Shown piece by piece: positions 1-27,404 of a DNA stretch of 27,404 bases. Origin of the DNA: Nanopusillaceae archaeon (GTDB lineage Archaea; Nanobdellota; Nanobdellia; Nanobdellales; Nanobdellaceae). Where the stretch lies: the NCBI GenBank assembly GCA_038833255.1, contig JAWBIX010000002.1, positions 1-27,404 on the forward strand. Reading direction: 5' to 3'. The notes beneath the pieces are model-generated. The model worked only from the letters and a program-made list of their open reading frames with translations. It was not told the origin of the DNA and ran no database searches. The position numbers and the translations under genes were made by a program. Numbering within the stretch: the first letter of the stretch is position 1; every line of letters starts with the position of its first letter.

Positions 1-664
1 AATTCTCTGTAGATACATTATATTTCTCTTTCAATTTAATTAAAAAATCTTCAATAGAAGAATAATCACTAATATCATATGCTTTTAGAACTGCTTCCTT
101 CTGCACTTTATTTAAGAGATAATTTAAGCATATTATTGGATTTTTAAGCTTTGAAGGGTCTATAGAACCTAAAATTGCTAGAATTTCTTCCCTTTTCGGA
201 AAAATAATTCCTGGTGTATCTATTAAATATACTTTTTTAGATAATTTTACCAATTGAATTCCTTTCGTAAATCCAGGCATTGGAGAAGTTTTAGCTCTAC
301 TTCTACCAACTAATAAATTTATTGTTGAGGATTTACCTGTATTTGGGTATCCAAAAACTCCAATATATACCTTATCTTTATTTTTCGGTATTCTTTCCTT
401 TATTTTTCTTCTTAATTCTCTACTTCCTTTTCTAGTCTTACAAGAAATATATACGGTAGGAAATTCCATTTCAAATTCATCTTTTACCATATATAAAAAA
501 TCCTCTGGAACAAGATCTGACTTGTTTATTACAATTATAAGTTCTTTACCTTTCTTTTTAATTATTTTTTCTATTTTATTAATTCTACTATCCTTTGGAA
601 ATCTAGCATCAACTACTTCTAATAGTATATCTGACATTTCAAGAATTTTGTATACTTTATTCAT
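1..664 (-). CDS. Circularly permuted GTPase (YlqF/RbgA/MJ1464-like ribosome-biogenesis GTPase), C-terminus cut by the window edge
   Basis: My own minus-strand translation from the ATG at 664-662 gives MNKVYKILEMSDILLEVVDARFPKDSR...NKSDL...GYPNTGKSS...DTPG. The motif order G4 (NKSD), then G1 (GxxxxGKS), then G3 (DTPG) is the permuted order of this family. The frame stays open to position 1. It is not in the ORF track because it is truncated. Confidence 0.8.
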   Translation of the reverse strand, partial: MNKVYKILEMSDILLEVVDARFPKDSRINKIEKIIKKKGKELIIVINKSDLVPEDFLYMVKDEFEMEFPTVYISCKTRKGSRELRRKIKERIPKNKDKVYIGVFGYPNTGKSSTINLLVGRSRAKTSPMPGFTKGIQLVKLSKKVYLIDTPGIIFPKREEILAILGSIDPSKLKNPIICLNYLLNKVQKEAVLKAYDISDYSSIEDFLIKLKEKYNVSTEN

Positions 665-779
665 TATTTAATAAATATATTTAAAATTATTATAAAATCC
701 TTTGTATTTTTCTTTTCCATTAGATTTTAACCCCAATATTTAATTTAAAATTTATAAATAAGTTAAACATTATTAATTT

Positions 780-977
780 ATGGCAAAAAGAAGAGGTAAA
801 ACTTTAAAAGAAACTATCTTAGAACTTTTGTCAACACCAAAAACTCTAGAAGAATTAATAAAACAAATAAAAAATAAAAAACCAAGAACAAAAATAAGAG
901 TAATTAAAGCCCTTGTATCAAGATTGAAAAAACTTGGTAAAATAGCAGAAAAAGATGGAAAACTAAAAGCCCAATAA
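780..977 (+). CDS. Small basic protein, probable minimal winged-helix DNA-binding protein
   Basis: 65-aa ORF from the track. The helix-helix-helix-wing pattern (TLKETILELL / LEELIKQI / IRVIKALVSRLKKLG / KIAEKDGK) and the Lys/Arg richness suggest a wHTH. No specific family was recognised. Confidence 0.4.
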   Translation: MAKRRGKTLKETILELLSTPKTLEELIKQIKNKKPRTKIRVIKALVSRLKKLGKIAEKDGKLKAQ

Positions 978-1026
978 TCTGTTTTTTATTTTTTCATCAT
1001 TTATCAGAAGAACCGATGATCTTCAT
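978..1026 (-). ncRNA. Candidate C/D-box sRNA (box-to-box core)
   Basis: The minus strand reads ATGAAGA-tcatcggttctt(12)-CTGA-taa-ATGATGA-aaaaataaaaaa(12)-CAGA. This is the archaeal C / 12-nt guide / D' / 3-nt loop / C' / 12-nt guide / D layout. The same box variants and spacing recur at 13763-13811. Confidence 0.45.
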
Positions 1027-1066
1027 TATGAATATAATTTAATAATTAAAAAGATATTTATTTTAT

Positions 1067-1138
1067 GGGCCCGTAGTCTAGCGGTAGGATGCCGGCCTGG
1101 CTAGCCGGAGATCCCGGGTTCAAATCCCGGCGGGTCCA
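1067..1138 (+). tRNA. tRNA-Ala (anticodon GGC), no encoded CCA
   Basis: Hand-folded cloverleaf. The acceptor GGGCCCG/CGGGTCC carries the G3:U70 alanine identity pair. The anticodon stem is CCGGC/GCCGG, the loop is CTGGCTA, the T arm is CCGGG-TTCAAAT-CCCGG and the discriminator is A. By hand count 49 of 72 nt are G+C. Confidence 0.85.
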
Positions 1139-1140
1139 GA

Positions 1141-1148
1141 TTTTTTTT
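1141..1148 (+). terminator. Oligo-T tract (T8) immediately after tRNA-Ala, a probable archaeal intrinsic terminator
   Basis: The run tttttttt begins 3 nt after the tRNA discriminator base. Archaeal RNA polymerase terminates at oligo-T tracts. Confidence 0.45.
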
Positions 1149-1150
1149 AT

Positions 1151-1513
1151 TTAAATTTTTGCCTTTTTACCTGGAGATCCTAAAGATTTTGCAATTTTTT
1201 CCCAATCTTCCCCAAAATAAGTTTTGTAAAGATCAATTATTTTCTTATTTAAAAGATTATCTCTTTTTAATTTCCAATAAGAAACAGGAATTTTATTTTC
1301 TAACATCTTCTCTACTACTTCTTCCGTACTAGCACCAGGCCTTATTGGTATTACTTGAGGTAAAAGCTCTAAATGCTTTATATTAACTCTTCTCCTTTTC
1401 ACATCCCCATCAATTATAACAAAATTTTCATCTAAGATTTCAACTATTACACATCTTCTACCAGCCTCCCTCCCTCTTAATTTTACACATAGTCTTCCAA
1501 TTTCGACTACCAT
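1151..1513 (-). CDS. rpl14e: Ribosomal protein eL14 (L14e) with a C-terminal extension
   Basis: The N-terminus MVVEIGRLCVKLRGREAGRRCVIVEILDENFVIIDG...KRRRVNIKHLE matches the L14e KOW-domain signature. It lies downstream of L34e as in other archaea. Confidence 0.85.
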   Translation of the reverse strand: MVVEIGRLCVKLRGREAGRRCVIVEILDENFVIIDGDVKRRRVNIKHLELLPQVIPIRPGASTEEVVEKMLENKIPVSYWKLKRDNLLNKKIIDLYKTYFGEDWEKIAKSLGSPGKKAKI

Positions 1514-1527
1514 TTGGTTATTTTTTA

Positions 1528-1791
1528 TTAAATATTTTTAAGAATATATTTTTCTCTTATTTTACTCTTTAATAATCTTTCTAAACACTTATGACATAGA
1601 TATCCACCATAAATTCTAGATACTCTTTTTTGAGTTTTATTTATTCTTGCTAGGTCCCTAGGATGTTCTCTAACTACTCCATTCAAAATTTTTTTACATA
1701 TTGCACATTTAGCATAATCTCCCTTCTTTTTTTTAATTATTATTGTAATTCTACCAGAAGGTGTTTTTCTTTTTAATATTCTTTTTCCCAT
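1528..1791 (-). CDS. rpl34e: Ribosomal protein eL34 (L34e)
   Basis: 87 aa. It has the KRKTPSGR motif, the CxxC...CxxC zinc ribbon (CAICKK...CHKC) and RxYGG. It sits in the secY-L34e-L14e context. Confidence 0.85.
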   Translation of the reverse strand: MGKRILKRKTPSGRITIIIKKKKGDYAKCAICKKILNGVVREHPRDLARINKTQKRVSRIYGGYLCHKCLERLLKSKIREKYILKNI

Positions 1792-1824
1792 TATGATGTT
1801 CTTAGCAGAAATTATTTAAAAAAC

Positions 1825-3183
1825 TTATTTTATCAAATATTTTCCAATAAGAGGCAAGTATTGTATTGCTCCGTTTCTTTCTAATTCCATATACATTTGA
1901 GATGCTATCACTACTAAAAGTAGTAATGATATACCAGAGACTGCAACACCAAGTATATCTGAAATTGCGGCTATAAATCCTATCATAATACCTGACAAAT
2001 ATGCTAATGTATTAATATATTTCTCTAAGGTTTTTTCTATTAATCTTGGATCCCTATACTTTAAAGTTTGTATTGGCATTGTTTGCAAATATTTTGCAAT
2101 TGTTTTTGCATCCATACCAGAAGTTGTAACCCACATATAAGAAAATAACATACCGCCTATCACAAAAATTATTAAATAAAACAATATATGAAATATATTA
2201 AAGAGATCTAATAAATAAGAAAGCCCATATTGGGATATATTAATTATTAAGTTTGGGGGTAAAAATAATCGATAAAGAATAGAATTTGGATTTCTTCCAA
2301 ATATTACTTGAAACCATGTTATTATACCATATAAGAATATTGCTGGAAGTACTGATGTATATAAAAGATTTAGGGGATATTTTATTATTCTTCCACCAAT
2401 ATTAATATATAATAATGGAATTTCTATTTTCACAGATTGTAAATACGCTACAAGTGCTAAAATAGCAAAAGTTAGCAAAACTTTAAATATTAGAGCTAAA
2501 GCAAAAGAGATGTTTCCCTGTATTAAATAAACTATTGCTTGAGGTAGTAAACCTGTTGGCATATATAAACCATGTATAGCATACTGCGGAGATGGTACTG
2601 GATTAAATATTCTTAATGCTACTGATATACTAATCGAAACGAAAATAATTAAATTTATTCCTGAAAGAACTCCATATTTTGCTGAAAAATCATCTAGTAA
2701 AATAATTATAAGTCCTCCTAAAAACAATTGCAAAAATATTATAAAATATAATATTGGTAGAGATATTGGTAAATTATGATCTGGAATAACATTTCCAGAC
2801 AATATAAAAGAAATAGATTGTATTAATAAAAAAATTATTGATAAAAATTTAACATAGGAATCATATTTGGCTCTGCTTTCCTCATCAAAAATATTTATAT
2901 TAACAATTCCGCTAAATACCAACAATTGCATAAATAAACCAGCCATAATAATTGGTGCTATGCCTACTGTTGCTAAAGTACCTATATGTGATCCAAAAAC
3001 CCACATAAATTCTAAAAATCTTTGACTAATTACGGGAGATATTCCAAATATTGGGATTGAAGCCAGTAAAACATAAATTACTATAACTAATATTGAGTTT
3101 TTTATTTTTTCTTCAACTGTCAATGGTCTTTCTGGGGGTTTTACAGTTGGTAAATATTCTAAAATTTCATCAATTTTTAACAT
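1825..3183 (-). CDS. secY: Preprotein translocase subunit SecY
   Basis: 452-aa polytopic membrane protein. The N-terminus (LPTVKPPERPLTVEEKI) and about 10 hydrophobic segments are typical of archaeal SecY/Sec61alpha. Its position relative to L34e/L14e fits. Confidence 0.9.
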   Translation of the reverse strand: MLKIDEILEYLPTVKPPERPLTVEEKIKNSILVIVIYVLLASIPIFGISPVISQRFLEFMWVFGSHIGTLATVGIAPIIMAGLFMQLLVFSGIVNINIFDEESRAKYDSYVKFLSIIFLLIQSISFILSGNVIPDHNLPISLPILYFIIFLQLFLGGLIIILLDDFSAKYGVLSGINLIIFVSISISVALRIFNPVPSPQYAIHGLYMPTGLLPQAIVYLIQGNISFALALIFKVLLTFAILALVAYLQSVKIEIPLLYINIGGRIIKYPLNLLYTSVLPAIFLYGIITWFQVIFGRNPNSILYRLFLPPNLIINISQYGLSYLLDLFNIFHILFYLIIFVIGGMLFSYMWVTTSGMDAKTIAKYLQTMPIQTLKYRDPRLIEKTLEKYINTLAYLSGIMIGFIAAISDILGVAVSGISLLLLVVIASQMYMELERNGAIQYLPLIGKYLIK

Positions 3184-3230
3184 TTTTTAAAATATTTTTA
3201 GAAGATTTATAAAAATTACATAAATTGGTT

Positions 3231-5222
3231 TTATCTTTGCTGTTTTCCAAAAGAGCCCAAATCTAAAGGAACATCAGAAAATCCTCCATACGTCATTGTT
3301 AAAGTTGGTAAATCTGCAATATAAACAGATGCATAATACGTAGGAAGAATAGGTAATTTATAAAATGTTTCTACATTGTAATCTTTAATTGGGAATGTAT
3401 ATGATATAAAATACGAGTATTCTGGTCCAAAATATTTAAAGAAATTACCAGAATACCATCCTCCAACTTCATGAACAACAGATATTCCTTTTTCAGCTAA
3501 TAAATCTTTTAATTCTTCTATTTCCATCTTTATAATTTCGTCTTTTTCCATTCCTAATGGAATATGAACATCTTCTCCATATTTACTTTCAGAAATATGA
3601 ATATGTCTTATATATGGTTTCATTTCGTTAATCCATCTTTTTATATCTTCTTTTTCATACCCATATTTTTCAAACAATTTTAAATGCGCTACATCTAAAG
3701 TTATTCCAATATATTTATCGACAAAATTTTCTAAATTTCCAAATTTTTCTACAATTTTGTTTTTTACTTCAGGATGTTTATCTAAAATTTCAAAAAGAGC
3801 TTTTCTAGCTTTTTCAACAAATTCCTTTAAAATTTCTGGTCTAGAAATTGCATCTTCTGGATAAACATGTTCAAAATATATTTTTGGAAATACTACATCT
3901 ATTGAATTCAATTTTTCTTTATCTTTTTTTATATCCTCTAAAAAGCGATCTAAACTTCTTTTGAAAGAATCAATAGCAGAATCTATTGCTACTGCAGGGA
4001 AAGGTTTTAAAATTGGATAACGCATATTTTCAAGTTCTTGCAAAGCAAAATTTAAAATTAAGTAAGTTTTTCCTTCTATTAAATTTAAAAAATCTTTATA
4101 GATATTAGAATTGTCAATTATCTCCCTAATTTTTTTCCTACTTTCTATTTCTCCGATTCCATATTCTTTTGATACATTTTGAATTTGTTCACTAATATTA
4201 TCTATCTTTTTTCTTAATTCACTTAAATAATTAAGAGCTAACGGTACATATTTTATTTCAACATTTTGTTCTTCTTTTTTATACAAATAACTAGAATACA
4301 TAAAACTCAAAGTTGAGTATAGATCGTCTATATACATCTTTAAATTATTTAAATATCCTAAAAAGAATCCTGTAGATAAATCTCTTTCAAAATATAAATT
4401 ATTCAGCTTTTTTATTTCTTTTCCCAGTTTATCAATCTTTTCTAAAACATCCCTTAAAATTTTATTAAAATATTCTTCATTATACTTATATAACCTGTCC
4501 ACAATTGTTTCTTCTATTTCCTTTTTAGCTATTTTCTCTTGCATTTCCATGAGCTTTTCAGATAGATGACGTCTATCATATAGATCCAAATACCCTGTTA
4601 TTATATATCCTTTAGGTAATTCTGTAACTGTTGGCATTGAAATTGAAAATACCCATGCTGGTAAGTCATTAGGATCCTTAATCTTATATAAATCTTCCTT
4701 TTTTAATAATCCTAAATAAACTAACTTATTTTTTAAATCATTAAATTTCTCAGGATTTTCTCTTAAAAATTCTTTCAATTTTTCTTCATATTTTTTATCC
4801 CAAGAAATTCCAGATATTGCTGAAGTGGCATGAATAACCACTTTTATACTATCTCCATAAATCCTTCCAAGATTGGCTGCTGTATCTAATATAGATTTTA
4901 ATTCATACGCAACCTTTTCTTTACCTAAATCGTCAATAATATATCCGCTTTCGCTAGTTCGCATTCCAGTTAATATTGGAAATATGTTCCCCTGACTAGA
5001 TATAAATGGCGCATGAATACTTAAATCTATTTTATTTACTCTTGCTTTTCTTGCAATTTCATCCCATATTTCTTTTGGAATTTGAGACCAATGTCTGAAT
5101 GTAGCTAGATTTATCTCTACTCCAGGATATCCTAATCTTATTTTATTTTCAAGTTCTTCCAACTGATTTACTATTTCTGGATTTGTTGATGTTGATTGTC
5201 TTCTTTTAAATACTTCTTCCAT
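3231..5222 (-). CDS. Xylose-isomerase-like / endonuclease IV-like metal-binding TIM-barrel protein with a roughly 300-aa helical insertion; function unknown
   Basis: A set of ligand-like motifs appears in the order and approximate spacing of AP-endonuclease family 2. These are LSIHAP (H70), VVIHA (H131), then a gap to about aa 440, then IYFEHV (E451), LDVAHL (D510/H513), IRHIHISE (H540/H542), EDVHIPLG (D551/H553) and VVHEVGG (E585). Residues about 140-440 are helical and coiled-coil-like (EKLMEMQEKIAKKEIEE..., ELRKKIDNISEQIQN...). Confidence 0.55.
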   Translation of the reverse strand: MEEVFKRRQSTSTNPEIVNQLEELENKIRLGYPGVEINLATFRHWSQIPKEIWDEIARKARVNKIDLSIHAPFISSQGNIFPILTGMRTSESGYIIDDLGKEKVAYELKSILDTAANLGRIYGDSIKVVIHATSAISGISWDKKYEEKLKEFLRENPEKFNDLKNKLVYLGLLKKEDLYKIKDPNDLPAWVFSISMPTVTELPKGYIITGYLDLYDRRHLSEKLMEMQEKIAKKEIEETIVDRLYKYNEEYFNKILRDVLEKIDKLGKEIKKLNNLYFERDLSTGFFLGYLNNLKMYIDDLYSTLSFMYSSYLYKKEEQNVEIKYVPLALNYLSELRKKIDNISEQIQNVSKEYGIGEIESRKKIREIIDNSNIYKDFLNLIEGKTYLILNFALQELENMRYPILKPFPAVAIDSAIDSFKRSLDRFLEDIKKDKEKLNSIDVVFPKIYFEHVYPEDAISRPEILKEFVEKARKALFEILDKHPEVKNKIVEKFGNLENFVDKYIGITLDVAHLKLFEKYGYEKEDIKRWINEMKPYIRHIHISESKYGEDVHIPLGMEKDEIIKMEIEELKDLLAEKGISVVHEVGGWYSGNFFKYFGPEYSYFISYTFPIKDYNVETFYKLPILPTYYASVYIADLPTLTMTYGGFSDVPLDLGSFGKQQR

Positions 5223-5223
5223 C

Positions 5224-6852
5224 TTAGTAGTTTAATAGTCCAAAAGTCTTCTTAAACGCATTATAGATTGTCCATCCCTTATCCTTTATCGACATCTTTA
5301 AATTTTCTTTTTCTATCTCTATTTTCTTTTTTACATTTGAATATTTCAAAGCAGATAAATCTTTTCCAAAGGAAACAATAAATTCGAATAATTTATAAAA
5401 TATATCTAAAAAATCTTTATATGCTGGAAATAACATAGAAACTGTACTTTCTTTAGTTTCCTTATTGTTCTTTTTTACTTCTTTATTTTTCTCTAATGGA
5501 AGATATTTCTTTATCCATTCTAATCCTCTTGTTATATTTTTATCAACCCTTTCTAAATTCTCAATAAACTCTCTAGTCCAAGTTATATCCTCTGGTTTCT
5601 TTATATCTGTCTTTTTAAAATATTTTTTTGTTTCCTCTAAAAGATCTTTATTTGAAATAATTTTATCAAATATATAATAATTACAAATAGCTGAAGCTAT
5701 TTGCTTTAAAAATTCTTCAGTTAGTCCTTCAATATATAAAAGGTCTTCAATTTCTTTAGAAGCAATTAGTTCATCGTATTCGCTTTTTTCTAATAAATAT
5801 GCCCTGTAAATAATATCTATTCTTCCAAAATATGTATAAATTGGAGATCTTTCTGGAGATATGGCTTGTAAAGTTGGTCTAGATCTTGACAAGATATTAA
5901 TTTCATAAACTGGTATATATTTTTTAGTAACTAATTCTTTTTTATTAAAATCCCATTCACTAATTTCTTTCTCTGCATCAGAAGCTAACAGATCGATTTC
6001 TATCATTACAGATTCTAGAGATTTTACCAAATCTGGATTATCATAGTTTTTTTGAATTAACATTTTTGCTGCTTTAAGATAAGGCTTTGCTATTTCAGTA
6101 TAATATACTAAAGAATTTATTTGATGAATTAAATATGCTTTTAGCATCCTTTCTCTTTCTCTTATATATTTTTCCGATTGCTCTAACCAATTATAAAATT
6201 CTGTTAATCTTGATTTTAGAATAGATATAACTCTTTCATTAACGATATTATTTTTTTCGTAATATGAAATATCTATAAAATTATTGTGAGATAATACACT
6301 TTTATTTACTATTTCTTTTTTAATAAGTTCTCTCAACTTCTCCTCATATTCAACAGCAATAAATAGATCTACTATTGTAGAATATCCAAGTCTTCCTCTA
6401 AGATTCATTAAGCTAGTAGCCCCTTTCTTAGAATCAACATTATCTAACCATATTGACTTTAAAGCTTTTAGGGCTACAAATGAAATTTCAGGATTATCAG
6501 ATTTTAATTCATCGTATCTAGCAATTCTTTCAGCAATAATAGTTCTATATTCATTGTCTATACTTATTATAGATTTTATTATTGTATTTATTAATCCTCC
6601 AAGTTTAGTTGCATTATCTAAAATAGTTATTTCTCTTCTGACAATATCAGTAAAAAAGGCGGAAGCAATAGAACCACCAAATTCGTCAGATATTTTTAGA
6701 ACATTTAATTTTAAATTATCTCTAAGAAAATCAAGTAACCAAAAGTAAATTTGTTCTAATCTATATCTTGGATTATCTATAACTATTTTAGCTTCAAATA
6801 ATTTGTGTTTTTCTCCTATTTTTTCTTGCCTTAATTCATCTAAGGATACCAT
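5224..6852 (-). CDS. Large alpha-helical hypothetical protein, coupled to the downstream TIM-barrel gene
   Basis: The track ORF is 5224..6951 (575 aa). I prefer the internal ATG at 6852 (MVSLDELRQEK...). The extra 33 codons would overlap the divergent gene that starts at 6921, and they read like reverse-complemented promoter DNA. The stop at 5224-5226 lies 1 nt from the next start at 5222. I saw no P-loop or other catalytic motif. Confidence 0.55.
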   Translation of the reverse strand: MVSLDELRQEKIGEKHKLFEAKIVIDNPRYRLEQIYFWLLDFLRDNLKLNVLKISDEFGGSIASAFFTDIVRREITILDNATKLGGLINTIIKSIISIDNEYRTIIAERIARYDELKSDNPEISFVALKALKSIWLDNVDSKKGATSLMNLRGRLGYSTIVDLFIAVEYEEKLRELIKKEIVNKSVLSHNNFIDISYYEKNNIVNERVISILKSRLTEFYNWLEQSEKYIRERERMLKAYLIHQINSLVYYTEIAKPYLKAAKMLIQKNYDNPDLVKSLESVMIEIDLLASDAEKEISEWDFNKKELVTKKYIPVYEINILSRSRPTLQAISPERSPIYTYFGRIDIIYRAYLLEKSEYDELIASKEIEDLLYIEGLTEEFLKQIASAICNYYIFDKIISNKDLLEETKKYFKKTDIKKPEDITWTREFIENLERVDKNITRGLEWIKKYLPLEKNKEVKKNNKETKESTVSMLFPAYKDFLDIFYKLFEFIVSFGKDLSALKYSNVKKKIEIEKENLKMSIKDKGWTIYNAFKKTFGLLNY

Positions 6853-6920
6853 TGATATAATTTTATGTTTATTCTGAAAGATAAAAAGATTATTTATTAT
6901 AAAAAGTAAAATATTACATA
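6853..6920. promoter_or_regulatory. Divergent promoter region with TATA-like boxes for both flanking genes
   Basis: tttattataaaaa is centred about 24 nt upstream of the ATG at 6921. On the other strand ctttttatctt is centred about 28 nt upstream of the ATG at 6852. Both are consistent with leaderless or short-leader archaeal transcripts. Confidence 0.35.
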
Positions 6921-7442
6921 ATGAGATATCATTTAATAATATTACCGACAAAAGGTTTTTCGGAAGAAGATCTTGTAAATTTTATTGAAATTATTAAGGG
7001 AAAAGTATATGTGGCTACACCTAATAAAAAAGTAGCTATTGGTAAGTATGGTTCGAAAATTTTTCCTGATTTTTCAATAAAAGAAATATTTTTACTTAAA
7101 GATACTTTTTTTGATGATTTAATAATTATATCTGATGATGGGTTTAAAGAATTACTTACGCCAGAAGTTTCTGCTATTTTTGCAAGATTTTTATATTCAA
7201 AAAAACCAGTTATCTTATCCTCCTTAGCACAAATAGGTATTGCAAAAATGGAGTTAATAAACGGAAGAATGATCACTTTTAATAACATAGATTTTCCAGA
7301 ATATATGAAAGTCGTAAGAAACTTAAAAGTAAACTTTATTGACTTACCTTGTTATATAGACGATAATTTAATAACAACTAAAGGAAGAGAGTTTGTTTTT
7401 GATTTAGAAGATTTTTTAATTGATTTAAGTTTAACAAAATAG
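6921..7442 (+). CDS. DJ-1/PfpI-superfamily (class I glutamine amidotransferase-like) protein lacking the nucleophile Cys
   Basis: 173 aa. It can be aligned by eye to PfpI-type proteins: LPTKGFSEEDL..., DDLIIISDDG, KKPVILSSLAQIGIAKMELINGRMITF and IDDNLITTKG. The canonical ...ICHG... nucleophile elbow is replaced by ...SSLA.... Confidence 0.55.
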   Translation: MRYHLIILPTKGFSEEDLVNFIEIIKGKVYVATPNKKVAIGKYGSKIFPDFSIKEIFLLKDTFFDDLIIISDDGFKELLTPEVSAIFARFLYSKKPVILSSLAQIGIAKMELINGRMITFNNIDFPEYMKVVRNLKVNFIDLPCYIDDNLITTKGREFVFDLEDFLIDLSLTK

Positions 7443-7527
7443 CGCCGCGGGAGGGATTCGAACCCTCGCCCCCTTTTCGGGGATCTGGTCTCGAGCCAGA
7501 CCCCTTGGTCCACTCGGGCACCGCGGC
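7443..7527 (-). tRNA. tRNA-Ser (anticodon CGA) with a long variable arm, no encoded CCA
   Basis: The reverse complement is GCCGCGG-TG-CCCG-AGTGGACCAA-GGGG-T-CTGG?C... and folds as follows. The acceptor is GCCGCGG/CCGCGGC, the anticodon stem is TCTGG/CCAGA and the loop is CTCGAGA. The variable arm is TCCCCGAAAAGGGGGC, the T arm is GAGGG-TTCGAAT-CCCTC and the discriminator is G. Confidence 0.9.
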
Positions 7528-7613
7528 ATAAATTTCTATTAGTAGTTTAAAAATAAAAAGAAATTGTATTTAAAGTAGCATTAAAATACTTTAAATAAAA
7601 TTTAGGATCTATT

Positions 7614-8756
7614 ATGAATATGAATGTAACTCCTTGGGAAGTAAATATAAAATCTGAAGAAGATTACGATAGGTTAATTAAAGAATTTGGTGTAAGTAAA
7701 ATAGATGAAAGTATAATAAAGAATTTAGAAAAAATAGCTGGAAATGTGCATATATTAATAAAAAGAAAATTTTTTTACGCACATAGAGATTTTGATAAAT
7801 TATTAAATTCTTACCTAAAAGGAGAAAGATTCTTTTTATATACTGGAAGAGCGCCTTCAAAAAGTAAAATGCATATAGGACATTTAATACCTTTTATTTT
7901 AACTAAATGGTTTCAAGAAAAATTTAACGCAAATGTTTATATTCAACTCCCAGATGAAGAAAAATATTGGGCTAAAAAAGCAGATAATTATGAAGAAATT
8001 TATAATTACGCTATAGAAGATGCAAAAACTATTGCCGCTCTTGGCTTTGATCCAGACAGAACTTTTATATTTATTAATTCTGTATATATTAAGCATCTTT
8101 ATAAACCTGCAATATATATTGCTAAAGAAATATCTTTAAACGAAGCAAAAAAAGTATTTGGATTCTCAGATTCTGCATCGGTTGGTTTACCTTTTTATAT
8201 TGCCCTACAAATTGCTCCTACATTTTTTGAAAAAAATATACCATTAATTCCCTGTGGAATTGACCAAGACCCTTATTTTAGATTACAAAGAGATATTGCT
8301 GAGAAATTTAATAGAAAAAAGGCAGTTACAATTTTATCAAAATTTGTTTGGGGTTTGCAAGGACCATATACAAAAATGTCCGCATCAAATCCAAAATCAG
8401 CAATATTTGTCGACGATGATTTTGAGACAATAAAACAGAAAATATATAAATATGCTTTCTCCGGTGGTGGGGCTACATTGGAGGAACATAGAAAATTTGG
8501 AGGAAAACCAGAAATAGATGTTTGTTTTTTCTGGTTGTCTATTTTCTTTGAAGAGAATGACAAAAAATTAAAAGAAATTGAAGAAAAATATAGAAGTGGT
8601 GAGCTGACAACTGGAGAATTGAAGGAATATACTGCAAATAAAATATGGAACTTTTTAAAGGAAATACAAAAAAACAGAAACAAAATAAATTTAGATAAAT
8701 ATATGTTTGATGGGAAGTTGGCTTCAGAAATGTGGAATTGGGAATTTAAAATATGA
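7614..8756 (+). CDS. trpS: Tryptophanyl-tRNA synthetase (archaeal/eukaryotic type)
   Basis: The N-terminal VTPWEV...DYDRLIKEFG is typical of TrpRS. It has the class I HIGH motif (KMHIGHLIPF) and a KMSKS-type motif (KMSAS). Confidence 0.85.
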   Translation: MNMNVTPWEVNIKSEEDYDRLIKEFGVSKIDESIIKNLEKIAGNVHILIKRKFFYAHRDFDKLLNSYLKGERFFLYTGRAPSKSKMHIGHLIPFILTKWFQEKFNANVYIQLPDEEKYWAKKADNYEEIYNYAIEDAKTIAALGFDPDRTFIFINSVYIKHLYKPAIYIAKEISLNEAKKVFGFSDSASVGLPFYIALQIAPTFFEKNIPLIPCGIDQDPYFRLQRDIAEKFNRKKAVTILSKFVWGLQGPYTKMSASNPKSAIFVDDDFETIKQKIYKYAFSGGGATLEEHRKFGGKPEIDVCFFWLSIFFEENDKKLKEIEEKYRSGELTTGELKEYTANKIWNFLKEIQKNRNKINLDKYMFDGKLASEMWNWEFKI

Positions 8757-9898
8757 AAATAAAAGAAAATCCTGAAGATTTTTACGTAAAAGAAATAATA
8801 GATCTAAAATCTAAAAATTTAGGAACAAAATATGCTTATTTCTTGATGTGGAAAAAAAATTTAAGTACCATTAGAGCGATAAAAATTGTTGCTAAGAATT
8901 TAAAAATATCAAAAAAAAGAATATTTTTTGCCGGGGAAAAAGATAAAAAAACTATATCTGAACAATACATTGCAATAGAAAATTTAAAAGAATTTAAAGA
9001 TAGATATGATTTTGGAAATGTAAAACTAAGATATATTGGAAGTTTTGATAACCCTATAAGAATATCAGATATCGTTGAAAATTACTTTTCTATAAAAATA
9101 AGAGATGTAGAAGAAAAAGAGTTTGAAATATTTAAAGAAAATTTAAAAATATTCAAAGATTTATTTTTTAATTATTTTGATGAACAGAGATTTGGAAGTA
9201 TTAGATATATAAATCATCTTGTTGGAAAAGAAATAATAAATAGAAATTGGGAGGAAGCAATAAAAATAATCCTAACATTTTATTCTGATAAAGAGAACGA
9301 AAAAGCAAAATTTGCTAGAAAATGGCTAAAAGAAAATTGGGGAAAATTTAAAGAAGCAATAAAATATTACCCTAAATGGTTAGATATAGAACTGAGTATA
9401 TTAAATTCTTTAATAAAAAATGGAAATTATCGTAAAGCATTTAAGAGCATTCACAAAAGATTGTTAAAATTATTCTTACATTCCTACCAATCTTATATAT
9501 GGAATCTTATTTTATCTAAATACATAGAGGAAAAATCTAAAAATATAGCGAAAATCAAAATTGCCGAAGATTATTTTTACATATCAAAAGACAAGGAAAC
9601 TATAGAAAAATTAAAAAATAAATCATTAGATTTAATAGGATATAATTTAAAAGAATATGAAATAGATAGTGAATTTAGAGAAATCTATATAAATATATTA
9701 AAAAATGAAAATATTAATCTTAAAGATCTTTATTTCGAAAACAAACCATCTCTTGCCTTAAAAAGTATTAAAAGAGAAGTATTATCAAATGTAAGAGATT
9801 TAAAATATGATATAAAAGATAATTCTATAATATTAAATTTTTACTTAAAAAAAGGAAGTTATGCTACAATATTTATAAAGCATTTATTTACCAAATAA
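8753..9898 (+). CDS. truD: tRNA pseudouridine synthase TruD/Pus7 family
   Basis: It has the N-terminal PEDFYVKEI and the NYFDEQRFG motif (the TruD catalytic Asp region). It shares an ATGA overlap with trpS. Confidence 0.8.
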   Translation: MKIKENPEDFYVKEIIDLKSKNLGTKYAYFLMWKKNLSTIRAIKIVAKNLKISKKRIFFAGEKDKKTISEQYIAIENLKEFKDRYDFGNVKLRYIGSFDNPIRISDIVENYFSIKIRDVEEKEFEIFKENLKIFKDLFFNYFDEQRFGSIRYINHLVGKEIINRNWEEAIKIILTFYSDKENEKAKFARKWLKENWGKFKEAIKYYPKWLDIELSILNSLIKNGNYRKAFKSIHKRLLKLFLHSYQSYIWNLILSKYIEEKSKNIAKIKIAEDYFYISKDKETIEKLKNKSLDLIGYNLKEYEIDSEFREIYINILKNENINLKDLYFENKPSLALKSIKREVLSNVRDLKYDIKDNSIILNFYLKKGSYATIFIKHLFTK

Positions 9899-10942
9899 TA
9901 AAACAAAATTTAATATTAGTGCTGCTAAAATTAAATAACTAACTAAAATATGTAATTTTGAAGCTTTCTTATCGTCTTTAATTAGAATATTTAATAATGC
10001 TTTAAGTGCTTGTCCACCATCTAATGTAAATATCGGTAAAGAATTTCCTAAACCAATACCCAAACTTATTATAAATATCCAAAACAATATATTAAATACC
10101 ATTCCAAATTTTACTTCCTGAGCAAAATATAATCCTATAAATGGCTTTCCATCCCTTTCAGATAATTCTATTATATATTTTCCTTTATCAGTAATTAATT
10201 CAATTTTATCACCTGGAGAATAATTACTTAACGCTTCTACTATGTCTTTGTACTCTCTAATTTCTTTATTACCAATAAATAAAACTCTTTCATTTGTCTC
10301 AAAAGAAAGATTTTCAACGTTGGTAACATTCGGAACTTTCCCCACAATATAAACATACGATTCTGAGCTAAGAATATTAGAACTATATAAAATATATATC
10401 AAAAGGGCAACAAATAAAGACAAAAGAATGTTTGCTAATATTCCAGCATTAAAAATAGATATTTGTTTAATTTTATTTAATTTAAATATATCTTCAGATG
10501 GTTCAACAAAGGCTCCAAGAAATGGCCCAAAAAAGAAAATTCCAAAGGATTTTATTTCTATTTTATTTTTTATAATTAATAAAGCATGGGCTAATTCATG
10601 AACTAGAGCTGAAATAAATATTGCTAATATTACTTCAAAAATTGGAAACTTTATTCCATATATTTCTAAACCAGGAATAACCGGAACCACCGTTGGTATT
10701 CTTGCTTTTATACCATAAAAAATAAAGTAAATTGCAACTATCATTGAAATAAACCCTATAGGAATAGCTGCGTATTCAAAAATTTTTATTAATTTAGATT
10801 TACTAATTTTTTCCAGAAAATCTAGTCTATTTCCAATTTTATAAAGACCATATATGTACTTATATTCTACATTTTTCCCAATTTTTTTTAAAAATTGAAA
10901 AAGAGCAGAAAGAAAAAATATATATAATAGTAAAAAATACAT
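9884..10942 (-). CDS. Site-2 protease family (M50) membrane metalloprotease with a PDZ-like insert
   Basis: It has HExxH in a transmembrane segment (VHELAHAL), the C-terminal NSLPIFTLDGG (the NxxPxxxLDG motif) and multiple hydrophobic helices. Confidence 0.8.
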   Translation of the reverse strand: MYFLLLYIFFLSALFQFLKKIGKNVEYKYIYGLYKIGNRLDFLEKISKSKLIKIFEYAAIPIGFISMIVAIYFIFYGIKARIPTVVPVIPGLEIYGIKFPIFEVILAIFISALVHELAHALLIIKNKIEIKSFGIFFFGPFLGAFVEPSEDIFKLNKIKQISIFNAGILANILLSLFVALLIYILYSSNILSSESYVYIVGKVPNVTNVENLSFETNERVLFIGNKEIREYKDIVEALSNYSPGDKIELITDKGKYIIELSERDGKPFIGLYFAQEVKFGMVFNILFWIFIISLGIGLGNSLPIFTLDGGQALKALLNILIKDDKKASKLHILVSYLILAALILNFVLLFGK

Positions 10943-10948
10943 CTTTAA

Positions 10949-11140
10949 CTATTTCGACCCTATTAATACAATTTCTGATCTTTTAGGTCTTAAATCCTTA
11001 GATTTACATTTTCTACATTTTACTTTTCCTAATTTTACTTTAACTGGATCTGCACGTATTCTAGATTTACATTTTCTACATATAAATATTCTTTCAAACT
11101 TTCTTAATTTAACTTCAGGTAATAATCCTGTACTACCCAT
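10949..11140 (-). CDS. rpl40e: Ribosomal protein eL40 (L40e)
   Basis: 63 aa. The pattern ICRKC...(N)...CRKCKSKDLRPKR is the zinc ribbon plus LRPK tail typical of L40e. Confidence 0.7.
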   Translation of the reverse strand: MGSTGLLPEVKLRKFERIFICRKCKSRIRADPVKVKLGKVKCRKCKSKDLRPKRSEIVLIGSK

Positions 11141-11165
11141 TTTCTTTTACATCTTTAGTTAAGAT

Positions 11166-11693
11166 TTAAATTAATTTATACCTTGCTATGTCTAAGTATA
11201 GCGGACCTTCATATCTTAATATACTTTGCTTTAAAGAGAACTCCTCTACAATAAATTCGCCTATATTTGCTGACGATAATTTTTCTAAAGTATGATTATA
11301 ATCTGATCTTGATAATATTTGTTTAATTCTAAGAACAGTAATGTGAGGATAGAAATCTTCCTCATAAAAGCCAAATTTTTTTATAACATTGTCTATTTCT
11401 TTTTTCAACATAATTAGATTATTTGCTCCTTTTTTTACTCCAAACCATAACACTCTATTATTAAAATTTCCAAAACCTCCAATTTCTATATTAAACTTTG
11501 AGAATTTTATATTTTCCAACTCCTTTTTTATTTTTTCTACAATATTCGGCTGTAATTCTCCAAGAAATTTGAGAGTTATATGTAAGTTCTCCTTTTCTAC
11601 AAATTTTCCATGAACTCCCTTAATTTCCTTATAATATGAAACAATTTTGTTTTTTATTTCCTCTGGTAAATCTATTGCTATAAAAACTCTCAT
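11166..11693 (-). CDS. thpR: RNA 2',3'-cyclic phosphodiesterase (2H phosphoesterase, LigT/ThpR family)
   Basis: It has two HxT motifs at the expected spacing (LHITLKFLG and PHITVLR). The length of 175 aa is typical. Confidence 0.8.
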   Translation of the reverse strand: MRVFIAIDLPEEIKNKIVSYYKEIKGVHGKFVEKENLHITLKFLGELQPNIVEKIKKELENIKFSKFNIEIGGFGNFNNRVLWFGVKKGANNLIMLKKEIDNVIKKFGFYEEDFYPHITVLRIKQILSRSDYNHTLEKLSSANIGEFIVEEFSLKQSILRYEGPLYLDIARYKLI

Positions 11694-11698
11694 TTTTA

Positions 11699-12217
11699 TT
11701 ATAATAATAAAAAAGTAATAAAAAAGAGTATTAGAAATATTATAGAAATTTTTTCTTGTATTTCTTTGTATTTGTTGTTAAATAGAGGAATCCTTATTTT
11801 AAAATTACTTAAAGGATAAAATATTTCAACACCTGAAACTGTAAAAATATCTTCTAATATATGCAATGCAAAGGAAAGAGCCAAAATAAAAAATATATTT
11901 GAAAATACAAATTTTAAAAATAAGAAAAGTAAAACAAAATAAATTGAGTGAGTAATTCCTCTATGTTTAAACATTTTTGCTAAAAACTTTAAGAAAAGAT
12001 AATATGGAATTACAAAATAATATATTTTCTTTCTTTCTAATATCGATATTTGTCTATTAGTCCAAGAAGATATTTTATAATCCATATCCGGTATTGTAGA
12101 AAATTTCGCAGTTATTATTGATAACGATAAAGCCGAATATCTGTCAAAATTCATAAACACAAAATATATTATATATGATAATATTAAAGATATCGAAAAG
12201 TGCAGCTTAAGTATCAT
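11699..12217 (-). CDS. Membrane-bound metal-dependent hydrolase family protein (YdjM/DUF457-like)
   Basis: It has four to five transmembrane segments, the HRGITHS motif and a later HxLxD motif (HILED) typical of DUF457. Confidence 0.6.
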   Translation of the reverse strand: MILKLHFSISLILSYIIYFVFMNFDRYSALSLSIITAKFSTIPDMDYKISSWTNRQISILERKKIYYFVIPYYLFLKFLAKMFKHRGITHSIYFVLLFLFLKFVFSNIFFILALSFALHILEDIFTVSGVEIFYPLSNFKIRIPLFNNKYKEIQEKISIIFLILFFITFLLL

Positions 12218-12249
12218 TAATAAAAATACGATAGTTTATAATAAATATT

Positions 12250-12636
12250 ATGACAGATTCTTATGAAAAGATAATAGAAGAACTACTTAGAATAGACGAT
12301 CTAAAAAGAGCTTATGAATCACTCACCGACAAATTAGCTGAAATTTTAAATGAAATAAAAAATATTAATGAGAAAATTTCGAATATTGAAAACAAATTAA
12401 AAAATTTGGAAAAAGATATAGAAGATGTAAGAGAAAATAACAATAAAAAAGTATCTGAAATTAAAGAATGGTTAAATTATTTAAATAAAGAAACAGAAAA
12501 TATAAAAAAAATATTTGAAAGAATAGATAATGAAATAAAAAATATTGGAAACCTCTATACTGAAGAATTTAAAAAGAGAAAGGAGATGGAAATTAGATAT
12601 TCTTTATTATTAGAAAAATTAAAAAATTTAATATGA
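12250..12636 (+). CDS. Coiled-coil hypothetical protein
   Basis: 128 aa with heptad-like Glu/Lys/Asn/Ile-rich sequence throughout. It shares an ATGA overlap with pth2. No family was recognised. Confidence 0.45.
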   Translation: MTDSYEKIIEELLRIDDLKRAYESLTDKLAEILNEIKNINEKISNIENKLKNLEKDIEDVRENNNKKVSEIKEWLNYLNKETENIKKIFERIDNEIKNIGNLYTEEFKKRKEMEIRYSLLLEKLKNLI

Positions 12637-12992
12637 AATACAAACAAGTTATAATTGTAAGAAAAGATTTGAATATTTCTTGCGGAAAAATGTGTGTACA
12701 AGTAGCTCATGCTTCATTAGAAGCTGCTTTATTGTCTAAAAAAGAAATATTAGACAAATGGTTATCTGAAGGAGCTAAAAAGGTTATTTTATCTGTAGAA
12801 AATGAAAAGGAATTGTTAAATTACTATGAATTAGCTAAAAAAAATAATCTAGTTTGTGTTTTAATTAGAGATGCTGGATTAACAGAACTTCCTCCAAATA
12901 CTATAACATGCATTGCAATAGGACCAGATGAAGAAGAAAAAATAGATAAAATAACTGGAAACTTAAAACTTTATTATGGAAATCTCAGATAA
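12633..12992 (+). CDS. pth2: Peptidyl-tRNA hydrolase, archaeal/eukaryotic Pth2 type
   Basis: KQVIIVRKDLNISCGKMCVQVAHASLEA..., a GAKKV-type motif and ...ELPPNTITCIAIGP match Pth2. The size of 119 aa is typical. Confidence 0.85.
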   Translation: MKYKQVIIVRKDLNISCGKMCVQVAHASLEAALLSKKEILDKWLSEGAKKVILSVENEKELLNYYELAKKNNLVCVLIRDAGLTELPPNTITCIAIGPDEEEKIDKITGNLKLYYGNLR

Positions 12993-13320
12993 ATGGATAC
13001 TTGAATATAAAGTAGAACCTATTTTAGATCCAAAATATTCTAAAAAACTTTTAATAACAATAAAAAATCATTCTCCATATATTAAAAAATTTAAAATTTA
13101 TACAGAAAAAATCGAAATTAAAGATCAATTTACTAATTTAAGATTTAGAATGTATTTTACCTTAATTTCTCCATTGATAATATCTATAGAAAAATATAAA
13201 AAAGAAAACATTGAAATAAAAATACCAAGATTAGAGTACGACATTAATGACAAAATATCTATAGTTGTTGAAAATTTAGATAAAAAAGAAATTCAAAGAA
13301 TAGATATAAATCTAAAGTGA
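12976..13320 (+). CDS. Hypothetical protein (beta-rich)
   Basis: 114-aa ORF wedged between pth2 and rnp4 with overlaps at both ends. No motif was recognised. Confidence 0.4.
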   Translation: MEISDKWILEYKVEPILDPKYSKKLLITIKNHSPYIKKFKIYTEKIEIKDQFTNLRFRMYFTLISPLIISIEKYKKENIEIKIPRLEYDINDKISIVVENLDKKEIQRIDINLK

Positions 13321-13604
13321 AAGATATAAAAAAAATAGCAATAAATAGAATCTTTTATTTATATAAAAAAGCTCTAGAAATATTTGATAAAGATCCTAGC
13401 CTTTCTAGAAGGTATATTCAGATTATCCTAGAAATAAAAAAGAAGGCAAAAATAAAAATTATAAAAAATTTAAGAAATAAATTTTGTAAAAAATGTTATA
13501 CTATTTGGATTCCTGGAAAAACTTTATCTATAAGAGTTAGAAATGGAAAAATAATATACAGATGTTTATATTGTGGAAATGTAAAAAGATTTCCAATAAT
13601 GTAA
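13317..13604 (+). CDS. rnp4: RNase P protein component 4 (Rpp21/Rnp4)
   Basis: The N-terminal helical pair is RIFYLYKKALEIF...SRRYIQIILEIKKK. The zinc ribbon is FCKKC...RCLYCG. It starts at GTG, overlapping the upstream stop (GTGA). Confidence 0.75.
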   Translation: MKDIKKIAINRIFYLYKKALEIFDKDPSLSRRYIQIILEIKKKAKIKIIKNLRNKFCKKCYTIWIPGKTLSIRVRNGKIIYRCLYCGNVKRFPIM

Positions 13605-13616
13605 ATAATATTTAGG

Positions 13617-13730
13617 AGCGGGCGGCTTCCGCGATTTCCCGGCTTGCGCCAGTACTATCGCGGACGTGGACCGGTTTAACTTCCGTGTTCGAAATGGGAA
13701 CGGGTGGTTCCCGGTCACTTTGGCCGCCCT
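13617..13730 (-). rRNA. rrf: 5S rRNA (orphan, not linked to 16S/23S in this window)
   Basis: The reverse complement contains the universal 5S core ...CCCATTTCGAACACGGAAGTTAAAC.... Helix I is GGGCGGC/GCCGCCC. It is a GC-rich island. The ends are approximate to within a few nt. Confidence 0.9.
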
Positions 13731-13762
13731 AATTTTTCTATATTTTGAAAAATATTTTTAAA

Positions 13763-13811
13763 TCTGCACGCCCATCTATCATCATTTTTCAGCAATGGGA
13801 TTATTCTTCAT
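13763..13811 (-). ncRNA. Candidate C/D-box sRNA (box-to-box core), about 32 nt upstream of the 5S rRNA on the same strand
   Basis: The minus strand reads ATGAAGA-ataatcccattg(12)-CTGA-aaa-ATGATGA-tagatgggcgtg(12)-CAGA. It has the same box variants and exact 12/3/12 spacing as the element at 978-1026. Confidence 0.55.
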
Positions 13812-13816
13812 ACACA

Positions 13817-13826
13817 TTTATAAATA
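13817..13826 (+). promoter_or_regulatory. TATA-like box for the S17 ribosomal-protein operon
   Basis: tttataaata is centred about 26 nt upstream of the S17 ATG at 13848, which is compatible with a leaderless transcript. Confidence 0.4.
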
Positions 13827-13847
13827 TATTGCTAAATTTTTTGAATA

Positions 13848-14180
13848 ATGAGTCCTTATACTAAAGATATCGGAATTGACGGAATTTCCCCACCAACAAA
13901 TGTTTGTAATGAAAAAAAATGCCCTTGGCATGGAGAGATAAGAATACATGGTTTTTTATTTGAAGGAAAAGTAATAAAATTTAAACATAAAATTGCAAAA
14001 ATAGAAATGTATAGATATGTTTACATTCCAAAATATGAAAGATATGAGAAAAGAAGAAGCACTATAAAAGCATATGTCCCAGAATGTTTATCTGAAATAA
14101 AAGAGGGAGATATTGTTATAATTGGAGAAACAAGGCCATTATCTAAAACAGTAAACTTCGTTGTATTGGGTAAAAAATGA
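13848..14180 (+). CDS. rps17: Ribosomal protein uS17
   Basis: The sequence ...[16 protein letters not shown]...[19 protein letters not shown]...[15 protein letters not shown] matches archaeal S17. Confidence 0.9.
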
Positions 14181-14578
14181 AACCGATATCCGCAAGAGTT
14201 GTTAGGTCATTAAATACGGGAGCTTATTTAAAAGTCGCCGACAACTCAAAAGCAAAGGTTGTACAACTAATTCAGGTTATCGGATATAAAGGTGTTAAAA
14301 GAAGATTAGCAAAAGCTGGAGTTGGAGATTTAATAGTAGTAAGCGTAAAAGAAGGAGATATTTCATTATTGGGTAAAGTTATGAGAGCAATAGTAATAAG
14401 ACAAAGAAAAGAATATAGAAGAGCTGATGGAACTAGAATAAAATTTGAAGATAATGCTTGTGTCTTATTGAAAGATGAAGCAGGAAATTTAGCAGGAACT
14501 ATAATAAGAGGTCCCGTAGCTAAAGAAGCTGTAGAAAGATGGCCAGAAATTGGAAAAATCGCTAGCATCATAGTATAA
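14177..14578 (+). CDS. rpl14: Ribosomal protein uL14
   Basis: The sequence [10 protein letters not shown]...[13 protein letters not shown]...[22 protein letters not shown] is a typical L14. It shares an ATGA overlap with S17. Confidence 0.9.
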
Positions 14579-14579
14579 A

Positions 14580-15077
14580 ATGGTTTTAAAATTCAAAAAT
14601 ATAGACTACTCTAATTGGTCTAAAAGCTGGAAGTTTTCTAAACAACCTAAAAAACAAAGAAAATATTTAATTAACGCTCCTATACACATAAGAAGAAAAA
14701 TAATGTGTTCTCCTTTGTCAAAAAAAATTAGAGAAATAGCAAAAATAAGAAGTATCCCTATAAGAGTTGGAGATTATGTTAAAATTCTTAGAGGAAAGTT
14801 TAAAAACTTAGAAGGATTTGTAGTAAAAGTTGATGCAAAAAGATATAGAATTTTCATAGATAAGGCAAAATATATTAACAAATCTGGAAAAGAAGTTTAT
14901 TATCCAATACATTACTCCAAAGTAGAAATTTTAAAGTTAAATTTGTCTGATAGAAAAAGAATAGAAATATTAAACAGAAAAATAAAGGATTCTAGAATAG
15001 TAGAAGAGATTATTAAAAACTTTTCTGTTAGTGAAGATGATATAAAAAAGGCTAAAGAAATAGGAAAAAATATATAG
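14580..15077 (+). CDS. rpl24: Ribosomal protein uL24 (KOW), with N- and C-terminal extensions
   Basis: SKQPKKQRKYLINAPIHIRRKIMCSPLSKKIRE plus the KOW motif VGDYVKILRGKFKNLEGFVVKV. At 165 aa it is longer than the roughly 120 aa usual in archaea. Confidence 0.85.
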   Translation: MVLKFKNIDYSNWSKSWKFSKQPKKQRKYLINAPIHIRRKIMCSPLSKKIREIAKIRSIPIRVGDYVKILRGKFKNLEGFVVKVDAKRYRIFIDKAKYINKSGKEVYYPIHYSKVEILKLNLSDRKRIEILNRKIKDSRIVEEIIKNFSVSEDDIKKAKEIGKNI

Positions 15078-15078
15078 A

Positions 15079-15810
15079 ATGGCACATGTATCTGGAACTA
15101 GACATTTAAGAAGAATAGCTGCACCAAAAGAATGGCCAATTCCAAGAAAAGGAAGCTATTGGATTTGTAGACCTTTAACAACAGGAATAAAATTTGAACT
15201 TTGTATGCCAATTGTTTTATGGCTAAGAGACTATTTAAAATTATTTAAAACAAAAAATGAAGTTAAATACGCTTTATCAAAAGGATCTATTACAATAAAC
15301 GGAAAGCCTGTTAAAGATATAAGGTATCCTGCCGGACTTTTTGATACAATTGGAATTATAGATATTGACAAGTATTATAGAGTTACTATGTCTACAAATA
15401 ATAAATTAAAATTAGTAGAAATTTCAAAAGAAGAAGACGGATTAAAAATAATAAAAATAATTAAAAAGACCATGATAAAAAATGGAAAAATACAAATTAC
15501 AGGATTCGATGGAAGAAACTTTTTAACTGACGATAATAATATAAAAACTGGAGATTCGTTATTTGTAGATTTAAAGAATAACGAAATAAAGAAAATATTA
15601 AAATTAAAAACAGAAGCATTGCTATTTTTTTATAAAGGACATAAAGCAGGATCATTTGGTAAACTAAAAGAGCTAAAAATATATAAAAAATGTTTTGGAA
15701 ATACTAGATTTATTATTTACGAAGATCTCGAAACTAAAGAGTTAAAGGAAACTATCGCAGAATATGGAATAGTTGTAGGCGAAGAAAAACCTCTTATTAC
15801 ATTAAAATGA
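15079..15810 (+). CDS. rps4e: Ribosomal protein eS4 (S4e)
   Basis: The N-terminus is MAHVSGTRHLRRIAAPKEWPIPRKGSYW. It is 243 aa and follows L24 in the conserved order. Confidence 0.9.
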   Translation: MAHVSGTRHLRRIAAPKEWPIPRKGSYWICRPLTTGIKFELCMPIVLWLRDYLKLFKTKNEVKYALSKGSITINGKPVKDIRYPAGLFDTIGIIDIDKYYRVTMSTNNKLKLVEISKEEDGLKIIKIIKKTMIKNGKIQITGFDGRNFLTDDNNIKTGDSLFVDLKNNEIKKILKLKTEALLFFYKGHKAGSFGKLKELKIYKKCFGNTRFIIYEDLETKELKETIAEYGIVVGEEKPLITLK

Positions 15811-16334
15811 AATCTGAAAATGTAATGAGAAGAATTGAAATAGATAAAGTTACAATAAACATAGGGGTAGGTAAACCAGGAGAACCATTAGAAAAGGCTG
15901 AAAAGTTATTAATGAAAATGTTTCCAAATAGAAAACCTGTTAGAACAAAGGCAAAAAAAAGAATAGAAGCTTGGGGAATAAGACCAGGATTGGAAATTGG
16001 ATTAAAATTAACTTTAAGAAAAAAAGAAGCAGAAGAAGCATTAAGATGGCTTCTAAAAGCTGTAAACAATACTTTAAAAGAAAGTCAATTTGACGAATTT
16101 GGCAATTTTAGTTTCGGAATAAAAGAGTATGTTTGGATACCAGGATTAAAATATGATCCGGAAATTGGAATGTTTGGAATGGATGTTTGCGTAACTGTAA
16201 AAAGACCAGGATACAGGGTAATGTATAGAAAAATAAAAAAGGCAAAAATACCAAAAAGGCATAGAACTACCAAAGAAGAAGTAATAAAGTTTCTCGAAGA
16301 AAAATTCAAAGTGAAAGTATTAAAAGAAGCTTAA
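15807..16334 (+). CDS. rpl5: Ribosomal protein uL5
   Basis: The sequence MRRIEIDKVTINIGVG...FGIKEY...PEIGMFGMDVCVTVKRPG matches L5. It shares an ATGA overlap with S4e. Confidence 0.9.
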   Translation: MKSENVMRRIEIDKVTINIGVGKPGEPLEKAEKLLMKMFPNRKPVRTKAKKRIEAWGIRPGLEIGLKLTLRKKEAEEALRWLLKAVNNTLKESQFDEFGNFSFGIKEYVWIPGLKYDPEIGMFGMDVCVTVKRPGYRVMYRKIKKAKIPKRHRTTKEEVIKFLEEKFKVKVLKEA

Positions 16335-16359
16335 AAAATTTTTCAAAAAACAAGAAAAA

Positions 16360-16893
16360 ATGAGATACCGTATTATAGAAGAGAGTATTAATATACCAGA
16401 AAATGTAAATATTGAAATCAAAGAAAATAAAATAATTGTTAGCGGTCCAAAAGGAAAGGTAGAAAGAAGAATAGAACACCCACGAATATATATAACTATT
16501 GAAAATAACATTTTGATTTTAAAAGCATATTTCGCAACTAGAAGGGAAGCAAAACATCTTTATACCTTAGCATCACATATAAAAAATGCGATAAATGGCG
16601 TTTTGCATGGTTTTCAATATAAATTAAAAGCTGTTTACGTTCATTTTCCATTTAAAATGAAGATACAAAATAATAAATTTATAATAGAAAATTTTTTGGG
16701 TGAAAGAAAAAATAGAGAATTAGAAATACCAGAAGGTGTAAACGTGAAAATAGAGGGAGATATAGTAATAGTAGAGGGTGTCGATATAGAAATTGTAGGA
16801 AATTTTGCTGGTAGACTAGAAGCCCTAACAAAAATTAAAGAAAAAGATTTAAGAAAATTTCAGGATGGCTTATATATAATTGAAAAGCCATAA
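16360..16893 (+). CDS. rpl6: Ribosomal protein uL6
   Basis: The sequence IPENVNIEIKENKIIVSGPKGKVER...GFQYKLKAVYVHFP... shows the two-domain L6 pattern. Confidence 0.9.
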   Translation: MRYRIIEESINIPENVNIEIKENKIIVSGPKGKVERRIEHPRIYITIENNILILKAYFATRREAKHLYTLASHIKNAINGVLHGFQYKLKAVYVHFPFKMKIQNNKFIIENFLGERKNRELEIPEGVNVKIEGDIVIVEGVDIEIVGNFAGRLEALTKIKEKDLRKFQDGLYIIEKP

Positions 16894-16931
16894 ATTTAAG
16901 AAGATTTTACTTTTATACATAAATTTATAAG

Positions 16932-17321
16932 ATGAAGCGAACAAATATTTTCAGTTTATTACGAATAAGAAAGAAAATAAAAAGAAAAAAACCAGAATAT
17001 TTGAGAGTATATTGGTATAAAAAGATCAGATTAAAAAATAGAAAAGACTCTTGGAGAAGACCAAAGGGAATACATAATAAGATAAGAAAGAAAATAAAAG
17101 GAAAACCAGAAATGGTAGAAGTAGGATATGGCTCTCCAAGGGAAGTTAAAGGATTATTAAGAAACGGAAAAAGGCCTGTTTTAGTTCATAATATAGAAGA
17201 ATTAGAAAAAATTGACAAAGAAAAAGAAATAGCTGTAATTGCTTCAACAGTAGGAAGGAGAAAAAGAGAACAAATAATAAAGAGGGCTAAAGAATTAAAT
17301 ATAGAAATCTACAATCCTTAA
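16932..17321 (+). CDS. rpl32e: Ribosomal protein eL32 (L32e)
   Basis: The sequence ...WRRPKGIHNKIRKKIKGKPEMVEVGYGSPREVKG...PVLVHNIEELEKI matches L32e. It follows L6 in the conserved order. Confidence 0.85.
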   Translation: MKRTNIFSLLRIRKKIKRKKPEYLRVYWYKKIRLKNRKDSWRRPKGIHNKIRKKIKGKPEMVEVGYGSPREVKGLLRNGKRPVLVHNIEELEKIDKEKEIAVIASTVGRRKREQIIKRAKELNIEIYNP

Positions 17322-17845
17322 TAGTAGCCTTTAAAATAATTAATAATCCATTCTTTTATTTTTTCGCATATTATATACAGATCTCTAGCAGATCTTCCCT
17401 TAATTCCGGTTCCTGCTATTCTTGCCTTTTCATATTCTTTTTTTAAAAAATGAGGGGTGATACCAAAATATGATAAAAGTATTTCTAAGAAAGATTTTGC
17501 TTCTGGTTCCTTTATATCTTCAATTTCATGAGAGGAAAAAATTTCTATTTCTATTTCTCCAGTTTGTGTTGAGATATTATAGTTATTTATCTTTATAGTT
17601 ATTTTCATTTCCCAATTTATTTTAGGTTCTTCTTTCCAATATTCTTTTCTCATTTCCCAAATACTTTCTACGAATAATAGGCCTTCTGGAGATAATTTAT
17701 AATATTGGTAAGTTTCGTAATAATCTTTACCTAATTTTCCTTGCCATCCGTAATTTTCAATTTGTTTTTTTAAAGATTGATAAAAATCCTGAGGTGAAAA
17801 CTTAGATCTAAATTTTACAGAGGATTTATATATATCTTCTTTCAT
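17318..17845 (-). CDS. Hypothetical alpha/beta protein, diverged paralog of the gene immediately upstream
   Basis: 175 aa. It shares with the 17842..18333 product a pattern of F-x-S..(D)[FL]Y[KQ]SLK..E..G[YW]...E...W...[FI][EN]W[TE][IM][SK]I...E[IL][EL][IL]..., followed by a long C-terminal helix. It shares an ATGA overlap with that gene. Confidence 0.5.
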   Translation of the reverse strand: MKEDIYKSSVKFRSKFSPQDFYQSLKKQIENYGWQGKLGKDYYETYQYYKLSPEGLLFVESIWEMRKEYWKEEPKINWEMKITIKINNYNISTQTGEIEIEIFSSHEIEDIKEPEAKSFLEILLSYFGITPHFLKKEYEKARIAGTGIKGRSARDLYIICEKIKEWIINYFKGYY

Positions 17846-18333
17846 GTTTTATAAGATCCTGTTAGTGTTTTTAATAAATCTAAGAAATTATTTGCAATAG
17901 AACTTATATTTTTCTTATGAGTCCTTATTTCATCTCCTACTAAATATCTTTCAAAAAGAGCTCTTAAAAATATTCCAAATGGTTTATCTCCAAAATATTT
18001 ATCATAATCTAACTCTAAATCACCATTTATTTTTAAAAGTAAATTCTCTGCATATTCATGTGTTATGCCTTCTTTTTTTATTAATCTTAATTTTTCTATT
18101 GAAATAGTCCACTCAAAAATATATTTTGCGTAATCTGTTACTTTTTTTTCACAATACCATTCATATTTAATACTTTTAGTTCCATCCTCAAATATCCTTT
18201 CCTCATGCTTTTTTTCTATAAAATCGTATCCTTTTTCTTCCCAAAAATTTTTTAATGATTTATATAAATCTACAAAGTTTATTATCCCAGAATATGAAAA
18301 TGTAAGACCATCGACTACTCTTTCTTTTGGCAT
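17842..18333 (-). CDS. Hypothetical alpha/beta protein, diverged paralog of the gene immediately downstream
   Basis: 163 aa. See the paralog entry for the shared pattern. It lies 35 nt downstream of the primase gene on the same strand. Confidence 0.5.
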   Translation of the reverse strand: MPKERVVDGLTFSYSGIINFVDLYKSLKNFWEEKGYDFIEKKHEERIFEDGTKSIKYEWYCEKKVTDYAKYIFEWTISIEKLRLIKKEGITHEYAENLLLKINGDLELDYDKYFGDKPFGIFLRALFERYLVGDEIRTHKKNISSIANNFLDLLKTLTGSYKT

Positions 18334-18368
18334 TTAATTATTTTTGTTTTTCTAAAAATATAAAACTT

Positions 18369-19721
18369 CTAAGAAGAATTTATAGTTTTATCTTTACTTA
18401 ACTTTAATTTTTTATATGGATAAAGTAAGGGGTTCTTAATATATTTGCAAATATTATCTGGTTGACAAACACCGATTTCTTTGTAATACATATCATTATT
18501 ACAATTTGGAGGTAAATAATATTTTTTAGAATTATATATTTTCTTATGCCATTCTAACTGATATTCTACATATCTTTCTCTCAAAGGATCATTAAGATTA
18601 TTATTCCATTCTTTAATTTTTTTCTCTATTTCTTCATATGACCATCCTATATGATACAAAAAATTTATTAATATAAATACTGATCTCTTTCTACCATCAT
18701 CTATTCCAGATAAAATATTTTTTATACATGGAGGAAAATAATCTTCAGTAATTTTTTCTCTATGCTTTCTTTTTTCTTTAATAAGCTCCTTTTCTATTTT
18801 TTTAGTTTCTATTTTATTTACCGTTTTTACTATATATTCTATTGAAAACAAATCTTTATTTATTTTCCAATTTATTGCATCTCTAAATAGTTTTTCTGCT
18901 TCTTCTCTTTCTTTGATTTCCTCTGTTAAAAATGGGATTCCTTCATATATAAAATTATCAAGAGTGGCGTATTCTGGGTTAAAATTCTCTAAATTTTTAA
19001 TATCAACTGGAATAGATAATCTTCCAGTTTTTTCATTTATAGAATATAAGCATCTTATTAAGTGTCTATTAGAAATAGCAATAGTATCTATTTCTACAAC
19101 GGAAAAAAACAATTCCTTTTCGTTTTTTTCCTTTTCAATCTCTGGAAATTTTTTTAATATTTCGTCTTCTACTTTTTCTTTTATTTTTTCAACCAAATAC
19201 ATAGCAATAATTCTAGCAATATCTGGAAAAAGTTTTACTGTATCTTCTTCAACAATTTCTCCTTTTTTTAAATAATCAATTCTTTTTGGAAAAATTTCCC
19301 AAGGAATAGCAATATGAAATCCTTTTCCACCCGAATATTTTAGATATATTTTTTTTATTCCTTTATTTTCTAAAAAGTTAATAATATTTCTTGTAACGAT
19401 TTTTCCTATATCTACAGATTTTGAATCAATATCGATAATTAGATCCCAACCTATTCTTATTTCTTCCAATTCTTTCCTAGACTTTACATTTTCTAACAAC
19501 ATTGGATCCGACCATCTTTCTAAAGATATATGAAAAGATATTGCTCCTTTATCTATATAAGAAAATATATCTCCTTTATTTTCTATTATAGATGGTCTTT
19601 GACCGAATTTATTATTTTCTAGTAGATATGCAACTTCCCTATTTTTAGATACGGTTACTATATCTTCGATTACTTCAGAATTTGAAGCATAAAATTCCTT
19701 TATCTTTCTTTTTAAACTCAT
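18369..19721 (-). CDS. priS: DNA primase: a single polypeptide fusing the PriS catalytic domain to the PriL-type Fe-S C-terminal domain
   Basis: The N-terminal half carries the AEP primase motifs DLIIDIDSK (DxD), YSGGKGFHIAIPW (SGxxGxH) and ...HLIRCLYSINEKTG. The C-terminal third carries PriL-CTD features: YFPPCIKNIL, GRKRSVFILINFL, LPPNC and GVCQPDNIC, giving four Cys for a 4Fe-4S cluster. Confidence 0.8.
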   Translation of the reverse strand: MSLKRKIKEFYASNSEVIEDIVTVSKNREVAYLLENNKFGQRPSIIENKGDIFSYIDKGAISFHISLERWSDPMLLENVKSRKELEEIRIGWDLIIDIDSKSVDIGKIVTRNIINFLENKGIKKIYLKYSGGKGFHIAIPWEIFPKRIDYLKKGEIVEEDTVKLFPDIARIIAMYLVEKIKEKVEDEILKKFPEIEKEKNEKELFFSVVEIDTIAISNRHLIRCLYSINEKTGRLSIPVDIKNLENFNPEYATLDNFIYEGIPFLTEEIKEREEAEKLFRDAINWKINKDLFSIEYIVKTVNKIETKKIEKELIKEKRKHREKITEDYFPPCIKNILSGIDDGRKRSVFILINFLYHIGWSYEEIEKKIKEWNNNLNDPLRERYVEYQLEWHKKIYNSKKYYLPPNCNNDMYYKEIGVCQPDNICKYIKNPLLYPYKKLKLSKDKTINSS

Positions 19722-19764
19722 TATAAAATAATATTTTATAAATTTTTTATATAGAATTTTTACA

Positions 19765-20307
19765 ATGTTTTATGAAACTAAGATAGAGGACGTAGTTAGA
19801 ATACCTCCAAAAGAACTTGGTGAAAATGAAATAGAAAATATAAAGAACATATTAATTTCTTCATATATTGGATTGGTAAGAAAAGATATTGGAATAATTA
19901 TAGCAATAAAAGATATAGAGAAAGTTGATTTGGGAGTTGTAATACCAGAAGATGGAGGGGTATATTATAAAGTTGTATTCAGTGCTTACACTTACAAACC
20001 AGAAATAAATGAACTAACTTATGGAATTGTATCTGGAATTGCTGATTTTGGAGTATTTTTAAATATTGGTCCTATAGATGGTCTTGTACATATATCACAA
20101 GTAATGGATGACGAAGTTTCCATCAGTGGAAAGGAAGCTTTAGTTGGTAAAAAAACAAACAAAGTTTTAAAAATTGGAGATATAGTAAAAGCAAGAGTTA
20201 TAACCGTAAGTTATAAAGATATAACTAATATTAGAGTATCTTTAACAATGAAACAACCAGGATTAGGAAAAATAGAATGGCTTGAAGAAAAAAGCAAGAA
20301 AAAATAA
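19765..20307 (+). CDS. rpo7: DNA-directed RNA polymerase subunit Rpo7 (E')
   Basis: The N-terminus MFYETKIEDVVRIPPKELG is followed by a C-terminal S1 domain (GIVSGIADFGVFLNIGPIDGLVHISQ). Confidence 0.85.
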   Translation: MFYETKIEDVVRIPPKELGENEIENIKNILISSYIGLVRKDIGIIIAIKDIEKVDLGVVIPEDGGVYYKVVFSAYTYKPEINELTYGIVSGIADFGVFLNIGPIDGLVHISQVMDDEVSISGKEALVGKKTNKVLKIGDIVKARVITVSYKDITNIRVSLTMKQPGLGKIEWLEEKSKKK

Positions 20308-20510
20308 TGCCAAGAAAAATCCAAAAGAAAAAAGTATGTAGAAATTGTAAAGCAATATTATTACCGAATGTTATTCAATGTCCGTATTGTGGATCTAAAG
20401 ATTTTTCAGAGGAATTTAGTGGATTTGTAATAATAATAAATCCTGAAAATTCCGAAATTTCAAAAAGAAAAAACCTAAAACCGGGTATTTGGGCAATAAA
20501 AATATTTTAA
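20307..20510 (+). CDS. spt4: Transcription elongation factor Spt4 (RpoE'')
   Basis: It has the zinc ribbon CRNC...CPYCGS followed by FSGFVIIINPE.SEI. It lies immediately after rpo7 with a TAATG overlap, which is the conserved archaeal pairing. Confidence 0.8.
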   Translation: MPRKIQKKKVCRNCKAILLPNVIQCPYCGSKDFSEEFSGFVIIINPENSEISKRKNLKPGIWAIKIF

Positions 20511-20512
20511 AA

Positions 20513-22225
20513 ATGAATTTTGAAGATATAGCAAAAAAATGGGCATTATTTTGTAAAGTAAAATATGATAAAATAGACTTAAATTCTGTTGTATCTAAAG
20601 TAGTTGCAGAAATTCCAGAAATTAAAAAAGATATCAAAAAATATATACCAAAGATTAAGGAAATTGTTGAAAAAATTAATATAATTGATAAAGAAAAGGC
20701 TAAGATAATTTTAGAAAATGAATTCCCAGAAATTTTAGCAGCAAAAAAGGAAGAAAAAAAAGATAAAATCGATTATTTAGAAGAGGCAGAATATGGAAAG
20801 GTTAAAACCCGATTTGCTCCAAATCCTTCAGGATATTTACATATAGGACATGCAAAAGCCATAATTTTAAGTTATTATTTTGCTAAAAAGTATAATGGAA
20901 AGTTTATTTTAAGACTTGAAGATACAGATCCAAAAGTCAAAAAACCTTTGATTGAAGCATATGAAAAAATAATTCATGATGTAGAATGGTTAATTGAAGA
21001 TAAAGTTGATGAAATATATATACAATCAGAAAGATTGAATATATATTATACTTATGCAAAAAAATTAATTGAATTGGGATACGCCTATGTAGATTTATGT
21101 AATAGCGAAAAAATAAAAGATAATAGAAAAAAAGGAATTGCCTGCGAACATAGAAGTAAAGATATTGATTGGAATTTAGAGCAATTTAAAAAAATGTTAG
21201 ACGGAGAATATGATGAGGGTCAAGCTGTTTTAAGAATAAAAACAGATATTAATCATCCAAATCCATCAATAAGAGATTGGATTGCATTTAGAGTAATAAA
21301 TCCTGAAAAAAATCCCCATCCTTGGTTATTATATAAATATGGCGAAAATTATGCAAAAAAGTTTTGGGTTTGGCCAACATATAATTTTTCCGTATCTATT
21401 GACGACCATCTTATGGAGATTACTCACGTATTTAGAATGAAGGAACATGAAGTAAATACATATAAACAAAAATATATATTTGACTATTTTGGATGGAAAA
21501 TGCCAAAAATTATAAATTATGGCGCTTTTTTAGTAAAAGACGTTCCTTTGCATAAATCAGAAATAAGGAAATTAATAAATGAAGGCAAAATTGATGGTTG
21601 GGATTATCCATTTTTAGCAACTTTAATGGCTTTAAGAAGAAGAGGAATACAACCTAAAGCAATAAAAAAATATGTTTTGGAAATTGGAATTTCTTTAGTA
21701 GATTCTTATATTGATTGGGAAAGAATACATTCTTATAACAGAGAGATAATTGATAGTTTTTCAAAAAGATTTTTTATAATAAGAAATCCTATAAAAGTTA
21801 TTATTAGAAATATAAAAATTCCAAAAGAAGTTATACTTAAAAATCATCCAAAAGAAGATTTAGGTGAAAGAAAAATCATAATAAAAAGCAATATTTTCTA
21901 TTTAGAAAAGTCAGACGTATTAAATAACAAATACTTACGATTAATGGATGCTTTTAATATTGAAGTAGAAAAAATAGAAGAAGATAAGGCAATATGCAAA
22001 TATATAAGTGATAGTTTGGAGGATGCAAAGAAAATAAATGCAAAAATAGTTCAGTGGGTTTCAGAAGAGGATTCTATAAATATTAAAATTTTAGAACCTT
22101 CAGGTATTATCAATGCTATTGGAGAATCTAATTTAAAATTTGTAAATGATGGAGAAATTATACATGCCATAAGATATGGCTTCTTGAAAAAAGAAAAAGA
22201 CAAATTTATATTTATGCATAAGTAA
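20513..22225 (+). CDS. gltX: Glutamyl-tRNA synthetase (archaeal GlxRS type)
   Basis: RFAPNPSGYLHIGHAKA (HIGH) and FILRLEDTDP are present. The track ORF begins at 20489, inside spt4. The ATG at 20513 (MNFEDIAKKWAL) follows the spt4 stop and is preferred. Confidence 0.85.
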   Translation: MNFEDIAKKWALFCKVKYDKIDLNSVVSKVVAEIPEIKKDIKKYIPKIKEIVEKINIIDKEKAKIILENEFPEILAAKKEEKKDKIDYLEEAEYGKVKTRFAPNPSGYLHIGHAKAIILSYYFAKKYNGKFILRLEDTDPKVKKPLIEAYEKIIHDVEWLIEDKVDEIYIQSERLNIYYTYAKKLIELGYAYVDLCNSEKIKDNRKKGIACEHRSKDIDWNLEQFKKMLDGEYDEGQAVLRIKTDINHPNPSIRDWIAFRVINPEKNPHPWLLYKYGENYAKKFWVWPTYNFSVSIDDHLMEITHVFRMKEHEVNTYKQKYIFDYFGWKMPKIINYGAFLVKDVPLHKSEIRKLINEGKIDGWDYPFLATLMALRRRGIQPKAIKKYVLEIGISLVDSYIDWERIHSYNREIIDSFSKRFFIIRNPIKVIIRNIKIPKEVILKNHPKEDLGERKIIIKSNIFYLEKSDVLNNKYLRLMDAFNIEVEKIEEDKAICKYISDSLEDAKKINAKIVQWVSEEDSINIKILEPSGIINAIGESNLKFVNDGEIIHAIRYGFLKKEKDKFIFMHK

Positions 22226-22253
22226 TTTAATTTTTTGTGTAATTTATAATAAG

Positions 22254-22607
22254 ATGAATGAGGAACTTATTAACAAAAAATTAGAAGAATTCGAGACATT
22301 AAGACAAACTTATCTAGCATTTTTGTATCAAAAACAAAAATTAGAGGAAGATTTAATCGAAGTTGAAAATGCTATAAAGGAATTAGAGAATTTAAAAGAA
22401 GGAGAGATTATATTCAAATTAGTTGGTAATGTTTTAATAAAAAAAGATAAAAATAAATTATTAGAAGAATTAAAAGAGAAGAAAGATATTCTAAATATAA
22501 GGTTACAATCTATAGATAAACAGGAAAGACAACTAAGAGAAAAGTTAACAATTTTGCAAAACGAAATAGAAAAACTTCTTAGAACATCAGAAAAGACTAA
22601 CAAATAA
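22254..22607 (+). CDS. pfdB: Prefoldin beta subunit
   Basis: 117 aa with a coiled coil, two short beta hairpins (IFKLVGNVLIKKDK) and a second coiled coil. The size fits the beta subunit rather than the alpha subunit. Confidence 0.7.
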   Translation: MNEELINKKLEEFETLRQTYLAFLYQKQKLEEDLIEVENAIKELENLKEGEIIFKLVGNVLIKKDKNKLLEELKEKKDILNIRLQSIDKQERQLREKLTILQNEIEKLLRTSEKTNK

Positions 22608-22641
22608 TATATTAAAAATTTTATCAAACTAAAAAATAATT

Positions 22642-23022
22642 ATGGTATCTTTACCCTTCTTTAAGAAAAAGGAAGAAAAAGTTAAAGATTATATTGAAAT
22701 TGTCCCGATAAAAAAAGCTGAAGAAACAAAAATTTGGGTTAGAGTATTCGTATTAAAAGACTCTTCTGATGTAAAAGCAGTTGTAGATACTTTAAGAGAA
22801 GGAAATACAATTGCCTTTATAGATATTAGAAAATTAAAAGAAGAAAAAGATATTGTAGAACTAAAAAAAGTTATAAACAGAATAAAATCTGTAATAAATG
22901 CAATTAATGGGGATATTGTTGGAGTTGGAAACGATTGGATTATAGCTACTCCTTCCTTTGCTAAAATATGGAGGATAAAGGAAATATCTTCTGGTGTAAG
23001 TGAACAAGAAACTCAAAAATAA
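22642..23022 (+). CDS. sepF: SepF-like cell division protein (FtsZ membrane anchor)
   Basis: An N-terminal amphipathic segment (MVSLPFFKKK) is followed by a DUF552-like core: VFVLKDSSDVKAVVDTLREGNTIAFIDIRKL...INGDIVGVGNDWIIATP. Confidence 0.65.
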   Translation: MVSLPFFKKKEEKVKDYIEIVPIKKAEETKIWVRVFVLKDSSDVKAVVDTLREGNTIAFIDIRKLKEEKDIVELKKVINRIKSVINAINGDIVGVGNDWIIATPSFAKIWRIKEISSGVSEQETQK

Positions 23023-23538
23023 ATGGGACTTAAAAATTTACCTCCTGGTCCTAAACCACCTGAAGAACTTTATGTTGTAATAGAAATAAGTAAGGGAAGT
23101 AGAATAAAATATGAATATGATGAGGAATTAGGAACATTGGTTGTTGATAGAATATTATATACAAGTATGCATTATCCATTTAACTATGGCTTTGTTCCAA
23201 ATACATTATGTGATGATGGAGATCCCTTAGATGTTTTAATAATTTCTTCAGATCCTTTACTTCCTGGAAGTGTTGTTAAAGTAAGACCAATAGGATTATT
23301 AGAAATGGAGGATGAAAAAGGAAAAGATGAAAAATTAATTGCCGTACTTTTAGATAAGATTGATCCAAGATTTTCATGGATAAAGGATATAAAAGATGTA
23401 CCAGAAGCCATAAAAAACGAAATAAAACATTTCTTTGAACACTATAAAGAATTAGAACCTGGAAAGTGGGTAAAGATTAAGGATTGGAAAGATAAAAATT
23501 ATGCAACAGAATATATAAAGAAGGTAATTAAGAAGTAA
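23023..23538 (+). CDS. ppa: Inorganic pyrophosphatase (family I)
   Basis: The sequence [17 protein letters not shown]...[34 protein letters not shown] is the canonical family I active-site region. Confidence 0.9.
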
Positions 23539-23977
23539 TCTTTTTTATAATTATTCTTAATTTCTTTTTACCTTCTAAAACTTCTTTTAGATAACTTATT
23601 TTTTCTTTTATAATATCATTTTCTTTTTCTAAAGTTTTAAGAAAATCTATAATTTCTTGTAAAAATCCATCTACAGTATAGATTAGATATTTTGATTGAG
23701 AAACATTAATTATTTCGATTTCAACCTCTTCTAGTATTATTTTAAATCCAGGAATTCTATAGATTTTTTTATTAAAATCTTCTGCTCCATTTATTGTTAT
23801 TTCGTATTCATTAAAATTTATTGATTGTGGGATAATATCTGAATATCTAAAATTACATTTTTTGCATAAAAATGAATAAATTAAAATATTACCTACATTA
23901 GGAAGATTATATTCTATATAATTTATTTCTGTTTCATTAGAATTACAATTTGGACAGGGTCCTCCCCAAGTCTTCAT
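23528..23977 (-). CDS. ZPR1-type zinc-finger protein
   Basis: CPNC...(about 25 aa)...CKKC forms a zinc ribbon (PCPNCNS...[17 protein letters not shown]), followed by a beta-rich domain as in archaeal ZPR1-related proteins. Confidence 0.6.
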
Positions 23978-24149
23978 ATATTTTCATTAATCTAAATATC
24001 AGATTCGTTATTGCCCTTAATTTTGAAATAGAATTTACATTTAAAATTATTTCTAATGAACTTAAATCTATTGAAATCTTTTCTTTGTTTTTTAAAAAAT
24101 TTAAAGATTCTAAAAAATCTATATCTAAATTTTTGATTATTATCTTCAT
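23943..24149 (-). CDS. pcc1: Probable KEOPS complex subunit Pcc1
   Basis: 68 aa. LEIILNVNSISKLRAITNLIFRLMKI aligns by eye with the Pcc1 signature (..IILDI.A.D.SALRG.VNSYLRWI). It sits in the L37Ae-RpoP-Pcc1 context typical of archaea. Confidence 0.55.
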   Translation of the reverse strand: MKIIIKNLDIDFLESLNFLKNKEKISIDLSSLEIILNVNSISKLRAITNLIFRLMKIYEDLGRTLSKL

Positions 24150-24286
24150 CTAGCTTTAAGATGTTTTACAAAATTAGGTCGAGTTTTAATCAATATTTTT
24201 CCTCCACAATATGGACATTTCACTCTTTTTTTAACCTGTTCATGTGGAACTTTTCTTCCACAATTTATACACAAATAATAGATCAT
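24146..24286 (-). CDS. rpoP: RNA polymerase subunit Rpo12 (RpoP), 46 aa, absent from the ORF track
   Basis: My own translation gives MIYYLCINCGRKVPHEQVKKRVKCPYCGGKILIKTRPNFVKHLKAR. It shows the CxxC...CxxC zinc ribbon followed by the K.RP tail of RpoP. ATGA overlaps link it to L37Ae upstream and Pcc1 downstream. Confidence 0.8.
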   Translation of the reverse strand: MIYYLCINCGRKVPHEQVKKRVKCPYCGGKILIKTRPNFVKHLKAR

Positions 24287-24501
24287 ATTGTATATGCTTT
24301 ACCTGCAAGTTTTTTGCCACATTTTCTGCATTCCCATATACCATACGCTACTCTCTTTACAGACAAATAATTACAAAACGGGCATATAAGTCTTTTATTT
24401 TTATATTGACTTTCTATTTCAGTTATGGTTTCTCTTATCTTTCTTCCATATCTAGATCCGAATCTTCCTGCTGGTCCTACTTTTTTAGTATGAGAATACA
24501 T
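24283..24501 (-). CDS. rpl37ae: Ribosomal protein eL43 (L37Ae)
   Basis: The sequence TKKVGPAGRFGSRYGRKIR...CPFC...WECRKCGKKLAGKAY is the canonical L37Ae zinc ribbon. Confidence 0.9.
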   Translation of the reverse strand: MYSHTKKVGPAGRFGSRYGRKIRETITEIESQYKNKRLICPFCNYLSVKRVAYGIWECRKCGKKLAGKAYTI

Positions 24502-24553
24502 ATTTAATTATAATAAGTTTTATTTTTAAAGATTATACTATAATCTTCTTTGA

Positions 24554-25033
24554 ATGCCAACAGCTCATGAAGTACCTGGACAAATTTTAGTTGAAAGATT
24601 AGCAAAATATTTATTTGAAAATTATAAAGAAGAATTAAAACCACCATATTGGGCAAAATTTGTAAAGACAGGTCCGGATAGAGAAAGACCTCCAGATTTT
24701 CCAGCAGATAAAAACTATGATAACTCACCAGGATGGTGGTATTATAGAGCTGCTTCGATATTGAGGATGGTTTATTTAAAAGGACCAATAGGAGTATCTA
24801 GATTAAGAAAAAAATATGGAGGATTACGAAAAAGAGGAATGGAACCAGGAAAATTTAAAAAAGGATATGGAAAAATTGTTAGATTAATTTTACAACAATT
24901 GGAAAAATGCGGTTTGGTTGTAAAAGTTGTAGATGGTAAAAAAAAGGGAAGAATTATATCTAACTTAGGAAGAAGCATTATAGATAAAATTTCAACAGAG
25001 ATTTATAATGAGCTTTTAAAAAATAAAAAATAA
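24554..25033 (+). CDS. rps19e: Ribosomal protein eS19 (S19e)
   Basis: The sequence ...PPYWAKFVKTGPDRERPP...GWWYYRAASILRMVYLKGPIGVSRLRKKYGG matches S19e. Confidence 0.9.
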   Translation: MPTAHEVPGQILVERLAKYLFENYKEELKPPYWAKFVKTGPDRERPPDFPADKNYDNSPGWWYYRAASILRMVYLKGPIGVSRLRKKYGGLRKRGMEPGKFKKGYGKIVRLILQQLEKCGLVVKVVDGKKKGRIISNLGRSIIDKISTEIYNELLKNKK

Positions 25034-25090
25034 TATTTAATTTTTAAAATAAAATTAAAGATTTAAATTAAAATAAAAAATACTATTTTT

Positions 25091-25564
25091 ATGAAAAAAA
25101 GCATAAGTCTTTTTATAGAATTTTTAATATATGTTTCTTTTTCTCTCCTTGCTCTTTCATATGTGCTTTATTATAGTTATTACGTAACTGAAAGAGAAAA
25201 AACAAAATTGGAGATTGAAAATATAATTAGTTTACTTAACGAATATCATGCAATTTTAAGCATTTATAGAAATTGCGGGATATGTAGCTTTACTTTTAAA
25301 AAACAACTACCTTTAGGCTCTAAAATTATTTTCTTAAATGATTCAAATATAATATATGCTACTTACACTTCAAGAACTCAATATAATACAGAATCTGCTC
25401 ATATAAACATAAGTATAGAAAAAAGAGGTTCTTTATTTTATTATAATATTTCAAAAAACACTTATAATTATATTATTTTAAATAACCAAGAATTAAATTT
25501 TACTAGAGAGCTATGTATAAAAACAAACATAATTTTTAATCAAATTTTTATAGAAAATTGCTAA
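25091..25564 (+). CDS. Small secreted or membrane-anchored protein with a type IV pilin-like (class III signal peptide-like) N-terminus
   Basis: The N-terminus is MKKS/ISLFIEFLIYVSFSLLALSYVLYY. It has a short basic leader, a small residue, and a hydrophobic helix with Glu about 6 residues after the putative cleavage site. It contains 4 Cys and several N-x-S/T sequons. Confidence 0.5.
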   Translation: MKKSISLFIEFLIYVSFSLLALSYVLYYSYYVTEREKTKLEIENIISLLNEYHAILSIYRNCGICSFTFKKQLPLGSKIIFLNDSNIIYATYTSRTQYNTESAHINISIEKRGSLFYYNISKNTYNYIILNNQELNFTRELCIKTNIIFNQIFIENC

Positions 25565-26007
25565 ACACATATTAAGTTTATATAAAAATTATTTTCTTTA
25601 GAAATGTTATAACATATGCAAATCATATTCATTTCCTTAAATAAAAAAGAGATGTTACAATATTTTAAATTTTCAAAATATGTAGGTGTTCTTATTACAT
25701 AACAGCAGTTTTCCTCTTGATTGGAACATTCATTTATTGAATTATCATAAAATTTTTCTGAAACAATACAAATATATTTCATTTCTAATTGATTAGAAAT
25801 TAAGTAATCTCTATAAACCTGAACAAAATCTAAAATTTTAGATTTATCAAAATTTTTAGAAATATAAAAAATTTCATTTTCAAAATTTTTCACATATTCA
25901 AAGAGGTTGCTTTTTATATCAATATTTGTTTTTAAAACACTCAAAATATAATATGATAGTATCGAAACTATAATTATTGTTGATATAAGAATATATTGTG
26001 ACTTCAT
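25561..26007 (-). CDS. Small Cys-rich protein with a pilin-like N-terminal hydrophobic helix
   Basis: The N-terminus is MKS/QYILISTIIIVSILSYYILSVL. About 10 Cys occur in the 148-aa ORF product (ECSNQEENCCYV, KYCNIS, MICICYN, LICV). It shares an ATGA overlap with the upstream gene. Confidence 0.5.
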   Translation of the reverse strand: MKSQYILISTIIIVSILSYYILSVLKTNIDIKSNLFEYVKNFENEIFYISKNFDKSKILDFVQVYRDYLISNQLEMKYICIVSEKFYDNSINECSNQEENCCYVIRTPTYFENLKYCNISFLFKEMNMICICYNISKENNFYINLICV

Positions 26008-26333
26008 TTGTATAAAATTAAAATAAATGGATCGTACTGTTTATAACCAGAAAATAAATACTTTCCATAGAATGTATAGTTCTTAGTATCTTCCAAATCT
26101 CCTAAATTTCCTTTTAAACATACTATATATGTACCTGAAGAAATATTATATATTACATAAATCTTTTCTGGATAACAATCTTCAACGAAATTTCTAAAAT
26201 TTTCAATATTCAATTTAAAACTAATATTTTCTATATTTTCTCTATTTCTAACATAATTAATAAAAACCAGATATGCCGTAGTTAATATAATTATAGAAAC
26301 TATTGTTTCAAATAAAACAATCCATCCTCTCAT
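26004..26333 (-). CDS. Small protein with a type IV pilin-like N-terminus
   Basis: The N-terminus MRG/WIVLFETIVSIIILTTAYLVFINY closely resembles the bacterial and archaeal prepilin pattern (basic leader, Gly, hydrophobic helix with an early Glu). It has ATGA overlaps on both sides. Confidence 0.55.
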   Translation of the reverse strand: MRGWIVLFETIVSIIILTTAYLVFINYVRNRENIENISFKLNIENFRNFVEDCYPEKIYVIYNISSGTYIVCLKGNLGDLEDTKNYTFYGKYLFSGYKQYDPFILILYK

Positions 26334-27404
26334 TTTATGTAAATTATTAAATAATCTTCTATTAGCTTATTGTTATATTTAATATAAACATTATATCCTT
26401 TAGAGTATGGTTTATTTACTTTATTTCCAACAGAAATATTTAAATTTTTCAAATAAAAAGATGTTTTATCGTCTTCTTCTAAATCTTTTATATCTATATA
26501 ATATACTTTATTAATGTATTTTAGCTCGTACATGGGCATAGAATAACCGTAATATACATCAATAGCTAGATTGTCCATTGTTTGATTAATACAAAAATAA
26601 TGTATTCTCGGTCTTAAGAAATTTTGATCACTTAATATGATTACATTTGCTATTCTACTTCCGTAACTTCTGTAAAAAGTAATATTGTAAATATCATCAA
26701 AAAACAATAAAACGTATTTACAATAAGAATTACTCAATTTTCGAAGCATTATTTTATTTGTGAATATGTTTTTATTTTTGAAGTTTTCAAAGTTTGTAAA
26801 ATTAAAGTACTCATCTGGAGTAAAACTAGAAAATCTAAGAGACCAGTTGAATAAATTAAAGTGCTGATTTAAATTAGAAATATTATATTCTGCTATTTCA
26901 AAAAACCAGGAACTATTTGAAAATAAAATTCTATAAACGTTAAAGATATCATTATTAAATTCCTTATAGTATTGTATACATGCTATTCCAACATTTTTTA
27001 TATTTGGATTGGATAGAAAAGTTTCTCTATAAAGAGATAACCTGTAATATACCTCTATTAAAATCTTGTTTTGAAAGTCATAATATATTTTAGAATTATT
27101 CATAAAATAATTTGAACACCTTAAATCCATATAGTCTTGAAAATCATAATATATATTTTCAGATACTAAAAATTCCATATCTAAATAACATTTTGGCTCA
27201 AAAATTATTTTATATTGAAAATAATCTAAATTTTGAATATTAAAGGCTTCTGCATTTCCATTAATACCTTTTGAAACATTAAAAATTGCTTTTTCTGATG
27301 TAAGATAATCTATTTTTATTATTATACCATAAGATTTTCCAGTATTAGATTCTAAACATGTTCCATTTTCCGATAAATAACAATAACTAAATTCTGCCTC
27401 TACA
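26330..27404 (-). CDS. Large Asn/Tyr/Phe-rich, Cys-containing, sequon-rich hypothetical protein (probably extracellular); N-terminus lies beyond the window
   Basis: The track reports 26330..27178 from the first ATG. My translation of the same frame upstream (…VEAEFSYCYLSENGTCLESNTGKSYGIIIKIDYLTSEKAIFNVSKG…EPKCYLDMEFLV…) shows no stop up to position 27404, so the gene is 5'-truncated by the window. It has at least 10 N-x-S/T sequons. Confidence 0.55.
   Translation of the reverse strand, partial: VEAEFSYCYLSENGTCLESNTGKSYGIIIKIDYLTSEKAIFNVSKGINGNAEAFNIQNLDYFQYKIIFEPKCYLDMEFLVSENIYYDFQDYMDLRCSNYFMNNSKIYYDFQNKILIEVYYRLSLYRETFLSNPNIKNVGIACIQYYKEFNNDIFNVYRILFSNSSWFFEIAEYNISNLNQHFNLFNWSLRFSSFTPDEYFNFTNFENFKNKNIFTNKIMLRKLSNSYCKYVLLFFDDIYNITFYRSYGSRIANVIILSDQNFLRPRIHYFCINQTMDNLAIDVYYGYSMPMYELKYINKVYYIDIKDLEEDDKTSFYLKNLNISVGNKVNKPYSKGYNVYIKYNNKLIEDYLIIYIK

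Follow-up and report, generated by a model that had tools for sequence, protein, structure and literature searches.

The window analysed here, a 27,404-nt stretch of a Nanopusillaceae archaeon genome (contig JAWBIX010000002.1), carries on its minus strand two large adjoining genes, which an earlier note made from the sequence alone had described as a coupled module of two reading frames 1 nt apart, lying between secY and a divergent DJ-1-like gene. The junction sequence, the SecY gene and a PF01965 match confirmed this layout, and the features are as follows.

1825-3183, minus strand: SecY gene, flanking the module
3231..5222, minus strand: barrel gene, 663 aa from ATG, stop codon 3231-3233 (ORF listing)
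3234..3392, minus strand: C-terminal tail, residues 611-663, predicted to be disordered (pLDDT < 50)
3393..3887, minus strand: C-terminal half-barrel, residues 446-610, with strands 447-451, 505-510, 538-543 and 581-584 in the AF2 model
3888..4805, minus strand: insertion domain, residues 140-445 (AF2 model)
4806..5222, minus strand: N-terminal half-barrel, residues 1-139, with strands 10-12, 34-38, 66-70 and 127-131 (DSSP and pLDDT of the AF2 model)
5223..5223, minus strand: single-base spacer between partner stop and barrel ATG, read from the sequence
5224..6852, minus strand: partner gene, 542 aa, stop codon 5224-5226, start ATG 6852 from homolog alignment
6853..6920, no strand: AT-rich intergenic region of 68 bp separating the divergent partner and DJ-1/PfpI genes, presumed promoter region
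6921-7442, plus strand: DJ-1/PfpI gene, flanking the module (PF01965, E 7e-8)

On the minus strand, the junction reads ...CTAC TAA G ATG GAA GAA..., with the partner stop at 5226-5224, the spacer base at 5223 and the barrel ATG at 5222; this 1-nt spacing suggests that the two genes are translationally coupled. The ORF listing extends the partner frame to 5224..6951(-), giving 575 aa from a TTG, and a length of 540-575 aa had accordingly been proposed. Only the lower part of that range held, since homologs are 542-562 aa long and align from the methionine at 6852. The start is therefore most likely ATG 6852, judging from the alignment, and TTG-6951 would be an over-extension that runs into the DJ-1 start.

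The 663-aa protein, which is 100% identical to a protein of a Nanopusillaceae MAG, is a TIM barrel of the xylose-isomerase-like/AP-endonuclease-2 superfamily that is interrupted by some 300 inserted residues. Searched intact with Pfam profiles, it matched PF01261 across residues 490-579 (32.8 bits; cut-off 31.1). Deletion of residues 140-405 produced one PF01261 match spanning residues 29-579 and profile positions 6-220 of 249 (37.9 bits), and insertion-deleted family members matched the same profile in all 21 of those tested (best E 5e-17). The AF2 model (pLDDT 86.3, pTM 0.85) places four strands on either side of the insertion, and its top Foldseek matches were ketose 3-epimerases (tagatose/psicose), the AP endonuclease family 2 protein 3ngf, UlaE and xylose isomerase (prob 0.95-1.0). 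The split barrel proposed in the earlier note is thus supported, and the barrel appears to re-form around the insertion, the two halves matching as a single domain with 4 + 4 strands. The N-terminal half holds the invariant E36, H70 and H131 along with a conserved N-terminal motif, TNPxxxNQ, while the C-terminal half holds E451, D510, H513, H540/H542, D551/H553 and E585.

The insertion is present in every one of the 65 aligned family members, at lengths of 185-302 aa. It had been described as coiled-coil-like; the AF2 model does contain long helices (four or five, each of 30-40 residues), but together with short helices and a beta-hairpin (195-212) that do not fit a simple coiled coil. Searches of Pfam and the PDB returned no family match for it, designed coiled coils being the sole matches. 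The C-terminal tail is rich in G, S, Y, F and P, with near-invariant Y630, F648, P652, L655 and G656 ('GF..P.[DE]LG'). For the 542-aa partner, the AF2 model (pLDDT 76.8) overturned the view that this protein is almost entirely helical: alongside helices of 50-60 residues it predicts two strands near the N-terminus and, at 282-355, a sheet made of four long strands, suggesting an alpha/beta protein. The partner was right to be called unfamiliar: searches of Pfam, NCBIfam, PDB sequences and Foldseek gave neither a family nor a fold for it. The lengths of the partner and the barrel protein are positively correlated (Spearman 0.50, p = 0.003, a value not corrected for phylogeny). What is new here is a variant of a known enzyme fold together with an uncharacterised partner family.

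Our comparison of genomes revealed synteny of the partner and barrel genes across Nanoarchaeota, at 64 of the 69 loci that were informative, as expected of the proposed module; at 63 of these 64, the barrel gene lies downstream of the partner gene in the same orientation. The loci come from Nanopusillaceae, Nanobdella, Nanoclepta, Woesearchaeota and Pacearchaeota, and the pair is confined to the phylum Nanoarchaeota/Nanobdellota, where it is almost ubiquitous. An exhaustive search placed the barrel family in about 315 clusters at 50% identity, with nearly all of the 150 listed measuring 590-720 aa; this conservation fits the earlier argument that retention of the two genes in so reduced a genome implies importance. 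Around the module lie housekeeping genes (SecY, r-proteins, aaRS, TruD), and no relatives on viral contigs and no defence-system matches were found. Most Woesearchaeota and Pacearchaeota carry a longer array consisting of the partner, an acidic disordered protein, the barrel and an MNT-type nucleotidyltransferase (NTase). The acidic protein, a Tyr-repeat protein, is encoded between the partner and barrel genes in most lineages, and the NTase gene lies directly downstream of the module in 26 of 51 informative loci (36 of 51 when any position in the locus is counted); both are absent from the array position in the lineage of the window. At 26 of 75 loci, a divergent gene upstream of the module codes for a small coiled-coil protein.

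All of the ligand-like motifs singled out earlier were verified at their residues in the translation: LSIHAP (H70), VVIHA (H131), IYFEHV (E451), LDVAHL (D510/H513), IRHIHISE (H540/H542), DVHIPLG (D551/H553) and VVHEV (E585). In the 65-sequence family alignment, whose mean column identity is only 23%, E36, H70, H131, E451, D510, H513, H542 and E585 are invariant, so seven of these candidate ligands proved fully conserved in homologs and the motifs cannot be put down to chance; H540 is kept in 60 of 65 sequences and D551/H553 in 55 of 65, with the remaining 10 carrying H/E, always swapped together. Eight invariant acidic or histidine positions and this paired replacement argue that the predicted metal active site is live and that catalysis is selected for. 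The same residues weigh against a mainly structural pair, cytoskeleton-like or condensate-forming, in which long helices, the partner sheet and low-complexity Tyr/Gly tails would do the work and catalysis by the barrel head would be secondary or lost. Long helices in both AF2 models, the disordered tail with its conserved short motif, the Tyr-repeat protein of most lineages and the divergent coiled-coil gene would suit such an assembly. However, a metal site this strictly kept, with a ligand-preserving swap, and the failure to find any likeness to known filament formers for either protein make it improbable.

Building on the observed fold class, split architecture, metal-site conservation, synteny and phyletic range, we propose that the pair encodes a two-subunit Nanoarchaeota complex in which a divalent-metal barrel cleaves phosphoesters and the partner acts as scaffold, a tentative reading to which we assign a probability of about 0.4. 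The likeliest reading is a phylum-specific two-subunit metalloenzyme, probably a phosphoesterase whose substrates are nucleic acids or nucleotidylated molecules, with the interaction, substrate and reaction as we infer them. Both products would be subunits of one cytoplasmic complex. Its catalytic subunit would be a (beta/alpha)8 barrel that re-forms around a helical-bundle domain between strands 4 and 5. The partner would be a non-enzymatic alpha/beta scaffold supplied in stoichiometric amounts through translational coupling. The barrel may carry out metal-assisted phosphoester cleavage, acting on the end of a nucleic acid or on a nucleotidylated molecule, with chemistry resembling that of Endo IV or CbiR rather than central sugar metabolism; substrate recognition and assembly may fall to the partner together with the insertion domain and the conserved disordered tail. 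Most members of the phylum would co-transcribe the two genes with those for the MNT-type NTase and the acidic Tyr-rich disordered protein. Phosphoester or nucleic-acid chemistry is favoured because the MJ1311 and CbiR matches, the Nfo-aligned residues, the 'HAP' motif at H70 and the adjacent NTase all point there. Against it, the best hhalign profile match is a sugar epimerase, FrlC, and not Nfo, and the mild acidity of the barrel protein (median pI ~6) would not be expected of a nucleic-acid binder. The conserved pair nevertheless looks like one enzyme complex of the tiny-celled Nanoarchaeota and is worth testing.

Among solved proteins, the insertion-deleted family profile reached only MJ1311 of Methanocaldococcus jannaschii (PDB 3WQO; E 2.3e-10), an AP_endonuc_2 TIM barrel of uncharacterised function. 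Its 'VHAPFS', 'GITFDIGHAN' and 'HVHAHDNNGYDDEHLKIGEGN' correspond to H70, D510/H513, H540/H542 and D551/H553, and H70, in the 'HAP' motif that it shares, corresponds to Nfo H69. It differs in being 293 aa long, with no insertion, low-complexity tail or known partner. MJ1311 has been tabulated as an archaeal Endo IV homolog, as a prediction only (PMC2770678).

The match to FrlC (fructoselysine 3-epimerase; prob 74%, E 2.7e-5, 197 aligned columns) raises the alternative of a small-molecule enzyme, either a FrlC/DPEase-like isomerase or epimerase of ketoses or sugar phosphates or a CbiR-like cofactor-remodelling phosphodiesterase. With a KNTase-like NTase, such an enzyme would serve the salvage or remodelling of sugars or nucleotide cofactors obtained from the host, and the partner and insertion would do no more than regulate or oligomerise it. 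FrlC and CbiR were the most frequently matched NCBIfam profiles (14/21 and 10/21 members; CbiR best E 1e-7), tagatose/psicose 3-epimerases head the Foldseek list, and the acidic barrel and the resemblance of the adjoining NTase to kanamycin nucleotidyltransferase and MNT also fit. Yet all the NCBIfam scores fall far below the curated cut-offs, and the module persists in Nanopusillaceae and Nanobdella, whose metabolism is the most reduced, with genes for translation and secretion as neighbours rather than metabolic operons. A soluble sugar enzyme would also be unusual in having a scaffold of 540 aa, an insertion of 300 aa and a disordered tail that is conserved; we therefore regard this alternative as rather unlikely. 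FrlC and the ketose 3-epimerases share the superfamily, the barrel fold and the E, DxxH, HxH, DxH and E motifs, but FrlC has no H70 equivalent, and FrlC and the D-psicose and D-tagatose 3-epimerases are single-domain small-sugar enzymes of ~280-300 aa with no insertion, partner or housekeeping context. CbiR (NF041277), a cobamide-remodelling phosphodiesterase of the AP_endonuc_2 superfamily, indicates that such barrels can cleave non-DNA phosphodiesters; it is bacterial and single-domain, and no cobamide genes were seen near the nanoarchaeal module loci.

Endo IV (Nfo, TIGR00587) is likewise a TIM barrel and belongs to the same family in Pfam. Alignment with hhalign placed D510/H513, H542, D551/H553 and E585 on Nfo D179/H182, H216, D229/H231 and E261, residues confirmed at these positions of the Nfo sequence, and by motif inspection H70, H131 and E451 resemble H69, H109 and E145; we take these nine Nfo residues to be its Zn ligands. 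These likenesses, and the tabulation of MJ1311, the nearest solved relative, as the archaeal Endo IV homolog, speak for the scaffolded DNA-repair nuclease suggested earlier, an Endo IV-type AP endonuclease/3'-phosphatase for base-excision repair tethered to DNA by the insertion and partner. However, FrlC also has the beta-4 His, DxxH, HxH and DxH motifs, which weakens the nine-ligand case for a trinuclear hydrolase site; most of the listed motifs thus mark the superfamily, including its non-nuclease members, and not Endo IV. The hhalign probability against Nfo was 5.7%, TIGR00587 was matched by just 1 of 21 members (E 0.028), and the PDB profile search returned no Endo IV structure at E < 1. 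Moreover, canonical Endo IV genes in Nanoarchaea are separate from the barrel gene: in N. equitans, a type IV endonuclease (Neq77a) is already encoded, as is NEQ368, an abundant 'Endonuclease IV' of 293 aa. Because the family profile is closer to MJ1311, FrlC and CbiR than to Endo IV, a DNA-repair nuclease is conceivable yet gains no specific support, and we consider it very unlikely.

The array NTase (PF01909, E 3e-7; weak PDB matches to MNT and KNTase) shares the GS...SDID...DD signature with HEPN/MNT-type minimal nucleotidyltransferases and kanamycin nucleotidyltransferase. It differs from them in its length of ~290 aa, in its own conserved C-terminal helical domain and in its setting, a housekeeping operon and not a toxin-antitoxin pair.

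The window is AT-rich (GC ~25%), and the genes of the module and its surroundings are arranged as follows.

1825-3183: SecY, downstream of the barrel gene and followed by L34e and then by an L14e/KOW protein
3231-5222, minus strand: barrel gene (split TIM barrel), 663 aa, ATG start, from the ORF listing
5224-6951, minus strand: partner ORF as called, 575 aa, TTG start
Between the partner ATG and the DJ-1 start: AT-rich region, 68 bp
Upstream of the pair and divergent from it: DJ-1/PfpI gene, then a class I W/Y-type aaRS, TruD, an M50 peptidase and a LigT-like phosphoesterase

Homologs of the partner (542-562 aa) align from an internal Met, and the true partner gene is therefore 5224-6852, a 542-aa frame starting at ATG 6852; the TTG start at 6951 would overlap the start of the divergent DJ-1 gene (6921). 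The partner/barrel junction reads TAA-G-ATG in the sequence, with a spacer of 1 nt. The barrel is 100% identical to P0001, a public protein from a Nanopusillaceae MAG. In the Nanopusillaceae-type arrangement SecY comes next after the barrel, and in Nanobdella aerobiophila SecY and then L34e likewise follow it, giving the same partner-barrel-SecY-L34e order as in the window. The order W/Y-type aaRS-TruD-M50 peptidase-LigT-like 2H phosphoesterase is common to window 7614-12217 and the N. aerobiophila locus (L001:1-5404); the aaRS and TruD genes of the window overlap by 4 nt (8753-8756), and the ORF at 6929-7288 (minus strand) is an antisense shadow of the DJ-1 gene.

Scanning one genome per species with a partner profile yielded 105 relatives, and the 80 loci kept all belonged to Nanoarchaeota sensu lato (Nanopusillaceae, Nanobdella, Nanoclepta, Woesearchaeota, Pacearchaeota, and one with a 'Parvarchaeota' label). 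HMM scans located a barrel gene in 64 of the 80, on the same strand and downstream in 63, while 11 of the 16 loci lacking it end no more than 2.1 kb from the partner. The proposal of a coupled two-gene module, made in the earlier note from the sequence alone, was borne out by this synteny check across genomes, the pair being linked in 64 of 69 informative loci. The gap between the two genes was at most 42 bp in 17 loci and typically 0.5-3 kb elsewhere, and the lengths of the two proteins were correlated (Spearman 0.50, p = 0.003, uncorrected for phylogeny). The pair shows tight, phylum-wide synteny in a housekeeping context. A viral origin of the module was rejected, with no relatives on IMG/VR contigs and no PHROGs match for either protein, and so was a defence-system origin, PADLOC giving no match for partner or barrel.

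The intact barrel matched PF01261 (AP_endonuc_2, xylose-isomerase-like TIM barrel) over residues 490-579 with 32.8 bits, against a gathering threshold of 31.1. When residues 140-405 were removed, one continuous match extended over residues 29-579 (profile positions 6-220 of 249; 37.9 bits), and the insertion-deleted match was obtained in all 21 diverse family members tested (best E 5e-17). Word-indexed searches, whether with the single sequence or with a 9-sequence alignment including distant members, returned the same 8 close relatives, so an exhaustive profile search of 1.8 billion representatives was needed to show the family. It comprised 315 clusters at E <= 1e-3 and 198 at E <= 1e-10, with a length of 590-720 aa in nearly all barrel-family clusters among the 150 matches listed. 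In a 65-sequence alignment (mean column identity 23%), every member is interrupted at one common position by an insertion of 185-302 aa. The AF2 model computed from this alignment (pLDDT 86.3, pTM 0.85) places four strands (residues 10-12, 34-38, 66-70, 127-131) ahead of the insertion and four more (447-451, 505-510, 538-543, 581-584) behind it. For the insertion itself (residues 140-445), it predicts short helices together with a beta-hairpin at 195-212 and four or five longer helices, each of 30-40 residues, and the last ~50 residues of the protein are predicted to be disordered; the low-complexity tail contains a near-invariant Y630 and a conserved 'GF..P.[DE]LG'. Foldseek searches of the PDB with the model retrieved ketose 3-epimerases, an AP endonuclease family 2 protein (3ngf), UlaE and xylose isomerase at probabilities of 0.95-1.0, despite which the E-values (>= 0.02) and TM scores (0.3-0.38) of these same-family barrels were poor because the insertion breaks the alignment. 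Profile matches and model together show a PF01261 barrel that is predicted to be split 4+4 by a conserved insertion domain.

The putative active site varies little across the family. E36, H70, H131, E451, D510, H513, H542 and E585 are invariant in 65/65 sequences, and H540 is kept in 60/65. D551/H553 (window 3564-3572; alignment A4) is D/H in 55/65 and, in the other 10, D551 is replaced by His and H553 by Glu, always jointly, giving 'EHTELP' for 'xDxHLP'. This double swap reads as ligand-preserving, as a functional metal or substrate site would show. The E-D-H-E metal-binding core of PF01261 is matched by the invariant E451, D510, H542 and E585 (65/65), which align to their counterparts in FrlC and Nfo, and the predicted metal site is clearly constrained.

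Which branch of the superfamily the barrel belongs to was examined with profiles. Searched against all PDB sequences, the insertion-deleted profile had MJ1311 (3WQO, 'uncharacterized protein') as its sole match (E 2.3e-10), with no Endo IV chain at E < 1; MJ1311 has been tabulated as a predicted archaeal Endo IV homolog (2009 paper; PMC2770678). Among the 21 members, NCBIfam models were matched for FrlC fructoselysine 3-epimerase (NF007360; 14/21, best E 1.5e-6), CbiR cobamide-remodelling phosphodiesterase (NF041277; 10/21, best E 1.1e-7, weak scores), hydroxypyruvate isomerase (4/21) and nfo (TIGR00587; 1/21, E 0.028), none reaching its curated cut-off and all falling far below it. With hhalign, the barrel profile aligned to E. 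coli FrlC at a probability of 74% (E 2.7e-5, 197 columns) and to E. coli Nfo at 5.7%, and UlaE gave no useful match. No match at family level was thereby obtained to FrlC/ketose 3-epimerase, far under the equivalog cut-off, to CbiR, also below its cut-off, or to Endo IV (TIGR00587), given the single nfo match and the low Nfo probability. The resemblance to FrlC indicates a superfamily relationship only.

Residues H69, H109, E145, D179, H182, H216, D229, H231 and E261 of Nfo are the ligands of its trinuclear Zn site. The weak Nfo alignment puts D510/H513, H542, D551/H553 and E585 of the barrel on Nfo D179/H182, H216, D229/H231 and E261, and H70, H131 and E451 mimic H69, H109 and E145. All nine ligand positions bear conserved ligand-type residues in the barrel, a pattern from which the number of metals is unreadable. 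FrlC also has eight of the nine, including the beta-4 His, DxxH, HxH and DxH, and is without an H70 equivalent, whereas Endo IV and MJ1311 have a 'HAP' histidine as in the barrel. The reading of the nine ligands as an Endo IV-specific trinuclear site is weakened, since FrlC shares all but H70 and matches better overall. The residues listed in the earlier note were present and conserved in the 65-sequence alignment, and its assignment to the TIM-barrel superfamily holds, with PF01261 above threshold. Its motif list, being largely common to FrlC, marks the superfamily and not Endo IV, and the DNA-repair nuclease that it suggested gains no specific support, the Nfo matches being weak and the motifs superfamily-wide. 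A dedicated Endo IV-type repair nuclease remains an alternative, to which the match to MJ1311 lends some weight. On the other side, N. equitans has a type IV endonuclease, Neq77a (PMC2614490), and an abundant 'Endonuclease IV', NEQ368 (PMC3149612 supplement), so the barrel is not needed as a canonical AP endonuclease. NEQ368 ('AP endonuclease 2 family') was itself ruled out as the barrel by its length of 293 aa.

The search for partner homologs yielded 20, the most distant at 27% identity, from MAGs of 'Nanoarchaeota', Woese- and Pacearchaeota; conserved motifs include ExxYFWLLDF, ALKxIWxDxVD and KPYLKAA. The AF2 model of the partner (pLDDT 76.8, pTM 0.54) opens with a beta-alpha-beta unit, continues with long helices (67-116 and 206-266; 50 and 60 residues) and a sheet in which four long strands pack together (282-355), and closes with helices at the C-terminus. 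Pfam returned nothing significant, only an AF0941-like match (E 0.008) in 1/17 members. No match was found in NCBIfam, PHROGs or PADLOC, none among PDB sequences by single-sequence or profile search, and no fold match by Foldseek against the PDB (best E 0.018, TM ~0.1) or BFVD (best E 0.01). The partner is an uncharacterised family, in agreement with the first impression that no known family could be recognised in it. A long run of ssRNA-phage (levivirus) maturation proteins appeared among its viral Foldseek matches (E 0.01-0.3, TM ~0.1, non-significant), and the AP205 maturation protein topped the PDB list, also non-significantly; this run may come from nothing more than a similar layout of long helices plus a long sheet. 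A shared origin of partner and barrel insertion was rejected, hhalign showing no similarity. The DPANN cluster cls.004340 (NEQ484) of Makarova et al. 2019 had been suspected for its description as an 'alpha-helical protein in housekeeping context' and was set apart by length, since NEQ484 has 153 aa in the N. equitans proteome table (PMC3149612 supplement) versus 470-560 aa. Taxon labels were inconsistent on the public MAG proteins P0010, P0013 and P0179; Aenigmatarchaeota is the label on partner homologs that share 80-89% identity with the Nanopusillaceae protein, and a fragment from a Nanopusillus barrel cluster bears the name Aquificaceae bacterium, for which bin contamination is the probable cause.

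Further genes accompany the pair in other lineages, with the following examples from homologous loci.

L004:7670-8233, L045:9527-10132, L061:9496-10164: gap ORF between partner and barrel, also in most Woese-/Pacearchaeota loci of L020-L085
L004:10268-11152: nucleotidyltransferase (NTase), also in 35 other loci, alignment A6
L004:5569-5922, minus strand: small coiled-coil protein, also in 25 other loci, alignment A7

The gap ORF, present on the same strand in most Woese-/Pacearchaeota-type loci, encodes 160-250 aa and is strongly hydrophilic (GRAVY -1 to -1.6), usually acidic (pI 4-6), often with a basic C-terminus and sometimes with GxDFY repeats. It does not form one family, as BLAST/HMM clusters covered only 9, 7 and 3 loci; what is conserved is its position and its acidic, disordered composition. 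The NTase, ~290 aa and of the MNT/KNTase type (GS...SDID...DD; PF01909 E 3e-7), follows the barrel on the same strand; it occurs in 36 of 51 informative loci and lies directly downstream of the barrel in 26, with gaps of 4-292 bp. Nanobdella has just a small split HEPN + NTase pair, 3.5 kb away. In 26 of 75 loci, the gene for the small coiled-coil protein (~120-130 aa) lies immediately upstream of the partner gene, in divergent orientation. The N-terminal segment of this protein (MIDVRELQRRG..RIP) is conserved, and a disordered middle part leads to a coiled coil at the C-terminus; on size, it is a candidate for the cls.004340/NEQ484 family. None of the three was found in the 27-kb window, whose lineage is without the gap ORF.

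From the 1-nt spacing, the conserved synteny and the correlated protein lengths, we infer that partner and barrel form a single complex. The barrel would be its catalytic subunit, and the insertion, the conserved low-complexity tail and the partner would serve recognition or assembly. A mainly structural assembly remains as an alternative, for which the long helices of both proteins might speak and against which the constrained metal site would have to be set. As judged from sequence, hydrolase, isomerase and epimerase are all open as candidate chemistries of the barrel. Our preference, with a probability of roughly 0.4, is for phosphoester chemistry, acting on a nucleic-acid or nucleotidylated substrate, rather than for the metabolism of small sugars, because the module is retained where metabolism is almost absent, sits among information-processing genes and is coupled to an NTase in most lineages, and because its 'HAP' histidine is of the Endo IV/MJ1311 type and missing from FrlC. 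This preference is weak: an epimerase gives the strongest statistical match, and the barrel protein is acidic. A small-molecule isomerase or cofactor phosphodiesterase, which that match and the CbiR scores would suit and the scarcity of metabolism would not, also remains. The module could conceivably be the core of a hitherto undescribed, phylum-specific machine that edits phosphodiester-linked nucleotides and is organised on the new-fold partner, although we consider this unlikely. In most Nanoarchaeota such a machine would have four genes, encoding the partner, an acidic Tyr-rich disordered protein, the split TIM barrel and the MNT-type nucleotidyltransferase. Two versions would suit the data. 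In an end-healing and tailing version, the barrel would heal nucleic-acid 3' ends and the NTase would tail them; in a write/erase version, the NTase would nucleotidylate tyrosines of the disordered protein or of the barrel's Tyr-rich tail, and the barrel would remove the nucleotides.

The genomes of Nanoarchaeota (Nanobdellota) are among the smallest of any cells, and in genomes so small, families that are kept phylum-wide and found in no other group are leading candidates for the functions on which these symbionts depend. The module takes up ~3.7 kb of a ~0.6 Mb genome, recurs in lineages from Nanopusillaceae to Woese- and Pacearchaeota and lies among genes for translation and secretion, with its predicted metal site intact and strongly constrained. 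Its substrate, once identified, would supply a missing piece of the DPANN minimal gene set, and a new enzyme complex might emerge, functionally tied to a nucleotidyltransferase in most lineages. Direct testing is possible in Nanobdella aerobiophila MJ1, a cultivated organism in which the pair corresponds to MJ1_0680 and the next gene. Searches by locus tags, by MJ1311/3WQO, and by DPANN with TIM barrel or AP endonuclease found no literature on the pair or the four-gene array. A categorically new system is not established by the present evidence, and the module is a good experimental target. Set beside known systems, the barrel represents a new architecture within a well-known superfamily: one subunit of the module has no detectable relatives, and the other carries a 200-300-aa domain inside its barrel, an architecture not described for the superfamily.

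Follow-up and report, generated by a model that had tools for sequence, protein, structure and literature searches.

A DUF2341 adhesin-like protein and three small pilin-like proteins encoded together in Nanopusillaceae and Nanobdella

Four genes at the end of a contig from a minute, symbiotic hot-spring archaeon of the Nanopusillaceae, so far annotated merely as hypothetical, probably encode a type IV pilin-like surface set, in which a large DUF2341 adhesin-like subunit is accompanied by three small, disulfide-rich, minor-pilin-like subunits and which would be extracted from the membrane and assembled at a pilus tip. Modules of this kind, minor pilins with a DUF2341 adhesin, are already known from other archaea, and the cluster is an unannotated example of them.

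Results

Layout and coding capacity of the cluster

The window, that is, the whole stretch of DNA that was analysed, is an entire Nanopusillaceae contig of 27,404 bp (27.4 kb); thus, the 5' end of the large gene is lost at the contig end. The features of the cluster are given below, with a slash at each putative cleavage site. The N-terminal segments were predicted from sequence, and the domain was located by profile homology.

25091..25564, + strand: pilin-like 157-aa gene, convergent on the chain of the other genes; N-terminus MKKS/ISLFIEFLIYVSF
25091..25180, + strand: class III-signal-like segment of the 157-aa protein, leader MKKS and hydrophobic helix with Glu10
25561..26007, − strand: Cys-rich pilin-like 148-aa gene; N-terminus MKS/QYILISTIIIVSIL, with Gln at +1, no Glu and 8 invariant Cys
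25918..26007, − strand: leader MKS and hydrophobic helix of the 148-aa protein
26004..26333, − strand: minor-pilin-like 109-aa gene; N-terminus MRG/WIVLFETIVSIIILTTAYLVF, with 2 conserved Cys and a conserved C-terminal strand DP[FY]ILI
26244..26333, − strand: class III-signal-like segment of the 109-aa protein, leader MRG and hydrophobic helix with Glu9; one hydrophobic window from residue 3
26330..27404, − strand: 3' two-thirds (357 codons) of the gene for a 534-aa DUF2341-containing, pilin-like, adhesin-like glycoprotein; open frame to the window end
27281..27403, − strand: C-terminal half of a divergent DUF2341 (PF10102) beta-sandwich domain, residues ~178-218 of the 534-aa large protein

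The three small ORFs (157, 148 and 109 aa) listed in an earlier note on this DNA were all present at the positions it gave. The ATGA overlaps said to chain the 109-aa and 148-aa genes behind the large gene were found at 26004-26007 and 26330-26333, and the 157-aa gene converged on the chain with a 4-nt overlap (25561-25564), as described. The large fragment, described as Asn-rich, Cys-containing and longer than 357 aa with at least 10 sequons, has 357 codons, 10 N-x-S/T sequons, 12.3% Asn and 7 Cys. Recovery of its missing 5' end had been proposed, and the full 534-aa protein was obtained from the near-identical contig L002, which differs from the window by 4 mismatches in 2,314 nt. The complete gene lies at 8400-10004 of L002, and its product begins MVRGIFKKIEGIISLVVFILFLIFYF.

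The cluster occupies the region of lowest GC in the window (AT-rich DNA of 19-22% GC), and no Pfam or NCBIfam family was significantly matched by the four proteins. Both properties would be expected if the small ORFs were chance open frames that encode no protein. This explanation is refuted by the pattern of substitution and by the orthologues, and we regard it as almost certainly false. The dN/dS ratios across the four genes were 0.12-0.38 at dS of 0.5-1.2 (large gene, 0.21-0.37; 148-aa gene, 0.26-0.38; 157-aa gene, 0.12-0.38), indicating purifying selection. Orthologues in at least 6 lineages, down to ~30% identity, keep the length, order, Cys pattern and start/stop overlaps.

The composition of the proteins fits secretion. 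Asn makes up 9-12% of the four cluster proteins against 5.5% of the other 31 window proteins, and Cys 1.8-5.4% against 0.56%; sequons number 1.4-2.8 against 0.38 per 100 aa. The full large protein has 15 sequons versus 6.4±2.2 when shuffled. The caveat of the earlier note, that AT-rich codon bias inflates the Asn and sequon counts, was largely lifted by this excess over window proteins and shuffled controls. The conserved Cys residues occur in even numbers (2 in the 109-aa, 8 in the 148-aa, 4 in the 157-aa and 10 in the large protein), which fits the proposed disulfide-stabilised secreted proteins, and the sequon excess fits glycosylation. Judging from sequence, the Cys, Asn and sequon richness outside the N-terminal helix is as expected of extracellular glycoproteins.

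N-termini with a class III-signal-like layout

All four proteins start with a very short basic leader, M-x0-2-[KR]-[G/S], followed by one N-terminal hydrophobic helix of ~20 residues; in each small protein this single hydrophobic segment covers residues ~3-25. The leader and helix noticed previously were confirmed in the three small proteins (MKKS/ISLFIE.., MKS/QYILIS.. and MRG/WIVLFE..), and so was the Glu about 6 residues past the putative cleavage site, which the 157-aa and 109-aa proteins have at +6. Glu at +6 after the [KR][G/S] site was invariant in the large, 109-aa and 157-aa families, and the 148-aa family had no Glu. The motif is kept from the window lineage to Nanobdella aerobiophila, with M1, E9, E10 and related positions invariant. 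In the 109-aa family, M1, R2, W4 and E9 were invariant in 6 orthologues; in the 157-aa family, E10 was invariant, and a CxxC and 2 further Cys were conserved. We scanned 82 loci for the motif [KR][GAS]-x5-E with a hydrophobic stretch. Only the cluster orthologues and two other proteins were found, one of which adjoins a T2SSE gene. Within the window, the motif occurred in 2 of 86 ORFs, the 157-aa and 109-aa genes.

The leaders varied between families. Those of the large protein (MVRG/.. or ..KKIEG/IISLVV) and of the 109-aa protein (MRG/W..) fit the class III rule, in which a short, positively charged leader ends in Gly or Ala immediately before ~20 hydrophobic residues. The 157-aa family has KKS or KKN in the window lineage and [KR]G in Nanobdella and Nanopusillus, where the N-terminus reads M[KR]G/[IV]SLW[IV]EFLIY; the 148-aa family has KS or RN. 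Consequently, Ser occupies the position ahead of the putative cleavage site in 2 of the 3 small window proteins, and across this lineage the 157-aa and 148-aa proteins have Ser or Asn there. Also atypical are Trp at +1 of the 109-aa protein and Glu at +6, not +5; the T2SSE-linked small proteins of relatives have Glu at +5. Pfam searches with full proteins and isolated N-termini returned no match at E <= 10 to any model of pilin N-termini, among them Pilin_N (PF07790), Class_IIIsignal (PF04021) or N_methyl (PF07963).

It is possible, though rather unlikely, that all four are plain type II (signal-anchor) membrane glycoproteins, which form a surface or pseudo-periplasmic complex and never enter a filament. 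The DUF2341 subunit would then still serve as a lectin or adhesin but stay attached to the membrane or S-layer, much as the class III-signal sugar-binding proteins of Sulfolobus are displayed on the cell surface with no classical pilus. Consistent with this, a lone hydrophobic segment at the N-terminus is all that is diagnostic in each protein, neither a pilin model nor a pilin fold was recovered, and Ser or Asn ahead of the putative cleavage site is non-canonical. One orthologue of the 109-aa protein, s92 of locus L089, starts MLQVLE, without a basic leader. However, an invariant Glu at the helix start in three unrelated families is unexpected for a plain anchor. The N-terminus is also better conserved than the ectodomain: in comparison with distant orthologues, the N-terminal 28 aa of the 109-aa protein were 43-46% identical and the remainder 23-26%, and the corresponding values for the 157-aa protein were 57-60% (N-terminal 30 aa) and 20-22%.

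The loci were also inspected for a prepilin peptidase. None of the Nanopusillaceae loci read contained an A24 peptidase (GxGD motif and multiple hydrophobic segments), which agrees with plain membrane anchors; these loci are a small part of the genomes, so that the negative result does not speak for absence of the gene. The Woesearchaeales loci L027 and L061 did contain A24-like ORFs. A prepilin peptidase has been reported missing from two nanoarchaea (Makarova et al., PMC4858521), and PibD cuts engineered leaders down to 3-4 residues (PMC4187195).

Searches for families and folds

A single-sequence AlphaFold model of the 109-aa protein showed a helix at residues 2-30, a further helix, a hairpin and more elements; with a mean pLDDT of 44.9, it was unusable for a fold search. 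PDB sequence and profile searches with the 109-aa and 157-aa families gave no match. When the four families were searched concatenated, only relatives of the large protein scored, and thus no deep alignment of the small proteins was obtained. Comparison of the 109-aa, 148-aa, 157-aa, large and T2SSE-linked 171-aa families by hhalign detected no paralogy beyond the N-terminal helix.

The statement that none of the proteins resembles archaellins holds, as Pfam and NCBIfam gave no archaellin match for the four. An accessory role in the archaellum was rejected, since the four proteins gave no Arch_flagellin (PF01917), NCBIfam ArlF/ArlG or ArlB signal. These models do match a 152-aa protein farther upstream, outside the window.

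A divergent DUF2341 domain in the large protein

Profile comparisons indicated a divergent DUF2341 domain in the large protein. The profile of its family (A3, 23 sequences) aligned with DUF2341 in hhalign over residues 143-218 with 93.5% probability and an E value of 2.4e-7; the reversed control gave 0.1%. In a library-wide search, the A3 profile matched the DUF2341 proteins P0157 (E 2.6e-7) and P0159 (E 2.2e-4). One A3 member, P0148, which matches the profile of the family at E 1.9e-78, passes the Pfam DUF2341 cut-off (24.5 vs 23.4 bits), and the large protein of the window lineage (L002, P0001 and other A3 members) had no Pfam DUF2341 match at E <= 1. An AlphaFold model built with the 23 sequences has a helix at residues 2-58 and is confident only at ~131-250, a beta domain, with pLDDT 46 elsewhere. 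The DUF2341 match falls inside this sole confident stretch. Foldseek of the model against the PDB returned nothing below E 0.01.

DUF2341 has been tied to the PilY-like tip adhesins of archaeal type IV pili (Makarova et al., 2016; PMC4858521), and DUF2341 proteins with class III signal peptides in archaeal T4P loci have been modelled as pilus-tip adhesins (PMC4858521; bioRxiv 10.64898/2026.04.22.720090). A transposon screen for mutants of Methanococcus maripaludis defective in transformation recovered repeated hits in the DUF2341 gene of the epd pilus locus (PMC10133366). This recurrence of DUF2341 proteins in archaeal T4P loci, documented in the same three reports, argues against plain membrane anchors.

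Conservation and link to type IV pilus machine genes

The order large gene, 109-aa gene, 148-aa gene and convergent 157-aa gene is kept as far as the cultivated Nanobdella aerobiophila (AP019769). It was found in L002, L004, L005, L006, L008, L009 and L010/L087, and the cluster also occurs in metagenome-assembled genomes labelled Nanopusillus acidilobi.

In the related lineage L089/L090, the orthologous block abuts machine genes. Here, a DUF87 ATPase gene, the large-protein homologue and the 109-aa and 148-aa orthologues run in one direction, two T2SSF genes converge on them, and a T2SSE gene follows in the opposite direction to the T2SSF genes. The L089 orthologues next to the T2SSF/T2SSE genes are s92 of the 109-aa family (HMM 1e-27) and s130 of the 148-aa family (MKSQLMIIATAAIIF.., 7e-30). 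L004 and L100 contain a second arrangement: a gene for a Cys-rich 169-171-aa protein is followed by one for a 56-96-aa protein, then T2SSE and T2SSF. These small T2SSE neighbours have 3-residue leaders (MKA/TISLE and MRG/QLLLE) in the style of the cluster proteins, and in L004 the T2SSE gene lies ~9 kb from the cluster. Both the abutting L089 block and the shared leader style of T2SSE-operon proteins argue against membrane anchors outside a filament. T2SSE and T2SSF genes were absent from the window, were not beside the cluster in the window's genome, a point in favour of such anchors, and were not near it in Nanobdella.

A metagenome scan with the N-terminus of the L004 T2SSE found no relatives. 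A scan with the L089 T2SSE found mostly other archaeal lineages with ordinary Pilin_N-type pilins, and only L100 was informative. For one nanoarchaeal T4P ATPase clade, the cognate pilins were not identifiable in 2016 (Makarova et al., PMC4858521); two T4P systems and an archaellum have been reported for Nanoarchaeota (PMC6142677).

The earlier reading of the cluster as minor pilins with a tip adhesin was supported in part, by the DUF2341 domain, the L089/L090 block abutting two T2SSF genes and T2SSE, and the leader style shared in L004 and L100; the small proteins matched neither a pilin model nor a solved structure.

A DUF87 ATPase gene upstream of the large gene

A gene for a DUF87 (HerA/FtsK-type) ATPase, which the earlier note had missed, overlaps the start of the large gene and lies outside the window. 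Its product matched only DUF87/HerA-type models, the HerA-type ones weakly; it matched no VirB4 model, and its TraB and TrwB hits were insignificant. We rejected this ATPase as a phylum-wide marker of a dedicated pilin system, because 72 of the 82 loci have unrelated neighbours.

The ATPase, the DUF2341 protein and the small pilin-like proteins might instead form one unit, in which a translocating ATPase would cooperate with a pilin-like surface structure in a function other than simple adhesion, such as uptake of DNA or macromolecules from the host, a reading that we consider quite improbable. In every lineage with the large gene (L002, L004, L006, L008-L011, L087 and L089), the ATPase stop overlaps the large-gene start by 4-28 nt, and the pair alone survives in L011. 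The flanks of the block differ between lineages; only the 157-aa gene and ribosomal S19e, both downstream, recur in Nanopusillaceae and Nanobdella. DNA uptake in M. maripaludis needs type IV pili, and the epd DUF2341 gene was hit in that screen (PMC10133366). However, the ATPase family is phylum-wide at ~45-50% identity (>4,000 hits), the commonest of its unrelated neighbours in the 72 loci encode a DnaG-like protein and an HtpX-like peptidase, and its dN/dS of 0.07 is housekeeping-like. Moreover, unrelated genes overlap routinely in such compact genomes, and the block contains no channel or DNA-binding component.

A related proposal is that the pilin-like adhesin set of Nanopusillaceae, Nanobdella and the L089 lineage, with leaders of 0-3 residues, forms an operon unit with the phylum-wide HerA/FtsK ATPase and works either independently of a peptidase, no class III signal peptidase having been found in these organisms, or coupled to a translocating ATPase, for example in DNA or macromolecule uptake from the host. 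We think this improbable. If true, it would mean a peptidase-free or ATPase-coupled surface apparatus beyond an ordinary adhesive pilus.

Discussion

The reading that we favour is a pilus-tip set of minor pilins and a DUF2341 adhesin. The proteins would enter the membrane via their N-terminal helices, and a PibD-like class III signal peptidase would possibly trim the 3-4-residue leader. A T2SSE/T2SSF machine encoded elsewhere in the genome would extract them from the membrane; their N-terminal helices would then assemble a priming or tip complex, showing the glycosylated DUF2341 subunit at the pilus end. Such a pilus may mediate adhesion, plausibly to the host cell of the obligate ectosymbiont. 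Processing, filament assembly and host binding by the cluster proteins are what we infer from these features, and a role of the cluster in host attachment is conjectural.

One of the closest counterparts is the Epd locus of M. maripaludis, in which several small class III-type proteins are likewise encoded with a large DUF2341 protein (PMC4858521), and Gln at +1 recurs, as in the 148-aa protein. The Epd DUF2341 gene is functional in pilus-dependent processes (PMC10133366), and the Epd minor pilins are processed by EppA. In contrast, the small cluster proteins share no sequence similarity with Epd pilins and do not match the DUF361/Class_IIIsignal model, their leaders are just 3-4 residues long with Glu at +6, and no dedicated peptidase, ATPase or platform gene is present at the cluster locus in the window's genome. 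L089, where small pilin-like genes and the gene for a large protein of DUF2341 type adjoin T2SSE and two T2SSF genes, resembles the minimal 4A layout that has been published (bioRxiv 10.64898/2026.04.22.720090). That layout has its own specific pilin families (arCOG11238 and arCOG06117), whereas the pilin/adhesin block of the window lineage stands apart from the machine genes and is joined to the DUF87 ATPase gene.

Bacterial tip complexes (FimU-PilVWXE with PilY1 in T4aP, and GspH-I-J-K in T2SS) likewise combine a large pilin-like subunit with about three small ones encoded in a row, and have a Glu-less member and an adhesin presented by the set. The Glu-less member is GspK in T2SS and the 148-aa protein here. 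We detected no sequence homology to these complexes; in the bacterial proteins Glu stands at +5 after G/F, and PilY1 is not a pilin, whereas the DUF2341 protein of the cluster itself has a pilin-like N-terminus. The Sulfolobus bindosome and class III-signal substrate-binding proteins are likewise surface glycoproteins with class III-type N-termini that do not require a classical pilus, but the cluster has no substrate-binding domain or ABC transporter genes; the NCBIfam BasA model gave merely E 0.47, on the upstream 461-aa protein. Ced/Ted DNA import, which uses a HerA/VirB4-like ATPase and a conjugative-type pilus, also places an FtsK/HerA-superfamily ATPase beside small membrane or surface proteins. 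However, the small cluster proteins have one N-terminal helix and not a VirB2-like hairpin, and a VirB6-like polytopic protein is lacking.

As to how nanoarchaea recognise their hosts and stay attached to them, fast-evolving "hypothetical cell surface proteins" and components of pili have emerged from population data as the likely interface (PMC6142677). The cluster proteins are good candidates for nanoarchaeal pilus subunits that have so far escaped identification and for host attachment. Three new pilin-like families and a recognisable adhesin domain provide concrete, testable candidates, and Nanobdella aerobiophila, which has the cluster, is in culture together with its host.

Four real but unannotated genes

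The earlier note had described three small pilin-like genes and a large gene at one end of this complete 27,404-bp contig (~25% GC) from a Nanopusillaceae MAG (DPANN, Nanoarchaeota). The genes were confirmed, and the ATGA start/stop overlaps and the convergent 4-nt overlap were present as described. They lie at the right end of the window:

25091-25564, plus strand: 157-aa gene
25561-26007, minus strand: 148-aa gene
26004-26333, minus strand: 109-aa gene
26330-27404, minus strand: open frame of the large gene, 357 codons, continuing past the contig end

The full large protein (534 aa) was taken from L002, a near-identical longer contig with 4 mismatches to the window in 2,314 nt. All four are real genes, annotated by NCBI only as "hypothetical protein". 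Their order, lengths and overlaps were kept by orthologues in contigs L002, L004, L005 and L006, in the Nanopusillus-type contigs L008 and L009, and in the complete genome of Nanobdella aerobiophila, a cultivated archaeon (L010/L087), with identity dropping to ~30%. Pairwise dN/dS was 0.12-0.38 (dS 0.5-1.2), as compared with 0.07 for the adjoining DUF87 ATPase and 0.13 for ribosomal protein S19e.

A 57-nt spacer, nearly all A/T, precedes the 157-aa gene (25034-25090) and contains TTTAAAT at 25062-25068, ~26 nt ahead of the ATG. The string would be compatible with a TATA box for a leaderless archaeal mRNA, although strings of this sort are common at this base composition. In contig L003, the 157-aa gene is annotated as encoding 133 aa (P0178, 2036-2437; compare L002 10770-11243). 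The 5'-most 200 nt compared, covering the upstream region and the first 47 codons, are identical in L003 and L002; the gene caller picked a downstream GTG, and the leader and hydrophobic helix were lost. Such start miscalls would conceal pilin-like N-termini from automated screens.

Pilin-like N-termini

The N-termini in the window lineage were as follows (slash, putative cleavage site):

Large protein: MVRG/IFKKIE-GIISLVVFILFLIFYF
109-aa protein: MRG/WIVLFE-TIVSIIILTTAYLVF
157-aa protein: MKKS/ISLFIE-FLIYVSFSLLAL
148-aa protein: MKS/QYILISTIIIVSIL

Each small protein had exactly one hydrophobic segment, at its N-terminus. Glu was invariant in all three families that carry it, and so were Met1 and the basic residue. 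In the window lineage, two families have Ser or Asn just before the putative cleavage site; the 157-aa family of Nanobdella and Nanopusillus has the canonical Gly there (M[KR]G/[IV]SLW[IV]EFLIY). For the large protein, cleavage after the nearly invariant Gly11 (..KKIEG/IISLVV) would be equally possible. When the window lineage was compared with Nanobdella or L008, identity in the 109-aa, 157-aa and large families was 43-60% over the first 28-30 residues and 20-31% beyond them. Such conservation of the N-terminus above the remainder is the usual pilin pattern. When 82 nanoarchaeotal loci were scanned for [KR][GAS]-x5-E plus a hydrophobic stretch, only the cluster orthologues and two other proteins were found: one adjoining the assembly ATPase T2SSE in L004, and one Woesearchaeal pilin-like ORF in locus L073.

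L073 contains two pilin-like ORFs (4295-5357), MKRGVNKRAVTNVEMVVAIVIF.. and ..KRG/WVAIIEMSMAIVILF, 0.9-2 kb downstream of a DUF87 ATPase. The second has the G/W-x4-E layout of the 109-aa protein, indicating that this N-terminal style reaches beyond Nanopusillaceae.

The orthologue of the 109-aa protein in nanoarchaeotal locus L089 (s92, 9621-9899) begins MLQVLEAAIAIMLLL (MLQVLE), without any basic leader; it has no alternative upstream start because in-frame stops lie just 5'. This pilin-like N-terminus would require no leader cleavage. Engineered leaders down to 3-4 residues are cleaved by Sulfolobus PibD (PMC4187195).

Extracellular character

Composition of the four proteins and of the other 31 window proteins

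Cys: 1.8-5.4% in the four; 0.56% in the others
Asn: 9-12% in the four; 5.5% in the others
N-x-S/T sequons per 100 aa: 1.4-2.8 in the four; 0.38 in the others

In the full large protein 15 sequons were counted, compared with 6.4±2.2 when its own composition was shuffled. This result and the compositional excess indicated that the Asn and sequon richness is more than genome-wide AT bias, which the earlier note had warned inflates both; the bias is not the whole cause. Cys counts were even, with 2, 8, 4 and 10 in the 109-aa, 148-aa, 157-aa and large proteins, respectively, and the positions were invariant, a pattern consistent with disulfides.

A divergent DUF2341 domain in the large protein

We searched 1.84 billion representatives with a profile built from an alignment of 23 large-protein sequences. 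Only 15 proteins were matched in total, indicating that the family is narrow. Two of them, P0157 (E 2.6e-7) and P0159 (E 2.2e-4), are bona fide DUF2341 proteins and matched the same profile region. A family member, P0148, exceeded the Pfam DUF2341 gathering score (24.5 vs 23.4 bits), and hhalign aligned residues 143-218 of the family with a small DUF2341 alignment (93.5% probability, E 2.4e-7; reversed control 0.1%). This region falls inside the sole confident AlphaFold part of the large protein, ~131-250 (pLDDT ≥70; overall 45.9); a fold search with the model gave no match below E 0.01. The window lineage's own large protein was below the Pfam threshold, which makes its DUF2341 domain a divergent one.

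In Nanopusillus and Nanobdella the large protein is ~700 aa long, with an additional segment after DUF2341 that opens with a DG..IF.FYD.F motif. This motif also follows DUF2341 in P0157 and P0159; the window's 534-aa protein has no such segment. Further along, P0157 showed a weak, sub-threshold match to ConA-like lectins (E 0.0086). DUF2341 proteins with class III signals have been modelled as PilY-like tip adhesins of archaeal type IV pilus loci (PMC4858521; bioRxiv 10.64898/2026.04.22.720090), and a transposon screen for defects in transformation repeatedly gave hits in the DUF2341 gene of the Methanococcus maripaludis epd locus (PMC10133366).

Link to type IV filament machinery

L089 and L090 represent a nanoarchaeotal lineage of 30% GC, and its DUF87 ATPase shares 65% identity with that of the window lineage. 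In L089, the ATPase gene is followed by genes for a 541-aa homologue of the large protein, a 92-aa protein and a 130-aa protein; two genes for the platform protein T2SSF (284 aa, then 496 aa) converge on these, with T2SSE (509 aa, divergent) beyond. The 92-aa protein is the orthologue of the 109-aa protein (family HMM 1e-27; C-terminal ...P.LILI), and the 130-aa protein that of the 148-aa protein (MKSQ.. start, same Cys pattern, 7e-30). With its pair of platform genes, its ATPase gene, small pilin-like genes and PilY-like adhesin gene, L089 matches the minimal layout described for subsystem 4A (bioRxiv 10.64898/2026.04.22.720090).

In L004, which comes from a genome closely related to that of the window, a T2SSE gene (region 1-1173) is found ~9 kb away from the cluster. 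Ahead of it are genes for a Cys-rich 171-aa protein (MKS/INLYLEYI..) and a 56-aa protein (MKA/TISLE..). The same T2SSE/T2SSF operon arrangement occurs in metagenomic L100 (26% GC; 8171-11127), in the order 169-aa (MRF/QSLFLEYI..), 96-aa (MRG/QLLLE..), T2SSE, T2SSF. The 56-96-aa proteins have a canonical xxxLE motif, and together with the 169-171-aa proteins may be major or minor pilins of this machine. These operons indicate that a leader of three residues ending in G/A, with Glu at +5/+6, is the house style of T2SSE-linked proteins in this family. Two type IV pilus systems and an archaellum have been reported for Nanoarchaeota (PMC6142677).

The small proteins, as full sequences or isolated N-termini, matched no pilin model; they matched no solved structure by sequence and, past the N-terminal helix, no other family of the set. 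The AlphaFold model of the 109-aa protein, from a single sequence only, was poor (pLDDT 44.9). The limited Nanopusillaceae DNA examined yielded no A24 prepilin peptidase, and Makarova et al. likewise detected none in two nanoarchaea (PMC4858521). Given these negatives and the non-canonical or absent leaders, processing, incorporation into filaments and binding to the host are inferred. The main rival, a membrane-anchored glycoprotein complex never built into a filament, agrees with the absence of pilin-model matches; set against the DUF2341 domain and the T2SSF/T2SSE context of L089, we consider it unlikely. The same two observations largely uphold the minor-pilin and adhesin reading of the earlier note, the small proteins' failure to match pilin models counting against it. 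We think it rather probable that the cluster encodes a DUF2341 adhesin-like pilin and three accessory pilin-like proteins, which serve as substrates of a type IV filament machine whose genes lie elsewhere.

The adjoining DUF87 ATPase and other neighbouring genes

A gene for a DUF87 (HerA/FtsK-superfamily) ATPase of 424-436 aa lies just past the window's right end:

L002 7117-8427: 436 aa
L004 8718-10019, L087 10001-11299 and L089 6741-8015: relatives

Wherever the large gene exists, the ATPase gene overlaps its start by 4-28 nt, and the genes 5' of this block vary among lineages, as do the downstream genes in L089. The association might suggest functional coupling to the pilin-like set. The ATPase family is phylum-wide (>4,000 matches; 45-50% identity in Woesearchaeales/Nanoarchaeota), evolves in a housekeeping-like manner (dN/dS 0.07), and had unrelated neighbours in 72 of the 82 loci around its homologues (L002, L004, L006-L086). 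Coupling is thus quite improbable, and the link is probably adjacency in very compact genomes. Identity as a true HerA orthologue was rejected (26 bits vs a cut-off of 970). An HtpX-like M48/M56 membrane peptidase (~287 aa) adjoins the ATPase in 23/82 loci, in varied orientations, and a DnaG-like ~427-aa protein lies upstream in 24/82; these may hint at its real partners.

Upstream of the ATPase, at a distance of ~1-2.7 kb, is another pilin/adhesin-like pair (L002 4412-6252, minus strand; L004 6009-7852): a 152-aa protein with weak ArlF/ArlG/archaellin-like matches (MKG/IATVISYVLLFIV..), then a 461-aa protein in which a DUF2341 domain is clear (E 1.2e-19). Nanobdella and L008 lack this pair at the corresponding position. 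Within the window, adjacent conserved 175- and 163-aa proteins with no Pfam family on record (17318-18333, minus strand) are encoded between the genes for primase and ribosomal protein L32e in L002, L003 and L004, and not in Nanobdella. Beside secY, two large adjacent proteins (3231-6951, minus strand) comprise one of 663 aa, whose sole match is a weak one at the C-terminus to a xylose-isomerase-like TIM barrel (E 7e-8), and one of 575 aa (TTG start) with no family match at all.

The kind of system that the cluster represents is already known, and the cluster is a new, unannotated instance of it. In cultivable systems, it supplies candidates that can be tested as pilins and host adhesins of nanoarchaea.
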